Virus record (IMG/VR): IMGVR_UViG_3300025674_000016
Coordinates: 91,703 to 155,702 of that record
DNA: 64,000 nucleotides
Direction: 5' to 3' (one strand)
From: a virus
A program made the translations under genes and the position numbers. The notes under the pieces are model-generated. The model did no database searches and was not told the DNA's origin. It worked only from the letters and a program-made list of their open reading frames with translations. Every line of letters begins with the position of its first letter. Position 1 is the first letter of the stretch. Positions 1-64,000 of the stretch are shown piece by piece.

Positions 1-309
1 GTTTCCAATGCAAGACTAATTTATACAAACCGTGTGCTGGGGAACGACTCCCTGAATGAGCGACAAAAAGATAAAATTGTCGAAAAGATCTCCGAAGCAC
101 GAACAATTGAAGAAGCCAAAATGATCCATGAGGCACTTCAAAGTGCAGTGGCGGGCACTTCCAAAAAGGAAGGTCCAAAATCACTGAACGAAGCAGTTTC
201 ACGTCAATCAACACAGGTTTTTTCACGTCGTCAACGATCCGAGACCAATCAGGTCAACGATCAATTTTTTAAGAAGATGCAGCGTTTAGCTGGCATCAAA
301 AAGAATTAA
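1..309 (+). CDS. Prohead core/scaffold protein, C-terminal part (ORF open from window start)
   Basis: Frame is open from base 1; helical charged protein with LNE sites ending MQRLAGIKK, directly upstream of the major capsid gene (T4 gp22 position). Confidence 0.65.
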   Translation, partial: VSNARLIYTNRVLGNDSLNERQKDKIVEKISEARTIEEAKMIHEALQSAVAGTSKKEGPKSLNEAVSRQSTQVFSRRQRSETNQVNDQFFKKMQRLAGIKKN

Positions 310-325
310 GGAGATTAAAAAAACA

Positions 326-2065
326 ATGAGCGTTTTACAAAAGTTAACCGAAGGCATTGTTAATCGTAACATCCAGAAAGAGGGCGAAGCTCTTCTCCAG
401 AAGTGGGAGCAGACTGGTCTTCTTGAGGGTATGGATAACGAAAATGCCCGTTCAAACATGGCTGTTCTCTTGGAGAACCAGGCCAAAGAGCTTCTCCGAG
501 AGGCTTCTTCTATGGCGGCTGGTGATGTCGAAGGCTTTGCCAGCGTGGCATTCCCCATCGTCCGCCGAGTCTTTGGTGGTCTTATCGCCAACCAATTGGT
601 CTCAGTCCAACCTATGAGCTTGCCTGCTGGCTTGATTTTCTTCCTTGACTTTACTTATACCGATAGCCGCGCTGGTCAAACTGCCGGTGAGTCGGTATAT
701 GGTGGTAATGTTGTTGGTAAGGGTCTTGTCGATGGTGTGGACCTGTCTCCGACTGGAGATACGCAAGCGGGTGGTTTTTATGACCTTAGCACTGGCTATA
801 GTTCTCCAACTGGCTCTGTTTCTGTTACCACAGCAGCACCAGACGGCTCTACTGGTGATTTGCCAACTGTGCTAACTGATGTTGCAGTTAGTGCTCTATC
901 GGAAGCACAAAAAAAGGCCCTCCAGTACGACCCGGATATCCTAGCAGATGCAAGCTTGAAAGTCACAGTTCACAAGTCGCCTAACGCTGCTACTTCCGAT
1001 TTCCCAAACTTGAATCTAAATGCCCTGACTGCAATTGAGGCATCTGGTATTGATGGTGTTCTAGTGCGAAGGCTAACTAGAATTGATAAAAACGATAGCA
1101 ACAAATTAGTTTTTGTAGTTATTAGGGACGCTGCGACACCAGAGGCGCACGGAGCTATCACCTTTAACTATCCGATGACAGACAAGTATGAAGCTAGTAC
1201 CGCCATTGGTTCTGTTGTTGGTAACGTTCCATTTGGCCTTGAGGGTGCAGATGATGTGTCTGGCGGTGATTTTGACGGTTCAACCCGCGATAGAATCCCA
1301 GAGATTGATATCAAGGTCGATTCTGTCAGCGTGACCGCTGTCACCAAGAAGTTGAAGGCCAAGTGGACCCCTGAGTTGTCTCAGGATCTTAATGCTTTCC
1401 ACAACATGGACGCAGAAGTAGAGCTTACATCGATCCTTTCCGAGCAGATTGCTCTTGAAATCGATCAGGAAATCTTGAATGATCTTGTTAAGGATGCTAC
1501 TGCTGGCACATACTATTGGAGCCGTCGCCCCGGTCGCTTTGTTGATCGCGGCACTGGCGATGATATCAGCGGCCTTTCTAACGAATCTCTCTTGGGTGCA
1601 GATTTCACTGGCACAGTCAGTGAATGGTACGAGACCCTTATTGAGACAATCAACGATGTCTCTGCGCAGATCCACCGCAAGACTCTGCGCGGCGGAGCTA
1701 ACTTCTTGGTCTGTGGTCCTGAGACCGCAAATGTCCTAGAGTTCACCGCTGGTTTCCGCGCTAGCGTTACCCACGATGCAGATACTGGCCAAGCCGGTAC
1801 TGTTAAGATCGGTGCGATCTCCAAGAAGTTCGACGTTTACGTCGATCCTTACTTCCCAAGAAACGTGGTTCTAGTTGGCCGCAAGGGCTCCAGCTTCCTT
1901 GAAAGTGGCTACGTCTACGCACCTTATGTGCCTCTACAGGTCACGCCGACTATCTTCGGTGTTGAGGACTTTGTGCCTCGTAAGGGCGTTATGACGCGCT
2001 ACGCCAAGAAGATGGTGAGGCCCGACATGTACGGCTTGGTTGTTATCAAGGACTTCCTTGGCTGA
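326..2065 (+). CDS. gp23: Major capsid protein, T4 gp23-like
   Basis: KWEQTGLLEG, LLENQ, VSVQPM, KLKAKWTPE..QDL.A.H, EIDQEIL, GYVYAPYVPL, GVMTRYA motifs; SD AAGGAG. Confidence 0.96.
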   Translation: MSVLQKLTEGIVNRNIQKEGEALLQKWEQTGLLEGMDNENARSNMAVLLENQAKELLREASSMAAGDVEGFASVAFPIVRRVFGGLIANQLVSVQPMSLPAGLIFFLDFTYTDSRAGQTAGESVYGGNVVGKGLVDGVDLSPTGDTQAGGFYDLSTGYSSPTGSVSVTTAAPDGSTGDLPTVLTDVAVSALSEAQKKALQYDPDILADASLKVTVHKSPNAATSDFPNLNLNALTAIEASGIDGVLVRRLTRIDKNDSNKLVFVVIRDAATPEAHGAITFNYPMTDKYEASTAIGSVVGNVPFGLEGADDVSGGDFDGSTRDRIPEIDIKVDSVSVTAVTKKLKAKWTPELSQDLNAFHNMDAEVELTSILSEQIALEIDQEILNDLVKDATAGTYYWSRRPGRFVDRGTGDDISGLSNESLLGADFTGTVSEWYETLIETINDVSAQIHRKTLRGGANFLVCGPETANVLEFTAGFRASVTHDADTGQAGTVKIGAISKKFDVYVDPYFPRNVVLVGRKGSSFLESGYVYAPYVPLQVTPTIFGVEDFVPRKGVMTRYAKKMVRPDMYGLVVIKDFLG

Positions 2066-2095
2066 TAACTGATTCCGAACTAGTCTAGGCTAGCA

Positions 2096-2136
2096 AAAAG
2101 CCCCTGCTTCCATGTGAGGTAGGGGCTTTTCCTTTT
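2096..2136 (+). terminator. Intrinsic terminator after the capsid gene
   Basis: AAAAGCCCCTGCTTC-catgt-GAGGTAGGGGCTTTT hairpin followed by a T-rich tract. Confidence 0.85.
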
Positions 2137-2140
2137 GAAA

Positions 2141-2149
2141 AACTATTTA
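2141..2149 (+). promoter_or_regulatory. Late-type promoter motif AACTATTTA
   Basis: The same motif recurs 20-45 nt upstream of structural genes. Confidence 0.65.
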
Positions 2150-2171
2150 CACTACTAGGAGGGCTTTATGA

Positions 2172-3425
2172 ATGTCTGTACCAACTTTAACACCAGCAAG
2201 CCAGACAAGTGCAATCATATTGCCTGTCACGGGCACCCACAGTAATGTAAATTCTGCAACCAATCCGCTTCCATTTGGAGTATACACAACAGATGATTTT
2301 ATCTCTGGTGCTGTTGATCAAGTGGCTTTTACTTATAAAAGTTTGGGTGGTGATGTACTTGATATTGAATTAACAGAATATAATGTTTATGCTGCTTATG
2401 AATGGGCAGTTTTGGAATATTCTTATATTGTCAACATCCATCAATCAAAAAATATTATATCTGATGTGCTTGGAGCGGCCACTGGCACGTTTGACCACGA
2501 TGGTGAAATTAAGACTGGTCCTTCTGGTGTTGCCCTGAAGTTTCCAAGAATGTCTTTCAACTATACAAAGAAAGTTGGAGAAGGAGTTGGAGCGGAAATT
2601 GGTGTCGGAGGAACACAAAATATATATTCAGCATCCTTCAACATCACTGCCAGTGTTCAGGACTATGATCTCCAACAGATTGTAAGTTCGTCTGCAACTG
2701 ATTCAAGCATGCCCTTCTTCAACAAGGTTGGAGATAAAAGAGTCGATATAAGAAAAGTTTATTATAAATCTCCTTATGTTATGTGGAGGTTCTTTGGATA
2801 TTATGGCGGGCTATCAGTTGTTGGGAACCTGCATAACTATGGCCAATGGTCTGATGATTCAACTTTTGAATTAATCCCAACATGGCAAAACAAGTTGCAA
2901 GCTATGGCTTTTGAAGATTCAGTCTATACAAGAATCTCTCATTATTCATACGAGATCAGAAATAATAAATTAAGACTATTCCCAACGCCAAGCCTTCACG
3001 CCTCAGAAAAGATATGGTTTGAGTTCTCGGTTAAAGAAGATCCTTGGGATGAAGATTCTGATAGAGCATCTGGTGTCGATGGTGTAAACAACATGAACAC
3101 CATTCCTCTTGCAAACATACCCTACGCGAACATTAATAGCATTGGGAAGCATTGGATAAGAAGATTTGCTCTGGCGGTTAGCAAAGGCATGTTAGGCAAG
3201 GTTCGTGGAAAATTTAGCACTGTACCTATACCTGGTGAGTCTGTGACTCTGAATTATTCGGAGCTTTCATCTGAGGCAAAAGAAGAAACAGACAAGCTTA
3301 AAGAAGAATTAAAAACAATTCTAGATGAAATGACTTATGCAAAACTGGCGGAACAAGATGCTGCTAAGCTTGAGAACGCAACAAAAGCACAGCAAAATAT
3401 TCCAGTTACTATCTTTGTAGGATAA
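2172..3425 (+). CDS. Neck/head-completion protein (gp13-like)
   Basis: Position after MCP; LGG..LDIELT and W.RR.ALA..K..LG.VRGKF..VP.PG..VTLN neck-protein pattern. Confidence 0.7.
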   Translation: MSVPTLTPASQTSAIILPVTGTHSNVNSATNPLPFGVYTTDDFISGAVDQVAFTYKSLGGDVLDIELTEYNVYAAYEWAVLEYSYIVNIHQSKNIISDVLGAATGTFDHDGEIKTGPSGVALKFPRMSFNYTKKVGEGVGAEIGVGGTQNIYSASFNITASVQDYDLQQIVSSSATDSSMPFFNKVGDKRVDIRKVYYKSPYVMWRFFGYYGGLSVVGNLHNYGQWSDDSTFELIPTWQNKLQAMAFEDSVYTRISHYSYEIRNNKLRLFPTPSLHASEKIWFEFSVKEDPWDEDSDRASGVDGVNNMNTIPLANIPYANINSIGKHWIRRFALAVSKGMLGKVRGKFSTVPIPGESVTLNYSELSSEAKEETDKLKEELKTILDEMTYAKLAEQDAAKLENATKAQQNIPVTIFVG

Positions 3426-3429
3426 ATAA

Positions 3430-3924
3430 ATGAGCGATGATAATCAATGGTCACAGCCACCCCAGCCCCCGCCACCCCTTTTCTTAGGGGAAAAGGAACG
3501 AGATCTTGTAAAACAAGTCAACGATGAGCTTATTGAACGAGTTATCGGGCAACAAGTGGTTTATTATCCTATAAGCGTGGAACACACAAACTACCATCCA
3601 ATTTATGGAGAGGCAATAGAAAAAACATTCCTACCACCAGTTAGAGTGTATGCACTTGTTGAGTGGAACAGTTTTGAGTCTAGCGCAGACACAAGCTTTG
3701 GTATAGATAGAAAATCAGAGATAACTGTTCACTTTCATAAGCGCAGACTAACAGAAGATCAAGATCTTTTTGTAAGAGAAGGCGATTTTGTTTTATATGG
3801 CGACATACATTATGAGATAGTTACTCTAAGCGAGCCAAAGCAATTGTTTGGCCAAGTCGATCATAGAATAGAAATTTCAGCCAAGTGCGTAAGAGCAAGA
3901 AAGGGGTTGTTTGATGGCAGATGA
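3430..3924 (+). CDS. Neck/head-closure protein (gp14-like)
   Basis: Synteny; IYGEA..K.F..PV and GDFV.Y....YEI pattern. Confidence 0.6.
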   Translation: MSDDNQWSQPPQPPPPLFLGEKERDLVKQVNDELIERVIGQQVVYYPISVEHTNYHPIYGEAIEKTFLPPVRVYALVEWNSFESSADTSFGIDRKSEITVHFHKRRLTEDQDLFVREGDFVLYGDIHYEIVTLSEPKQLFGQVDHRIEISAKCVRARKGLFDGR

Positions 3925-4759
3925 ATATTTAAAAGAAGAAACTTTTTCACCATCATCAATTGAAACAATTGATGGATCTTTACTTAAATTGTTTAAAGAA
4001 GATTTGAAAATCTTTTGTACAACACCAGATGGCTGGAAGCGAGTGCCTGTAATCTGGACATCTGCCGAAAGAAATTTTCAGATAAAAGAAAATAAAGATC
4101 TTAGAGATTCAAACGGCACGCTTATAAAGCCAGTAATAACAGTTGAAAGAGCATCGGTAAATAAGGATATTTCAAAAAGAGGTTTTATTCACGGAAATAT
4201 ACCAGACATTAATGATGCAAAAGGCGGAACAATAACTGTTGCAAGAAAAATAAACCAAGATAAAACTGCGAATTTTGCTAATGCTGATTCAAAAAAGATA
4301 TACGGTAAAGATAATTTTAGAACCAGAAACCCAAGTGGCAAGACCGTATACGAAACAGTTACTATACCTTTACCCAATTATATTGAAATTCAATATAGGG
4401 TAACTTTATATTCTGAATATCAACAGCAGATAAATGAAATGCTTTCACCTATAATGCTTGCTGGTGGGTCGGTCAATTATTTATTGATCAAGTCAGAAGA
4501 TGGCCAGCATTCTTATGAAACCTTTATTGAAGGCAACTTCTCAGACCAAAACAATGCTAGCAACTTGGGCTCTGAAGAAAGAAATTTTCAAACAGAAGTA
4601 AACATAAGAGTTCTTGGATATATTATTGGAGCAGGGCCAAACCAAGAAAGACCTAGAATAGTAAGAAGACAAAACTTTGTTGACGTTAAGATACCCAGAG
4701 AAAGAGTGATAACCGAAGATATCAATGAATTTATAAAGAAGGGATTTTATATAGAGTAA
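3914..4759 (+). CDS. Tail terminator/sheath stabiliser (gp15-like)
   Basis: Between neck and sheath genes; VPVIW...ER and P.ITV.R pattern. Confidence 0.6.
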   Translation: MADEYLKEETFSPSSIETIDGSLLKLFKEDLKIFCTTPDGWKRVPVIWTSAERNFQIKENKDLRDSNGTLIKPVITVERASVNKDISKRGFIHGNIPDINDAKGGTITVARKINQDKTANFANADSKKIYGKDNFRTRNPSGKTVYETVTIPLPNYIEIQYRVTLYSEYQQQINEMLSPIMLAGGSVNYLLIKSEDGQHSYETFIEGNFSDQNNASNLGSEERNFQTEVNIRVLGYIIGAGPNQERPRIVRRQNFVDVKIPRERVITEDINEFIKKGFYIE

Positions 4760-4780
4760 TTTTCTTTTGTTAAGTAGCTT

Positions 4781-4789
4781 AACTATTTA
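4781..4789 (+). promoter_or_regulatory. Late-type promoter motif AACTATTTA
   Basis: Upstream of the tail sheath SD/ATG. Confidence 0.65.
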
Positions 4790-4826
4790 CTAGGAATAAA
4801 CACCTGTTAAAAGGAGATATTAGATA

Positions 4827-7790
4827 ATGTCTGTTAAAAAGTTTAAATTTGTCTCTCCCGGCGTATCTGTCGCAGAGATTGATAAAAGTAGATTGGCAAC
4901 TCAAATTTTTAGAAGAGGGCCTATTCTTTTTGGTCGTGCAGAGCGCGGCCCTTCGATGAGGCCAGTGAGGGTTGCTTCTTTCTCTGAGTTCGTTGAAACA
5001 TTTGGGGAGCCGATCCCCGGCGGTAGAGGAGGGGATGTCTGGAGGGATGGTAACTATACTTCCACCACCTATGCCTCCTATGCTGCTCAGGCTTATTTAA
5101 GAAATAATGCTCCTGTTACATTTGTTCGATTGCTGGGGAGTAAGCATGGTGACGTAGATGAAGGTCAAGGCGAAGAGACTCCTGGGTGGGATTCTGGCGC
5201 TCATACTGCCACGGGTGGCGGTGCTTACGGTCTTTTTCTTTTTGATTCTGGCACCATTGGAGAAAGAGTTCCCGGTACTCTAGCCGCTGTCTGGTATACA
5301 AACGATGCTAACACCATTATCACCCTAACTGGTAACTTCGCACATGACAGCGCTAACGCGACTTCTTCTATTGGAGCTTTGGTCCCCTCTGTTGGAGACT
5401 CAAGGGAGTTTAAGGCGGAAATTAGAAACGGAGCAACAGTATCTGAAAAAATAACTTTTAACTTTGACAGAGCTTCTGACAAGTTTATTAGAAAAGTTTT
5501 TAACACAAACCCAACACTAACCAACGGTGCAATGATCGCCTCCAATCAACTTAAAAAATATTGGCTAGGCGAAACCTTTGAGGGTGCATTAGATAAAGTT
5601 GGGACTGGCGCTGGTGGTGTTCTAACCGCCGCCAGCTCTTCTGAGGGCGATACTCACGGTGCTATTCTTGTTTTGAGCAATAACGACACTACCAAGAAGA
5701 GATTTGGAAATCTTAAGCAAGATACAAGTGATTCTAAGAGTGGGTGGGTTATCTGTCAAGATCTAGGAGCACCAGAAAATTATATTGCAGAGAACTCACA
5801 AAAATTATTTAGGTTTATCACAAGAAATTCTGGTGAGTGGGATTCTTCAAACCTAAAAGTTTCCATTCAAGATATCAAGCCTTCGAACAGTGAATTCAAC
5901 CCTTATGGTAGCTTTACTGTGGTGGTTAGAAGCACATCAGATAACGACTATTCGCCTCTAGTTAGAGAAAGATTTGAGAACGTGAATTTAAATCCAAGTT
6001 CTAATAGATATATTTCTAGAGTTATTGGTGATAAGTATGTGCTCTGGGATGAAACAGAAAGAAGGCTAAGAGAATATGGAACTTATGATAATATCTCTAG
6101 CTTTGTTAGAGTGGAAGTGTCAACAGAAGTAGAGGCAGGAGGTGATCCAAGATGGCTTCCTGCTGGCTTCTTTGGCCCACCTAGGTTTAAAAAATTCACA
6201 GTATGCACTGGTTCTGCGCCAATAACATTTGGGGCTTCTTTAACATCGTCTGTAGATCCCAATGCAATGGGGCTCCCAGCCAGCCAGTTAACAGCGCATG
6301 CTCACCTATCATCATCAGCAACAGGGTTCCACCTTGTTCTTTCTAAGAAGCCAAGCGCCTTGGCTGTTGACAACTTCCTTGGAGATATTACTTTTCCCAA
6401 GTTTAATCTTAGAAATTCTAGCGTGGACTCAACTTTAAGAGGCCCCACTACAGCGTATTTTGGAGTTGATACTCGCAGAGGTGCAAATAGCAGGCTCTTT
6501 GATGAAACTTCGATTGATTTGGCGAGACCAAAGCCTCAAGGCGTAGCAAGCCACGACACTGATAGCAATACAGAAAATAGTTTTATCTTTACGCTAGATG
6601 ATCTAAGCGGAAGTAGCGATTTTGGAGACAATACTACAATTATTGATCTAGTTTATGTATCAGGCTCCAGAGCAAGCAACACCTCAGTGACTGCTGTGGG
6701 TCTAAACGGTTCAAAAGCAAGTATCAATGCTTCTTTTACAAGCTTATTGGAGTATGGTTATAACAGATTTACACTACCACTATTTGGTGGCTTTGACGGT
6801 TTCGATGTAACAGAAAGAGAACCCTTAAGAAACTCTTTAATTCAAGATGACGACTCAGACACAACAAACTATGTTGTCAATACCTATAGGCGAGCAATCG
6901 ACATGATCCAAGACGTGGAGAATGTTGATGTTAACTTGGCTGCTGTGCCTGGCTTAACAAATGCAACACTAACATCAAGGCTAATTGATAACTGCGAGCA
7001 GCGCGGGGATGCAATGGCTGTTATTGATGTTGAGGGTGATTATACTCCAATCTATGAAGCTAAATCTGACACCCAAGAAAGAGATAGACTTGGGTCTGTA
7101 AGCACAGCAGTAAGCTCTTTGAAGGCCAGAAACCTCAACACCTCGTATGGTGCGGCGTATTACCCTTGGGTGCTTGTCAGGGATTCTGTTAGCACTGGCC
7201 AGATTATATGGATGCCACCTAGTGTTGTTGCTCTGGGAGTTATCGGAAATAGCGCAAATAGAAGTGAATTATGGTTCGCGCCAGCAGGGTTCAACAGAGG
7301 TGGGCTTACAAACGGAGACTCTGGCTTAACAGTTGTTGGTGTAAGACAAAAACTCTCTGCAAGAGACAGAGACAATCTCTATGAACAACACATCAACCCA
7401 ATCGCTAGCTTCCCTGCGGAGGGCATTGTTATCTTTGGGCAAAAAACCCTTCAAGTAACGCAGTCTGCTCTTGACAGGATCAATGTTAGAAGGTTGATGA
7501 TTTTCCTTAAAAAGGAAATCTCATTCGCAGCCAGCCAGATTCTCTTCGACCAAAACGTCAGAGAAACTTGGTCTAGGTTCACTGGTCAAGTCAAGCCTTT
7601 CCTTGAGAGTGTTAAATCTAGATTTGGTTTGGTTGACTTTAGGCTGGTTTTGGACGAAACCACCACTACCCCCGACCTGATTGATAGAAATACTGTTTAT
7701 GCAAAGGTGTTTATCAAGCCAGCAAGGGCAATTGAATATATTGCACTAGACTTTGTTCTTACGGCAACTGGTGCTTCTTTTGACGAATAA
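4827..7790 (+). CDS. gp18: Contractile tail sheath protein (gp18-like)
   Basis: FVSPGV...EID.S start; WFAPAGFNRG, INPIA.FP..GIVIFGQKTLQ, SALDRINVRRL. Confidence 0.95.
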   Translation: MSVKKFKFVSPGVSVAEIDKSRLATQIFRRGPILFGRAERGPSMRPVRVASFSEFVETFGEPIPGGRGGDVWRDGNYTSTTYASYAAQAYLRNNAPVTFVRLLGSKHGDVDEGQGEETPGWDSGAHTATGGGAYGLFLFDSGTIGERVPGTLAAVWYTNDANTIITLTGNFAHDSANATSSIGALVPSVGDSREFKAEIRNGATVSEKITFNFDRASDKFIRKVFNTNPTLTNGAMIASNQLKKYWLGETFEGALDKVGTGAGGVLTAASSSEGDTHGAILVLSNNDTTKKRFGNLKQDTSDSKSGWVICQDLGAPENYIAENSQKLFRFITRNSGEWDSSNLKVSIQDIKPSNSEFNPYGSFTVVVRSTSDNDYSPLVRERFENVNLNPSSNRYISRVIGDKYVLWDETERRLREYGTYDNISSFVRVEVSTEVEAGGDPRWLPAGFFGPPRFKKFTVCTGSAPITFGASLTSSVDPNAMGLPASQLTAHAHLSSSATGFHLVLSKKPSALAVDNFLGDITFPKFNLRNSSVDSTLRGPTTAYFGVDTRRGANSRLFDETSIDLARPKPQGVASHDTDSNTENSFIFTLDDLSGSSDFGDNTTIIDLVYVSGSRASNTSVTAVGLNGSKASINASFTSLLEYGYNRFTLPLFGGFDGFDVTEREPLRNSLIQDDDSDTTNYVVNTYRRAIDMIQDVENVDVNLAAVPGLTNATLTSRLIDNCEQRGDAMAVIDVEGDYTPIYEAKSDTQERDRLGSVSTAVSSLKARNLNTSYGAAYYPWVLVRDSVSTGQIIWMPPSVVALGVIGNSANRSELWFAPAGFNRGGLTNGDSGLTVVGVRQKLSARDRDNLYEQHINPIASFPAEGIVIFGQKTLQVTQSALDRINVRRLMIFLKKEISFAASQILFDQNVRETWSRFTGQVKPFLESVKSRFGLVDFRLVLDETTTTPDLIDRNTVYAKVFIKPARAIEYIALDFVLTATGASFDE

Positions 7791-7800
7791 AATATATTTC

Positions 7801-7809
7801 AACTATTTA
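7801..7809 (+). promoter_or_regulatory. Late-type promoter motif AACTATTTA
   Basis: Upstream of the tail tube gene. Confidence 0.65.
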
Positions 7810-7840
7810 TTAAGAATGAAATATATCGGAGGATTTTAAG

Positions 7841-8431
7841 GTGGCTTTTTTTACAGAAAAAACACTCAACCCAAAAAGAAAATTTAGATGGGTTGTCGAT
7901 ATCGGTACTGGTAATGATACTAATAGTATTTTAAGAGTGGCTGCAAAGTCTGTTCAGAAACCAAACTATACACTAGAGACGACACAGCATAAATTTTTAA
8001 ATCATCAATTTAATTACCCGAACAGGGTTATCTGGCAGCCTATTGATATCACATTTGTTGATCACCTAGGTCGAGGAGGAACCAGTGTCTCGTCGAGACT
8101 TTACGCCTTGTTACTATCTTCAGGATATCAAATCCCTGCAAACCCCTTCAACTGTGAGCTATCGCCAACTAAAAACAGAGCAGTTGGGGCGCTAGGCAGT
8201 GTAAAGATCGTTCAACTATCAGGTGATGCAGGACGCGCACGATTTACAGTTGATGAAATAGACGGCAGAGCGCCGGGTGCCCCCCAACGGTCTGATGTAA
8301 TTGAAACATGGACCCTAGGTAACGCCTTTATTTCCAAAGTTACTTTTGGAGATTTGTCATATGATGATGATGGATTGGTGGAGATCCAATGCACCTTTAC
8401 TTATGACTATGCTGAATTTCAAGGCAAATGA
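7841..8431 (+). CDS. gp19: Tail tube protein (gp19-like)
   Basis: PKRKFRW, W.PI.ITFVD, ETWTL..AF...V.FGDLSY, F.YDYA; follows the sheath gene. Confidence 0.85.
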   Translation: MAFFTEKTLNPKRKFRWVVDIGTGNDTNSILRVAAKSVQKPNYTLETTQHKFLNHQFNYPNRVIWQPIDITFVDHLGRGGTSVSSRLYALLLSSGYQIPANPFNCELSPTKNRAVGALGSVKIVQLSGDAGRARFTVDEIDGRAPGAPQRSDVIETWTLGNAFISKVTFGDLSYDDDGLVEIQCTFTYDYAEFQGK

Positions 8432-8461
8432 CGCTAGAAACACTTAATATAAGAGGAGAAA

Positions 8462-9301
8462 ATGTCTAGAAACAATCAAGATCGCTTGAGTGTGCAGGCA
8501 CCAAGCGACGATTCAACACCCCAACCTGCAACAAACAATCAATTACAATTTGTAGTACCAACAGAATTTGTAGAGTTACCTTCTAAAGGTTTATTTTACC
8601 CTCCCGATCATCCTTTAAATTGCAAAGAGGAGATAGAGATAAGGTACATGACCGCAAAAGAAGAAGATATCTTGACAGATAAGGTTCTTTTAAAGAAGGG
8701 AATTGCTATCGATAGAATGATGGCGAATATAATTGTCGATAAGACAATTAAGCCACACACTCTTCTTTCTGGCGATAGAACGGCAATTATGATCGCTGCA
8801 AGAAAGTCGGCATATGGTCCTGAGTATGATACAAAGGTTGCATGCCCATCTTGTTTTTCTCAAGGAAGACACACCTTTAATCTTGAGAACGCACAAAATA
8901 AGTTTAATCTAGGCGAAGATGTTGCCCATATAAATAGCAATCTAAATATCACCATAACAACCCCCAGAACAAAGGCGGAGCTTGAGCTTAGACTGATGAC
9001 TGGTGCAGATGAAAAAAGAATTATTGATGACCAGAACAATAATAAAAAACACAATCTACCAGAAAACAATCTTATAAACCAATTAAGGGCAATTATTGTT
9101 TCAGTTAATGGAAACAAAGACAGACAATATATAAATTCTTTTATTGAAGTTGTTCCTGCTTTTGATTCCAAGTATATCAGAGAAGTATATAAGAAAAACT
9201 CACCCAACGCTGTGCTAAAGGAGGAATATGTCTGTGGCGAATGTGGCGCATCTAATACACTTGATGTCCCATTTACCACAGACTTTTTTTGGCCTAAGTG
9301 A
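8462..9301 (+). CDS. Baseplate hub/tail assembly chaperone (gp26-like)
   Basis: VELPSKG..YP, MTAKEEDIL, GDR.AI..AAR, two CxxC motifs, ends FFWP. Confidence 0.8.
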   Translation: MSRNNQDRLSVQAPSDDSTPQPATNNQLQFVVPTEFVELPSKGLFYPPDHPLNCKEEIEIRYMTAKEEDILTDKVLLKKGIAIDRMMANIIVDKTIKPHTLLSGDRTAIMIAARKSAYGPEYDTKVACPSCFSQGRHTFNLENAQNKFNLGEDVAHINSNLNITITTPRTKAELELRLMTGADEKRIIDDQNNNKKHNLPENNLINQLRAIIVSVNGNKDRQYINSFIEVVPAFDSKYIREVYKKNSPNAVLKEEYVCGECGASNTLDVPFTTDFFWPK

Positions 9302-9479
9302 AAAATATCAAGCAAATGTTTATGAAGAGTTTTTTCTTCTTAAACATCATGGAGGTTGGAGCTTTATTGAAGCTTACAACCTGCCAGTAAGCTTGAGAAG
9401 GTGGTTTCTTGAAAGATTAACCAGACAGTTCGAAGAAGAACGAGAACAAATCCAGCAAGCAAAAAACTCTAGTAGCTAG
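9282..9479 (+). CDS. Tail assembly chaperone C-terminal extension (probably reached by frameshift; ORF track starts it at 9228)
   Basis: Overlaps the chaperone end at a T7 run; EEFFLL..HGGWS...YNLP...RRWF. Confidence 0.55.
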   Translation, partial: TFFGLSEKYQANVYEEFFLLKHHGGWSFIEAYNLPVSLRRWFLERLTRQFEEEREQIQQAKNSSS

Positions 9480-9534
9480 AATTAAATATTGTTTTAAACT
9501 AGTTAGTTCAGAACAAACAAGAGAGGTTTATGTT

Positions 9535-9867
9535 TTGGAAAAGCTAAATGAAGACAAATTGCAGCCAGTTATTATTGATCTGACCAAAGCAGATAAATTA
9601 AATGAAAGTTGGTATAGAATGTTTGGAGCCTGGATTAAAATGTTTCTGGGACACACCTTTGATTTAAATGATTATAATTTTAAAGTTAGAGGAACAAAAA
9701 GGCAACTAGATAGCTTGGCAAAAGCCCTAGGGGCTGAGAAGAAATATTTAAAAGCGTTTACAAGATCCGGCCTCAACAGCCCCAGCACCCTTAAAAGTAA
9801 ATCCAAACTTCAAAAAGCAATCTCTATGTTTGAAAAGGCAACCGGTATAAAGTGGCCTTTAAAGTAA
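9535..9867 (+). CDS. Hypothetical late protein
   Basis: TTG start with SD GAGG; AACTAGTTA motif at 9497; two LNE sites at the N-terminus. Confidence 0.6.
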   Translation: MEKLNEDKLQPVIIDLTKADKLNESWYRMFGAWIKMFLGHTFDLNDYNFKVRGTKRQLDSLAKALGAEKKYLKAFTRSGLNSPSTLKSKSKLQKAISMFEKATGIKWPLK

Positions 9868-9887
9868 AATAAAGAGGTTTCTGTTAA

Positions 9888-12443
9888 ATGAGTGATCCTT
9901 TTAGCCAAGATGAATTAGATAGAATTAATGAAGCAGTTCAACAAAAGATTGAACTCATAAAGCAGACCAATATCTATAAAGAGCAATTAAAAAACGTCAA
10001 CAATCAACATGAAAAACAAATCCTCAATTTAAATGTTGAAAAACAAGCTTTTCAAGAGATACTCCAAATGGAGATTGATAGAGTAAAAGCAAGTGCTCAG
10101 GGCGGCAGACTCAATCAACAGCAAATAGAAACCATACAGCATCTAAAAAGAGAACAGTCTCGCCTTAATGGTGTTTTAAACCAAACAGTAGAACTTGAAA
10201 GACAGCGGTTGGAGGCTCTAAAAGAGTCAGAAGCAGCGGCAGAGCAAGTTGTTAAACAAATAGCTGTTGCAACGCTTGGTATGAAAAAGTTCGAAGATAC
10301 CTTTTTAGGTACTTTATCCAAGGCGGATTTTGCTTCTTTATCAAAAAAAATGGGAGAGTATTTTACTCTTCAAAACATTGGATATACAGCAATTGAAAAG
10401 GTTGCGTTTGAAACCTTCAATCTTGCAAGAGAGCAGGAGTCAGCCATAACTGCTTTTAAAATAGCAACAGCCGCAGGGGATAAATATAATGATCTGCTTA
10501 TAAGTTCTCAAATGCAATTAAGAACATTTGGTGTTTCAATGGAGGACACCGCAGATGCCGTTGCAGATTTATATGAAAACACATCTCTATTCACAGAGAT
10601 GTCAGAAAGATCTAAAAAAGTTTTAGTAGAAAATGTGGCTTTATTGGATAAGTTTGGTGTAGATGGCGCTAAAGATATTGAATTTTTAACAAAAGCTCTA
10701 GGAATGAATGCCGATCAGGCTGCAATGGTCACAAGGGATCTAGTCGGTATGTCCAGGGCGATAGGCTTGCCAGCGAAAACTGTCATGAGGGAATTTGGGC
10801 CAGCAATGTCAAAGCTTGCTGCTCATGGTGAAGATTCAATAAAAATTTTCAAAGGCATGGCAGCAGCAGCAAAAGCAACCGGTGTTGAAATAAACACCCT
10901 TATAGGTTTGGCCGGTCAGTTTGATACATTTGAAGATGCAGCGCAAAGCGTAGGAAAATTAAACGCAATCCTTGGTGGGCCTTATCTAAACTCAATTGAA
11001 ATGATAAAGGCCAGCGAAGAAGACAGAATAAGAATGCTAATTGAATCAATAAATCTGTCAGGCAGATCTTTTGAGGATTTGAGCAGATACGAGAGAAAGG
11101 CGGTTGCTTCTGCGGCAGGCATAACTAACATGGCCGAAGCAAACAAAATATTCAATACAAGCTTAGAGGCATATGATATAGCACAGTTTAAAGCTCAACA
11201 GGCAAAAATGTCTCAAGAAGAATTTAAAGAAGCAACAAGAGGGCTGATGAGTCTTTTTGAAAAGTTAAAGCAAATTGCCGCTAATTTTGCAGTTTCCATG
11301 AGACCAGTTATTGATGTCTTTATACAAGCAGCAGACGCAATTTTGGAATTTCAAGAAAACATGGGCGAGTCTTTTGGAATGACTGTCTTGATCGGAGGGG
11401 CAATTTTAATGCTTGTTGGCAGTTTTACTGCTATTATTGGTTCTGTTTTGGCATTCGGTCTTGCCTTAGCAGGCACTTTAGTTACCATGTTTACCTTTGG
11501 GTTATTTGCTCCCAAAATAGGCAAAGGACTTTCTGCTATTTCCACCGGAATGCTCAAGGTATCAGCATCAGCGATTGGCCTTGGAGCAGCAACGCTTTTG
11601 TTTGGTGCCGGTATAGGTTTGGCCGCAACCGGCTTGGCTGCCTTTGTAAGCTCTTTTTCTTTGCTTGACAAAGATCAACTAATTGCTGTAAAAGAAATTT
11701 TATATGACTTTGCAATCGCTGTTGGTGTATTGACTGTTGGTATGGTTGCGGCAGTTGCAGTTATCGCTATGTTTAGTGGTCTTGCGCCGAAGCTTGCAAT
11801 AGGTGTTGCTATAGTGTTTGGACTGGCGCTTGCATTTGCTGCTGTCGCTACAAGTGTTGGAATAGCAGCAGCAGGAATATCCTTGATAGGGTTTAGCGTT
11901 GCCTCCTTGGTAAAGGAGTTGAATAAAGAAAAAGCAATAGAAAATTTAAATCAACTTGGAGCTACCTTGGGCACAATGGCCCTCAAATCCCTCTATATAG
12001 TTCCTGGTATTATAGCCATAACTGCCGCCGTTGCCAGACTAGGCGTTGCCCTTAAAAAGATGGTAGACGATGTTGGTTTAGATGAAATGAAAACACTAGT
12101 AGATCTATTAGAAAATATTGATAAATTTAGTGGAGGCTCCGTTTCAGTAGCTTCTCCAAAGGGAGGCGCAACACCATCATCACCATTCACCAACATGGCA
12201 AGCGCAGTGTCAGGACTAACAAAAGAAAAGGTCGATCAAGCGGAAAGGCTTGTTGGAGTTGCGAAAACATTTAATATTTCAAATAACAACTTTAGTGCGA
12301 CCCAATCAGACAATTTTAAAAATAGTTTAGGCCCTCTTGCCACAGCAAAAGAAGTTTCTTTAGAAATAGACGGAGATCAATTTGCTAGGATTGTGGCTCC
12401 GTATATTGGAAAAAGATTAAATATTAAAGCAAGAATGAAATAG
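9888..12443 (+). CDS. Tape measure protein
   Basis: 851 aa helical Ala-rich protein with a long hydrophobic segment, downstream of tube and chaperone genes. Confidence 0.8.
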   Translation: MSDPFSQDELDRINEAVQQKIELIKQTNIYKEQLKNVNNQHEKQILNLNVEKQAFQEILQMEIDRVKASAQGGRLNQQQIETIQHLKREQSRLNGVLNQTVELERQRLEALKESEAAAEQVVKQIAVATLGMKKFEDTFLGTLSKADFASLSKKMGEYFTLQNIGYTAIEKVAFETFNLAREQESAITAFKIATAAGDKYNDLLISSQMQLRTFGVSMEDTADAVADLYENTSLFTEMSERSKKVLVENVALLDKFGVDGAKDIEFLTKALGMNADQAAMVTRDLVGMSRAIGLPAKTVMREFGPAMSKLAAHGEDSIKIFKGMAAAAKATGVEINTLIGLAGQFDTFEDAAQSVGKLNAILGGPYLNSIEMIKASEEDRIRMLIESINLSGRSFEDLSRYERKAVASAAGITNMAEANKIFNTSLEAYDIAQFKAQQAKMSQEEFKEATRGLMSLFEKLKQIAANFAVSMRPVIDVFIQAADAILEFQENMGESFGMTVLIGGAILMLVGSFTAIIGSVLAFGLALAGTLVTMFTFGLFAPKIGKGLSAISTGMLKVSASAIGLGAATLLFGAGIGLAATGLAAFVSSFSLLDKDQLIAVKEILYDFAIAVGVLTVGMVAAVAVIAMFSGLAPKLAIGVAIVFGLALAFAAVATSVGIAAAGISLIGFSVASLVKELNKEKAIENLNQLGATLGTMALKSLYIVPGIIAITAAVARLGVALKKMVDDVGLDEMKTLVDLLENIDKFSGGSVSVASPKGGATPSSPFTNMASAVSGLTKEKVDQAERLVGVAKTFNISNNNFSATQSDNFKNSLGPLATAKEVSLEIDGDQFARIVAPYIGKRLNIKARMK

Positions 12444-12460
12444 TGGGAGTTTAAAAGCAA

Positions 12461-13936
12461 ATGCCAAGTTATAGAGATCCAGGCGATTTTTCTTTTCTAA
12501 AAAAATGTGATTTAAAAATAAGGTTTACCCACCTTTCATCGGGCAGGCACGCTCATTTTTTGGGAGCCGTAACGGACCTTAAAGATCAATATACATCAAT
12601 TTGGAACGAAGAGCCGGTATACGGAAGAATGGATCCCATAGCAACATTCCAGAGAACTGGAAGAAAAATAAGTTTAAGCTGGCAAATATTAAATGAAAAC
12701 AAAAGAGTTGGCGAGCAAAACATGATCGAGATTCAAAGACTTATAAGCTTTCTTTATCCCAATTATTATAATTCTAGCAATAATGCAAGTACAATTGCTG
12801 GTGGGCCTCTCTTAGCTTTAAAATACACAAACTTGGTTAGTCAAGCAGCGAATCCCGGCGGCCTTATAGGCTATCTTGATGGTTTTACATTTGATCCTCA
12901 AATGGATTCTGGTTTCGCAAACACAGAAGGTGAAAATCTTATTCCAACAGTTATAAACGCTAGTATAAACTTTACTGTGCTTCATACACACAAGCTTGGC
13001 TGGAGGGGGGCCAAAAGAAGAGTGGCGCAGTTCCCTTATGGTATAGCGAGCCAAATAGATAAAAAGGCAGATGATGATGCACAAGCGGCAGAAAACTTGG
13101 CCCAGAAGGCCGCAGAAGACGCGGCGAAGGCAGCGAAGGCAGCGGCTGAGCTTGCAGAAAAAGCAAGACAGGCAAACTTGGCAGCGAAGCAGGGAGAAAA
13201 TGCTCTTAATGAACAAACTATAAATGGCGAAGACCCCGCCCAAAGTGCAGCAGGGGCACAATCAGAAGGATTAAGATTTACGGATGGCGAAGGCGCTCTT
13301 GCCGCACTTCACGAGGAGATGATGCGGACCGACATGGATTATTTCTTGAAGCAGTCAGGTATTGACGGCTTGAGCGATGAAGAGGCCATGGCCGCCATCG
13401 GGGAGGGCGGCTTCTTGGCCGAAGCCGCCGATGCTCAAATAGCAAAAATTAAGCGACAGCAGGCGATGGCCAAGGCGGCGGCGGCCAGAGCAGAACAAGA
13501 AAGAAAACAAGCGGAAGAAAGAGCCAGAGAAGAGCGCGCTAAAGAATTCTATGAAGGCAAAGACCCATTCGGCAGAGACCCAGTCGTGTCAGACGAAGAA
13601 CTCCAGGAAGCAAGAGGAGACGCTCTTGGTCAAATTTATGATGAAACAATTACGCCCCTTGTTCAACCCGTTGTTGGGGCACTCGAAGGACAAAAAAAAG
13701 AAGAAGAATACCAAGATTGGGAAAACGAATACAACAGCGCTCGAAGAGACGGGGCTTCAGTTGAAGAATCCATCAAAATTGCTGGTGAGCGTGTCGTCGG
13801 GTACGTTGACGATGAGGATGATGCATCATCCTCGTCCCCAAGTGGCACTAATTATTACCCATCAGACCCTCAGTCTAAAGTCATATTCTATGACGACGGG
13901 ACCGGCGGGCAGAGTCGTATAGATGATCAGGATTAG
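12461..13936 (+). CDS. Baseplate/tube-initiator-like protein with a long low-complexity C-terminal extension
   Basis: W.EE.VYGRMDPI.TF..T.R.I.L.W N-terminal domain; position after tape measure. Confidence 0.55.
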   Translation: MPSYRDPGDFSFLKKCDLKIRFTHLSSGRHAHFLGAVTDLKDQYTSIWNEEPVYGRMDPIATFQRTGRKISLSWQILNENKRVGEQNMIEIQRLISFLYPNYYNSSNNASTIAGGPLLALKYTNLVSQAANPGGLIGYLDGFTFDPQMDSGFANTEGENLIPTVINASINFTVLHTHKLGWRGAKRRVAQFPYGIASQIDKKADDDAQAAENLAQKAAEDAAKAAKAAAELAEKARQANLAAKQGENALNEQTINGEDPAQSAAGAQSEGLRFTDGEGALAALHEEMMRTDMDYFLKQSGIDGLSDEEAMAAIGEGGFLAEAADAQIAKIKRQQAMAKAAAARAEQERKQAEERAREERAKEFYEGKDPFGRDPVVSDEELQEARGDALGQIYDETITPLVQPVVGALEGQKKEEEYQDWENEYNSARRDGASVEESIKIAGERVVGYVDDEDDASSSSPSGTNYYPSDPQSKVIFYDDGTGGQSRIDDQD

Positions 13937-13984
13937 AGAAAATTATTACCCTAAGCACCCCGAAGACGAGTAGAGTGAATTATA

Positions 13985-14308
13985 ATGAGATATGATAACA
14001 AATTAACATTAATAAATAACAATATTAGGTATAGAAATAAGTTTCTCAAAAAAGGAGTTAACTTTATCGAATATCAACAAGTGCCAGATATAAGATTGCC
14101 TCCCGCAGCAGACCTAGATATCATAACCCATACCTGGGTATCTGGCGATAGGCTTTACAAGCTAGCAAGCAAATACTACGGCGATCCTGAACTCTGGTGG
14201 GTTATTGCGTTTTATAATGCCAAGCCAACTGAATCTTATTATTCTTATGGATCTATTGTTGAAATACCACTACCCTTAGATAGGGTCTTAGAACAGATGG
14301 GGTACTGA
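13985..14308 (+). CDS. LysM-like baseplate wedge protein (gp53-like)
   Basis: GDRL.KLA.KYYGDP.LWWVIA..N motif. Confidence 0.8.
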   Translation: MRYDNKLTLINNNIRYRNKFLKKGVNFIEYQQVPDIRLPPAADLDIITHTWVSGDRLYKLASKYYGDPELWWVIAFYNAKPTESYYSYGSIVEIPLPLDRVLEQMGY

Positions 14309-14309
14309 T

Positions 14310-17276
14310 ATGTCTGATCCTCCAAGTTCAAAACCAACAAAAGACGAAAGAGAAAAAGAAAAACAAGAAGGCGGTGGCAAAAAAAAAGACCCTTTTGTAG
14401 AAAAAGATCAGACCGCAGAAGACGCACAATTAAGGGTCAACAAGCAATGCTTTCTTGTTAGAAATATAGAAGCTCTTATTGGGGCGCAAGCAGCAGCAAG
14501 AGCCGAAGGATACAAGCATTTTTCTTGTGTTACAGGCCCACCAATGGAAATAACAAATGAGCTTGTTTCCGTTAAAGGGCTAGACAAAATGTTCGGCCTT
14601 ACAACAGCCCAGCACGCAGTCTTGCAACCTAGAATACGTTTATATTTAATAAAAAATGGAACAATCATAGAACTGCCATTTGACGCAAGTTTATCACCCG
14701 GAGTGCATACACAAAGGGCAATTTCTGATATGGTCAAATCTTCTAATTTTAGAGGTTATGGAGCAGGAATAAAAAGCTTTTCTTATGAACTAGCAGGCAT
14801 TGACCCGGACACAGCAGATAGACTAATAAATGCAAAATTAACTCTATACTTTAAAACTATTGCAGACTTGTTCCACCCTAGAAATAGCGGCGGAATGTCC
14901 AAGAGCAGACCTTTTCAATACGCAGATTTAATAAACATGAATAAAGCCTCTCTTGCGCCAAAACGGGGAAGAAAAGGCGAGAAAACAATAGCCGATGATG
15001 AAGATAGATATGAATTAAAAGCAGTTGTTGGATGGGGCGATCCCCCTGTTGGGCACCCTTTATTTCCAAAAGCAATAAGAAAATCAATACAAGGTGCAAA
15101 AGCAACATTTTCACTTCAACTTATAGACCATACGATCAAGTATAATCAGGACGGCACTCTTGAGCTAGACATTGATTATATGGCTTCTATTGATTATATT
15201 CTTTCAACTTCTGATTTAGATATTTTCTGGTTACCAGAAACAAACAAAGCAACAGATTTGCAAACAAAAATACAAACAAAAAGAGATGAGCTTTTGCAGT
15301 CTGATCAAGAGCTTGAAAGGCTTATGAATGTGAAGAGAGACGGTGCAATACCAGCGGGTGCGTCTACACCTACTGCCGCTGGTAATCAGCCGGATACACA
15401 GCAGGATGTAATAGCAAGGCATGAAGATAGAAAAAAACAATTAATAGAAGAAGCAGAAGGTTTAGTGGAACAGCTAGATCAATTAGTAAGATTAAGAAAA
15501 ACAATTGCTTACAGTAGAATAACCGATGGTCTTTTGGAAACAGAGGGCATTCTTAAATGTATAGAAGTGTTTCCATCACAATTGGGAGTTGTTGGTGGTA
15601 GAGTGCTAAGGACAGAAAGCATTGTAAAGGGAAACAAGAAAAAGCCGATAGCACAACAAGACAAAGAAGAAAAAGCTAATGCAAAAAAAATACAAGAAAC
15701 CGCGCAGCCAGCATCAGAAGAAGAAAGAAAAGAAATGAAAGAAAGAATGGACGGTGTAAATAAAGACGCTGCTGATGATGGAAAGCTAACGGCTAGTAAA
15801 TTAAAAGGCAACCAAAAAAAACACGTTCAATCTTCTAAGAAGCCAAGCAAAAAACCAAATGGAAAAATAAAAATATTTTATTTCTTTCTAGGGGACTTAA
15901 TTGATATTGTTTTAAGAATTTTAAAATCAGAAGTTGATGGGCAAAAAAATAAAGCAGCAATAGAAACTTTAGAGAGGGTTATTGTTATGATGGGGCCTGC
16001 CGTGCTGAAAGACTCCAGAAGAAGTTCTGGCCTTTTAAAAGTAGGAAACTTAGCAGATATACCTATATCCTATGACTTGTTTGAAAATTGGTTTATTTAT
16101 AATGTTATTAGGCCGCAAAAAGAAACCTATTACTTTAAAAAGTTTGTTATTGATATAATGGATAATTTAATTTCCCCTGTTCTTGGTAGTGGGTGTTATT
16201 CTGGTGAAAGACAAAAAGGAAGAGTTGCATCTATACCCTTAACAGTGCCTAAATTGTCTGGTGGGGGGCCAAGAGTGCCAGTAAGATCAAGGTGTAGCAT
16301 TGCAGGCTTAAAAAACAAGAAAATGTCAAAAACTGGTTTGGGATCTGAGATTGGAACAAGCAGTATAAGAGAATCTAACGATTATTTGTATTTTTATATG
16401 CGCGATAACAATGTAAAGCGCAGGCAAGCAGATTATAAAAAAGACATTAAAAAGGGAATATACCATCTTAGAATCGGTCAAGAAAATGGATTAGTCAAAT
16501 CTGTAGAATTTGAAAAAACAGATATACCTTTCCTGAAGGAACACAGAGTAACTGCTGATGGTGAACATCCAAATGGTTTTTTAAGAGAGAAATATGATGC
16601 AAAAATTAAAATGGTTGGAAACTCTTTTTTTATTCCTGGTCAATATGTCTATATAGCCCCCACAGTGCCAGGATATGATGTAAATAAAAAAATTGGTAAA
16701 ATAAAACAACCAACAAAACAACTTTTGCAAAATTTAGGATTTGGGGGATACTATCTTGTGACCAAGGTTTTTCATAATATATCCCCAGAATCTTATGTAA
16801 CAGAACTTGTTTGCCGATGGGAGTCTTTCGGGGAATCCACAGCAAAAGATATTCAGTCTTATTATGAGAGAATTGAAGATATCAATAATTGCAAAGCGGG
16901 CGCGGCAGAAGCCGCAAGCTCATTTGATTATTCAGAAGTCTTGGACGAGCAATTGCAAAATCTTAATGATGCAGCAGGGAGAACTATATATCAAAACGTA
17001 GGAGAAGCTGTCAAGGATGCGGCGGGCGTGGTGACGCAGGGCGCCGCCTCAGTCGTTGCAGGTTATATACCACCAGGAGCTGCTAGAACCATTGTATTAG
17101 GTATCCTAGGTGCAGGCCAAAGCGTTGTCAATCAGGGTGTAGATGATGCCGTTGACGCTGCACCAGGAGTAATGGACGCAGTTTCGGAACTTGGAGACGA
17201 TATTACTGGGGCGGCTGTGGAGGCCGGTCGGGAGTTTTTTAACCAATTTTTTGACCCAGAAGGAGACGATCAATGA
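14310..17276 (+). CDS. Large baseplate hub-like structural protein
   Basis: Synteny; C-terminal I.M.GN..F.PG..VYI...G.GGYY.V.KV.H.I....Y.T.L hub-type pattern. Confidence 0.55.
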   Translation: MSDPPSSKPTKDEREKEKQEGGGKKKDPFVEKDQTAEDAQLRVNKQCFLVRNIEALIGAQAAARAEGYKHFSCVTGPPMEITNELVSVKGLDKMFGLTTAQHAVLQPRIRLYLIKNGTIIELPFDASLSPGVHTQRAISDMVKSSNFRGYGAGIKSFSYELAGIDPDTADRLINAKLTLYFKTIADLFHPRNSGGMSKSRPFQYADLINMNKASLAPKRGRKGEKTIADDEDRYELKAVVGWGDPPVGHPLFPKAIRKSIQGAKATFSLQLIDHTIKYNQDGTLELDIDYMASIDYILSTSDLDIFWLPETNKATDLQTKIQTKRDELLQSDQELERLMNVKRDGAIPAGASTPTAAGNQPDTQQDVIARHEDRKKQLIEEAEGLVEQLDQLVRLRKTIAYSRITDGLLETEGILKCIEVFPSQLGVVGGRVLRTESIVKGNKKKPIAQQDKEEKANAKKIQETAQPASEEERKEMKERMDGVNKDAADDGKLTASKLKGNQKKHVQSSKKPSKKPNGKIKIFYFFLGDLIDIVLRILKSEVDGQKNKAAIETLERVIVMMGPAVLKDSRRSSGLLKVGNLADIPISYDLFENWFIYNVIRPQKETYYFKKFVIDIMDNLISPVLGSGCYSGERQKGRVASIPLTVPKLSGGGPRVPVRSRCSIAGLKNKKMSKTGLGSEIGTSSIRESNDYLYFYMRDNNVKRRQADYKKDIKKGIYHLRIGQENGLVKSVEFEKTDIPFLKEHRVTADGEHPNGFLREKYDAKIKMVGNSFFIPGQYVYIAPTVPGYDVNKKIGKIKQPTKQLLQNLGFGGYYLVTKVFHNISPESYVTELVCRWESFGESTAKDIQSYYERIEDINNCKAGAAEAASSFDYSEVLDEQLQNLNDAAGRTIYQNVGEAVKDAAGVVTQGAASVVAGYIPPGAARTIVLGILGAGQSVVNQGVDDAVDAAPGVMDAVSELGDDITGAAVEAGREFFNQFFDPEGDDQ

Positions 17277-18427
17277 GTGATATGCCAAAAGGTGAAAATG
17301 GTTTATCTTCAAGAAGTATGCATATACAAAGAAGAAAGTTTGTTAGGAAAGCATATCCTTTGCTAGATAAAAGAAATGGAATTGATTTATGGTATGGTCC
17401 AAAATCTTTATATGGTAAGGTTAACACCAGAAACGTACCTCAATTATTATCAGAAACAAATTTAAAAAGTATTCTTTCTTCTCCTGAGTTGTTTGCTGTG
17501 GATTTTGTTGTCGATGCTTTTGAAGATTTAAGAAGATTTATTTCAAGAGCTTCTCGCAGACGTGTTATTTTTGCACAAGATAGTTTTATGGGGCTCATGA
17601 ATGCCAAGTTAGCTTGGCGCAGCGCCAGAGAAGAATATGATCAGCATATAAGAGATATACACGAAGTTTTTGTTAGCAGTTACTTGATTCATAAAAATAG
17701 AAGTTATAAAATTTTAACTATTGAAGATTTTCTTGATTTATATATTGATCATGCTAGAACAATAGGTAGAATGAGCCCTATAACTTTTGGAGGATATATA
17801 AAATCTAAATATGTAAATCATGCTATTTCTGGCTTAATAATAGAATTAAATACATTTTCATATGACAATGATAGTTTAAAATTTAAAAGATTTTATGAAA
17901 GCGATCATTTTAATTTTTATCAAAATGCAGCAAGAAAACATGGGTTTAGAGTTGATTACAATAGTCCTTGGAGATTGGTTGCTGATATAACAAGCCCAGA
18001 GATGCAAAAATATATGAGCAATTACAGAGTAAACAATCCAGAAGAATTATTCTTTGATTATTATTATGATGCTTATAGGCTTGAAGTTTATATGATTAAA
18101 AAATACCTAGTACAATTTTATAATGATTATGCCAGTGGCAATCCTATTGTTAAGAGAGTTGTATCTGGCAGGTTTGACAGGCCAGAGATTAAAGCTAAAA
18201 TAAAGTATAGACAACAAATAAAAGAAAGTGAGGTTGATGAAAAATATAGTAACTTATTTTGGCTTAAGTTTTATCTTGATCTTAGAGAGGCAGAACTTTC
18301 TAAACCCATGACAAGACAATCTAAAAATAAGAAAATCATGGAAATGGCGCACATCATGAAAACGCTTGACTTCACCAGAGCTTTGGACTATATTAACCGA
18401 GAGTTGATGATTCTAGAGCGAGGTTAA
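17273..18427 (+). CDS. Hypothetical protein at the end of the structural operon
   Basis: 384 aa ORF coupled to the upstream gene (ATGA overlap). Confidence 0.6.
   Translation: MSDMPKGENGLSSRSMHIQRRKFVRKAYPLLDKRNGIDLWYGPKSLYGKVNTRNVPQLLSETNLKSILSSPELFAVDFVVDAFEDLRRFISRASRRRVIFAQDSFMGLMNAKLAWRSAREEYDQHIRDIHEVFVSSYLIHKNRSYKILTIEDFLDLYIDHARTIGRMSPITFGGYIKSKYVNHAISGLIIELNTFSYDNDSLKFKRFYESDHFNFYQNAARKHGFRVDYNSPWRLVADITSPEMQKYMSNYRVNNPEELFFDYYYDAYRLEVYMIKKYLVQFYNDYASGNPIVKRVVSGRFDRPEIKAKIKYRQQIKESEVDEKYSNLFWLKFYLDLREAELSKPMTRQSKNKKIMEMAHIMKTLDFTRALDYINRELMILERG
18366..18394 (+). promoter_or_regulatory. sigma70-type promoter for the replication block
   Basis: TTGACT-N17-TATATT. Confidence 0.65.
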
Positions 18428-18429
18428 AC

Positions 18430-19611
18430 GTGCTTTTCCAAACACTCGATGACAAGAAAGAATGCGTTGGCATCTACGCAAACAACGAGATCCAAAACAC
18501 AATTCCAACAGGCATAACAAAAACCTGGTCATATGCTGGATATCTGGAAGATCTCCAGATTGAGTATGCCAGTCTATACTGCGACGGTAAACCCATAAGC
18601 CAAGTTGTGCCAGAACACTTGCAGCAAGAATGGGCCGAGATCAGCGCCAAGATGAAAGCTTTTTTTAAAGCATTTACAACAGCAAAAATCGACTTAAAAC
18701 TGGTTTGCTTCTATGACATGGTGCCACGAGACGTTCTGCTTGAATGGTGCGATTTAAAGTCGAAAATCTGCGACTACATCTTTGAAAATTATGAAAGACC
18801 AGCCAACTATGAGTTCTTGGTCGAGCTAACCAAGCTAACTGAAAAGATTAAATACCAACAAGTCAATATTGACTTATCAGCAATAAGCTCTCCGCTTGAG
18901 TCTTATCGCTCTAGGTCTTTTATCAACAAGATGAAAAAGGTAAATCCCTTTATCGAGTACAATATCTTTGGAAGCGTTACTGGCAGGCTAAGCACAAAGC
19001 CAAATAGCTTTCCTATCATGACGATGGATAAGAAGTATAGAAAAATAGTTAAGCCTCACAATGATTGGTTTGTGGAACTGGACTTTAATGCTGCTGAGTT
19101 GCGAACTTTTATTGCTCTTAACAAAAGAGATCAGCCTCAAGAGGATTTGCACGAGTGGAACATAAAAAATATCTTTAGGGGTTTCGGCACTCGTGAGGAA
19201 GCCAAGACAAGATTGTTTGCTTGGCTCTATAATCCCAAGTCAGAGGACTATCTGCTCAACAGAGAGTATGATCGAGATGCGATTATTAATGAATATTTCG
19301 ATGGAACCCATGTAAGCACGCCTTATGAGAGAAAAATCAGGGCAATACCAAAAAATGCCCTGAATTACTTGATTCAAAGCACTTCAAGCGACTTATTCTT
19401 GAGGCAAGTTATAAAAATAAACAAGCTTCTGCAAGATAGGGCTAGCTTTATAAGTTGGACCCTTCATGATTCTGTTATGATCGACTTAAAAGATGAAGAT
19501 AAGCCCATTTTAAAAGAAATCATAGCTCAGTTTGGTGATACTGACTTTGGAAAATACTTGGTTAACGTGTCTGCTGGCAAAAACTTTGGAGATTTAAAGA
19601 AAATCAAATGA
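18430..19611 (+). CDS. Minimal family A DNA polymerase-like protein
   Basis: TGRLS; motif A ELDFNAAELR; motif B R..AK..LFAWLY; NYLIQST; motif C LHDS. Confidence 0.8.
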   Translation: MLFQTLDDKKECVGIYANNEIQNTIPTGITKTWSYAGYLEDLQIEYASLYCDGKPISQVVPEHLQQEWAEISAKMKAFFKAFTTAKIDLKLVCFYDMVPRDVLLEWCDLKSKICDYIFENYERPANYEFLVELTKLTEKIKYQQVNIDLSAISSPLESYRSRSFINKMKKVNPFIEYNIFGSVTGRLSTKPNSFPIMTMDKKYRKIVKPHNDWFVELDFNAAELRTFIALNKRDQPQEDLHEWNIKNIFRGFGTREEAKTRLFAWLYNPKSEDYLLNREYDRDAIINEYFDGTHVSTPYERKIRAIPKNALNYLIQSTSSDLFLRQVIKINKLLQDRASFISWTLHDSVMIDLKDEDKPILKEIIAQFGDTDFGKYLVNVSAGKNFGDLKKIK

Positions 19612-20426
19612 ATATCGTAGGATTAGGCAACACAGGCTGCAATGTAGCCAAAATATTTGAAAACTACCCTCAATATAAGGTCTTCCAGATCGATACAGAA
19701 GAGCGCGAGGGCAAAAATACATTTTTATTCCCTCAATTCGACCACCCAGAGGACTATGAAAGGGGGTGCCCTGATTTAAGCGGGTTTCTTGATATTCAAG
19801 GCGATACTTTTTTTATTTTGGGAGGACCAGGTAGCATTACGGGTGCATCCTTAAGAATATTAGAACAAATTAAGCACTGCAATATTAGCATTATTTATTT
19901 TAAGTCTGATCAGAGCCTCTTATCGAACATAGGGCAACTTCATCAAAGGGCTACCTTTCATATTCTACAAGAGTACACCAGATCAGGCGTGTTCAAAGAG
20001 ATTTTTTTGCTTGACAACCAAGTGATCTCTGGTATTATTGGCGATGTTCCGATTGTTGAGTACTACAGCAGGATCAACAACTTGGTTGTGCCGATAATTC
20101 ACTTTATTAATGTGTTTAACAATACAAAACCAGTTATGAGTACCTTTTCAAATTTGGCCGAGACTTCAAAAATAAAAACTCTTTCCATTCTCAACATGGA
20201 AGACGGAACAGAGAAGGCGTTTTTTTCTCTTGACAGCCCAGTTGAATCAAGGTACTATTACGGCATTGGTTCTGAGTCGCTTAAAAACGACTCGACTCTA
20301 AACAACAAAATCAGGAATCAAATGAAGATTAGTGAGGTTAAAACTGGTTTTGGTATCTATGAAACAAGCTACAACTATAACTTTTGTTATGGTGTTCTTT
20401 GTAGCCGAGAGATCGCAACTTTTTGA
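19608..20426 (+). CDS. Divergent tubulin/FtsZ-like (PhuZ-like) protein
   Basis: IVGLGNTGCNVA N-terminus; degenerate signature GGPGSITG; LLDN. Confidence 0.6.
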   Translation: MNIVGLGNTGCNVAKIFENYPQYKVFQIDTEEREGKNTFLFPQFDHPEDYERGCPDLSGFLDIQGDTFFILGGPGSITGASLRILEQIKHCNISIIYFKSDQSLLSNIGQLHQRATFHILQEYTRSGVFKEIFLLDNQVISGIIGDVPIVEYYSRINNLVVPIIHFINVFNNTKPVMSTFSNLAETSKIKTLSILNMEDGTEKAFFSLDSPVESRYYYGIGSESLKNDSTLNNKIRNQMKISEVKTGFGIYETSYNYNFCYGVLCSREIATF

Positions 20427-20434
20427 TTTTTTGC

Positions 20435-20463
20435 TTGACAGGCTGTTTTTGTTCTGTCATACT
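20435..20463 (+). promoter_or_regulatory. sigma70-type promoter of the SSB gene
   Basis: TTGACA-N17-CATACT. Confidence 0.7.
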
Positions 20464-20520
20464 GTTCGCAGATGGTTGAACGCCATCAACTATAGACCCA
20501 TTAACACATAGGAGGAAAAA

Positions 20521-21276
20521 ATGGGACTTAACATGGATAAGATTCGCGCTAAGTACAATGCTCTCAAGAACGGTGGTGCCAAGGGTGAAACCAAGAACAA
20601 CTTCTGGAAGCCTCAAGAAGGTGAGCAGACAATTCGTATTGTGCCTACGCCCGATGGTGATCCGTTCCGAGACTATTGGTTCCACTACAACGTGGGCAAG
20701 GCAATGGGCTTCTTGAGCCCAAAAAAGAACTTTGGCGAGGAAGATCCCTTGAATGACTTTGTTCGTTCTCTCTGGTCCGACTACAACCAAACTCAAGACG
20801 AGGAAACCAAAAAGCTGGCAAAAGACCTGAGCGCCAAGCAACGTTTCTTTGCTCCTGTGCTTGTGCGAGGAGAGGAAGATCAGGGTGTTCGCATCTGGGG
20901 CTTCTCCAAGACTGTCTACGAGGATATTCTGGGCATGATCTTGGACCCTGACTATGGTGATATCACCGACATTGATCGAGGGTTTGACTTGAAGGTCACA
21001 TACGGTAAGCCTGCTGGAGCGCAGTATCCAAAGACCACAATCAAGGCTCGTCGTAACCCTACGCCCCTGAGCGAGGATAGAAACCAGGTGTCTGCTTGGC
21101 TGGACAACATTCCAGACTACAACACCCTGTTCCCTCGCAAGACCCCTCAAGAAGTCCAAGTTATTTTGGACGAGTTCCTGATGGCGGGTTCCAACCCTGA
21201 AGAGGTCTCCTCCGAGACCACCCGCTACTCAAACGGTGCAACCGACGTTGACAAGGCTTTCGACGACCTTCTCTGA
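20521..21276 (+). CDS. Single-stranded DNA-binding protein (gp32-like)
   Basis: FWKP..G...IRIVP, DYGDITD...G.DL, acidic tail AFDDLL. Confidence 0.85.
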   Translation: MGLNMDKIRAKYNALKNGGAKGETKNNFWKPQEGEQTIRIVPTPDGDPFRDYWFHYNVGKAMGFLSPKKNFGEEDPLNDFVRSLWSDYNQTQDEETKKLAKDLSAKQRFFAPVLVRGEEDQGVRIWGFSKTVYEDILGMILDPDYGDITDIDRGFDLKVTYGKPAGAQYPKTTIKARRNPTPLSEDRNQVSAWLDNIPDYNTLFPRKTPQEVQVILDEFLMAGSNPEEVSSETTRYSNGATDVDKAFDDLL

Positions 21277-21296
21277 TCCTTTTTAACCTAACCCAA

Positions 21297-21320
21297 GGGG
21301 GCCATCGTGCCCCCGCTTTT
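21297..21320 (+). terminator. Probable terminator after SSB
   Basis: GGGGGC-catcgt-GCCCCC followed by gcTTTT. Confidence 0.6.
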
Positions 21321-21332
21321 CAAGGAGACAAA

Positions 21333-22421
21333 ATGGTTGACATTGAAGCAATGCGCAAATTGCTTAACAAAAAGGCAGGTATGCCCGTTGCGCACAATCT
21401 TAAACAACAAAACCCAACAGAGGTAAAAGATTGGATTCCAACTGGCTCTCGCTGGTTGGACTCAATTATTTGTCGTGGCAAGTTGGCCGGTATTCCTGTT
21501 GGAAAGGTGGTTGAGATTGCAGGGCTGGAAGCAACTGGCAAGAGCTATATGGCCGCCAAGATCGCAAGCAACGCCCAGCGTCTAGGTCATACTGTAGTTT
21601 ATTTTGACTCAGAGTCAGCGATTGACCCAAGCTTTCTTGCAAATGCTGGGTGCGATGTCGAGACCCTTATCTATGTTCAGGCCCAGACTGTTGAGTTTGT
21701 GTTGGAGTCCATTGAGGAGTTCTTGAAGACCGGAGAACAGTTTTTATTTATTTGGGATTCTCTTGCTCTGACGCCTGCTATTTCCGATGTTGAGGGCGAC
21801 TTTAATCCCCTATCATCTATGGCTGTCAAAGCAAGAATCTTGGCAAAGGCAATGTCAAAGATTACGATCCCAATTGCCAATTCTCAATCAACCTTATTGG
21901 TCCTCAACCAGTTAAAGACGAACATCACTAGGAACCCCAACATGGCCCTCGTTGAGCCCTACGTTACTCCTGGTGGCAAGGCGATGGCTTATACTTACAG
22001 CCTTCGCATCTGGCTAACTGGTCGTAAATCAAAGGCGTCCTATATCAACGACGACAACGGATTCAGAATCGGCTCAGAAGTAAAGGCTACGTTGAAGAAA
22101 TCTCGCTTTGGAACGGCAGGAAGGCAAGCAACGTTTAAGATCCTATGGGGCGATGAGGTGAGGATCTTAGACGAAGAAAGTTGGCTGGAGGCTATTAAAA
22201 AAAGCAAGAACATCACGATCAAGGGCTCGTGGTATTACATGAATATGGGCAACGGAGAGGAAATGAAGTTCCAGCCCGGACGTTGGATGGATATGATGGA
22301 GAATCCAGAGTTCAAAGCTCGCGTACTAGAGATCATGGAAGAAGAGGTTATCCTCAACTTCAAGAACCGCGAAGGAGATTCTCAAGGCTTTTATGATATT
22401 GACGGTGATGAAGATGAATAA
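21333..22421 (+). CDS. recA: RecA/UvsX recombinase
   Basis: WIPTGS..LD, Walker A GLEATGKS, YFDSE, WDS, LNQ, TPGGKA. Confidence 0.93.
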   Translation: MVDIEAMRKLLNKKAGMPVAHNLKQQNPTEVKDWIPTGSRWLDSIICRGKLAGIPVGKVVEIAGLEATGKSYMAAKIASNAQRLGHTVVYFDSESAIDPSFLANAGCDVETLIYVQAQTVEFVLESIEEFLKTGEQFLFIWDSLALTPAISDVEGDFNPLSSMAVKARILAKAMSKITIPIANSQSTLLVLNQLKTNITRNPNMALVEPYVTPGGKAMAYTYSLRIWLTGRKSKASYINDDNGFRIGSEVKATLKKSRFGTAGRQATFKILWGDEVRILDEESWLEAIKKSKNITIKGSWYYMNMGNGEEMKFQPGRWMDMMENPEFKARVLEIMEEEVILNFKNREGDSQGFYDIDGDEDE

Positions 22422-24342
22422 AAACTTTATCTTCATATTGTTCGCAGTCGCCTTCTTGTCTTGTCAAGAGGGTGGCAGGTCCGTTGAAACCCCCTGTGAG
22501 AAGGGGGATATTATGTTGTGTGATGGTGAGACAGTTGGCAACTGCGAGCCTGGATATCGTGTGTGTTTTGAGAATGTTTTGGACAATCCAGTAACAACCT
22601 ATTGGAGCGAATGTATAGACCGCAAAGACCCCGAAGAAGAACGCTGCAACTATAGTGATGACGATTGTGATGGTGAGATAGATGAGGGTGTTGCAAACCT
22701 TTGTGGCAAGTGTGGTCTTGAGCCACAAGAACTTTGCAATAAAAATGATGACGATTGCGATGGTGAGATAGATGAAGGTTTCGCTGGGCAAAGAGAGCTT
22801 TGCAATGGTATTGATGAAGACTGTGACGGGGTAATTGATGAGGGTCTAAGCAAGCGTCAAGCTTGCGAGCCACCAAATGTTCAAGCAGGAATAATTTATA
22901 ATGATGACCCCGGCTCAAGGTCTTCTTGTTTAAGGGGCTGGACAGAGTGCAGAGAAGGCAGTTGGACACCTTGTGCAGAGTGGCAAGGACCAACGCCTGA
23001 AATCTGTGATGGCATCGACAACAATTGTAATGGCGACACAGATGAAATTGACGCACTTAGAAGGCCATGTGGATTTTCTAATATAGGGCAGTGCGAATTT
23101 GGTATTGAGATCTGCTTTGACAACGATATTATCTGTGTTGATAGTGTTGGACCGCAAAATGAAATTTGCGATGGAATCGACAATGACTGCGACTGGTATA
23201 TTGATGAAGAATTAGCTCGTGAGTGTTCAACCATTTGCGGCGAAGGAGTGGAGAGGTGCCAAGAAGGCACTTGGATTGACTGCACTGCCCCACAGCCAGT
23301 TGCTGAAGTTTGTAATGGTGTTGATGATGACTGCGATGGCCTAGTGGATGAAGATATTTTTTGTGAGTGTCAAGCAGGTGCAATGCAGCCTTGTATTGCA
23401 GAGCCTTGTGGCTGGGGCACTCAAGTTTGTTTAGAGGAGGGAGTTTGGGATGTTTGTGTTGGCGGAGTTGTTCAAGCTGAGCTTTGCAATAATCACGATG
23501 ACAATTGCAACCAACAGGTTGATGAGAACCTTTCAAGACCGTGTTATGAAGGGCCTGAGAACACTCAGGGTGTTGGAGTATGCGTTGGAGGCATAGCAGA
23601 GTGCAGAGAGGGGGAGTGGCAAGATTGTGTCGGCCAAGTTGTTCCCAATCAAGAATTATGCGACGGCATCGATAACGACTGTGATGGAAACATTGATAAC
23701 CTTGAAAGATTTTTTGAAAAGGTCGATATGGTCTTCGTTGTTGATGTATCCGGTTCGATGAATAGTTTTATTGATTCTATAGCGACTGGTATCACAAGAT
23801 ATGTGAGCAGTATTCGAGGGCAAAATCATAAATTTGGTTTGATTTTGTATGGATCAAACTTCTATACTGATTATGGAGAATCTATTTTATTTTTACAACT
23901 CTCTGAAATAAGCGATCTCCTGCTTGCTTTGGCTAATATAATTCTTAGTGGACAAGATGAGCCTTCGATTGATGCGATTTTCTTTGCATCCAACCCATCG
24001 AATGAGTTACAATTGGCCTGGAGATCAGACGCAACTCCAATTATTATTTTGCTTAGCGATGAGGAACCACAAACTAGGCTGTTTTTAACTCAACAAGATT
24101 TACAGGGCTTAACAAGAACTTGTTTGCTGCCTGGTTGCAATTCGCAAACAAACGATAATTGGACAGACGGAGACCCACTTGAACTTTTTGCTTTTGTTGA
24201 GTCATCATCGATTATCTTTTGGGAAAGTGCAATATTCGCAGAAGGCAACAGAGTATTCAACATTCAGAGATTGCTCTTTGACGACATGCTTGAGGCAGAT
24301 TTAGAACTAATTTTCAGGGAGGTGTGCAGAGAAACAGAATGA
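22414..24342 (+). CDS. Lipoprotein with many E.C(N/D)G.D(N/D)DCDG..DE repeats (MopE-type metal-binding motif) and a C-terminal vWA domain
   Basis: Signal peptide ending FLSC; about 8 Cys/Asp repeats; MIDAS motif DVSGS and LLSDE. Confidence 0.8.
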   Translation: MNKNFIFILFAVAFLSCQEGGRSVETPCEKGDIMLCDGETVGNCEPGYRVCFENVLDNPVTTYWSECIDRKDPEEERCNYSDDDCDGEIDEGVANLCGKCGLEPQELCNKNDDDCDGEIDEGFAGQRELCNGIDEDCDGVIDEGLSKRQACEPPNVQAGIIYNDDPGSRSSCLRGWTECREGSWTPCAEWQGPTPEICDGIDNNCNGDTDEIDALRRPCGFSNIGQCEFGIEICFDNDIICVDSVGPQNEICDGIDNDCDWYIDEELARECSTICGEGVERCQEGTWIDCTAPQPVAEVCNGVDDDCDGLVDEDIFCECQAGAMQPCIAEPCGWGTQVCLEEGVWDVCVGGVVQAELCNNHDDNCNQQVDENLSRPCYEGPENTQGVGVCVGGIAECREGEWQDCVGQVVPNQELCDGIDNDCDGNIDNLERFFEKVDMVFVVDVSGSMNSFIDSIATGITRYVSSIRGQNHKFGLILYGSNFYTDYGESILFLQLSEISDLLLALANIILSGQDEPSIDAIFFASNPSNELQLAWRSDATPIIILLSDEEPQTRLFLTQQDLQGLTRTCLLPGCNSQTNDNWTDGDPLELFAFVESSSIIFWESAIFAEGNRVFNIQRLLFDDMLEADLELIFREVCRETE

Positions 24343-24566
24343 AGAAAAATAAAGAATGGGTCAACAGTCCAGACCACTACAATCAATCTAAAAAAGAGTT
24401 GTGGGATATTTTCCTTGACTTGGGTTGCGCAGAAGGGTATTGTGTTTCAAGTATCTACAAGTATGTCTATAGACACAAAGAAAAGAACGGAGTCCAAGAC
24501 TTAAAGAAAGCGAGAGCATGCTTGGACTTTTTAATCGAACACTATGACGAAATATTTGAGGAGTGA
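24339..24566 (+). CDS. DUF3310-family phage protein
   Basis: VNSPDHY, KY.YR...KNG.QDL.KA. Confidence 0.85.
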   Translation: MKKNKEWVNSPDHYNQSKKELWDIFLDLGCAEGYCVSSIYKYVYRHKEKNGVQDLKKARACLDFLIEHYDEIFEE

Positions 24567-24868
24567 AAATGGTAACACAAAAAGACGTAAAACATTTAAA
24601 GTCTCTTTACAAGTTGCCTAAGCATCAAATCAAAAAACACCCTGAGTTTAAGGCATTTGAGCTGGTTCCGAAGATCCCCAAGCGAGGGACAAATATCGAC
24701 GTTATTCTTATGGAGGAGGACAAAGAAAAAACAATTCGCTTTCTCTTCAGCAAGAACAATGAATCCTTTGTTAGCGTAGACATGAACACTAGCGAGGATA
24801 AGACCTGGGAAGAGTTTATCGTTGAGAACAAAAGCTTTTTTGATTATCTAAGGAGGACAAAGAAATGA
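24563..24868 (+). CDS. Hypothetical protein
   Basis: Coupled ORF with SD GAGGAG. Confidence 0.55.
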   Translation: MKMVTQKDVKHLKSLYKLPKHQIKKHPEFKAFELVPKIPKRGTNIDVILMEEDKEKTIRFLFSKNNESFVSVDMNTSEDKTWEEFIVENKSFFDYLRRTKK

Positions 24869-25158
24869 ATTACGGAGAGATTAAGCTAGAAACGGATAGC
24901 GTTAGCGCACTAACAGATAGTAGTGGAAACGAACTAGAAGGGTTATATCTTCTCAGGCTCGCCAAGTGGGTCCATCTTCTTGATGAGGACAAGTGGGTCA
25001 AACTTGATGCGCCTCTTGTTGAGGGAGGGGTGGTTAGGGAAGTCGAGCCACACACCGAAGGTGCAATGAGAATTATATTGCATGATACAAGTGAAGAATT
25101 CTTTAACCCCCACCATCACTGGTTTGTTCCACTTGAGGGAGGACAAAAAAATGAGTGA
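24865..25158 (+). CDS. Hypothetical protein
   Basis: SD AGGAGG; ATGA coupling. Confidence 0.6.
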   Translation: MNYGEIKLETDSVSALTDSSGNELEGLYLLRLAKWVHLLDEDKWVKLDAPLVEGGVVREVEPHTEGAMRIILHDTSEEFFNPHHHWFVPLEGGQKNE

Positions 25159-25489
25159 AAAAGAGATTATGATTGGCATTTGGGACTGCGACTTGCCGCC
25201 GGATGAGTTAGGTAGAAGATTTATTGCTATGCCTGACACTTTCTTTAAAGAATATACAGAGGTATATATCGACACAATAAATAAACCATCCATGCTTGTA
25301 CATGGCCCCAATGACGATGGATTTAGAAGAAACTATAGGGGAATACGCCAGGTTGGCCCACCCGATAATGGTTTCGATCAGTATTTTCATAGCTTGGGCT
25401 ATAAGGAGGGAGATCAGTTCCCGATAACTGTAGAGTGTTGTGACAACCAGTTCTGGCTTGTGAACCCAGGAGAGTTAGGCCGAGAATGA
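25151..25489 (+). CDS. Hypothetical protein
   Basis: SD GGAGG before MSEKE. Confidence 0.55.
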   Translation: MSEKEIMIGIWDCDLPPDELGRRFIAMPDTFFKEYTEVYIDTINKPSMLVHGPNDDGFRRNYRGIRQVGPPDNGFDQYFHSLGYKEGDQFPITVECCDNQFWLVNPGELGRE

Positions 25490-25505
25490 AGGATTTTTAC
25501 AAAAT

Positions 25506-25727
25506 ATGCGAAATATGAAAGTTAGAGGGGACTTTTGCCCTAGTTGCAAGAAAATAACAGAGTGGCACCCCATTCCTGATTCGCTAGCTTCTTTCTGTGA
25601 GTGCGGCTTTGTTCGGTGCGGATGGGGCAAGAAGGATGAAAGCGGGACAAGAATTTATGATGCGGGCGTCACAATACAAGAGTGGCTGGAGTGGCTACAT
25701 AAGAGATCTGAGGAGGAAGAGGAATGA
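25506..25727 (+). CDS. Small zinc-ribbon protein
   Basis: CPSC...CECG. Confidence 0.5.
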   Translation: MRNMKVRGDFCPSCKKITEWHPIPDSLASFCECGFVRCGWGKKDESGTRIYDAGVTIQEWLEWLHKRSEEEEE

Positions 25728-26050
25728 GCGATGAATTTGCAGATAAGAAAGGGATTCGTTGGAATCCCAAAGAAATGCTCAATGACCTGTGGCAGCGTCT
25801 CGAAACTGCAAAAGCATTTCACAAGGTTGCCGTAGAAGAAAGAGACTATGAAAGAGCCCTCTGTGACCGATACAAAAAAGAACTGTACGAACTTCGCTCA
25901 CTTTATGAGGGTGTTCTTTCTCGCATCAACAAGTTGGAAGACGACACAAGAGCAGCAATAGAGTTTAATGAAGATGTGTTGCATGATGATACTGCTACCC
26001 TGATGATCTTAGAGTTTTGCGAGGACATTACAAAGTTGGTTGGAGAATAA
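25724..26050 (+). CDS. Hypothetical coiled-coil protein
   Basis: SD GAGGA; coupled. Confidence 0.55.
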   Translation: MSDEFADKKGIRWNPKEMLNDLWQRLETAKAFHKVAVEERDYERALCDRYKKELYELRSLYEGVLSRINKLEDDTRAAIEFNEDVLHDDTATLMILEFCEDITKLVGE

Positions 26051-26051
26051 A

Positions 26052-26291
26052 ATGAGCGCAGACATTGAACTTTTTAGAGACACTCATTATGGCTTAGAAA
26101 CTTCTTTATCTATGGAAATAAAGGCGCAAGGCTGGGTTTCTTTATGTATTGAAAACGATCATGTAAAAGCCCCCGGCGATTCTCAAATCTCTGAGGTGTG
26201 GCTAAACTTGCAAGAAGAAGAACATAGAAATGTCGCCAAAAACCTTATCAAACATCTACAACACCAACTAAACATTTGGGATGAGAAATGA
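26052..26291 (+). CDS. Hypothetical protein, paralog of 26830..27054
   Basis: Shared W..L...E.R.....LI.HLQHQL.I C-terminus. Confidence 0.55.
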   Translation: MSADIELFRDTHYGLETSLSMEIKAQGWVSLCIENDHVKAPGDSQISEVWLNLQEEEHRNVAKNLIKHLQHQLNIWDEK

Positions 26292-26355
26292 GTGAAAACA
26301 ACAACTACACAACAAAGGACAAAGAAATGAGTGAAAACAACAACTACACAACAAA
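26284..26355 (+). repeat. 33-nt direct repeat (39-nt period) duplicating the start of ORF 26288
   Basis: AGAAATGAGTGAAAACAACAACTACACAACAAA occurs twice. Confidence 0.9.
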
Positions 26356-26833
26356 AGAAAAATGGGAAAAGACCGGCCTACTTGATTCTCTTTCTGACGA
26401 GAAAGCAAGCAAAATTGCACATCTATTCGAGAACCAGGCCCGATACCTAATGAGCACTTTTAGTGATCGAGACATTCCTAGCGAGTTTGGATTTTTAAAT
26501 AGATCCTTTGCGATAATTCGGGATGTCTTTGAAGGGGATGACTTGTCTTTTACATTTGAAGCAACCAACCTCCCTGCCTTTATTTACGCAAAAGAAGGAC
26601 AAACTGATGAAGAGGGGGCGGCCATGACAACCACGCCCCATCAGTTCGACACCCAGCCCACGAGTGAAGACGACGCCACTATTGCTGAAATTGTGAGAAA
26701 AGAACTTAATAGTAGGTACGCTGGCAAACATTTGATCTTTGGTGCGCCGCTTGTGGATGTTAACGGTTTTGGCTGTGTCTGCGCGGCTGTTGACGGCGGC
26801 TCAAGATTGGTTTTTGGAGGATATGAGAAATGA
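26288..26833 (+). CDS. Protein containing a homolog of the major capsid protein N-terminus
   Basis: KWEKTGLLDSL...IAHLFENQARYL...F.IIRDVF aligns with MCP KWEQTGLLEGM...MAVLLENQAKEL...FPIVRRVF. Confidence 0.75.
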   Translation: MSENNNYTTKDKEMSENNNYTTKEKWEKTGLLDSLSDEKASKIAHLFENQARYLMSTFSDRDIPSEFGFLNRSFAIIRDVFEGDDLSFTFEATNLPAFIYAKEGQTDEEGAAMTTTPHQFDTQPTSEDDATIAEIVRKELNSRYAGKHLIFGAPLVDVNGFGCVCAAVDGGSRLVFGGYEK

Positions 26834-27054
26834 GTAGTAGCGTCGAAATAAAAGATGATGGTTGTAAATCTCTTTCTCTCGACATAAGAACATCTGGTGT
26901 CGGACTTGAGGTTTGGAGAGAGGACGCCGAAGGGACGGAACTTATTACGATCTGGTTTGGTCTAAGGCGTAAGGAAGACAGAGAAGAATTACAAAAACTT
27001 ATTTTTCATCTCCAACATCAATTGGAGATTCATGAGAGGTTAGGTTGGGAATGA
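26830..27054 (+). CDS. Hypothetical protein, paralog of 26052..26291
   Basis: HLQHQL motif; SD GGAGG. Confidence 0.55.
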   Translation: MSSSVEIKDDGCKSLSLDIRTSGVGLEVWREDAEGTELITIWFGLRRKEDREELQKLIFHLQHQLEIHERLGWE

Positions 27055-27365
27055 ACGAGGCAAAGAGAATAAAAAAGTTCCTGCGAAACAAAGACAATAA
27101 AGTTATTGTAAAAATTGTTGAGACAGACCCTTGGGGTGGAGATGTGGTCTTGACCACTACATTGACTTATGATGATCTGGTAAAAGAAACCTTGCTATGG
27201 GAACAAAAGTTCAAGCAGGACTACGGATGCTTACCGGGAATTGTTATGGATGCCCCCTGGCTTATCTACTTTGTCACAATAGAGAATAAAGAAGGCGAGG
27301 AGCTTTATAAAAAAACTTTCTGGAAGAAGGAAGAAACAAGAGAATTCCTTAATGACGAGGGATGA
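27051..27365 (+). CDS. Hypothetical protein
   Basis: Coupled ORF. Confidence 0.5.
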   Translation: MNEAKRIKKFLRNKDNKVIVKIVETDPWGGDVVLTTTLTYDDLVKETLLWEQKFKQDYGCLPGIVMDAPWLIYFVTIENKEGEELYKKTFWKKEETREFLNDEG

Positions 27366-27769
27366 TGATGAATAGGTTTTACCAGAGACTTGTGGACATT
27401 ACGTCTAATGAGCGGTATTTTTACAGTGATTTCGATATCACTTTCGGAAAGCAGAAAGGGCCAAACCCAGATCCCATCGAGGTTCGTTGTAGTTTTCAAG
27501 ATTTGGTAAAGCTTTGTGATGACATTGAATCTGAAGGGTTCACGGGAATCATTGAGTTGGACCCTAGAAGGCTTTTGTTTGGAGTTCGCTTCGTGACCCA
27601 TGTCGGAGATCCCGATGAGATTGTAAAGGTTTTTTGTGACGTGAGGGGTATCCACCTCATCATCCAAAGCCTTAAATTGAGTTATCCCGATGTAGTCGAA
27701 GAATTTAACACTCTTTTTTCATCTGAAGGTGAGCCTTTCTTTTCCAAGTTGGCTTTGAGGTGGAGGTGA
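27362..27769 (+). CDS. Hypothetical protein
   Basis: Coupled ORF with SD GAGG. Confidence 0.5.
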   Translation: MMMNRFYQRLVDITSNERYFYSDFDITFGKQKGPNPDPIEVRCSFQDLVKLCDDIESEGFTGIIELDPRRLLFGVRFVTHVGDPDEIVKVFCDVRGIHLIIQSLKLSYPDVVEEFNTLFSSEGEPFFSKLALRWR

Positions 27770-27773
27770 TAAA

Positions 27774-27962
27774 ATGAAACCAGGTAATTTGGTAAAGCCT
27801 AAACACAAATACTCCTACAACGAAGCGGGGATTGGGGTATTGCTTGAAATAGAAAAAGGCTTTTATAGACATAATGATTATTTCCAAGATCGTTTGACAA
27901 TATATTGGCTCCACGGGGAGGTAACTAGAGAACCTGATTCTTATGTGGAGGTGATAAAATGA
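27774..27962 (+). CDS. Small KOW/SH3-like protein (K.GDLV family)
   Basis: MKPGNLVK...GVLL...IYW; SD GGAGG. Confidence 0.6.
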   Translation: MKPGNLVKPKHKYSYNEAGIGVLLEIEKGFYRHNDYFQDRLTIYWLHGEVTREPDSYVEVIK

Positions 27963-28192
27963 ATTGTGAAGATTGTGAAAAAGAAGTAAGGGCGGCAACT
28001 GCTCCTATGTGGGTGACAATTGAACACCAAGCATTACAACTACGACAGATCTCTCAACTATGCTGGGAGATCGTAAATGAGTTGCAAGAAGCAGACAACC
28101 TCCTAGTTGGTGAATACCCAGACGAGTTTTCAAAAGTCTTTGATATTGCAGGTGAAATCGAGGATTGGTTAGTGAGGACAAAGAAAAAATAA
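27959..28192 (+). CDS. Hypothetical protein
   Basis: SD GGAGG. Confidence 0.5.
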   Translation: MNCEDCEKEVRAATAPMWVTIEHQALQLRQISQLCWEIVNELQEADNLLVGEYPDEFSKVFDIAGEIEDWLVRTKKK

Positions 28193-28223
28193 CTATTTAT
28201 ATTCACCACAGGAGGGTAAGAAG

Positions 28224-28520
28224 TTGAAGATAATAAAGTCAAAACTAATACAAATAATTAAAGAAGAGCTTGATAAAGAGGCGGTGAGGTCAGAAAAGGA
28301 GGCGGCTGTCGATTCCTTGCTGGGCAGTAGGCCACTTACCATTCCTCAACTAGAGCTTCTTTTTCCAAATTCTGAAGCTGAAGATATAAAAAATATAGAA
28401 ACAGAACTTAAAAAGTTTGAAGAATTTGACCGCGAAGGGTACAGAGAAGCCTTGCTTGACCTTCTTTATCAACAGAAACCTATTGACCCCGAAGGAAACC
28501 CCTTGGAATTCTCCTCTTGA
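28224..28520 (+). CDS. Probable internal head protein with capsid-targeting-type leader
   Basis: AACTATTTA at 28191; N-terminus MKIIKSKLIQIIKEE. Confidence 0.55.
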   Translation: MKIIKSKLIQIIKEELDKEAVRSEKEAAVDSLLGSRPLTIPQLELLFPNSEAEDIKNIETELKKFEEFDREGYREALLDLLYQQKPIDPEGNPLEFSS

Positions 28521-28545
28521 CATCCCACCCCTAATCGTCTATAAT
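28517..28545 (+). promoter_or_regulatory. Consensus sigma70 promoter
   Basis: TTGACA-N17-TATAAT. Confidence 0.85.
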
Positions 28546-28576
28546 CCTCCTTACCTCAAGCAACTAAGGAGGAGCA

Positions 28577-29530
28577 ATGAGTAGAATTTTAATTGTAGAC
28601 GCACAAAACATGCTTGTAAGAAATTGGGTCGTTGACCCTAGCCTAGCCCTTAATGGGGCTCCGATTGGAGGACTAAAGGGTTTTCTCAAGAGTTTGCAAA
28701 AAGTCTCCAGAGAGACCAATCCAGATAAGATCGTTATTTGCTGGGATGGAGAGGGAGGGTCAAAAAGGAGAAAAACGCAAAACAAAAATTACAAGAAAGG
28801 TCGAAAACCAATAAGATTGAATAGATCTTCTAATAATTTAAATCAAGCAGAGATAGACCAGAACAGAATCTGGCAGCAGTTGCGGCTTGTTGAGTACCTT
28901 AATGAGATGCCAGTATATCAACTTATGCTAAAGCATGTTGAGGCTGACGACTTGATTGCCTTTACAACACAATTTCAAGACTTTAAAGATGATCAAAAAG
29001 TTATTGTGTCCTCGGACAAAGACTTCTTTCAACTTTGCAACAAAAACACCATCTTGATAAGACCAATTCAAAAGGTCATCTTAAATGAAAGCAAGATAGT
29101 TGAGGAATACAACATCCACCCAAACAACTTTGCTCTTGCTCGTGCTATTTGCGGCGACAAATCAGATAACATTGAGGGCATCCAGGGTGCGGGCTTGCCA
29201 ACGGTTGCAAAGCGTTTTCCTTTTTTGAAAGAAGAGAAGTCTTATACCGTGTCTGATATCGTGAATCACTGCGAAGAACAAGAAAAAAAGCTTGTTGTCC
29301 ATGAAAGAATCCTCAAGGGCAAGGATAAAGTGCTTGACAACTATAAGCTTATGCAACTATACTCTCCAACAATGTCGCCACAGGGCGCAGGACTTCTCAG
29401 AGAAGAGTTAAGAAATAAAAAGTTAATTTTCAACAAAACCAAACTCACAACAATGATGTTTAAGGATGGAATCGGTGAATACAACTGGACAGATCTCTGG
29501 AATTGCTACAACAACATCGTCTGGGGCTGA
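28577..29530 (+). CDS. 5'-3' exonuclease/flap endonuclease (PolI N-domain / T4 RNase H-like)
   Basis: LIVDAQN, WDG, YK.GR, EADD, SSDKDF.QL, GDKSDNI.G. Confidence 0.92.
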   Translation: MSRILIVDAQNMLVRNWVVDPSLALNGAPIGGLKGFLKSLQKVSRETNPDKIVICWDGEGGSKRRKTQNKNYKKGRKPIRLNRSSNNLNQAEIDQNRIWQQLRLVEYLNEMPVYQLMLKHVEADDLIAFTTQFQDFKDDQKVIVSSDKDFFQLCNKNTILIRPIQKVILNESKIVEEYNIHPNNFALARAICGDKSDNIEGIQGAGLPTVAKRFPFLKEEKSYTVSDIVNHCEEQEKKLVVHERILKGKDKVLDNYKLMQLYSPTMSPQGAGLLREELRNKKLIFNKTKLTTMMFKDGIGEYNWTDLWNCYNNIVWG

Positions 29531-29531
29531 A

Positions 29532-30239
29532 GTGGAATTGAAAACCTGCTCAAATTGCAAAACAGAAAAGCCCCTAACAGAATTTTCTAAAGATAGAAGC
29601 AAAAAAGACGGCACCAGAAATTATTGCAAGTGCTGCGCAAAAGCCAGAAACAAAGCTTACTACGAGGCCAACCGAGAAAAGGAAAAGGCCAGAAAAAAAG
29701 CTTGGCGCGAGGCCAATCCAGAAAAGATAAAAGCTTGGCGCGAGGCCAACCGAGAAAAGATAAGAGCCAGAGAAAAAGCTTGGCAGGAGGCCAACCGAGA
29801 AAAGGAAAAGGCCAGAAAAAAAGCTTACTACGAGGCCAACCGAGAAAAGGTAAAGGACAGAGTAAAAGCTTACCGCGAGGCCAACCGAGAAAAGGTAAAG
29901 GCATATGGAAAAGCTTACCGCGAGGCCAACCGAGAAAAGCTTAAAGCCAAGCTCAAAGCTCTGCGCAAGACACCTCGTGGCAAATTTTTTAGAGTCAGGG
30001 ACTCCGCAAAGCAGAGGGGAATAGAGTTTCTATTGACAGAGGGGCAGGCCGCTGAAATGATAAAAAAGCCCTGCACATATTGTGGAAAGCCGGGACTATC
30101 AGGGATTGATAGGATCGACTCCAATGGTGTCTATACTATAGAAAACTGCGAGCCATGCTGTTATTCTTGCAACACTCGAAAGGGAACTAAATCAAAAGAA
30201 GTTTTCTTGCAAGAAATAAAGGAAGGAAAATGGAATTGA
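29532..30239 (+). CDS. HNH-type homing endonuclease-like protein with zinc ribbon and tandem helical repeats
   Basis: KTCSNC...YCKCC; about 8 (K)AxxEANxEK repeats; CTYCG..GIDRIDS...CC..CN..KG; GTG start inferred from the paralog. Confidence 0.75.
   Translation: MELKTCSNCKTEKPLTEFSKDRSKKDGTRNYCKCCAKARNKAYYEANREKEKARKKAWREANPEKIKAWREANREKIRAREKAWQEANREKEKARKKAYYEANREKVKDRVKAYREANREKVKAYGKAYREANREKLKAKLKALRKTPRGKFFRVRDSAKQRGIEFLLTEGQAAEMIKKPCTYCGKPGLSGIDRIDSNGVYTIENCEPCCYSCNTRKGTKSKEVFLQEIKEGKWN
29652..29940 (+). repeat. Coding tandem repeat with 33- and 45-nt units
   Basis: GAGGCCAA(C/T)C(G/C)AGAAAAG occurs about 8 times. Confidence 0.9.
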
Positions 30240-30901
30240 AAACTTGTAGGAAGTGTAAAACAGAAAAACCCCTAGCAGAGTTTCATAAAGATAGGGGCAA
30301 AAAAGATGGCATCAGAAATTATTGCAAGTGCTGCGCAAAATCCTATAAAAAAGCTTACCGCGAGGCCAACATAGAAAAGGAAAAGGCTTGGGGTAGGGTT
30401 TACCGCAAAACACCTCGCGCCAGGCTTCTTAAAATGAGGGAGAACGCAAAGAAAAGAGGAATAGAGTTTCTTTTAACAGACGATCAGGCTTTTGAAGCAA
30501 TGAAGAAACCTTGCACATACTGTGGAAAGCCGGGACTATCAGGGATTGATAGAAAAGACAGTACCCGCGATTATACTCTTGACAACTCAGTTCCATGCTG
30601 TTATTCTTGCAACACTCGAAAGGGCGCAACGAAATCCCCAGAAGCTTATATCTTAGAACTAAAGCAGGAGAAAGGCATGATTGAAAGTTTTCCTTTTATC
30701 GATGAACAAACCAAAGAAAGCTTGGAGAAATGGCTCAACAAACAAAAAGCAGAAGAGCTTTCACAAGCTTATAAGTACGAGTCCTGCGGCAACTTGGACA
30801 TGGCACAGCGTTGCAGGTATAAAGCTTCCACCTTTGAGAACATTTTAATTCACATCAAATATCACATGGAAAAACAAGTAGATACAGCACAGAGCAACTA
30901 G
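30230..30901 (+). CDS. Tandem paralog of the HNH-like endonuclease
   Basis: MELKTC..C, CTYCGKPGLSGIDR, CCYSCNTRKG; identical DNA stretches shared with the upstream copy. Confidence 0.75.
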   Translation: MELKTCRKCKTEKPLAEFHKDRGKKDGIRNYCKCCAKSYKKAYREANIEKEKAWGRVYRKTPRARLLKMRENAKKRGIEFLLTDDQAFEAMKKPCTYCGKPGLSGIDRKDSTRDYTLDNSVPCCYSCNTRKGATKSPEAYILELKQEKGMIESFPFIDEQTKESLEKWLNKQKAEELSQAYKYESCGNLDMAQRCRYKASTFENILIHIKYHMEKQVDTAQSN

Positions 30902-31005
30902 ACAATGGAAATTTTTGAAATTTTTGGAAACTGTTGTCTTCTTTCACTCATAGTTAGTGGCACGATTATATTCATTGCCTCTAACCTAAACTACGGAGGC
31001 GAACA

Positions 31006-32451
31006 ATGAGTATCGCATCGTATTCCATTAACTACAACGGAACATCACAACCCGTGAATACTTTAAGTTTTTCAAAACAAGAGGACTTTTCTCGCTTTGG
31101 CAAGTCCTTTCAAGAGAGTCTTTGTCGCTTGATCCTGCTTGATCGTCCCTTTGCGGACCAGATTGGCGAGGTCTTAGATGTAAACTTTTTTGAACTTAAA
31201 TACCTGCAAGTGTTCTGCAAAAAGATCTACGACTACAAGAATAAATACAAGACTCATCCCACCCCTGAGATCATGACTTCTATTTTGAGATCTGAACTGG
31301 GCTCTGATGATTCTGATCCCCTTGCTGGTCAAGTTAGAAACTATTTTGCAAGAATCTTGGCAAAGTCGGGACAAGATGCCTCCGATTACATAAAAGAAAC
31401 AAGCTTGGACTTTTGCAAAAAGCAAAAGTTTAAAGAAGCTATTATCAAAAGCGCAAAACTCCTTCAGAACAGCAGTTTTGATGAAATAAAAGGGGTGATC
31501 GACCAGGCTCTCAAGCTTGGCGCAGACAACAACTTTGGCCACGATTATATTAAAGATTTCGAAGCCAGATTTGTTCCAAAGTTTCGTTTTCCTGTTTCTA
31601 CTGGCTGGAAGCAGATGGATAATATAAGCGGTGGTGGTCTTGGCAAGGGGGAGTTGGGTGTTGTTATTGCTCCCACAGGAGCCGGTAAATCTATGGTACT
31701 GGCACATCTGGGCGCTCAAGCAATCGAAGTTGGTAAGTGTGTTGTCCACTATACTCTTGAACTTCAGGATACCGTAACAGCAAATCGTTATGATAGTTGC
31801 CTTACCGGCATCGAGATTAAGAATTTGCTGAAACACAAAGAAGAAGTTCTTGAAAAGATTAGTGGCATCGAAGGCAGGCTGATTGTAAAAGAATACCCAA
31901 CTAAGACCGCTACAACGCAAACGATTATGAACCATCTTGAAAAGCTAGTCTGTAGAGGCATTGACATTGGTATGGTTATTGTAGATTATGCCGATCTACT
32001 AAGACCAGTTCGCCAGAGGAACGAGAAGAGGACCGAACTAGAATCTATTTATGAGGAACTAAGAGCGGTGGCACAAACATATGAATGTCCCGTGTGGACC
32101 GCCTCTCAGACAAATAGATCAGGACTCAACGCCGAAGTAGTAACAATGGAGTCCATCTCAGAAGCATTTAATAAATGTTTTGTTGCAGATTTCATCTTTT
32201 CCTTATCGAGAACAGTTGAAGACAAAAACACCAACACAGGCCGAGTTTATATTGCAAAAAATAGAAATGGTCCTGATGGCTTAGTTTTCCCTATCTTTAT
32301 GGACCCATCTCGTGTTAAGATTGAGGTTCTGGAGAGCGATGAAAGCTCACAGCAGTCTGCTTATAAAAATAAAAAAGATGCTCTTGAAGACCTGAAAGAA
32401 AAGTACAAGAAATTTAGAAAGAAAGGAAAAGAAGATGACCAACCAAACTGA
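31006..32451 (+). CDS. dnaB: Replicative DnaB-like helicase (gp41-like)
   Basis: APTGAGKS, HYTLE, IVDYADLL, WTASQTNR, KNRNG. Confidence 0.92.
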   Translation: MSIASYSINYNGTSQPVNTLSFSKQEDFSRFGKSFQESLCRLILLDRPFADQIGEVLDVNFFELKYLQVFCKKIYDYKNKYKTHPTPEIMTSILRSELGSDDSDPLAGQVRNYFARILAKSGQDASDYIKETSLDFCKKQKFKEAIIKSAKLLQNSSFDEIKGVIDQALKLGADNNFGHDYIKDFEARFVPKFRFPVSTGWKQMDNISGGGLGKGELGVVIAPTGAGKSMVLAHLGAQAIEVGKCVVHYTLELQDTVTANRYDSCLTGIEIKNLLKHKEEVLEKISGIEGRLIVKEYPTKTATTQTIMNHLEKLVCRGIDIGMVIVDYADLLRPVRQRNEKRTELESIYEELRAVAQTYECPVWTASQTNRSGLNAEVVTMESISEAFNKCFVADFIFSLSRTVEDKNTNTGRVYIAKNRNGPDGLVFPIFMDPSRVKIEVLESDESSQQSAYKNKKDALEDLKEKYKKFRKKGKEDDQPN

Positions 32452-34306
32452 CGCAAAGCAGATACTCTCAGATATTACCGTACATATGAAGTACGCCAAG
32501 TATAGGCCAGAACTCGAAAGACGAGAAACATTTAATGAGATTGTTGATCGTAACAAGGCTATGCATATCAAGAAGTTCCCCAGTCTCAAAGAAGAGATTG
32601 AGGCAACCTATCAATACGTTTACGATAAAAAAGTTCTACCTTCCATGCGCTCTATGCAATTTGGTGGTAAGCCAATTGAAGTTGCCCCTAATAGGGTTTT
32701 TAACTGCGCCTACATGCCAATTGACGATGTTCGCGCCTTTTCAGAGACAATGTTCTTGCTCCTAGGTGGCACTGGTGTGGGCTTCTCTGTTCAGAACCAC
32801 CACGTCGAAAAGCTACCAGAAATCAAGCGCCCCAATTCAAAGAGAACACGTCGTTTTCTTGTTGGGGATAGTATCGAGGGGTGGGCTGATGCTGTTAAAG
32901 CCCTTGTTCACTCCTACTTCAACGGCTCATCAAGAATAAGATTTGATTTTTCTGATGTCCGGCCAAAGGGCTCAAGGCTTGTTACCTCTGGGGGGAAAGC
33001 TCCTGGCCCTCAACCCCTCAAGGAGTGTCTTATCAAGGTTGAGGGCATCCTTGATTCAAAGGAAAATGGAGAAAAGTTGAGCCCAATTGAGGTTCACGAT
33101 ATGGTTTGCCATATTGCTGATGCTGTCTTGGCAGGTGGAATCCGCAGAGCAGCACTTATTTCTCTTTTTAGTGCTGATGACGACGAGATGCTGGGAGCTA
33201 AGTCGGGCAACTGGTGGGAAATCAACCCACAGCGCGGCAGAGCAAACAACTCTGTCGTTCTTATGCGCCACAAGGTTACAAAAGAGTTTTTTAAGAACCT
33301 TTGGGAGCGCGTTAAGGCGTCTGGAGCAGGTGAGCCTGGCTTTTATTTCACCTTCGACAAGGACTGGGGCACTAATCCTTGCTGCGAGATCGCTCTAAGG
33401 CCATTCCAGTTCTGTAACCTGACAGAAGTCAATGTCAGCAACGTCCAGAACCAAGAAGACTACGAGGCTCGCGTTCGAGCTGCCGCGTTTATTGGCACGC
33501 TTCAGGCTAGTTACACCGACTTCCACTATCTCCGCCCCGTGTGGCAGAGAAACACAGAAAAAGATTCTCTTATTGGCGTCTCAATGACCGGAATTGCATC
33601 CGGTGCTGTTCTCGGCCTAGACATGAGCGCAGGTGCGAGAGTCGTGAGAGAAGAAAATAAAAGAGTTGCTGCACTGATCGGCATCAAACCAGCAGCAAGA
33701 ACCACTTGTGTTAAGCCAGCAGGAACAACTTCATTGACTTTGGGAACAAGTTCGGGTATTCATGCTTGGCACAACGACTATTACATCAGGCGTATCAGGG
33801 TAGGCAAGAACGAGCCGATCTACTCCTACTTGAGCATCATGCACCCTGAGTTGATTGAGGACGAGTTCTTTAGGCCACACGATACAGCAGTAATCTCAGT
33901 ACCTCAGAAGGCTCCTGAAGGCGCAATCACCCGCGTAGAGAGTGCTTTAGAGATGTTAGAGCGCGTCAAGAGGGTAAGCCAAGAATGGATTAAGCCTGGT
34001 CACAGCAAGGGCCAAAACTCCCATAATGTCTCTGCTACCGTTACCCTAAAAGAGGACGAGTGGGAATCTGTTGGAGAATGGATGTGGGAAAACCGACAGC
34101 ACTATAATGGTCTTTCCGTTCTGCCTCATTCTGACCACACCTACAAGCAAGCCCCTTTTGAGGACTGCACTGAAGAAGTTTATAATGAGCTTATGAAAAG
34201 CTTGTCGAGCGTTGACTTGACCAAGGTCGTCGAACTCGACGACAACACCGATCTCAAGGGCGAGGTTGCGTGTTCTGGTGGAAGTTGCACTGTTGAGAGT
34301 TTTTGA
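32435..34306 (+). CDS. nrdJ: Class II (B12-dependent) ribonucleotide reductase
   Basis: FNCAY, GGIRRAA, TNPCCEI, FCNL, VKPAGT, C-terminal CSGGSC; no beta subunit adjacent. Confidence 0.9.
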   Translation: MTNQTDAKQILSDITVHMKYAKYRPELERRETFNEIVDRNKAMHIKKFPSLKEEIEATYQYVYDKKVLPSMRSMQFGGKPIEVAPNRVFNCAYMPIDDVRAFSETMFLLLGGTGVGFSVQNHHVEKLPEIKRPNSKRTRRFLVGDSIEGWADAVKALVHSYFNGSSRIRFDFSDVRPKGSRLVTSGGKAPGPQPLKECLIKVEGILDSKENGEKLSPIEVHDMVCHIADAVLAGGIRRAALISLFSADDDEMLGAKSGNWWEINPQRGRANNSVVLMRHKVTKEFFKNLWERVKASGAGEPGFYFTFDKDWGTNPCCEIALRPFQFCNLTEVNVSNVQNQEDYEARVRAAAFIGTLQASYTDFHYLRPVWQRNTEKDSLIGVSMTGIASGAVLGLDMSAGARVVREENKRVAALIGIKPAARTTCVKPAGTTSLTLGTSSGIHAWHNDYYIRRIRVGKNEPIYSYLSIMHPELIEDEFFRPHDTAVISVPQKAPEGAITRVESALEMLERVKRVSQEWIKPGHSKGQNSHNVSATVTLKEDEWESVGEWMWENRQHYNGLSVLPHSDHTYKQAPFEDCTEEVYNELMKSLSSVDLTKVVELDDNTDLKGEVACSGGSCTVESF

Positions 34307-34315
34307 TCTTTCCCC

Positions 34316-34344
34316 TTGACACCCCGCCCCACCCGTGCTATTGT
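34316..34344 (+). promoter_or_regulatory. sigma70 promoter overlapping an RBS-sequestering hairpin
   Basis: TTGACA-N17-TATTGT (with TG extension); 12-bp inverted repeat 34341-34352/34366-34377. Confidence 0.75.
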
Positions 34345-34379
34345 TGCCTCCTAACTTGCTGACTAAGGAGGCAACAAAC

Positions 34380-34613
34380 ATGAAACTAATTTTTGAAGGC
34401 AGAAATGACAACCAAACTGGTTCTGGCTGGAAATACCCACTGGAAACAGATCCAGTGGAGTTCGAAACTCTACAAGAGTTTGTTGAGTGGGCACATAAAG
34501 TAGAACTGGGCAGATTTGAGTTCATCCCGCCGAACACAGGATGGCGCGATAGATTAGCCACTACCAATCATACACCCTACTGGATGGTCTATACCCAAAA
34601 CGGTTACGACTGA
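34380..34613 (+). CDS. Hypothetical protein
   Basis: SD AAGGAGG; own promoter. Confidence 0.6.
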   Translation: MKLIFEGRNDNQTGSGWKYPLETDPVEFETLQEFVEWAHKVELGRFEFIPPNTGWRDRLATTNHTPYWMVYTQNGYD

Positions 34614-34619
34614 AAAGCC

Positions 34620-34648
34620 TTGACATCGCACTTAACCTGTGGTAATCT
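34620..34648 (+). promoter_or_regulatory. sigma70-type promoter
   Basis: TTGACA-N17-TAATCT. Confidence 0.65.
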
Positions 34649-34693
34649 TCTCTCTCAAGTGGTTGATTGCCACCCCAACTAATAGGAGAAAAA

Positions 34694-34969
34694 ATGTTTC
34701 GACCTGTCAATGGATACGTTTGGGTTGAACGACCCATTCAAGAAAAAGAAGAGATGTTGGTTTATGTCCCCTCGGACTATTCACCAAAGGGCGAGCAGTA
34801 CATCAAACTAGAAGTCTTAAGCCTGCGAGAAGACAACCCACTTAATATTAAGTGCGGAGACTTCATAATTACACGAGAGGCTGTCATTGAGGACGTGCAG
34901 TTAGGCGATAGAATCTATAGTCTTGTAAGCAAAAACCATATCTTTGGAGTGCTAAATGAGGAGAATTGA
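34694..34969 (+). CDS. GroES-like co-chaperonin
   Basis: FRPVNGYVWVE...GD.I......I.G pattern; about 91 aa. Confidence 0.6.
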   Translation: MFRPVNGYVWVERPIQEKEEMLVYVPSDYSPKGEQYIKLEVLSLREDNPLNIKCGDFIITREAVIEDVQLGDRIYSLVSKNHIFGVLNEEN

Positions 34970-35684
34970 GTTATACGACGATGGCATCGGCCACGTTGAG
35001 TTGGTCGAATCTATGGGGTCGGATCTTACTGTTGTGAACAGCGCACGAGTAAGCTTTGGTGTTCACAAGGATAAGTTGGATGAGAGAGATAGAAAACTTA
35101 TTAAGTATCTTGTCGAGCACCGACACACCTCAACACTTGAGCACTGCGTGATGACCTTTCGCTTTAAAGTTCCGCTTTATGTGAGGAGCCAACATCACAG
35201 GCATCGCACCTGGAGTTACAACGAGATCTCAAGGAGATACACAGACTCAAATATAGAGTTTTATGAGCCGACAGCGTTCAGGACACAACACAAGAGCAAC
35301 CGCCAAGCCAGCAATGAAAACGAGTTGATCAACCCTCACGTCAATTTTCAGTGGGACGAGTCAACTGGAGGCTACAGTGCAGTTCAGGCAATGAAAGAGA
35401 TGCATGAAGGCGCATTGTATTTGTACGAAAGTATGATCGAAGCAGGCGTTTGCAGGGAGCAGGCACGCGGTGTGTTGCCTCAAAACATGTATACTGAGTA
35501 TTATGGAACAGTAAACTTGAATAATCTTTTAAAGTTTATTGATCTCCGCACACATGAAGGCGCGCAATGGGAAATCCAAAGGGTTGCTGAAGCCTGCCTA
35601 GAGCTTGCTCACGAGACTTGGCCCGTTGCTGTTGGAGCGTGGCTTGAGTGCCACGGTTTCCAAGAGATAAAGAAGCTAACTTAA
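34956..35684 (+). CDS. thyX: Flavin-dependent thymidylate synthase
   Basis: H.S.LEH, RHRTWSYNEISRRY, AR.VLP, R...AQWEI. Confidence 0.95.
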   Translation: MRRIELYDDGIGHVELVESMGSDLTVVNSARVSFGVHKDKLDERDRKLIKYLVEHRHTSTLEHCVMTFRFKVPLYVRSQHHRHRTWSYNEISRRYTDSNIEFYEPTAFRTQHKSNRQASNENELINPHVNFQWDESTGGYSAVQAMKEMHEGALYLYESMIEAGVCREQARGVLPQNMYTEYYGTVNLNNLLKFIDLRTHEGAQWEIQRVAEACLELAHETWPVAVGAWLECHGFQEIKKLT

Positions 35685-35694
35685 GGAGGAATAA

Positions 35695-36711
35695 GTGAAA
35701 GAAGCATTGACCTATAACGACGTGCTATTGGTGCCACAATATTCAAATATTAGAAGCAGGTCCGAAGTCTCACTCAGAAACAATTTGGGCTTTCTATGGC
35801 TTGATCTACCCATTATCTCGGCTCCAATGGATACCGTGACTGAGGAGAACATGGCCTATGCTATCGCAGAAGAAGGTGGTTTGGGGATCATTCACAGATA
35901 TAATTCTATTTGTGAGCAAGTATCCATCGCTAGAAACGTGCTTAAAACATCTGATGGCCAAGTTGGAGCCGCCGTTGGCGTGACCGGCGATTACCTTCAG
36001 CGTGCCATTGAACTTGTCGATGAAGGAGTCAAAGTTATTTGCGTGGACGTGGCTCATGGGCATCACATTTCAGCAAAGGAAGCTATTATCGCCCTGAGAA
36101 AGGCTGTTGGCCACGATGTTCACATCATGGCGGGGAATGTAGCTACTAAGGCTGGCTTTGATTACTTGGCAGAAGCTGGTGCAGACAGCATCAGGGTCGG
36201 TATCGGCGGAGGTTCGATCTGCTCGACTAGAATTAAAACTGGTCATGGTCTGCCCAATATTTATTCTATTACGGAGTGCGCTAGTTCTGAGTGGGCTGGC
36301 GATGTCAACATCATTGCTGATGGCGGCATCAGGACATCGGGCGATATCGTTAAGGCTCTTGCAGCAGGTGCCGACTTTGTTATGTTAGGTTCCATCCTGG
36401 CCGGAACAAGTCAGGCTCCTGGGGAGATCCTGAATATCAAAGATGGAAAATTTAAATCATACAGGGGCATGGCCTCGAAAGACGCCCAGATGGATTGGCG
36501 CGGTAGGGCTTCTTCTCTTGAGGGAGTCGCAACAACAATTAAATATAAAGGAGATGTGCTCCCAATTCTCAATGATCTGCGAGGGGGCATTGCATCCGGC
36601 CTATCTTACTCAGGAGCTAGGACAATCGCTGAATTGCAAAACCGAGCAAAGTTTGTGCGGCAAACACAAAGCGGCCAGATGGAGAGCGATACGCATATTC
36701 TCTACACATGA
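35695..36711 (+). CDS. guaB: IMP dehydrogenase / GMP reductase (no CBS domains)
   Basis: SAPMDTVT, DVAHGH, GIGGGSICSTR, ADGGI, YRGMAS. Confidence 0.88.
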   Translation: MKEALTYNDVLLVPQYSNIRSRSEVSLRNNLGFLWLDLPIISAPMDTVTEENMAYAIAEEGGLGIIHRYNSICEQVSIARNVLKTSDGQVGAAVGVTGDYLQRAIELVDEGVKVICVDVAHGHHISAKEAIIALRKAVGHDVHIMAGNVATKAGFDYLAEAGADSIRVGIGGGSICSTRIKTGHGLPNIYSITECASSEWAGDVNIIADGGIRTSGDIVKALAAGADFVMLGSILAGTSQAPGEILNIKDGKFKSYRGMASKDAQMDWRGRASSLEGVATTIKYKGDVLPILNDLRGGIASGLSYSGARTIAELQNRAKFVRQTQSGQMESDTHILYT

Positions 36712-36820
36712 ACTTATTTGACTTAGAAAAACTAATTACCTTTGCAGTGGTGCTATTCTTGTTGTTCCCTTGGACCTTTTTTATCACCACTGTCTTGCTG
36801 CTTATAAGGTCTAAGATGAA

Positions 36821-37318
36821 ATGAAAAAATGTCTTGTTCTAAATTGTAGCTATGAGCCTCTCTCGATAATCGGATGGCGCAAAGCCTTTGTTCTTTGCAA
36901 TTTTAGTGTTGACGATAAACCATCTGCGAGGGTAGAAAAAGAATATGATGAAACTTTCAACACGATTAGTGATACTTTTAAGAAGCCGTCAGTTATCGTG
37001 TTGAGAAAACAAATACCAATAAGACCTAGAAGGGTAAGGCTATCAAGCGAGGCAGTATTTAAAAGAGACAATAACTTTTGCCAATATTGCGGGGTAAAGT
37101 GTAATTCTAAGAATATCTCAGTTGATCACATCATACCTAAAAGCAAAGGAGGCAAAAACACTTGGAGTAATCTGGTTACTGCTTGTTTTTCTTGCAACAA
37201 CAAGAAAGGCAGCAAAACCTTAGACGAGTGCGGAATGGAATTAAATAGACTACCATTTACACCTGTTTGGCCAAATGACCCAGATACTCCAGAGGAATGG
37301 GAAGACTATTTATTCTGA
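36821..37318 (+). CDS. HNH endonuclease (McrA-like)
   Basis: LVLN.SYEP, RDN..CQYCG, DHIIP.SKGG...W.NLV.AC..CN. Confidence 0.9.
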   Translation: MKKCLVLNCSYEPLSIIGWRKAFVLCNFSVDDKPSARVEKEYDETFNTISDTFKKPSVIVLRKQIPIRPRRVRLSSEAVFKRDNNFCQYCGVKCNSKNISVDHIIPKSKGGKNTWSNLVTACFSCNNKKGSKTLDECGMELNRLPFTPVWPNDPDTPEEWEDYLF

Positions 37319-37327
37319 GGTATCAAT

Positions 37328-37747
37328 ATGTCAAACTTTAATTATAAATCAGGTATAGGCCACACAGCGCCATACCAAGTATCAGGAAAGCCATTTGCAT
37401 CGGGCAATATAACAGCACCAGCAGTCACAGGAGACCCAGTAAAAGTTGAGTTTCCTTCTGTGACTCGCTGGGTCAAAGTGATCCCGATAACAGGTTCCGC
37501 AGCAACCCACCTGCGCATTGGTTTCTCAGAAAATGGGGTCAAGGGATCTAATTTTTTTAGATATCTTGCAGGAAACAACTTTAACCATGAGCAAGCAGGA
37601 CCAGAGCCACTTGAATTAAAAGTTAAAGAGCTTTGGTTTATCGGTGACAACGGAGAAACAGTAAATTTTGATGTTGTTGCTGGACTTACCACCATACCTT
37701 CTGGTACAATACCGACTAACTGGTCTGGCTCAATGGGAGTCGGATAA
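37328..37747 (+). CDS. Probable virion structural protein (beta-rich)
   Basis: GACTATTTA late motif at 37304; Gly/Thr/Pro-rich. Confidence 0.5.
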   Translation: MSNFNYKSGIGHTAPYQVSGKPFASGNITAPAVTGDPVKVEFPSVTRWVKVIPITGSAATHLRIGFSENGVKGSNFFRYLAGNNFNHEQAGPEPLELKVKELWFIGDNGETVNFDVVAGLTTIPSGTIPTNWSGSMGVG

Positions 37748-37763
37748 ACTATAAGGAGGCTAA

Positions 37764-38402
37764 ATGCCAATCGAAGTACAAGTTCTATGTCTCGCGTTTT
37801 TTTCTTTGTGGCCCACCAAGTGGGATAGGCCGGTTGAGGCTTGCCACACAATCAACCACACACACCAGGTTCTTCAACAGGAAAAGTCCGATTATGATAT
37901 TGAGTTGCTGGTGGCTCTTTTTAAAAAGGAAAGCAATTTCAAACACGATATCGGACCAAACAAGGCAGGAGCATGCGGATTGGGACAACAGATCCCAAAA
38001 TATACGCATTTTTACACAGACAAGACTTATACCTGCCAAGAGATCAAAGCAGATCCCAAAGTGTCTATTGCCCTTACAATTAAGGCTCTAGACTATCTAA
38101 AAAAGGAAAGTGCGCGCCAGTGGGAAGACCACCCACCAGCAAAGCCACTAACAGAAAACGGACTTTATCATGTCCTGTGTATGTACAACCAAGGCACCCG
38201 CTCAACATGCAAGGAGTGGCGAGGTTCTTTCTATGGAACAAGCTATACAAGGTCGATTATCTCAACAAGAAACAAGTTGAGAGAAAAGAAAGAAGAAATT
38301 TATGCTTGTCTTGCACAAGGCGACTTCTGCGAGCTTGAAGTAGACTTCCCAGATGAAATTGAAATCAATGTAATCAATGAGTGGCCACCCGTAGCTGAAT
38401 GA
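37764..38402 (+). CDS. Lytic transglycosylase (SLT-like) with an N-terminal hydrophobic segment
   Basis: ALFKKESNF, GACGLGQ, YNQG motifs. Confidence 0.7.
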   Translation: MPIEVQVLCLAFFSLWPTKWDRPVEACHTINHTHQVLQQEKSDYDIELLVALFKKESNFKHDIGPNKAGACGLGQQIPKYTHFYTDKTYTCQEIKADPKVSIALTIKALDYLKKESARQWEDHPPAKPLTENGLYHVLCMYNQGTRSTCKEWRGSFYGTSYTRSIISTRNKLREKKEEIYACLAQGDFCELEVDFPDEIEINVINEWPPVAE

Positions 38403-39316
38403 AGTTTTATGACTACGCTTTTGAGTATGAAAGGGTTGTTATAGGATCTAGCCTAAAAGCTCTTTTGTACTCATACTGCAACGACCTACCTATATTATTT
38501 CCCACCATTCAGAAGCCCTGTTATTTTGAATTTATAAATCCAGAGGTTGATTTGGCGAAGTTTGGGATTCAAAATGAATCCTTTACTTTGCCCACAGCCG
38601 ATAAAGAAAAAAAGTTTGGCCACTTTCAAAGGGATTTATGGAGAGACTTGGCAGGCATGATTGGTCTTCGCGGGAATATGCCAATGCTTGATAAAACTCT
38701 AGCACTAAGACTAGAGGACGAAAAAACCCTAAAAGCCACGACGAACAATTCAAGGTTCGCTAGGTTTAAGTTTGAGGAACTAATCGTTTTTGACGATAAT
38801 ATCTCAGGACTAGACTGCGAATTAATCAAACCTGCACCTGATCTCTTTAGGGTTGTTGACTGGATCGAGATCAAATCAGGCAAGTCACAAAAAATAAACT
38901 ACTTTCAAACCAACGATGATTTGGTAAGAGAGATATTTCTCTACCCTTCGGACAAAGTAGATGGGCTCAATCAAGACAACCTTGATGCCGCGTCTATATC
39001 CTACCTCAACAGAGAACAATTATCACAATTTGAATACTCAGATACCTACGCTAAGTTTAAAGTGTTTAAGATCTTTAAGGAAGCGGGGTTTAAAGGCACT
39101 TCAAATGGCTGGTCTAAAGAGAACCCTCTTCTTAAGAAGTATTATGCTTTAAAGATAGAAACAACAAAGAGAGAGGTAAGACAAGAAGGTAGAAGTATTT
39201 ACAAGGATACTGATAACATAAAGTTTAACTATCAAACTTTAGAAGAACTTTTAAGCATGGAGATTATCCCGAACAATGAAACGGATAGGCTGCGTGCTTT
39301 TTTTATTAAGGAGTAG
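38399..39316 (+). CDS. Hypothetical protein with a degenerate Rossmann-like N-terminus
   Basis: ERVVIGSSLKAL. Confidence 0.5.
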   Translation: MKFYDYAFEYERVVIGSSLKALLYSYCNDLPILFPTIQKPCYFEFINPEVDLAKFGIQNESFTLPTADKEKKFGHFQRDLWRDLAGMIGLRGNMPMLDKTLALRLEDEKTLKATTNNSRFARFKFEELIVFDDNISGLDCELIKPAPDLFRVVDWIEIKSGKSQKINYFQTNDDLVREIFLYPSDKVDGLNQDNLDAASISYLNREQLSQFEYSDTYAKFKVFKIFKEAGFKGTSNGWSKENPLLKKYYALKIETTKREVRQEGRSIYKDTDNIKFNYQTLEELLSMEIIPNNETDRLRAFFIKE

Positions 39317-39317
39317 T

Positions 39318-40235
39318 ATGAAACACGAAGGTGGTGCCTTTCACTTGGCAGGTATCGTTCCTGTCGCAGGACAACAATTAGATTTTAATTTTCCTTGGCA
39401 TGACTCACTTCAGCCTATTGCCAGGGACTATCTTGCAGTAGAAAGGGCTGTTATTGACTGCCTTTATGCTGGGTGTAAAACAATCTGGGTTATCTGCAAT
39501 GATGACATGCAACCCCTAATAAGACATCGCTTGGGTGACTGGGGTGTTGATCCTCTTTCTATTTATAGAGCAACATTTTCTAAATTTCCTTCTAACTATC
39601 ACAGAAGAGTACCCATCCAATATGTCCCCATTCATCCAAACGATAGAGATAAAAGAGATTGCTTAGCTTGGTCTGTTATCCACGGTGCTTTTATTGCAGA
39701 CTGGGTGTCCAGATCACTCAGCAGGTGGATAACTCCTGCTAAGTTCTTTGTTTCTTGGCCATATGGCGTAAATCATACTATGGATATAGAGAAGCGTAGA
39801 AAAATAGTTAACTCAAAAGGTAGAGCCGTATTCAAATATAAAGGAAAGACTGTTTGCGATGGCGAGTACTTACCTTTTACCTTTACTTTAGAAGAAATGA
39901 AGAAGTTTAAGAATATTATTCGTAAGAAAGGAACAGGTAAATATGAAATAGATGAAGATGCTGTTACTAATAATCCTTGGCATTTAAAATTAAGGCCAAT
40001 AGAAGAAAGATTCTCAGCTAGATTCTTTAATTTAGAAGACGTTTTTTATTTTGAAGACCTGAAAGAAGAGGAACTATTTGAAATGGATTGGTATTATAAT
40101 ATATCTTCTTGGGATGGCCTATGCGAATACTTAGGCTCAGAAGAAAGAAAGATAATGAAGAAGCCGCCCAAGTCTATATTAAGCTACCATGAGTTTTCTC
40201 CTATCGGTGTCGATATAAACGAAGAAACCTCTTGA
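39318..40235 (+). CDS. Nucleotidyltransferase-like (GT-A fold) protein
   Basis: GIVPVAG...L.PI.....ERAV.....AG...IWVI. Confidence 0.55.
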   Translation: MKHEGGAFHLAGIVPVAGQQLDFNFPWHDSLQPIARDYLAVERAVIDCLYAGCKTIWVICNDDMQPLIRHRLGDWGVDPLSIYRATFSKFPSNYHRRVPIQYVPIHPNDRDKRDCLAWSVIHGAFIADWVSRSLSRWITPAKFFVSWPYGVNHTMDIEKRRKIVNSKGRAVFKYKGKTVCDGEYLPFTFTLEEMKKFKNIIRKKGTGKYEIDEDAVTNNPWHLKLRPIEERFSARFFNLEDVFYFEDLKEEELFEMDWYYNISSWDGLCEYLGSEERKIMKKPPKSILSYHEFSPIGVDINEETS

Positions 40236-40260
40236 CCTTGCCTGCCTTTTGATATAGTAT
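40232..40260 (+). promoter_or_regulatory. sigma70-type promoter of dnaE
   Basis: TTGACC-N17-TAGTAT. Confidence 0.55.
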
Positions 40261-40287
40261 CGGTGACGGATTTTGATGGGAGAACAA

Positions 40288-43200
40288 ATGACAACAACAC
40301 ATTCAAAAATTCCTTTTGTTGGACTTCACGCACATGACGGCTTTTCGATTGGTGATGGCCTCGGCTTCCCCTCAGAGCACTATGACTTTGCTTTTGAGAA
40401 TGGCCTCCAAGCACATGCCATCACCAACCACGGTAACATGAACAGCGTTCCCCATGTTGTCCAGCATGTAAAGAAGATGCGGGACGGCGGCAAGAACATT
40501 AAGCCTATCTTTGGTGTTGAGGCTTACTTTATTCCTTCACTTCAGGAGTGGAAGGAAGAATACGAGAAGGCCAAAGAGAACAAGAAAAATAAAAGCGCAA
40601 TCAAGGACGACCGTTCTGCAACAGTTATCGAAGATGAAAACCGCAAGATCAAGAACATTCTCAACCGTCGTCGCCACTTGGTCCTACTTGCTCAGAACCA
40701 ACAGGGCTTGAACGATCTCTTTGAACTTATCTCTGAGAGTTATGGAGAAGGTAATTTTTATCGTTACCCTCGCGTGGATTATGACGCCCTCAGAAAGTAT
40801 GGCTCCAACTTGATTGCCACTAGTGCTTGTCTTGGCGGAGTCTACGCAGGGAATTATTGGGAAAACAGGGAAGAAGGCGATGAAGCCGTGCTCCAAGCCA
40901 TGAGAGAAACATCACGCACGATGTTGTCTATTTTTGGTGATCGTTGGTATGGCGAAGTCCAGTGGAACAATATTCCTGAGCAGCACGAGCTTAACCAGTA
41001 CGTTATTAAAGTTTGTGAAGAGTTCGGCATTGAACTGGTCTCAACTGCTGATAGCCATTACCCTCGCCCTGACTCTTGGAAGGACCGTGAGCTTTACAAG
41101 AGGATGGCTTGGCTTGGTAAGAAAGCTCCTGATTGGATGTCCAATGAGCTTCCAGGCTCTGTTGAAGAAATTGGGTACGAGCTTTACCCAAAGAACGGAG
41201 ATCAGATGTGGGAGGCATATAAAAAATATTCTCAACAGCAAGGTCAAGAGTATGATGATCAGTTGATCCTTGACTCCATCAAGCGCACTCATCACATCGC
41301 AATGAACAGGATTGAAAGTTACTTGCCTGACTCTACTGTTCGATTGCCTAAGTTTGTTTTGCCTGAAGGTTTCAGCACTGCCGACTCAGCACTCAAAGAG
41401 CTTTGCGTCTCCGCTTTGCATGACGCAGGACTTTACGATAACAAAGAGTATTTTAATCGTCTTATGAAAGAATTGGAGGTTATCAGTGAGCGTGGTTTCT
41501 CTGAATATTTCTTGACAATGAAGGCTATTGCAGATGAAGCTGTCCAGCTCTCTCTTGTTGGTCCTGCTCGCGGATCTGCTGCTGGCTCTTTGATTGCTTA
41601 TTTGCTTGGCATCACTCAGGTTGACCCTATGAAGTATGGTCTGCTATTTGAGAGGTTCTTGACAAGAAAGGGCAAGGGGTATCCTGATATTGACTATGAC
41701 GTAGCAAACCCGATGCGTTTAAAAGAGCATTTGATTGAGAAATGGGGTCGCAACACGGTTGTTCCTATTTCCAACTTTAACACTTTAAAATTGAGATCCT
41801 TGATTAAGGATATCTCAAAGTTTTATGATATTCCTTTTACTGAGGTGAACGCAGTCACAAGCAAGATGCTCCAAGAAGCTACACCTGCTGCAAAGCAAAA
41901 GCACGGCATCAAAGCCGGTGTTTACACTCCGACATTTGAAGAGGTGATGGAGTTCAGCGAGAGTCTTCAAAAGTTTTTGAAAAAGTATCCTCATGTAAAG
42001 ACTCACGTTGTTGCCTTGCATGGCCAAAACAGGTCGGTGTCTAGGCACGCTGGTGGTGTTGTGATCGGTGAGAACCTGAATCGTTATATGCCTTTGATTA
42101 ACTCTGGTGGCGTCACTCAGACTCCTTGGACGGAGGGCATGAATGCAAGACACTTGGAGCCGATGGGTTTCATTAAATTTGACTTGCTTGGTCTCTCAAC
42201 AGTAGAGATGATTGAGGCAGCAATAATAAACATCTTGAAGAACAAAAAGGGAATATTTAATCCACAACACAAGGATGTGCGGGCTTTCTATGATGAATAT
42301 CTGCACCCTGATGTAATAGATTTTGAAGATCAAAAGGTCTGGAAAAATATTTTTCATAACGGTAGGTTTGCTGGTATTTTTCAGTTTACCCAGCAAGGGG
42401 CACAGGACTTTTGTGTGAGAGCAAAGCCAACAAACCCTGTTGGCCTTTCAGTAATCACTTCTATCTATAGACCTGGGCCTCTATCTGCAAACGTCGATAA
42501 AGATTATGTGGACGCAAAGCAGCAGCCACAATACATTAAATATATCCACCCCATCGTAAGAAAATACACAGAAGACACATATGGGTTCTTGATCTTTCAG
42601 GAGCAAATTGCTATACTAGCGCACAAGCTTGGAAAGGATATCTCTCTTGATGAGGGTAACATGCTTCGCAAGCTCCTGACCAAGAAGGGAACAGATAAGG
42701 GCGTGGAAGAAAAACTAAAAATTGAAAGCAAGTTTATTGAGGGTTGTGTCGAGAAGGGTATTGACAAACTTAAAGCCCAAAAGCTCTGGAACACGTTTGA
42801 ATATTTCTCAAGCTACGGGTTCAATAAAAGTCACGCTATATCTTATAGCATGATCTCGTTCCAGTGTGCTTGGCTGTTTCACTATTATCCGGCAGAGTGG
42901 ATGGCTGCTTTCTTGGATAAGGAACCAGAGAAGCGTAAGGAGCTTGCAGTCAATATTGCCAAAAGCTTTGGGTTTAAGATCGAGCCTATGAATATTAATA
43001 CTTCTGGTACGTCTTGGACCGCCTTGGCTGACGGCAAAACCCTTGTTCAGCCCCTTACTTCGATCAAAGGCTTGGGTGAAAAGGCTGTCGAGCAGATTAT
43101 GAACAACAGGCCATTTCAAACAATTGATGATTTTTTATTTGATGAGAATGTTGTTTACAGTAAGTTGAATAAAAAAGCAATTGATGTCCTGGTTAGGAGT

Positions 43201-43707
43201 CAGGCCCTCAATTGTTTGATGGACGAGCGGTTTTCTGGACTCAAACACTACTGGTCTGCTGTTGCGCTAGACCGCCCAAGAACGCTCAAAAAGTTCTTGG
43301 AGAATGTTGAACTATACGAACCCGAAGGAGACTTTACGGAGGAGGAAAAGATTGAATTTTTGACTGACTTGACTGGAGTTTTTCCAATTAGAATGGTGGC
43401 TGATGAAAAGCTCTTAAAGAAGTTTGAAGAAAAGTATATTCCCCCTCTTGGGGAGTATGATCCTGACTTGGGCGTCTCTTGGTTTATCCCAAGGCATGTG
43501 GAAGTCAAGAAAACAAAAAAAGGTAAAGAGTATTGGATAGTGGACGTGATCGACATCACAAGCAAGATCACCAAGATTAAGTGTTGGGGAATCAGAAAAG
43601 AAGACAAAATATTTATCAACAGGCCATACATGGCAAGACTCGACTATGATGAGCAGTGGGGCTTCTCAACCCGCTCAGTAAGAAAAAACTTTAGACTTGT
43701 AGGATAG
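40288..43707 (+). CDS. dnaE: DNA polymerase III alpha subunit (family C)
   Basis: PHP domain (HAH, TNHG, ADSHY), RGSAAGSL, PDIDYD, HAGGVV, KFDLLGL, YGFNKSH. Confidence 0.96.
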   Translation: MTTTHSKIPFVGLHAHDGFSIGDGLGFPSEHYDFAFENGLQAHAITNHGNMNSVPHVVQHVKKMRDGGKNIKPIFGVEAYFIPSLQEWKEEYEKAKENKKNKSAIKDDRSATVIEDENRKIKNILNRRRHLVLLAQNQQGLNDLFELISESYGEGNFYRYPRVDYDALRKYGSNLIATSACLGGVYAGNYWENREEGDEAVLQAMRETSRTMLSIFGDRWYGEVQWNNIPEQHELNQYVIKVCEEFGIELVSTADSHYPRPDSWKDRELYKRMAWLGKKAPDWMSNELPGSVEEIGYELYPKNGDQMWEAYKKYSQQQGQEYDDQLILDSIKRTHHIAMNRIESYLPDSTVRLPKFVLPEGFSTADSALKELCVSALHDAGLYDNKEYFNRLMKELEVISERGFSEYFLTMKAIADEAVQLSLVGPARGSAAGSLIAYLLGITQVDPMKYGLLFERFLTRKGKGYPDIDYDVANPMRLKEHLIEKWGRNTVVPISNFNTLKLRSLIKDISKFYDIPFTEVNAVTSKMLQEATPAAKQKHGIKAGVYTPTFEEVMEFSESLQKFLKKYPHVKTHVVALHGQNRSVSRHAGGVVIGENLNRYMPLINSGGVTQTPWTEGMNARHLEPMGFIKFDLLGLSTVEMIEAAIINILKNKKGIFNPQHKDVRAFYDEYLHPDVIDFEDQKVWKNIFHNGRFAGIFQFTQQGAQDFCVRAKPTNPVGLSVITSIYRPGPLSANVDKDYVDAKQQPQYIKYIHPIVRKYTEDTYGFLIFQEQIAILAHKLGKDISLDEGNMLRKLLTKKGTDKGVEEKLKIESKFIEGCVEKGIDKLKAQKLWNTFEYFSSYGFNKSHAISYSMISFQCAWLFHYYPAEWMAAFLDKEPEKRKELAVNIAKSFGFKIEPMNINTSGTSWTALADGKTLVQPLTSIKGLGEKAVEQIMNNRPFQTIDDFLFDENVVYSKLNKKAIDVLVRSQALNCLMDERFSGLKHYWSAVALDRPRTLKKFLENVELYEPEGDFTEEEKIEFLTDLTGVFPIRMVADEKLLKKFEEKYIPPLGEYDPDLGVSWFIPRHVEVKKTKKGKEYWIVDVIDITSKITKIKCWGIRKEDKIFINRPYMARLDYDEQWGFSTRSVRKNFRLVG

Positions 43708-43719
43708 GAGAAAAGAAGA

Positions 43720-44190
43720 ATGATTTTAGAGTATTACAAGACACACGGTAATGTTTTTTCGCCCTTTAGGGCAAATCCAAGCGATGCTGGACTAGATATA
43801 TGCTACAGCCCAGAGGTGGCAAAAAACATTGAGATACCACCTAACAGCAGTGCAGTGATTCCAACTGGCTTAAAGTTCGGCGTTCCACATGGTTACATGC
43901 TGGAAGTTAAGAACAGGTCTGGGGTTGCTGCCAAGCGAGGGCTCTTGGTAGGAGCATGCGTGGTGGATTCAGGATATGATGGTGAAGTATTTATTAATTT
44001 GCATAATGTTGGGACTAATAATCAAACTATTAGTCCAGGAGATAGAATCGCGCAAGTAGTCTTGATACCAGTCGTACACTTCAGGGCTATCGAAACAGCA
44101 GAAGACGATCTATACGGATGGTATCCAATTACCATCAGTGACCGAGGTGAAGGCAAGCTGGGGAGCACAGATGAAAAGACTAACGACTGA
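43720..44190 (+). CDS. dut: Trimeric dUTPase
   Basis: AGLD, RSG, VDSGYDGE, RIAQ, RGEGKLGST. Confidence 0.95.
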   Translation: MILEYYKTHGNVFSPFRANPSDAGLDICYSPEVAKNIEIPPNSSAVIPTGLKFGVPHGYMLEVKNRSGVAAKRGLLVGACVVDSGYDGEVFINLHNVGTNNQTISPGDRIAQVVLIPVVHFRAIETAEDDLYGWYPITISDRGEGKLGSTDEKTND

Positions 44191-44506
44191 GAACTTTAAG
44201 GATGAGATTCTAGACTCCATTGAACCTTGTTTGGTTCTTTTTAAGAATAAGCACTGTGGCCTTTGCGATGGCATGATTTCTGTTATGTTTAGAATCAAAG
44301 CAAGGTATGGAAGTAAAATTAAGTTTGGCTATGTGGAAACCACTCAAGAGGAAGACTTGTCTGATATGTTTGAAATAGAAGGCGTGCCAACTCTTTTCTT
44401 TTTTAGAGACGGAGATGGTGTGGAGTTGCAGTATCCCGCAAGGCCAGATATCTACTCTGGATATTCCGAGGAGCATATCAGGGAACACCTAGATAAACTG
44501 TTATGA
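44171..44506 (+). CDS. Thioredoxin-like protein
   Basis: CGLC; F.I.GVPTL.FF. Confidence 0.8.
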   Translation: MKRLTTENFKDEILDSIEPCLVLFKNKHCGLCDGMISVMFRIKARYGSKIKFGYVETTQEEDLSDMFEIEGVPTLFFFRDGDGVELQYPARPDIYSGYSEEHIREHLDKLL

Positions 44507-44820
44507 ACAATAAAAAGAAAATAACTTATTATGAACACCCCAAGGTTCATGCTGATCTTAAGATTCGTTGGCAATATGATAGCTTGGGGCAATCTGAGTT
44601 CTTTAGGGTTCTTTGTACTGCCTACCTCAACAAAGATCAAAGGATTCTGGACATACTCAGCGAGTACAAAAAAGAAAACAAGATCCAGAACCAGACCAAA
44701 AGAAATAAAACTCAAAAGCTATACGAAGAGGGCAGAGAAGTAGAATCTAAATTTTCACTAAAAGAAGATGAGATAGAAAGCATCTTCGACTTACTAGAAA
44801 AGGAACATCCAGACTTATGA
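44503..44820 (+). CDS. Hypothetical protein
   Basis: Coupled ORF. Confidence 0.55.
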   Translation: MNNKKKITYYEHPKVHADLKIRWQYDSLGQSEFFRVLCTAYLNKDQRILDILSEYKKENKIQNQTKRNKTQKLYEEGREVESKFSLKEDEIESIFDLLEKEHPDL

Positions 44821-45053
44821 AGTGTTATGATATGTGCAAAGTTACAAACCGCAAGTGCTCCAAGGAAGAGTGCAGAATGTGGATGGACTTTAAAGAAGAT
44901 TTAAATTGTTCAATTATAGCCTCAAATAAAAACCCAGACGGCATGAGCTTAAGGGAAATAGGCGAAAGATTAAAGCTTACATGCACCAGAGTAAAGCAAA
45001 TTCAAGACAAGGCATTAGAAAAACTAAGCGAATCAGTGCGAATCATTAACTGA
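44817..45053 (+). CDS. Stand-alone sigma70 region-4 HTH protein with a Cys-rich N-terminus
   Basis: MSLREIGERL.LT..RV.QIQ.KAL.KL. Confidence 0.75.
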   Translation: MKCYDMCKVTNRKCSKEECRMWMDFKEDLNCSIIASNKNPDGMSLREIGERLKLTCTRVKQIQDKALEKLSESVRIIN

Positions 45054-45117
45054 TCTGGTTATTTCGAGCAAAAACTACTATTTATTACACAAAGACACTT
45101 TAAAGGAGACTTTTAAA

Positions 45118-45732
45118 ATGAGTAAGAAACTTCTCAAAGAAGGAACAGTTCGCAAGTTTATGAAGTTGGCTAACCTCTCTAGCTTTTCTAACAACTTTGT
45201 TAACGAAAAATACGACAAGGAAGAGATGGGAGATCTTGAAGAAGCTGGTTTCAACGCAGGAGTTGGCCTGAATTTTAAGAGGGATGAAGAGTTAGAAGAG
45301 GGCGGCATGGCATACAAGAGAGACGACCTTTACGAAGAAGAAGACGACGAAGAGGGCATGGATCTTGGCGATGAAGACGATGAGCCAATGGGCGATAAAG
45401 AAGAACTCTTTAAGCGCATTGTTGAGGCCGTTGCTGACGTGCTCGGCGTTGAAGTTGATCTTGAAGATGCAACTGGCGGCGACGAAGACATGGACATGGG
45501 CGACGAAGACATGGACATGGGCGACGAAGACATGGACATGGGCGACGAAGACATGGACATGGGCGACGAAGGTGACGAAGAGGGTGGTGAAGAGGAAGCC
45601 CTTAACGAAGCTATTCTAAACCTTCTTAACCGCTCCAACATTCAAGTTGTTGATGACAGTGTGATGACCGAGGCGCTAGTCAAAAGAGTTGCTGCTCGCG
45701 TTGCACGCAGGTTACTAAAAGAGTCTCTATGA
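45118..45732 (+). CDS. Very acidic probable internal head/scaffold-like protein
   Basis: TACTATTTA at 45076; LLKE..VRKFMKLA leader; many L/V.E sites; DEDMDMG repeats. Confidence 0.6.
   Translation: MSKKLLKEGTVRKFMKLANLSSFSNNFVNEKYDKEEMGDLEEAGFNAGVGLNFKRDEELEEGGMAYKRDDLYEEEDDEEGMDLGDEDDEPMGDKEELFKRIVEAVADVLGVEVDLEDATGGDEDMDMGDEDMDMGDEDMDMGDEDMDMGDEGDEEGGEEEALNEAILNLLNRSNIQVVDDSVMTEALVKRVAARVARRLLKESL
45478..45570 (+). repeat. Perfect 21-nt coding tandem repeat (4+ copies)
   Basis: GGCGACGAAGACATGGACATG. Confidence 0.92.
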
Positions 45733-46412
45733 AATATTGGCATCAGCACAAAGATTATGAAAAGGCTGGTGTCAGGAAAATCTTAGAAGAGTACGTTGAA
45801 GAGAAGATCCCTGGCTTCGCTGTTCATCAAAAGTCTAGCAGCCGAGTGATGCGTTTCCTTGGAAGCGTACTCTTTTTTGTTCCTACCTTTATGACCAGTT
45901 TTGTTACGACGCTTTACCCTAAGATTTATGTCCCAGACTTAAGTCGCTGGAAAAGTAACCACACTGGTACACTTAAAACTCTTTCACACGAGTATGTTCA
46001 CTTATCCGATAGAAAAAGATTAGGATTCTTGTTTAATTTAATTTACTTGTCTCCTCAAGTCTTTGCCTTGCTGGCCTTGTTGTCCTTTTATAACCTTTGG
46101 TTTTTGTTCGCTCTTTTTCTCTTGCTTCCCCTGCCCAGCATAGGGCGAACCTGGGCAGAGGTCCGAGGTTATAGAATGACAATGGCAGTTCACTTCTGGC
46201 TTACTTCAAAGAAATATAATATTGAACACTTAACATATCATTTTATCGGATCAAATTATTATTGGATGTGGCCTTTCAAAAGCCATATCAAGAATATACT
46301 AGAGAAAGAATATAAAAAAATACAAAACAACGATCTCGCCCCAGAGCTAGCAGAAGTAAGGGAAGTCTTGACAAAGGCAGGAGTCATATGCTATGATGCT
46401 TCTAGGAGGTGA
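45729..46412 (+). CDS. Membrane-associated zinc metallopeptidase-like protein
   Basis: HEYVH motif, downstream E (WAEVRGY), hydrophobic segments. Confidence 0.6.
   Translation: MKYWHQHKDYEKAGVRKILEEYVEEKIPGFAVHQKSSSRVMRFLGSVLFFVPTFMTSFVTTLYPKIYVPDLSRWKSNHTGTLKTLSHEYVHLSDRKRLGFLFNLIYLSPQVFALLALLSFYNLWFLFALFLLLPLPSIGRTWAEVRGYRMTMAVHFWLTSKKYNIEHLTYHFIGSNYYWMWPFKSHIKNILEKEYKKIQNNDLAPELAEVREVLTKAGVICYDASRR
46368..46397 (+). promoter_or_regulatory. sigma70-type promoter
   Basis: TTGACA-N18-TATGAT with TG extension. Confidence 0.55.
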
Positions 46413-46415
46413 GAT

Positions 46416-46787
46416 ATGTTATCTGCATTATTATGGGCCTTTACAGGCGCTCTAGTCTACAAAGTGCTGGCAACCATGATGGCTGTCGGCCATGCTTCTA
46501 TTTTCACAAAAAAAGTTATCAAACAAACCCTGTTCTTGCTTAACAGTGCTGCAAGCGATGTTGCTTTTATAAAACAACTCAAAAACAAAGTGGCACATGA
46601 AGCCCTGTCCCCTGAGCAAGCAGAGTGGATCAAAAAGGTTGATGATAAACTTTTTGATGATTGGAAGTCAAATTCTATTCGCATGTTCCACAATACTTTT
46701 ACAGGAAATACGTCTTCTCTTGTCGAGTTTAAGGATTGGCAGGAAGCTATGGCCTATTTAGATAAAGAAACCAAGGAGAACAAATGA
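46416..46787 (+). CDS. Hypothetical protein with an N-terminal membrane anchor
   Basis: SD AGGAGGT. Confidence 0.55.
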   Translation: MLSALLWAFTGALVYKVLATMMAVGHASIFTKKVIKQTLFLLNSAASDVAFIKQLKNKVAHEALSPEQAEWIKKVDDKLFDDWKSNSIRMFHNTFTGNTSSLVEFKDWQEAMAYLDKETKENK

Positions 46788-47341
46788 CGGAAGAAAAGCA
46801 GCAAGAAGTACAAGAAATCGAGATTGATGAGCCTGGTATCCGAATTATGAGCCTCTATGGCCCGGTTGATGAAGAGTTGGTCGAGAAAACAATTTCTTCA
46901 CTGCTTGCAGTGTCCTACATGGACGCAGATCCAATTCAGTTGATTATTTCAACTGGTGGTGGCTTGGCCACTGAAATGTTTGCTCTTTATGATGTAATGC
47001 GAAATATCAGAGAAGATATTGAAATTTTAACACTTGGCTTGGGCAAGGTTATGTCAGCAGGCGTTTTGCTTTTGGCTGCTGGCACCAAAGGAAAAAGAAA
47101 GATTGGAAAGCATACAAGGGTGATGATTCACGGTATGAAGACCGATTTGGGTGGATATCTCAACGATATCAAAAATGATTATGATGAATTAAAGCAAATT
47201 GAAAAGATTTATATTGATGCCCTGTCAAAAGAAACCAATTTGACAAAAACAAAACTAAGGGAAATGTTTGCAGAACGCAGGGATATCTTTCTCTCAGCAG
47301 AAGAGGCTGTTGAATATGGGATTGCAGACGAGGTAATCTAA
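46784..47341 (+). CDS. clpP: ClpP-like serine protease
   Basis: IST.GG, G.VMSAG, R.MIH, RD.FLSAEEAVEYG..D. Confidence 0.9.
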   Translation: MTEEKQQEVQEIEIDEPGIRIMSLYGPVDEELVEKTISSLLAVSYMDADPIQLIISTGGGLATEMFALYDVMRNIREDIEILTLGLGKVMSAGVLLLAAGTKGKRKIGKHTRVMIHGMKTDLGGYLNDIKNDYDELKQIEKIYIDALSKETNLTKTKLREMFAERRDIFLSAEEAVEYGIADEVI

Positions 47342-47342
47342 A

Positions 47343-49514
47343 ATGAGTAAAAAATTAGTTGAAGAAATTATCTGGGAGCAACTTGCTCCCATACTGGAAG
47401 AGCTTGCGCCCATTGATGCCGAGCTTTTGGTTGAGGGCGAAGGGCTTGCGAGCGCAGACCCCAAAAAACTTCTTAAATCGATTCAAGCATTGAAAATAAG
47501 CCCAGATAACTGGGGTAAGTCCTTGGAAGAAGGTATTACAAACAAAGACAGAGAAATCTTTCGAATGCACGCGCAAAGAATACCTGGAAGCTCTGTAGAA
47601 GGCAAGCTAAAGAGCCTCGGAGCTTTTATGGAGCAAAGTGAAGAGATCAGAACAAACTGGGGCATGCAAGCAGACCCTTTAAGCAACTTAAACAACATTG
47701 GTCAACTTATTTCCAATGTTGTATTGGTTAAAACAATATCAAAAATCCTAAACCAGTTTGAAGATACTTCTGCTGGATTTATTATGGAATCTTTTTTTGC
47801 TGCTTTGGGGGGAGGTGTGAGAGAGGGCGGCAAGGGTACTATAGTGGATTTTCAAATAGGCAATGCACTTTATAGTTCCAAACTCTATAGTCCCTCCCAG
47901 AGGTATATAACAGGTTCTTTCGATTATTTAAAAGAGGCGCTACTAGCTGGTAAGACAATCACTTATTTTATTGCCTTAAAAAGACCAATCGGGGGCCAAA
48001 TTTCTTTACAGTTTTTTAAACAAGAGATTAAAATAGATAATTTATTTAAATGGATGAAGGATGGTCGTCAAAAACCTATAAAATTTCTTTATAAAAAAGA
48101 ACTAAAGACCACAAATTCAGATGCCACCACAAATTCAGATGCCACCACAAAATCAGACGCCACCGCCGACCCCCTAGGGGATGCTGCGGATAATTTGTTG
48201 AATTTTTTATATTCGACAGATTCTGCCTACAAGAAAAAATTAGGGAAAAGGGGTATGGAAGCTAAAGGTGTTAGTTCCCCGGTCATAAGAACAATATTAT
48301 TATACATTGTTACCTCTATCTATAAAAAAGATCTTGGAGGAATACATAAAATTCTTGAAGGAGAGATAAACAGCGTTCTCGAAGCAGAGGATGTTTCTAA
48401 AGATGAATTTAAAAACATTCTTGGTAACGATAGTCTGTTAAGAGCAATAGGCGAGAACTTATTTAAGCTTGAAAATAAAAATTTTCAACCAGAGAAAATT
48501 AAAACAGGAGATGGGAAGCGGGAGGAACGTTCACCCCTAGAAGGCATAGGAAAATCCCCTAAAAATATGACCCACCTAAAGACGTTAGCGGATAACATTA
48601 TCAGCATATTTCAATCGAATGAAGGCCAAGACCACGAATCTAACAGAGGCAGAGCTGTGTTTCATTTAAACAATTTGTTTACAGTAAAGGGTGCTGGAAG
48701 AGGATTTCAAGAAAATGTTGAAAAATTTTTGTCGAATGTCCTTCTCGGAGAGCGTCTCGCAGGAAAACTTAATGCTGGTAGTACAGCCAATCTTAGGGAC
48801 TCTCTACGGGATCTTGAAAACACTGAAGAAGATAAGGAATTTCTAGCTCTTATTTTACTTAATTACCTCAACTCAACCAATAAAACCTCCTTATTTACCA
48901 AGGTAGCTAAGGCGTTGCTAAGCCTTAGTAGATCTAGAAGGGATATCAAGGACGATAAACTTGTCAAATTTCTGCCTGCGCTAGAAGAGGCAAACAAAAA
49001 TTTTACCCCTATAATTGAGAATGTTTCGTTTGAAGACATCAAAACCATGATCGATCAGCAATTTCAAGATGGAGAAGTTGGAAAAGATGGAGAAGATGGA
49101 GAAGTGAAATATAACATAGACAAGGTGGAAAACCTGTACGATGAAATAAAGATGGACGCTAGAGCTGTTAAGTATCTATTTTCAAATTTAAAATTTGATT
49201 CCACGGAATTAGCTAAAATAAACCTATCGGCAAAAGACATGGACGCTGTTGCATCAATAAACATTGGAGAAAATTATTTACTTGCAACTGTGCAAAAAGC
49301 CTTAGAAGCGAAGAAAGACGTATTAGAAGAAAACATCAAGTTGATTCAGGAATTGCAAACTCAATTATCCAATATTACAGTAAATCTAAATAAGTTTTAC
49401 GAAGACTACGACACTCAATCAGCCTCAGATGCAAAGGGTAATGCAGATAATATCTCTAATGCACTCAAGGGAATACTCCCAGAGTCCTCCAAGCAAACAA
49501 CGCCACCAGAATAA
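47343..49514 (+). CDS. Large hypothetical protein, possible PD-(D/E)xK-like nuclease with a processed acidic leader
   Basis: LVEE/ILEE/LVE sites at the N-terminus; GFIMESF.A...G....IVD.......SSKL. Confidence 0.45.
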   Translation: MSKKLVEEIIWEQLAPILEELAPIDAELLVEGEGLASADPKKLLKSIQALKISPDNWGKSLEEGITNKDREIFRMHAQRIPGSSVEGKLKSLGAFMEQSEEIRTNWGMQADPLSNLNNIGQLISNVVLVKTISKILNQFEDTSAGFIMESFFAALGGGVREGGKGTIVDFQIGNALYSSKLYSPSQRYITGSFDYLKEALLAGKTITYFIALKRPIGGQISLQFFKQEIKIDNLFKWMKDGRQKPIKFLYKKELKTTNSDATTNSDATTKSDATADPLGDAADNLLNFLYSTDSAYKKKLGKRGMEAKGVSSPVIRTILLYIVTSIYKKDLGGIHKILEGEINSVLEAEDVSKDEFKNILGNDSLLRAIGENLFKLENKNFQPEKIKTGDGKREERSPLEGIGKSPKNMTHLKTLADNIISIFQSNEGQDHESNRGRAVFHLNNLFTVKGAGRGFQENVEKFLSNVLLGERLAGKLNAGSTANLRDSLRDLENTEEDKEFLALILLNYLNSTNKTSLFTKVAKALLSLSRSRRDIKDDKLVKFLPALEEANKNFTPIIENVSFEDIKTMIDQQFQDGEVGKDGEDGEVKYNIDKVENLYDEIKMDARAVKYLFSNLKFDSTELAKINLSAKDMDAVASINIGENYLLATVQKALEAKKDVLEENIKLIQELQTQLSNITVNLNKFYEDYDTQSASDAKGNADNISNALKGILPESSKQTTPPE
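48108..48165 (+). repeat. 18-nt coding tandem repeat (3 copies)
   Basis: ACCACAAA(T/A)TCAGA(T/C)GCC encoding TT(N/K)SDA. Confidence 0.8.
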
Positions 49515-49529
49515 AACTAAACTTTCCCC

Positions 49530-49558
49530 TTGACAAACCCCGCCAAAGCGACTATATT
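49530..49558 (+). promoter_or_regulatory. sigma70 promoter of groEL
   Basis: TTGACA-N17-TATATT. Confidence 0.75.
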
Positions 49559-49581
49559 GTACCTCAACCCAAGAGGAGAAT

Positions 49582-51156
49582 ATGTCAAAACAATACCTTT
49601 CAAAACAATCACTTCAAGAAAAGCTTACATCAGGAGTAAACAAACTCACTGACAACGTGGCTGCAACCTATGGACCAAGAGGAAGAAATGTTATCTTGCA
49701 CAAAGCAGGCAAGAACCCGGTCATCACCAAGGATGGTGTCACGGTCGCGGAGTTCGTTGACCTGGAAGACCCGTTCGAGAACACTGCCGCCCAAATCATT
49801 AAGCAAGCCTCTGCGAAAACCGCTCAAGATGCAGGCGACGGCACAACAACATCGACAATCCTTGCACGCTCAATATACGAGAACGCTCAAAAGTATATTG
49901 CCTCTGGCGTACCACCAACAGAAATTAAAAGGGGCGTCGATAAAGCAGTTGAAGCTGTTGTTAAAAACCTTGCCGAGATTGCAACAAAAATTAAAAGCAA
50001 GGATGATATCCAGAACATTGCTACGATCTCTGCTAACGGTGATCGCGTAATTGGCGAGCTTATTGCCAAGGCAGTTGACCTTGTTGGAAAGGACGGTGCC
50101 ATTACAATTCAAGAGGCCCGCTCAGTTGAAACAAGCCTTGATCTGGTTGAAGGCTTCCGCTTCGATTCAGGCTATTTATCTTCAAAGTTTATCACAGATG
50201 AACGACGCAATGTTGTAAAGTATGAAGACCCCTTGGTCCTCGTCACAGACAACAACATTGAGCACGTCGAAGATATGCTGCCTGTTCTTGAGATGGTGGC
50301 AAGAGACGGCAGGCCCCTTCTTATCGTTGCAGAAAACGTGGAAGGCCAAGCACTTGCAGCCTTAATTATGAACTCGATCCGAGGCTCACTTAAGGTGGCA
50401 GCAGTCAAGGCTCCAAAGTACGGAGAAGAAAGAAGAAATGTTTTAAAAGATCTCTCCATTGCAATCGGCGCAACTTTTGTTAGCAGAGAATCAGGACTAA
50501 CCCTTAAAACAACAAAACTCGAACACTTGGGCACTGTTAAAACAGCAGAAGTCACCAAGTATTGGACAACACTGGTAGGTGGAAATGGAAACCTCGACGA
50601 AATCAATAATCGAATTAGTAATCTTAAGGCGGAAATTGAGCAGACTGATAGCCTGCACGAATGTGAACGCATACAAGAAAGAATCACTCGCCTTGCTAGT
50701 GGCGTGGCTATCATTAGAGTTGGAGGTACGACAGAAATTGAAGCGATTGAAAAACGTCATCGCATCGAAGATGCACTTGAGGCTGTAAAGTCGGCACAGC
50801 AAGAAGGTATTGTCCCAGGCGGAGGCACAGCCCTGCTCCTGGCCAGCAAGAAATTAAAAGTTAATGTTGAGAATGCAGATCAAAAAATTGGAATAAAAAT
50901 CGTTCAAGAGTCCTGCGAGGCTCCCATTAGGCAAATGGCAGAGAACGCTGGCAAATCTCCAGATTTGATCACCGACTCTGTGAAAAAAACAAAGAAAGCA
51001 GGCTATGGATACGATTTCAAAAATGACTGCTTGACAAACCTCATGGACAAAGGTATAGTTGATCCTGTCAAAGTAACACGCTGCGCGTTACAAAACGCGG
51101 CAAGTGTTGCCACGACCCTGTTTACAACCAACCATGCAATTGTGGAGGAAACATGA
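49582..51156 (+). CDS. groEL: Chaperonin GroEL
   Basis: GPRGRNV, TKDGVTVA, AGDGTTT, GIVPGGG, DP.KV.R.AL.NA. Confidence 0.96.
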   Translation: MSKQYLSKQSLQEKLTSGVNKLTDNVAATYGPRGRNVILHKAGKNPVITKDGVTVAEFVDLEDPFENTAAQIIKQASAKTAQDAGDGTTTSTILARSIYENAQKYIASGVPPTEIKRGVDKAVEAVVKNLAEIATKIKSKDDIQNIATISANGDRVIGELIAKAVDLVGKDGAITIQEARSVETSLDLVEGFRFDSGYLSSKFITDERRNVVKYEDPLVLVTDNNIEHVEDMLPVLEMVARDGRPLLIVAENVEGQALAALIMNSIRGSLKVAAVKAPKYGEERRNVLKDLSIAIGATFVSRESGLTLKTTKLEHLGTVKTAEVTKYWTTLVGGNGNLDEINNRISNLKAEIEQTDSLHECERIQERITRLASGVAIIRVGGTTEIEAIEKRHRIEDALEAVKSAQQEGIVPGGGTALLLASKKLKVNVENADQKIGIKIVQESCEAPIRQMAENAGKSPDLITDSVKKTKKAGYGYDFKNDCLTNLMDKGIVDPVKVTRCALQNAASVATTLFTTNHAIVEET

Positions 51157-51533
51157 TCGTTGGAATTAATTACCAAGTCGAGTTCGATGAGATTCCTGAG
51201 TTGATTGAACGACTAAACGATGAAGCATTTGATATTGCTCAGGATGAACTGGTTGAAGAAATCCACATGGCGACCAAGATGCTTCAAGAAGAAAACTTTG
51301 TTAAGTCTTTGGAGTTTCTTGCAAGAGTCCAAGAGGTTCTTGTTAGAATCAACATGAAGGTATCCAACTCAACAGATATCCTCAAGGCTTATACAAAGCA
51401 ACTGGTTGACCCACAAGAGCCAGAGCAGGATCATGCTCAAATGGGAGCACCACCAGACTTTGCAGAAATGCAAGAAAAGCTAGCGCAGATTAAAGAAAAC
51501 CTAAAGGAGACAGCAGTTGGAGAACAAGGATAA
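51153..51533 (+). CDS. Hypothetical protein
   Basis: SD GGAGG; coupled. Confidence 0.6.
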   Translation: MIVGINYQVEFDEIPELIERLNDEAFDIAQDELVEEIHMATKMLQEENFVKSLEFLARVQEVLVRINMKVSNSTDILKAYTKQLVDPQEPEQDHAQMGAPPDFAEMQEKLAQIKENLKETAVGEQG

Positions 51534-51747
51534 TTTTATTGCTTGGCTCCCACAAGGCTCTTGGCTCTGGCACGCCAGCTCAGGATCACACCAGATGTTA
51601 GAATCACCTGGTATCTGTCTTGTTCTGGGCAAAAGCCAGAGCGACTTATATGAAGTTCTTTATGAAGATAGAGTCTGGAGCGTAAGACAAAAATACGTTA
51701 AACCTTATAACAAAATGGGAGATGAAAATGATAGTAAAACTAGTTGA
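51517..51747 (+). CDS. Hypothetical protein
   Basis: TTG start with SD AAGGAG. Confidence 0.5.
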   Translation: MENKDNFIAWLPQGSWLWHASSGSHQMLESPGICLVLGKSQSDLYEVLYEDRVWSVRQKYVKPYNKMGDENDSKTS

Positions 51748-52015
51748 AGTATTCTTAACAAATCAACCCTCGCAGGAAAGCAAGACGGGCTACAGCCTAA
51801 AGGAAGTATTTATAAACCCAAAGCACGTTACCTTTCTAAGAGAAGACGACCTTTATCAGGCAAAGCTAAGCGCAGGGCTGCTTCCTGAGAATCTGGATAA
51901 GCGACAGAGATTTACAAGGATTCACCTTGAGCGAGGCGAAATTGTTGTTGTCGGAGATCCAAGCACGATTAAAGAAAAGCTCAACATTGACAACCGAACA
52001 CTACTAAAGGGGTGA
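51722..52015 (+). CDS. Hypothetical protein (FlbD-like INP..V motif)
   Basis: EVFINPKHV..LRE...VVG.P..I.EKL. Confidence 0.5.
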   Translation: MKMIVKLVEVFLTNQPSQESKTGYSLKEVFINPKHVTFLREDDLYQAKLSAGLLPENLDKRQRFTRIHLERGEIVVVGDPSTIKEKLNIDNRTLLKG

Positions 52016-52018
52016 AAC

Positions 52019-52300
52019 ATGATTGATAATCACTATGTCTTGATCACGCAGGGCTCCTGCCCATTCTGTCAGGATGCAATTAAGTTGCTCAAGGAGAAAA
52101 ACTTAAAGTTTATCTATACAGACATGGAAGGAGCACCAGAGGTCTTGGAACTAACCAAGATGACATCAGGACACAAAACCGTTCCTATTATCTATGAAGT
52201 TGTTATCGGGAAAGATATGCAACAGCCAGCACAAAACAATTTTATTGGAGGCTTCGATGAGCTAAAGAAACACTTGGGGGTTGAGGGTGGCGCGTCGTAA
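52019..52300 (+). CDS. Glutaredoxin
   Basis: CPFC, TVP, IGGFDEL. Confidence 0.9.
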   Translation: MIDNHYVLITQGSCPFCQDAIKLLKEKNLKFIYTDMEGAPEVLELTKMTSGHKTVPIIYEVVIGKDMQQPAQNNFIGGFDELKKHLGVEGGAS

Positions 52301-52619
52301 GCAAAACGCAATAAGTGCCAATTCTTTGTCGAGCACAAGAAAAGATAAGCAACAATATCTCAATGTTGCTTACAAGATCCTTGTCGAGCAGTGCAAGAAA
52401 GAAGAACCAGAAGAAGTGGCAGTTATAACTCTTTGTAGTTATATAAACACTCTCAGGGTCTTAATCAGCATTATCGACAATCTTTTGGAAAAAGAAACTG
52501 GCGGCGCAGTTGTCGTGAAAAACACAGAAGTCGCACTTATAAAGTCCTACCTAGACATGCTTGCATTCTACAAAGAAGAAATCAGTACAAAATTTGGCTT
52601 AAGTGTCGAACTTCACTGA
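52287..52619 (+). CDS. Hypothetical protein
   Basis: Coupled ORF. Confidence 0.5.
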   Translation: MARRKQNAISANSLSSTRKDKQQYLNVAYKILVEQCKKEEPEEVAVITLCSYINTLRVLISIIDNLLEKETGGAVVVKNTEVALIKSYLDMLAFYKEEISTKFGLSVELH

Positions 52620-52656
52620 AAGTTTTACTACTTAATACAAAGGCTAAAACCTACCA

Positions 52657-53775
52657 ATGAAACTTAAAATAAACCATAAAAGGATTATGAAAGAAAATCA
52701 AGATCCAATAGGCGAGTTTGAGATTGGCCCAGCACAAAATTGGCCTCCAAAGGTTGCTGTTTTGTTTGATGGCGCTGGCTATGCGCGCTTGGGTCTGGAG
52801 GCTGCTGGTTTTGATTGTTATGGCTTTGAACTAAACCCTCTAGCCCACTGGCTTTCAAGCCATCTAGGCAACAAAAACAGATCTATCCTTGCAGATGTAA
52901 GAAACGTAGATCTCAGCGGCTTTGATGCTGTCTGGGCCAGCCCTCCCTGCCAGAGATTTTCAGCAGCAACTCAGGGCTCAGGAAACCAGGTTACAGGTAA
53001 ATATAAAGATGATCTTCTTGAGTGGTCCCTGACTATTCCAGAGAGATATCCAAACATCAGGGTGATTTGGGTTGAGAATGTCTTAACAAGAAAAAAAGAA
53101 CTTGATACATGGGGCATCAAGTATAATGCCGCACAGTTCTCGGACCAACCTCTTCAGCAGCGCCAGAGAATGATTGGCGGTCAATACCCTCTTCCTAAGA
53201 CATACAGAGATTATAAGCCTCACTATGTTGAATTAACAGATGTCTCTTGTCCTGCTATCACAGCATCAGAATGGAAGTGGAGCAAGAACGATAAAAGAAG
53301 AGCATCACGCTGGTGGTATAAGAAATACGGCAGAAGACCAACTTGGCAGGAGCTTGTAAATTATATGGGCCTGCCAACAGAGTCGATACCTAAAGAATGG
53401 TACAGAGGCTTTCAAATCTTCGACATTAAAGACGAAGAAGAAAAGAAAGCCGCTCGCTTAGCTTTTGAAAAAGAAATAGGTTGGGAAGTTGATAACCCTG
53501 GTAAGAGATTAACGCCGACACGCTGGAGAAATACTCTTATGCGTGCTGCTGGTAATGGTGTTGTGGTTTCGATGGCTAAGGGTTTGGGTGAGGCTGCTAT
53601 GAGAGAATTTGAAGCAGCAAAACAAAAACAAGAAGAACTTGATCAAGAGGTAGAATTACCTAATCAAGTCTACAGAAACGGAAGGTGGACAACCGAGCCA
53701 CCAGAACAAAATAACAATCTACAAGAAACAATGTTCAGACAAGTTGGAAAAGGACTATTCAGAACAAACAAATAG
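52657..53775 (+). CDS. C5-cytosine DNA methyltransferase
   Basis: LFDGAG, ASPPCQ, VENV, Q.R.R, GNGV; TACTACTTA late-type motif at 52626. Confidence 0.85.
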   Translation: MKLKINHKRIMKENQDPIGEFEIGPAQNWPPKVAVLFDGAGYARLGLEAAGFDCYGFELNPLAHWLSSHLGNKNRSILADVRNVDLSGFDAVWASPPCQRFSAATQGSGNQVTGKYKDDLLEWSLTIPERYPNIRVIWVENVLTRKKELDTWGIKYNAAQFSDQPLQQRQRMIGGQYPLPKTYRDYKPHYVELTDVSCPAITASEWKWSKNDKRRASRWWYKKYGRRPTWQELVNYMGLPTESIPKEWYRGFQIFDIKDEEEKKAARLAFEKEIGWEVDNPGKRLTPTRWRNTLMRAAGNGVVVSMAKGLGEAAMREFEAAKQKQEELDQEVELPNQVYRNGRWTTEPPEQNNNLQETMFRQVGKGLFRTNK

Positions 53776-53883
53776 GATAAAAAATGGAAACGCTAGTTAT
53801 CGTAGCTCTTATTCTGGGATGTTTGGGGTCTTCAATTGGTCTTGGCGTTGCCCTCAGACAATTAGGGGATTAGGAGAAACAAA

Positions 53884-54417
53884 ATGATAACTACACTCAG
53901 TGCGCTTGCGTTGATTTCGATTGGACTTATTTACTGCAACGGACTTGAGTGGGTTATACATAAAAAACTTCTCCATGAATGGGGCAAAGCCAAGAACAGC
54001 AAATTTAGATTTCATTGGGAACATCACAACTTAACAAAGAAGCATAACGGAATAGATCCAGATTATGAAACACACAGCATAACCAGAGAATCTTATTTTG
54101 TCTTGCTTCTTGTCCTGCTTCACTCTCCTATCTTTCTCATTTCCCCCCTATTTTATCTTACAATGGTTGCACATGGTGCATACTATTTATATGTGCATAG
54201 AAAATTCCATATGGATTTGCATTGGGCGAAAGTCAGCACCCCCTGGCATTGGGATCATCACATGGGTCCACGAGAATGCGTCGAAGCTAACTGGTGCGTG
54301 ACTTTTCCTCTTTTCGATTACATTATGGGAACTAGAAAGCCATATTATAATACAAACAGATACTTTATGGATATGGCAAAGAAATCCGTGAGGGCTATAA
54401 ATGAAAAAGATAATTGA
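53884..54417 (+). CDS. Fatty-acid hydroxylase/sterol desaturase family protein
   Basis: His boxes HKKLLH, HWEHH, HRKFH, HWDHH; membrane segments. Confidence 0.85.
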   Translation: MITTLSALALISIGLIYCNGLEWVIHKKLLHEWGKAKNSKFRFHWEHHNLTKKHNGIDPDYETHSITRESYFVLLLVLLHSPIFLISPLFYLTMVAHGAYYLYVHRKFHMDLHWAKVSTPWHWDHHMGPRECVEANWCVTFPLFDYIMGTRKPYYNTNRYFMDMAKKSVRAINEKDN

Positions 54418-54772
54418 AAGTTGGAATGATTATCTAAATGAAGATAGGATTAACGAAGATAGAATTAGAATATTCTCCACACAATGTAAGTTTGTTCTCA
54501 AGAAACCAGAAGGAGCAGCAGCAGTTATTGATGATACCCTGGCTCTTATCAGAGCTATTCCTGATGTCACAGTTGTTAACTCCCTGACTGATAAATTAAG
54601 AACCACAGAAAGAAGAGCTTATATTGATTTGGAGTTTAAGTTTGTTCCAAGATCAACTTCAATTAAGAACGATCTTAAAAACATGAGAGAAGAGATCCTC
54701 GGCGTCTCCAACCTTGTTCTCTCAGTGAGCCCTACAAGGTTCTTTTTAAAGACTTTAAGGAGAGTTCAGTGA
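54401..54772 (+). CDS. Probable internal head protein
   Basis: MKKIIESWNDYLNE leader; TACTATTTA at 54181. Confidence 0.5.
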   Translation: MKKIIESWNDYLNEDRINEDRIRIFSTQCKFVLKKPEGAAAVIDDTLALIRAIPDVTVVNSLTDKLRTTERRAYIDLEFKFVPRSTSIKNDLKNMREEILGVSNLVLSVSPTRFFLKTLRRVQ

Positions 54773-55389
54773 ACAAGTGCAGAGCAGGGATTTTGCTTTA
54801 CAAACAAGAGAATGACGGAATAAAAGTGCTTCTAGGCTTTCCTGGTGGACCAAAATATAAAGACAACGGCTTCTGGCATATCCCAAAAGGCAAAGTCGAA
54901 GAAGGCGAAGATTTATTTTCTGCTGCAAAGAGAGAGTTTAATGAAGAAACTGGAATTACCCCAGCAGGCGAGTTTACAGAATTAGGAAGTTGCCCTTACA
55001 AAGGCGATACTTGTTATATCTGGGGGATGAAGGGTGATTGGAATCCAGAAGACGGTTTCACAAGCAATACTGTTGTAATGCAGTGGCCTCCCGGCACGGG
55101 TAAAATGCATGAGTTTGGAGAATTGTCTGATTTAAGATTCTTTAACATTGAAGATGCAAAGAAGATTATCATGCCAAGACAGAAAGTATTTCTTTCCAAT
55201 TTGGAAAATAAGCTGAGCCCAGCCAGGCTTAACGAAGTCGAGCCGTTCCAGAGAGCCGTAAAAAAAAAGCATAGAAAAATGAAGTTTAGACTTATTGGCA
55301 TGGGCGGAAACAAGAAAAGAGAGCGTGGACATAAAAAACCTTCCTTTAAGAGATCTAAGAGTGCCCCACCAGGCTTCGGCGGCTCCTGA
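54769..55389 (+). CDS. NUDIX hydrolase with a basic C-terminal extension
   Basis: Nudix box PKG..E.GED...AAKREFNEETG; LNE followed by a Lys/Arg-rich tail. Confidence 0.88.
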   Translation: MNKCRAGILLYKQENDGIKVLLGFPGGPKYKDNGFWHIPKGKVEEGEDLFSAAKREFNEETGITPAGEFTELGSCPYKGDTCYIWGMKGDWNPEDGFTSNTVVMQWPPGTGKMHEFGELSDLRFFNIEDAKKIIMPRQKVFLSNLENKLSPARLNEVEPFQRAVKKKHRKMKFRLIGMGGNKKRERGHKKPSFKRSKSAPPGFGGS

Positions 55390-55396
55390 CTTCACC

Positions 55397-55427
55397 CCTT
55401 TGACAAGCCAATCCAGAAAATTATTCA
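55397..55427 (-). promoter_or_regulatory. Antisense copy of the ECF-like promoter
   Basis: Minus strand reads TGAATAA-N14-TTGTCAAAGG, same spacing as the plus-strand copies. Confidence 0.5.
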
Positions 55428-55529
55428 ACTTTTTTCACCTCACCAAACAAAACCTCCTTGACTATTAAAAGGGCGTGAATAATTTTTCTTTATAAGGCAA
55501 TAGCCTATAAGCATAAGGAGGAATTAATA

Positions 55530-55889
55530 ATGCTTTACAAAAGATTTAACAACCAAACAGTATTTGATGAGTTATTTGGAACTGGTTTTAACAAGAAGAC
55601 TAGTGTTAGAGAGTTAAAAGATAGATTCCAAATAAAAGTAGTTGCACCTGGGCTAAGAAAGAAAGACTTTAAGATTGATTTTGAAGATGGTCTGATCAAG
55701 ATTGAATTTAAAAGAGACGCAGATAGAGAAGGTCTGTTTACAAAAGAAAAGTTCTTTAAGTCTTGGATATTGCCAGAAGGAACCGAGCCTGAGCATATCT
55801 CAGCATCATATGATGCAGGTGTTCTTTCAATTTCTATTGACAAAACAGAAGCACACAAGCCCAAGACACAAAATATCCCAATCCAGTGA
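55530..55889 (+). CDS. Small heat-shock protein (Hsp20)
   Basis: APGL.K.DF.I, F.KS..LP, I.ASY..GVL.I.I. Confidence 0.9.
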   Translation: MLYKRFNNQTVFDELFGTGFNKKTSVRELKDRFQIKVVAPGLRKKDFKIDFEDGLIKIEFKRDADREGLFTKEKFFKSWILPEGTEPEHISASYDAGVLSISIDKTEAHKPKTQNIPIQ

Positions 55890-55917
55890 ATAAACCCTGG
55901 CCCTGCTCTGTCTAAGG
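55887..55917 (+). promoter_or_regulatory. ECF-like promoter/stem-loop cassette, copy 1
   Basis: TGAATAAA-N13-CTGTCTAAGG. Confidence 0.8.
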
Positions 55918-55936
55918 GACGTAGGAGGGCAACAAG

Positions 55937-57015
55937 ATGTTCAGCAAAGGTCAGCTCGTCAAGTATCGTGTAGATAGAAAATGGAGCTTCCCAACATTCC
56001 ATACTAAAAAGAATGAAGCCTGGAAGTTTGAATGCATTGGCGTTCTCTTAGGTGAAAAGCTTCTTACAAACAAAAACCTCAATTCTTATTCAGTCTGCAC
56101 AGTTTACTGGAGCGACATGAAAATAAGAAAACACTTCTTAATTGAACTGGACCCTATCAATGAATAAGCGTGAATTTGAAAAAGGCGACCTTGTAAGGAT
56201 ACCTCGTCATATTGCGCAGAATGTTTACCTCACTCGTGATGAAGACACAAAATATTTCCAATTTGGTGTTGTTATTAGAACTATCCCCTCTCCCGTCTCT
56301 ATGACCGCCGAGGTATTTTGGCCACAATTGAAGAAATCTAGTTTTTACTTCTTTCAGCATCTCGTGAGGATTAAATGAGAAAGCATAAATTTAAAAAAGG
56401 TGATCTTGTAAGAGTCGGCCAGTTGTACGGAGGGGCTATTTTTAAACAACCCCTCGAAAGTGATGTTGGGATCGTGGTTAATACCGCTCCCCATCCACGC
56501 TGGCCACATCTGATATCTGTATACTGGTCTATTTTGCAAAAAGAAGTAGAACTTCAGAGAGTGTATCTGGAGCCCATCAATGAAAAAGCATAGTTTTAAA
56601 GAGGGTGATCTTGTAGGAATCCATCCTTCGCATAGGGATTCTATTTTTATAGGACTCCAAGATGATATTGGGGTTGTAGTTGATTCTGAGCCTTGGGGAG
56701 GGAGAAATCGTACTTTGTTGCGTATACACTGGGTTGTGCGACAAACAGAGACGCTTATGTCTGGCAACTATTTATGCCCTCTTGCAAAGGAAGAAGGTCA
56801 TGCATCTTAAAAAAGGAACCTTAGTAAGAATAAGTGAGTATGGCAAGTCAAGACTGACCAAGTACGGGACTCTAAAAAATGTGTTAGAAAAGCCTGATCA
56901 AATCGGCGTTGTTATGTCCACAAAAAAGAATGGCTTTTGGCATAGAGTCTTTTGGGTAGAAACACAAAAAGAAGAGAACATGTATAACGGATTTATAGAG
57001 AGGGTTGAAACATGA
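55937..57015 (+). CDS. Five tandem small KOW/SH3-like paralogs (55937-56167, 56160-56378, 56375-56593, 56580-56810, 56800-57015)
   Basis: Shared (F/L)xxG(D/Q/T)LV...G(V/I)(V/L)...(V/I).W pattern; overlapping start/stop codons. Confidence 0.7.
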
Positions 57016-57257
57016 AATATATTATATATCAACAAAGGGGTGAAGAAAAGGTTGCCCTAACCTTCCCAGGCACCAAGGTACAAGCAGAAAATACATTTAA
57101 TAGAATGTCAAGACTTGGGATTCAGGACATAATTCTTGAAAAGCAGAATAAAGAAAAAACAAAGAAACAAAAAGAAGTAGAGACTTTAAGAAAGAAAGCA
57201 AAGAGGGACTTCCAACGCTACCTCAACGAAAAAAGTGTGAATAACCTTGACGACTAG
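57012..57257 (+). CDS. Hypothetical basic protein
   Basis: Coupled ORF. Confidence 0.5.
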   Translation: MKYIIYQQRGEEKVALTFPGTKVQAENTFNRMSRLGIQDIILEKQNKEKTKKQKEVETLRKKAKRDFQRYLNEKSVNNLDD

Positions 57258-57268
57258 CCTGTCTAAGG
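57238..57268 (+). promoter_or_regulatory. ECF-like promoter/stem-loop cassette, copy 2
   Basis: TGAATAA-N14-CTGTCTAAGG. Confidence 0.8.
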
Positions 57269-57297
57269 GTTGAACGAGGCAAACAACGGAGGAGACG

Positions 57298-58130
57298 ATG
57301 ACTTTCTATATTATTCAAGATAGAATCAGCGGAGATTATTTAACTGACCCTTCCAAAGGAGAATGGCAGTTCTTTGAATGGGAAGGTTATAATCTTGTGA
57401 CTTGTGAGATTGAAGAATGCTCTGGACTCTTTTTGACAATCGAAGATGCAATTGAGGAGCTTGAAAATCTTCAAGAGCAAAAAGAATTAAGGATAGATTC
57501 CCAGCAAGAAGATCTAAGAGTTCTCAGAATAGAGCCTGAGACAAACTACCGATGGTTTAAGGAGGATATCAATGAAGATTGAAAATGGGGACGAGTTGGA
57601 CTTGGAAGGCAAATATTGCTGGATTACTGTTGACAGTATATCAATCTTGATTTCCAAGAAGGATGAAGGTGTCTCAGTTTCTCTCTACCCGCTTGATGGT
57701 GAGAGTGAAGAAAGTCTGGCAGAGACTTGGCTAACATATGCGGAGGCAGAGTGCAATGAGCGATTATGGCCTGAAGAAGTTTAAAACATTTGCAAAAGCA
57801 AACAGGCTGCGACTTGAGAGGTCTGAGGATGGCTTACCTATTGTCGCTGCCCGTGGCAAAAAGTTCCAGGGTTGGCACCTATATGAAGGTTTTGGGGATG
57901 ATTTCGTCGCTCTGTATATAACCAGGGATACACCCGCGAAACTAAAACACTCAGTTCGTTTTGTTAAAAAACTGGGCCTTACCCTCATACAAGAGGGAGA
58001 TCTGGAGGCGGTGTTCAAAGTTCCATATAATCAACTCTGGAGAGTAGCAAAGGAACTTAAAATGGTCAAGAAGTCGCCATCAAATCAAAACTTGTCTGGC
58101 TTAGCTCAGTACAGGGAAGCCAATATATAG
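57298..58130 (+). CDS. Three small hypothetical genes (57298-57582, 57572-57784, about 57756-58130)
   Basis: SD GGAGG sites; coupled ORFs behind cassette 2. Confidence 0.55.
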
Positions 58131-58133
58131 AGT

Positions 58134-58296
58134 AAAGTTAAGAGGTTGGGTTTATTATTGCGACTCATTGTCTATAATGAGCGTTCCTTCCATATAGGGT
58201 ATCATACTTTATTATTTTACATGATACCTGGAGGGAGATTAAAAGTAGGCTAGCATGGGACTCACTGCGAAAACTAGTCCTACCCAATCTCACTTT
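58134..58296 (+). ncRNA. Candidate structured ncRNA (about 160 nt)
   Basis: ORF-free; closing stem GAGGTTGGGT/ACCCAATCTC plus AAAGT/ACTTT; long apical hairpin; core shared with 63413-63450. Confidence 0.55.
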
Positions 58297-58299
58297 CCC

Positions 58300-58330
58300 T
58301 GAATAAAACCGGAAGCTAGACTGTCTAAGG
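58300..58330 (+). promoter_or_regulatory. ECF-like promoter cassette, copy 3
   Basis: TGAATAAA-N13-CTGTCTAAGG. Confidence 0.8.
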
Positions 58331-58349
58331 AACACAACGGGAGGCTGAC

Positions 58350-58619
58350 ATGACAACAAGACAAGAGGCAAGCAAGATGGCTCACATCCACAACCTGTCG
58401 AGAGATAAAAAAATTAATGGCAAGTCTTTGATCCACGCCCTGAACCAGGCTTTCAAGCGTCACGGTATCATGTGGCAGGAACCCAACAGCGTATTCAAGG
58501 GAGATATTGTTGAAGAACTCTTTTCAAGCATGGACTTTTCTTCAAGAGAAAACCCAACGCTTTCTATCGAAGAGTTTTTCGATATTGTAGCAGAAGACCT
58601 GCAAGACTATGTGGAGTGA
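58350..58619 (+). CDS. Hypothetical protein
   Basis: SD GGAGG behind cassette 3. Confidence 0.55.
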   Translation: MTTRQEASKMAHIHNLSRDKKINGKSLIHALNQAFKRHGIMWQEPNSVFKGDIVEELFSSMDFSSRENPTLSIEEFFDIVAEDLQDYVE

Positions 58620-58623
58620 GAAA

Positions 58624-59283
58624 ATGAAAGTTCTTATTGCTTGTGAGGAAAGCCAAGAAGTCACAAAAGCTTTCCGAAGCTTGGGAATAGAGGCATACTC
58701 ATGTGATGTCCAGCCTTGTTCGGGTGGACACCCTGAGTGGCATATCCAGGGCTGTGCCCTGGAGCAAGCCTATAGTGGCGAGTATAGCCTGATGATTGGG
58801 CACCCGCCTTGTACCTTCCTTTCTAAAGCTGGTGCTCGTTGGATGTTTCCAAAGGGCGAGCTTAGTACAGAGAGGTATGAGAAGGCCAAGAAAGCAAAAG
58901 AATTTTTTATGAAACTGATGGAAGCTCCAATCGACCACATCGCACTAGAGAACCCAGTGCCTCTAAAGGTTGTGGAGTTGCCCCAGTTCACACAGGCAAT
59001 TCAGCCTTACCAGTTCGGGCACCCTTTCTCGAAAAAGACCTTGCTCTGGTTGAAGGGGTTGCCGCCCCTGGAGCCGACCAACATTGTAGAGAGACAAGGA
59101 ACTTATCTTCCTTCTAACACAGGCGGAGCCAAGAGGGGTTTATCAAGCGATCAAGGGGTTAGAAAAGCCCAAGGGTCTAAACTAAAACAACATAGAAGTA
59201 AAACATTTTCTGGTATTGCTGAAGCGATGGCAGATCAGTGGTCGAGATTTTTGCTGAATAAACCAGCAGCCTCAACTGTCTAA
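58624..59283 (+). CDS. Phage DNA cytosine methyltransferase-like protein
   Basis: VLIACEES, HPPCT, LENP, K.T.LWL, RSKTF.GIA.AMA.QW. Confidence 0.8.
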   Translation: MKVLIACEESQEVTKAFRSLGIEAYSCDVQPCSGGHPEWHIQGCALEQAYSGEYSLMIGHPPCTFLSKAGARWMFPKGELSTERYEKAKKAKEFFMKLMEAPIDHIALENPVPLKVVELPQFTQAIQPYQFGHPFSKKTLLWLKGLPPLEPTNIVERQGTYLPSNTGGAKRGLSSDQGVRKAQGSKLKQHRSKTFSGIAEAMADQWSRFLLNKPAASTV

Positions 59284-59285
59284 GG
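59255..59285 (+). promoter_or_regulatory. ECF-like promoter/stem-loop cassette, copy 4
   Basis: TGAATAAA-N13-CTGTCTAAGG; CCTCA/TGAGG stem. Confidence 0.8.
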
Positions 59286-59310
59286 GGTGAGGGCAACAAT
59301 GGAGGGCAAA

Positions 59311-59697
59311 ATGGGAATCGAGGTTACACTAGACATCACAGATAGTTTGCAGGTTCAAGAATTAATGGAGATCTTGGATGAAAAACAACTCCTTAAAAAT
59401 ATTTGTTTCAATCAGATGACCTTTGAAAGATGTTCTTTCTCCAATGCTACTTTTGAAGAGTCGGACTTTGACTGCGCTTCCTTTAAAGGTGCAATTTTTG
59501 AGTTTGCTTATATTGAGGCTCCCGACTTCGGCAACGCCCTATTCAAGGGTGGGGCCTGGGATTCAGCACACTTTATGGATGTTGAGTTTCAAGACTGCCA
59601 TTTCACAGATACCGACCCGCCCAATAAAAAAGTTGTTATTGACTTGACAAGGGCGAAGGATGACGAGACTTACATCGACTTGACAAAAAGTGAATAA
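59311..59697 (+). CDS. Pentapeptide-repeat protein
   Basis: CSFSNATFEESDFDCASFKGAIF repeats. Confidence 0.75.
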   Translation: MGIEVTLDITDSLQVQELMEILDEKQLLKNICFNQMTFERCSFSNATFEESDFDCASFKGAIFEFAYIEAPDFGNALFKGGAWDSAHFMDVEFQDCHFTDTDPPNKKVVIDLTRAKDDETYIDLTKSE

Positions 59698-59721
59698 ACC
59701 AGTTACCTCAACTGTCTAAGG
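59691..59721 (+). promoter_or_regulatory. ECF-like promoter/stem-loop cassette, copy 5
   Basis: TGAATAAA-N13-CTGTCTAAGG; CCTCA/TGAGG stem. Confidence 0.8.
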
Positions 59722-59746
59722 TGTGAGGACAGCAACGGAGGACAAT

Positions 59747-60007
59747 ATGAAGATCGAAGAAGAAAAGACTTGGACAATCACTTTTTCTAAGGCTGATATC
59801 AACGGCGTGTTGGCGTTCTTCATTAAAGAGGGGCTCCTTCGCGGCGCAGACCTCAGTGGAGCCGACCTTCAAGGAGCCAATTTGGAGGACGCCGACCTCA
59901 CTGGCGCCAACTTCTCAAGCGCCAACCTCACTGGCGCGAGCTTGGAGCACGCCAACTTGGAGAACGCAGACTTCACAGGGGCGCTACTCGATGGAAGCAA
60001 GTTTTGA
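59747..60007 (+). CDS. Pentapeptide-repeat protein
   Basis: ADLSG/ANLED repeats. Confidence 0.88.
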
Positions 60008-60110
60008 TTGATGATTTATGAGACATGATTCCGAAAATACTCCTTAAAAAATAAACACCATTATTTTTCACCTTCGGAATCACCCTGACCACTTGGGATA
60101 AAGTGGCTTT

Positions 60111-60184
60111 GCACCCATAGCTCAATCGGATAGAGCACCGGCCTTCTAAGCCGTAGGTTCCAGGTTCGAGTCCTGGTGGGTGTG
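60111..60184 (+). tRNA. tRNA-Arg(UCU)
   Basis: Cloverleaf; anticodon loop CT-TCT-AA; T-loop TTCGAGT. Confidence 0.92.
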
Positions 60185-60213
60185 CTGGTTGTGAGACAAC
60201 AACGGAGGATGAG

Positions 60214-60543
60214 ATGAAAGTCGAAGAAAAAAGAATGTGGACAATTACATTTACCACTGACGAAGTGCAGGAGGTTATCAATCTCCTTGTTGAGGAGAAC
60301 CTCTTCAGAGGCGTAGACCTAAGTCGCGCAAATCTCTTTGAGGCAAACCTTCATGGCGCAAACCTCAGTTGCGCAATTCTCAGTTGCGCAAACCTCACTG
60401 GCGCAGGTCTAAGCGCCGCAGACCTCACCAGCGCAGACCTCCGTGAGGCAAACCTCACCAACGCAAAGCTCACAGACGCCGATATAGAAGAATCGGCTCT
60501 GCGACAAGCAAACATTTGTGAATGCGATCCAAGCGATGTCTAG
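60214..60543 (+). CDS. Pentapeptide-repeat protein, paralog of 59747
   Basis: Shared MK.EE...WTITF N-terminus; ANL repeats. Confidence 0.88.
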   Translation: MKVEEKRMWTITFTTDEVQEVINLLVEENLFRGVDLSRANLFEANLHGANLSCAILSCANLTGAGLSAADLTSADLREANLTNAKLTDADIEESALRQANICECDPSDV

Positions 60544-60562
60544 GAACACAATAGGAGACGCC

Positions 60563-61462
60563 ATGAAACTAGGCTATGCCTGCATCAATACAGAGTTGAC
60601 AGAAAGAGGTGTCTCTTCAAACAGAGGCATGATCAAGCGAACCTTTCAGGCCAAGGGCGTTAACTACGCATCAGAGATCGCCCTTGCAAACGTGAGGGCA
60701 CTGAAGGAAATTATTCAGTGGAATGCAGATAACGACATTCATGTATACAGAATGTCAAGCCTTTTGTTTCCTTGGATGTCCGAGTATGAGATTCAAGACC
60801 TCCCAGATATTGATCTCATCAAGACTACCCTGCTGGCCTGCGGCAAACTTGCCAGACAACACGCCCAGCGCCTCAGTTTTCACCCAGGACCGTACAACGT
60901 CCTGTGCAGTCCCAAAGATAATGTCGTAGATAAAACAATAAAAGAACTAAATCAACACAGCGAGATCATGGACTTGATGGGCCTGCCACGCTCGCCATAT
61001 GCCAAGATAAATATTCACTTGGGTGGCGCATACGGCGACCACGCAGGTTCAATGGCGCGGTTCTGCACCAATTTCCAGCGCCTTGACGAAGGCACCAGGG
61101 CTCGCCTCACCGTTGAGAATGACGACAAGCCCTCTATGTATTCCACTAAGATGCTGTATGAAGGTGTCCATAAGGTAATTGGAACACCAATTGTCTTCGA
61201 CTCGCACCATTTCAGTCTCGGCCCACAAGACCAGACATACGAAGAAGCTTTCTATCTTGCTCGCAAGACTTGGGAAGGCACTGGAGTCAAGCAGATTTGC
61301 CATCATTCTAACTCTAGGCGCAAATATGACGACCCAAAGGCCAAGCCTGTCGCACATAGCGACCTTATTCACGAGAGATTCGAGAACTTCGGAGAAGATA
61401 TTGATCTTGTCTTGGAGGCAAAGAAAAAAGAATTAGCGATCAAACACTATCCAAAAAGCTGA
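60563..61462 (+). CDS. uvsE: UV damage endonuclease
   Basis: LGYACIN, R.SS..FP, HPG, IH.GG, ENDD, D.HH, H.S, HSD, EAK.KE. Confidence 0.93.
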   Translation: MKLGYACINTELTERGVSSNRGMIKRTFQAKGVNYASEIALANVRALKEIIQWNADNDIHVYRMSSLLFPWMSEYEIQDLPDIDLIKTTLLACGKLARQHAQRLSFHPGPYNVLCSPKDNVVDKTIKELNQHSEIMDLMGLPRSPYAKINIHLGGAYGDHAGSMARFCTNFQRLDEGTRARLTVENDDKPSMYSTKMLYEGVHKVIGTPIVFDSHHFSLGPQDQTYEEAFYLARKTWEGTGVKQICHHSNSRRKYDDPKAKPVAHSDLIHERFENFGEDIDLVLEAKKKELAIKHYPKS

Positions 61463-61490
61463 ATAAATCGGCAGCCTGCCCTGTCTAAGG
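61460..61490 (+). promoter_or_regulatory. ECF-like promoter/stem-loop cassette, copy 6
   Basis: TGAATAAA-N13-CTGTCTAAGG. Confidence 0.8.
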
Positions 61491-61517
61491 TACGAGGCAG
61501 CAACAACGGAGGAAACA

Positions 61518-61763
61518 ATGCGACTCAAACTTGGTGATCTCGTAGAACTCAACTACGCAGGGAAAGGTACTCAATGGCTTTATCAAGCAAAAGGAAAGAT
61601 TGGGGTTTTAACAGAGATGTGTGACAGGCAGCTTTATAAAGAAGGCGCTGCTTATATTTCTTGGATTGATGTTCCCCCTCCTGAATATTGGGGATACCTC
61701 AATCTCAACAAAGTGGCTATTCCACTCTACTGCCTCAAGAAAGTAAGGAGAAAGAAGAAATGA
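61518..61763 (+). CDS. Small KOW/SH3-like protein
   Basis: LKLGDLVEL...GVL...ISW. Confidence 0.6.
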   Translation: MRLKLGDLVELNYAGKGTQWLYQAKGKIGVLTEMCDRQLYKEGAAYISWIDVPPPEYWGYLNLNKVAIPLYCLKKVRRKKK

Positions 61764-61984
61764 AAGTAAAGAATCTAAAGCCTGGGCAGATGTTTTTGCG
61801 TGGCCAACAACTATTTCTTAAACTAGATATTGAAGATCCCAGGTTTAGAGATTATTTAACCCTAAACTATGAGATGTGCGAGCCCACGTTTGATATCTCA
61901 ACTGGGGTGTTCCACCCCTTCTTTTCAGAAGAAGAAGTAATTCCTGTGTCCACGGGTATTGAGATCACAAGGATGGGAGCATGA
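61760..61984 (+). CDS. Hypothetical protein
   Basis: SD AAGGAG; MKVKNLKPGQMF. Confidence 0.55.
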   Translation: MKVKNLKPGQMFLRGQQLFLKLDIEDPRFRDYLTLNYEMCEPTFDISTGVFHPFFSEEEVIPVSTGIEITRMGA

Positions 61985-61999
61985 TTTTTTGAGAAAGTG

Positions 62000-62030
62000 T
62001 GAATAAACCTCTCGGCTGAACTGTCTAAGA
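62000..62030 (+). promoter_or_regulatory. ECF-like promoter, copy 7 (upstream of tRNAs)
   Basis: TGAATAAA-N13-CTGTCTAAGA. Confidence 0.8.
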
Positions 62031-62036
62031 GGTGAT

Positions 62037-62108
62037 GCTAGCGTAGCTCAACGGTAGAGCAACTGCCTTGTAAGCAGTAGGTTATGGGTTCAAATCCCTT
62101 CGCTAGCT
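62037..62108 (+). tRNA. tRNA-Thr(UGU)
   Basis: GCTAGCG/CGCTAGC acceptor; anticodon loop CT-TGT-AA. Confidence 0.92.
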
Positions 62109-62113
62109 TATCA

Positions 62114-62186
62114 GGGGAATTAGCTCAGTTGGTAGAGCACCGCCTTTGCACGGCGGGTGTCATCGGTTCGAGTCCGATATTCTCCA
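62114..62186 (+). tRNA. tRNA-Ala(UGC)
   Basis: G3:U70 pair; anticodon loop TT-TGC-AC. Confidence 0.93.
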
Positions 62187-62210
62187 TTCTTGGCCAAGAT
62201 TCGTTTTTTG

Positions 62211-62241
62211 TGAATAAACACACCACCTCACCTGTCTAAGG
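62211..62241 (+). promoter_or_regulatory. ECF-like promoter/stem-loop cassette, copy 8
   Basis: TGAATAAA-N13-CTGTCTAAGG; CCTCAC/GTGAGG stem. Confidence 0.8.
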
Positions 62242-62271
62242 AGTGAGGGCAACACAACAGAGGAGTTAGAA

Positions 62272-62508
62272 ATGTCTGAAAAAACTCTTAACCTTATTCG
62301 TGAAAACCAAGTTGTTAACTTTGTTGCAAGCAGGCGAGGACGCAAGGGCGGTAAGATTCAGGCCAATACCTTTGAAGAAGTTGCTGCCCAGGCAGCAGCA
62401 AAAGGCTGGACTGGAGATCTCGTGGTATCAAAGATTTTTGTTTCTAATACAAAGTCCACGCCCACGATTTCCAGTGAAGAATCTGGGGTCGCAGTTGCAG
62501 AAATGTGA
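62272..62508 (+). CDS. Hypothetical protein
   Basis: SD GAGGAG behind cassette 8. Confidence 0.55.
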   Translation: MSEKTLNLIRENQVVNFVASRRGRKGGKIQANTFEEVAAQAAAKGWTGDLVVSKIFVSNTKSTPTISSEESGVAVAEM

Positions 62509-62535
62509 ATAAGCACACTTCCACCCCCGTTAGGG
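62506..62535 (+). promoter_or_regulatory. Degenerate cassette, copy 9
   Basis: TGAATAA-N14-CCGTTAGGG. Confidence 0.45.
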
Positions 62536-62559
62536 CGTGAAACAACAAAGGAAGATAAC

Positions 62560-62823
62560 ATGAAACAAAAGCTTTATCTAGTTACTGCTAGTTGTTGGGG
62601 CCACCCGTTCCCTGGGGACGGGGACTGGATTGAGTGTTTTGAGACTCGTGAAGAGGCTCAAGACTTCATTGACAGGGCGAAAACCGATGCAGAGGAGTCC
62701 AATGAGTATAATTGGGCCAAATACTATTTCAAAGATTTTGGCCACCCGAAGGATGTGGCGTACATCATAGACCTTAAACAATGGATTGAAGGAATAAACC
62801 CCCAGCCTCAATCGTTATATTAG
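62560..62823 (+). CDS. Hypothetical protein
   Basis: ORF behind cassette 9. Confidence 0.55.
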   Translation: MKQKLYLVTASCWGHPFPGDGDWIECFETREEAQDFIDRAKTDAEESNEYNWAKYYFKDFGHPKDVAYIIDLKQWIEGINPQPQSLY

Positions 62824-62855
62824 CGAACGAGGGGCTGGCAAGCAAAAGAAAATGG

Positions 62856-62886
62856 TGAATAAAACACCAGCCTCTCCTGTCTAAGG
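62856..62886 (+). promoter_or_regulatory. ECF-like promoter/stem-loop cassette, copy 10
   Basis: TGAATAAA-N13-CTGTCTAAGG; CCAGCCTC/GAGGCTGG stem. Confidence 0.8.
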
Positions 62887-62901
62887 GATGAGGCTGGCAG
62901 A

Positions 62902-62985
62902 GCATCAGTGGCGGAAACGGTAGACGCGCTGGGTTTAGGTTCCAGTGCCCATTTGGGCATGGGGGTTCGAGTCCCCCCTGATGCA
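62902..62985 (+). tRNA. tRNA-Leu(UAG)
   Basis: Long variable arm; anticodon loop TT-TAG-GT. Confidence 0.92.
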
Positions 62986-62986
62986 T

Positions 62987-63230
62987 GACGCGCCCCCTGA
63001 CAAGGGCTAGTAGGGGTGGTCCCTCTATGATTGAACTGGACTAGTCATCCAGAATAAAAACTCCTCCTCGGATGAGGCGGGTCGTCAACAGCCCGTTAGT
63101 AACGACAAGCGAAGGTAGTAAGAGAGGTTGGGGGTAGGCCCCTGGCCGACAACGGGAAACCCGAAAGGGAGTCTCCTTCGCCAAAACACTTAAATATAAG
63201 TGTGCCGTGCAGCGTTACTGTTGACCGTTC
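62987..63230 (+). ncRNA. Candidate multi-stem pseudoknotted ncRNA (about 240 nt)
   Basis: ORF-free and GC-rich; GNRA-type hairpins; long-range GTCAACA/TGTTGAC and GTAACG/CGTTAC pairings. Confidence 0.6.
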
Positions 63231-63304
63231 GCATCCATAGCTCAGTTGGTCAGAGCCACCCGCTCATAACGGGTTGGTCCTCGGTTCGAGTCCGAGAGGG
63301 TCCA
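63231..63304 (+). tRNA. tRNA(CAU), Ile2/Met type, with a mismatched acceptor stem
   Basis: D, anticodon (CT-CAT-AA) and T arms are intact; acceptor GCATCCA/AGGGTCC has C:C and A:A mismatches. Confidence 0.7.
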
Positions 63305-63324
63305 TAGACTTTAAATAATAGTAT

Positions 63325-63408
63325 GCCGTGGTGGTGGAATCGGTAGACACAGGAGACTTAAAATCTCCCGTCCGTATGGACGTGCGGGTTCGACTCCCGC
63401 TCGCGGTA
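63325..63408 (+). tRNA. tRNA-Leu(UAA)
   Basis: Long variable arm; anticodon loop CT-TAA-AA. Confidence 0.92.
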
Positions 63409-63412
63409 TTAT

Positions 63413-63510
63413 CTCATTGCCTATAATGAGCTTTAATGAAAGTAGGCTAGTACCAGTCTTGTATTAAAAGAGGCGACGGCCCATTCAAGGCCCACCCGTG
63501 CTCATAGACT
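63413..63510 (+). ncRNA. Candidate pseudoknot RNA, short version of the 58.2 kb element
   Basis: CTCATTGCCTATAATGAGC...AAAGTAGGCTAG shared with 58164-58253. Confidence 0.5.
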
Positions 63511-63512
63511 TT

Positions 63513-63587
63513 CTGCTTGTAGCTCAACCAGGTTAGAGCACTGGCCTTATAAGCCAGAGGTTGTGGGTTCGATCCCCACCAGGCAGA
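63513..63587 (+). tRNA. tRNA-Ile(UAU)
   Basis: CTGCTTG/CAGGCAG acceptor; anticodon loop CT-TAT-AA. Confidence 0.88.
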
Positions 63588-63592
63588 TTTCT

Positions 63593-63623
63593 TGAATAAA
63601 CCAACGACTTGTGCTGTCCAAGG
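63593..63623 (+). promoter_or_regulatory. ECF-like promoter/stem-loop cassette, copy 11
   Basis: TGAATAAA-N13-CTGTCCAAGG; CTTGTGC/GTACGAG stem. Confidence 0.75.

Positions 63624-64000: not shown

What the first reader, a model, noticed from the sequence alone, without database searches (positions are those of the whole stretch)
63413..63510. Second, minimal copy of the pseudoknot motif between two tRNAs
Seen: CTCATTGCCTATAATGAGC (63413-63431) and AAAGTAGGCTAG (63439-63450) match 58164-58182 and 58242-58253. The 59-nt insert of the first copy is replaced by 7 nt. The single core difference (GTCTAT versus GCCTAT) swaps a U:G pair for C:G with GTAGGC, preserving the pairing. A hairpin whose 6-nt loop is fully paired in a pseudoknot, with an AAA linker, loosely recalls the pistol ribozyme P1/pseudoknot, but pistol P2/P3 are not evident. 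Inference: a conserved functional RNA module, perhaps for processing or nuclease blocking.
Basis: partly seen in the sequence, partly recalled or inferred. Interest (0 to 1): 0.7.

Follow-up and report, generated by a model that had tools for sequence, protein, structure and literature searches.

The report
New pseudoknot RNA domain of marine phages
The short repeat between two phage tRNA genes is a real, minimal copy of an uncatalogued folded RNA, a hairpin whose loop pairs with a downstream strand, that uncultured marine T4-like phages place in front of tmRNA, tRNA and glutamine-synthetase genes; its job is not yet known.

Summary
Window 63413-63450 repeats the hairpin and the loop-complementary strand of 58164-58253. 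A third copy lies outside the window, about 100 nt before a phage tmRNA.

The motif is not a promoter. It has no -35 box, and the hexamer is TATAAC in 23 of 25 distinct relatives.

Nothing else credible turned up in 185,579 prokaryote species genomes.

- **Hairpin (P1):** the outer stem co-varies (CUC/GAG, UUC/GAA, GUUC/GAAC, GCG/CGC) around an invariant A-UU-GYCUAU-AA-C.
- **Pseudoknot:** the loop is always complementary to a downstream RUAGRC-U-R-G, at spacings of 11 to 66 nt. Only one-sided changes are seen, so it is plausible but not proven.
- **Fuller versions:** these add a closing helix and a third hairpin whose loop reads GYGAGGA.

No Rfam 15 family matches, including pistol, glutamine and preQ1. 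The pistol resemblance is limited to the paired hexaloop.

My best reading, at moderate confidence, is a cis-acting leader domain that switches between the pseudoknot and a rival pairing of the same strand. The rivals are a new self-cleaving ribozyme, an excised stable small RNA, and a passive nuclease barrier.

The parts
63413..63418 (+). Copy 2, P1 5' strand (CTCATT)
   Evidence: It pairs with 63425-63430. The outer three pairs co-vary across the family (columns 4-22, 5-21 and 6-20 are all paired, with 6, 2 and 2 double changes).
63419..63424 (+). Copy 2, hexaloop GCCTAT, the 5' strand of the proposed pseudoknot
   Evidence: The loop is GYCUAU in all 25 distinct family rows, but the search patterns required it.
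63425..63430 (+). Copy 2, P1 3' strand (AATGAG)
   Evidence: RNAfold forms this hairpin. In 23 of 25 relatives the T is a C, giving a conserved A.C opposite the invariant A (pair 7-18).
63431..63441 (+). Copy 2, 11-nt A/U-rich linker (CTTTAATGAAA)
   Evidence: The equivalent stretch between the P1 3' strand and the loop partner is 11-66 nt in relatives. It is A-rich or holds an extra hairpin.
63442..63447 (+). Copy 2, GTAGGC, the 3' strand of the proposed pseudoknot (6 of 6 complementary to the loop)
   Evidence: All 150 cells of this helix are paired in the family alignment, with one-sided changes only.
63448..63450 (+). Copy 2, conserved U-R-G after the pseudoknot strand (TAG here, TGG in relatives)
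63444..63459 (+). Copy 2, rival local hairpin AGGCT/AGTCT that uses part of the pseudoknot strand
   Evidence: It is in the minimum-free-energy fold and excludes the pseudoknot. Analogous rival pairings occur in copy 1 and in L077/L078 (AGGCUG/CAGCCU).
63451..63511 (+). Copy 2, 3' tail up to tRNA-Ile. It holds hairpin GGCC(63478-63481)/GGCC(63489-63492). It has no clear closing helix or GYGAGGA hairpin, so this is a minimal form.
   Evidence: The whole 102 nt is not unusually stable without the pseudoknot (z = -0.12).
63324..63409 (+). tRNA-Leu(taa). It ends 3 nt before P1 of copy 2.
63512..63588 (+). tRNA-Ile(tat), the gene that copy 2 leads into
58134..58296 (+). Copy 1, the full domain. Closing helix: AAAGT 58134-58138 and TTGGGT 58146-58151, paired with ACCCAA 58282-58287 and ACTTT 58292-58296. 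P1: 58164-58181. Insert hairpin: about 58184-58236. Pseudoknot strand: 58245-58250. P3: 58256-58262 with 58276-58282.
   Evidence: The fold is a closed rod with z = -3.31, and 0 of 200 shuffles do as well.

Best explanation
Copy 2 is a genuine, stripped-down member of an uncatalogued family of phage RNA domains.

**Shown:**
- The core is hairpin P1. Its outer stem is free to co-vary. Its inner part is fixed as A-UU / GYCUAU / AA-C (AA-U in copies 1 and 2).
- A downstream RUAGRC-U-R-G follows, perfectly complementary to the hexaloop.
- Fuller members close the domain with a helix (P0, or a GGG/CCC helix) and add a hairpin P3 whose loop reads GYGAGGA.
- The domain sits on the coding strand in non-coding gaps, in front of tmRNA, tRNA or glutamine-synthetase genes.

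**Inferred mechanism:** it is transcribed as part of the precursor and acts in cis as a folded leader. It toggles between the loop-to-strand pseudoknot and a rival local pairing of the same strand. This would set the fate of the RNA that follows: maturation of tRNA-Ile or tmRNA at the RNase P site a few bases downstream, or read-through of a terminator before protein genes. A bound ligand or phage protein is the probable trigger, and its identity is unknown.
For: - **P1 is real.** Columns 4-22, 5-21 and 6-20 of A2 are paired in all 25 distinct rows, with 6, 2 and 2 double changes. The covariation score is 0.213 against 0.123 in shuffles (0 of 500 reach it), and slid controls give 0.085 or less.
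- **The loop partner goes with the hairpin.** All three credible hits of a pattern based on the hairpin alone also carried the complementary strand. The spacing from the P1 3' strand to the partner ranges from 11 to 66 nt.
- **Strand.** The G:U pairs exist only on the + strand.
- **Closing helix.** It differs in sequence between subtypes yet stays complementary: CAUGGGA/UCCCAUG; CUGCAGG/CCUGCAG in L137 and L169; an 11-bp helix in L112; and copy 1's own.
- **P3.** Its stem shows compensatory changes, for example GAUCGCU/AGCGAUC against GACCACU/AGUGGUC.
- **Position.** The domain ends 3-10 nt before the tmRNA 5' end. In L015/L152 its P3 plus U6 is a terminator 23 nt before the glutamine-synthetase start codon, so that gene needs read-through. 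In the L111 type a strong terminator follows.
- **Rival pairing.** The pseudoknot strand has a competing partner in copies 1 and 2 and in L077/L078.
- **Phage-restricted.** Two pattern scans of 185,579 prokaryote species genomes found only one credible site, on a phage-like MAG contig with a tmRNA.
Against: - No double compensatory change supports the pseudoknot. My search patterns fixed most of its letters, so it is not proven.
- Copy 2 alone is not thermodynamically special (z = -0.12). It lacks the closing helix and the GYGAGGA hairpin.
- No ligand is indicated. The downstream genes (tmRNA, tRNAs, glutamine synthetase, unknown ORFs) form no single metabolic theme, and this genome has no glutamine synthetase or QueF gene.
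- Control of non-coding RNA maturation by a leader switch has little precedent.
- No expression data could be obtained, so the transcript ends are unknown.
- The rival pairings are not obviously homologous between subtypes.
Confidence: 0.42

Rival explanations
1. It is a new class of small self-cleaving ribozyme. It would cut polycistronic phage transcripts next to tRNA or tmRNA genes. In copy 2 that could free the 3' end of tRNA-Leu, which lies 3 nt upstream, or separate the leader from tRNA-Ile.
For: - Its features are typical of small ribozymes: a compact closed domain with a pseudoknot, invariant junction letters (A.C, GAAG, U-R-G, GYGAGGA), several copies per genome, varied neighbours and restriction to phages.
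- A hexaloop fully paired downstream is the pistol P1/pseudoknot arrangement (established knowledge of pistol; not a membership claim).
Against: - No known ribozyme model matches at E<=10.
- No conserved candidate cleavage dinucleotide emerged.
- RNase P and the usual 3' processing enzymes already account for tRNA and tmRNA ends.
- Nothing was tested at the bench.
Confidence: 0.18
2. It is a stable small RNA in its own right, about 100-160 nt, that works in trans, for instance by binding a host or phage protein. It would be cut out of precursors by the tRNA/tmRNA processing enzymes or ended by its own terminator, much like the stable RNAs of unknown function in the T4 tRNA cluster.
For: - In copy 2 the segment 63410-63511 must be released when tRNA-Leu and tRNA-Ile are matured.
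- In tmRNA loci RNase P cleavage would free the leader.
- In the L111 type the domain is followed by a strong terminator.
- The P3 loop GYGAGGA(U/G) is an exposed GGA/Shine-Dalgarno-like motif.
- Leader P0 and P3 loosely recall a tmRNA acceptor/T-arm piece. The permuted-tmRNA model RF04321 scores 48-54 bits across the upstream segment plus the tmRNA 5' part in L132, L112 and L119; in L112 that upstream segment is the tRNA.
Against: - In L015/L152 and L116/L118 a protein gene follows with no room for its own promoter, which points to a cis role.
- The P3 loop motif is missing from copies 1 and 2 and from the L111 type.
- No target or partner is identified.
- The RF04321 score comes mostly from the real tmRNA 5' part.
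Confidence: 0.17
3. It is a passive structural element with no switch and no ligand. It would act as a barrier or stabiliser that protects the downstream RNA from 5'-end-dependent decay or exonucleases, or that insulates the folding of neighbouring tRNAs.
For: - It lies at the 5' side of the RNAs it precedes, and the pseudoknot would be compact.
- Copy 1 is a very stable rod (z = -3.31).
Against: - A mere barrier does not need 11 + 9 invariant letters, a conserved A.C mismatch and a conserved loop motif.
- Copy 2 is not especially stable.
Confidence: 0.1
4. It is a DNA-level signal. It could be a promoter (TATAAT as the -10 box) or the binding site of the conserved Fis/NinH-like helix-turn-helix protein encoded just upstream in most loci.
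For: - Copies 1 and 2 contain a perfect TATAAT.
- A conserved ~120-aa protein with a probable C-terminal HTH sits directly upstream in the tmRNA-type loci.
- The central 12 bp are invariant.
Against: - No -35 box is present and the consensus scan does not call it.
- 23 of 25 members have TATAAC, which lacks the critical last T.
- The flanking arms co-vary instead of being conserved, as an RNA stem does and a protein half-site does not.
- The second element keeps its sequence at spacings from 11 to 66 nt.
- The closing helix P0 lies upstream of P1, so transcription starts further 5'.
- In G002 the HTH gene and the motif are 44 kb apart.
Confidence: 0.05

Closest known systems
Pistol self-cleaving ribozyme (Rfam RF02679)
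   Same: A hairpin whose 6-nt loop is fully paired with a strand a short A-rich linker downstream, followed by another hairpin. Both are found in phage-rich environmental DNA.
   Different: There is no P2 helix framing the pseudoknot strand and P3 in the pistol register. There is no conserved G-U cleavage site after P3. The A-rich run precedes the pseudoknot strand rather than following P1. No model match at E<=10.
Glutamine riboswitch, glnA RNA motif (Rfam RF01739), as found next to the tmRNA of OM43 phage Melnitz (PMC9004378)
   Same: The genomic settings overlap: marine T4-like myophages, beside a tmRNA gene, and (in cells) ahead of glutamine synthetase genes. Here relatives carry the new domain ahead of phage glutamine synthetase. 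Both are three-helix junctions with a purine-rich GAAG-type joiner. Copies 1 and 2 share the string AAGUAGGC with the RF01739 consensus.
   Different: The topology differs. In glnA RNA the 5' CGUUC pairs with the 3' GGAACG and the GGC starts a local hairpin. Here the GGC pairs with a hairpin loop. RF01739 and RF01704 do not match any member. In Melnitz the riboswitch lies after the tmRNA, not before it.
Small H-type pseudoknot aptamers (preQ1-I, SAM-II class)
   Same: A 5-9 bp hairpin, an A-rich 3' linker, and a short second helix formed with the loop.
   Different: The loop is entirely consumed by pairing, which leaves no obvious pocket. The conserved letters are unrelated and no Rfam match was found. 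The gene contexts are not those of queuosine or methionine genes, although a QueF-like gene follows the tmRNA in L004.
Autoregulatory pseudoknot in the phage T4 gene 32 mRNA leader
   Same: A T4-type phage, an H-type pseudoknot in a 5' leader, followed by A/U-rich sequence, and a protein-binding operator logic.
   Different: A different gene context (tmRNA, tRNA, glutamine synthetase), unrelated sequence and several copies per genome. No partner protein is known.
Leader antitermination RNAs of lambdoid phages (HK022 put, lambda nut)
   Same: A folded RNA element placed after a small HTH gene and before terminators and downstream genes.
   Different: put is two plain stem-loops and nut is boxA plus boxB. 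Neither has a pseudoknot or sequence likeness, and an effect on RNA polymerase is untested here.

Membership tests
Pistol ribozyme (RF02679) | P1 hairpin whose hexaloop forms a 6-bp pseudoknot with a downstream strand | tested here: met
   6 of 6 complementarity in all 25 distinct members. It is not proven by double changes.
Pistol ribozyme (RF02679) | P2 helix and P3 hairpin framing the pseudoknot strand, with the conserved G-U cleavage site between P3 and the 3' strand of P2 | tested here: not met
   Read by eye. Copy 2 has no such frame. In L004 the P3 abuts ACCC with no G-U. The closing helix of type A encloses P1, unlike pistol.
Pistol ribozyme (RF02679) | Match to the family covariance model | tested here: not met
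   No hit at E<=1 or E<=10.
Pistol ribozyme (RF02679) | Self-cleavage | not testable with these tools
   Needs a bench assay.
Glutamine riboswitch (RF01739 / RF01704) | Match to the covariance model. The control was positive: Melnitz scores 52.8 bits. | tested here: not met
   Searches give no hit. One search is the positive control.
Glutamine riboswitch (RF01739 / RF01704) | 5' CGUUC paired with 3' GGAACG as the ligand-binding helix | tested here: not met
   These strings are absent from the members. The consensus is shown, and the structure is described in PMC6698751.
Glutamine riboswitch (RF01739 / RF01704) | Location ahead of nitrogen-metabolism genes | tested here: inconclusive
   Glutamine synthetase follows in three sub-lineages. 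It does not follow in this genome, nor in most tmRNA-type loci.
Sigma-70 promoter | -35 hexamer 16-18 bp upstream and a -10 hexamer ending in T | tested here: not met
   The scan does not call it. The hexamer is TATAAC in 23 of 25 members.
tRNA / tmRNA tRNA-like domain | T-loop, acceptor stem with discriminator, recognised by ARAGORN or Rfam | tested here: not met
   ARAGORN and RF00005/RF00023 call only the flanking genes. The P3 loop GYGAGGA is not a T-loop. The RF04321 hits that extend upstream of the tmRNA are driven by the tmRNA 5' part.

The most novel reading that the evidence does not exclude
The domain could be a new class of ligand-sensing or self-cleaving RNA, restricted to phages, that gates the maturation or read-through of ribosome-rescue RNA (tmRNA), tRNAs and a phage glutamine synthetase. 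That would be a riboswitch or ribozyme controlling non-coding RNA output according to the nutritional or translational state of the infected cell. A glutamine-related signal is one candidate, given the glutamine-synthetase context and the Melnitz parallel.
Probability: 0.3. Interest if true: 0.85.

Novelty: new variant of a known kind. Interest (0 to 1): 0.62.

Why it matters
Phage-encoded tmRNAs and tRNA clusters are common in ocean viruses, but how they are expressed and matured is unknown.

This conserved, phage-only folded leader appears in front of tmRNA, tRNA and glutamine-synthetase genes, and no catalogue lists it. It is therefore a concrete, testable handle on that question.

If it senses a ligand or cuts itself, it would add a new riboswitch or ribozyme class. 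It would also be a rare case of regulated non-coding-RNA maturation.

If it is only a structural leader, it still corrects annotation. It is not a promoter, and it explains three 'empty' gaps in this genome.

Tried and rejected
- **Rfam 15.** Scans at E<=1 and E<=10 on the window region, on relatives and on a 151-nt stretch found only tRNA and tmRNA.
- **Loose Python descriptor.** A search for any hexaloop plus its complement in the genome gave only noise beyond the three copies.
- **tmRNA-based pattern.** TTGCAAGGAAGTTTGA, meant to sample leaders without bias, returned only L003/L004 plus chance hits.
- **Chance hits discarded.** Many hits of the loop-plus-partner patterns lie inside ORFs (L027 group, L029, L045, L060, L061, L070, L080). 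I dropped them as chance. L027 and the L019/L023 rows did enter the seed of model R1, which is therefore imperfect.
- **RNA-virus look-alike.** L019 and L022-L025 are 5' UTRs of a picorna-like RNA virus (RdRP_1 and helicase). I treated them as unrelated or convergent.
- **Promoter inference withdrawn.** I first took the AU-rich TATAAT/TATACT boxes just upstream of P1 as the promoter. In several subtypes the 5' strand of the closing helix lies further upstream, so those boxes are inside the RNA.
- **Sigma-54 promoter.** A reading of ...CTGGCAC... does not fit the spacing.
- **Fis-type site.** A reading of the invariant core does not fit the consensus.
- **P3 loop pairing with P1.** This is rejected. 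The loop does not co-vary when P1 changes to GCGCG (L077) or GCAUUC (L136).
- **Paralogy of the ORF before copy 1.** The ORF at 57738-58130 is not a paralogue of the conserved HTH protein (hhalign probability 0.2).
- **Isolated phages.** BLAST of the leader plus tmRNA found nothing, and no close relative of the window turned up.

Full report
**1. The observation.** Both parts of the reported repeat are in the sequence at the stated places.

- Copy 2 has the hairpin CTCATT-GCCTAT-AATGAG at 63413-63430 and GTAGGC at 63442-63447.
- Copy 1 has CTCATT-GTCTAT-AATGAG at 58164-58181 and GTAGGC at 58245-58250.
- The spacer between the shared blocks is 7 nt in copy 2 and 59 nt in copy 1. The one core difference, T or C at loop position 2, faces a G.
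- Allowing up to 3 mismatches, the 19-mer occurs twice against 0.05 expected. The 12-mer occurs twice against 0.27 expected.
- Copy 2 begins 3 nt after tRNA-Leu(taa) and ends just before tRNA-Ile(tat).

The window is the last 64 kb of a 155.7-kb IMG/VR virus record. A third copy lies outside the window at G000:C1:18677-18694. There the hexamer is TATAAC and the loop partner is ATAGGC (U:A instead of U:G). It sits about 100 nt before a complete one-piece tmRNA (92.6 bits).

**2. The organism.** It is a distant T4-type myovirus. It has major head and tail sheath proteins, a DnaE-like polymerase, GroEL and ribonucleotide reductase. Its capsid protein is about 38% identical to that of Microcystis phage Mel-JY01 and 32% to Rhodothermus phage RM378. 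No isolated phage is close at the DNA level.

**3. The motif belongs to a family.**

- A pattern for the hairpin alone found three further distinct phage loci in IMG/VR (L004/L009, L005/L016, L015). All three carry the loop-complementary strand downstream. The remaining hits lie in coding sequence and lack it.
- A specific two-part pattern, for which I estimated about one chance hit, found 40 metagenome loci, nearly all marine.
- A covariance model (R1) aligned 45 loci, giving 25 distinct sequences (A2).
- Two pattern scans of one genome from each of 185,579 prokaryote species gave a single credible site. It is on a 15-kb Tara Red Sea contig binned as Acidiferrobacteraceae, and it carries the same domain directly before a tmRNA, so it is probably phage DNA.
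- In this phage genome the model finds only the three copies.

**4. Anatomy.**

*P1.* The inner part is invariant: A, two U:A pairs, and the loop GYCUAU. The base opposite the A is C in 23 of 25 members and U only in copies 1 and 2. The outer stem changes freely but stays paired: CUC/GAG, CCUC/GAGG, GCAUUC/GAAUGC, GCGCUC/GAGCGC, GGGGUUC/GAACUCC and GCGCG/CGCGU. In one search the three outer pairs are standard pairs in all rows, with 6, 2 and 2 double changes. The covariation score (0.213) beats all 500 shuffles and every slid control. I take P1 as established.

*Loop partner.* RUAGRC-U-R-G is present in every member, 11 to 66 nt after the P1 3' strand. It is preceded by GAAG, GACG, AAAG, AAAA or AGAC. 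All cells pair, but only one-sided changes occur (U:G, C:G and U:A at one pair; U:G and U:A at another). The forbidden C.A combination appears only in one doubtful hit, L130. Because my patterns fixed most of these letters, the pseudoknot is consistent and plausible, not proven.

*Linker.* It is either A-rich or holds an extra hairpin.

*P3.* After the partner strand, most members have a hairpin with clear compensatory changes and a conserved loop start GYGAGGA(G/U).

*Closing helix.* The domain is closed by a helix that differs in sequence between subtypes: CAUGGGA/UCCCAUG; CUGCAGG/CCUGCAG; an 11-bp helix in L112; and UUGGGU/ACCCAA plus AAAGU/ACUUU in copy 1. In another subtype a GGGGGU/ACCCUU helix appears to do this job.

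*The two copies in the window.* Copy 1 is a full version and folds as a closed rod (z = -3.31). Copy 2 has only P1, an 11-nt linker, the partner strand and a loosely structured tail (z = -0.12).

**5. Not a promoter.**

- No -35 box accompanies the hexamer, and the consensus scan does not call it.
- The family prefers TATAAC, which lacks the critical final T.
- The arms co-vary, as RNA stems do.
- G:U pairs exist only on the + strand.
- The closing helix starts upstream of P1, so transcription must begin further 5'.

I first took the AU-rich TATAAT/TATACT boxes just upstream of P1 in relatives for promoters. I withdrew this because several of them lie between the closing helix and P1.

**6. 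Not a known RNA family.** Rfam 15 gives only tRNA and tmRNA at E<=1 to 10, even when only 151 nt are searched.

- *Pistol.* The likeness is real for one feature, a hexaloop fully paired downstream. It fails on the P2/P3 frame, the G-U site and the model.
- *Glutamine riboswitch.* The literature reports a glutamine riboswitch beside the tmRNA of the marine myophage Melnitz (PMC9004378), so I checked that locus. The canonical glnA RNA is there (52.8 bits), but it lies directly after the tmRNA. Its consensus shares the string AAGUAGGC with copies 1 and 2. However, its defining CGUUC/GGAACG helix and its topology (PMC6698751) are absent here, and the model does not match any member.

**7. Context.**

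- In the tmRNA-type loci a conserved ~120-aa protein lies directly upstream. It is 41-70% identical across loci and has a basic N-terminus and a probable Fis/NinH-like HTH (a lead only).
- Downstream come one of the following: a tmRNA 3-10 nt after the domain; tRNA-Asn and then tmRNA (L112); tmRNA, then a QueF-like gene, then glutamine synthetase (L004); glutamine synthetase directly (L015/L152, where P3 plus U6 forms a terminator 23 nt before the start codon); a 70-aa ORF and then glutamine synthetase (L118); or a strong intrinsic terminator (L111 type).
- L077/L078 carry the domain before a small hydrophobic ORF and a fatty-acid-hydroxylase-like gene. That phage also has the HTH protein, but 44 kb away.
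- This genome has neither glutamine synthetase nor QueF.

**8. Mechanism.**

*Shown:* a conserved, strand-specific, phage-restricted folded RNA domain in non-coding gaps ahead of stable-RNA and glutamine-synthetase genes.

*Inferred:* it acts in cis. Three points favour this.
- Downstream genes often have no room for a promoter of their own.
- Terminators or the RNase P site follow immediately.
- The partner strand has a rival local pairing in copies 1 and 2 and in L077/L078, which is what a switch needs.

The invariant unpaired or mismatched letters (A.C, GAAG, U-R-G, GYGAGGA) suggest a specific ligand, protein or catalytic core rather than a plain barrier. I cannot name the trigger, and the gene contexts are too mixed for a metabolite call.

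The same anatomy fits a new self-cleaving ribozyme. It also fits a stable small RNA, which in copy 2 would necessarily be excised when the two tRNAs are matured. I give the cis-switch reading 0.42, the ribozyme 0.18, the excised trans-acting RNA 0.17, a passive barrier 0.10 and a DNA signal 0.05.

**9. Verdict.** The finding is real and more interesting than a repeat. It is the smallest known member of an undescribed phage RNA family. Its fold is half proven (P1 yes, pseudoknot plausible) and its function is open. The earlier notes of this scan on the same window agree with what I tested: the long form of copy 1 and the promoter-like cassettes at 58300 and 63593.

Noticed in passing
G000:C1:18797-19103 (L003:1622-1928), outside the window: A complete one-piece phage tmRNA (RF00023, 92.6 bits). 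Its tag ends ...FEYAMAA, and no CCA is encoded. Relatives carry similar tmRNAs.
   Followed up: partly
G000:C1:18266-18643 (L003:1090-1473) and homologues in L004, L005, L115, L118, L119, L136, L137, L143: A conserved ~120-aa phage protein (41-70% identical) with a basic N-terminus and a probable C-terminal Fis/NinH-type helix-turn-helix. It lies directly upstream of the RNA domain in tmRNA-type loci. It has no Pfam or PHROG hit.
   Followed up: partly
L152:1618-2649, L118:3023-4063 (-), L004:5398-6492 (-): Phage-encoded glutamine synthetases of about 345-365 aa lie downstream of the domain. In L004 one comes after a QueF-like gene (L004:6465-6947). In L152 one is followed by a PLP-dependent enzyme.
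   Followed up: partly
window 63303-63312 and 63503-63512: The 10-mer CATAGACTTT occurs exactly 200 nt apart. One copy spans the 3' end of tRNA-Met and its trailer, and the other sits just before tRNA-Ile. It may be a shared processing or trailer signal.
   Followed up: no
window 63497-63502 versus 63426-63431: GCTCAT near the end of the copy-2 tail is complementary to ATGAGC, the P1 3' strand plus the next base. It is therefore a possible rival partner for P1.
   Followed up: no
L019:5472-5508 (-), also L022-L025: A look-alike hairpin plus loop-complementary strand (AUC-A-UU GUCUAU AA-GAU ... AUAGRC UGG) lies in the 5' UTR of a picorna-like RNA virus polyprotein (RdRP_1, RNA helicase). The next hairpin shows a compensatory change between variants. 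It is probably chance or convergence.
   Followed up: partly
L132:4690-4895, L112:1647-1854, L119:5996-6160: The permuted-tmRNA model RF04321 passes its gathering score across an upstream segment plus the tmRNA 5' part. That segment is part of the leader in L132 and the tRNA in L112. In L132 the leader's P3 and 3' strand resemble a T-arm plus acceptor strand (GACCCGGGU is shared with the tmRNA's own T-arm). This may be a trace of a duplicated tRNA-like domain.
   Followed up: partly
L160:16399-16447 (Melnitz MZ577097, 46398-46446): The canonical glutamine riboswitch of phage Melnitz lies directly 3' of the two-piece tmRNA and 5' of the late-transcription coactivator gene. It more likely controls the gene after it than the tmRNA.
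   Followed up: partly
L169 (PBOB01000052.1, 15 kb, binned as Acidiferrobacteraceae MAG): The contig carries the phage-type domain directly before a tmRNA. It is probably a viral contig mis-binned into a bacterial MAG.
   Followed up: no
window 58300-58330 and 63593-63625: TGAATAA ... Copy 1 is thus separated from the next ORF (58350) by such a cassette.
   Followed up: no
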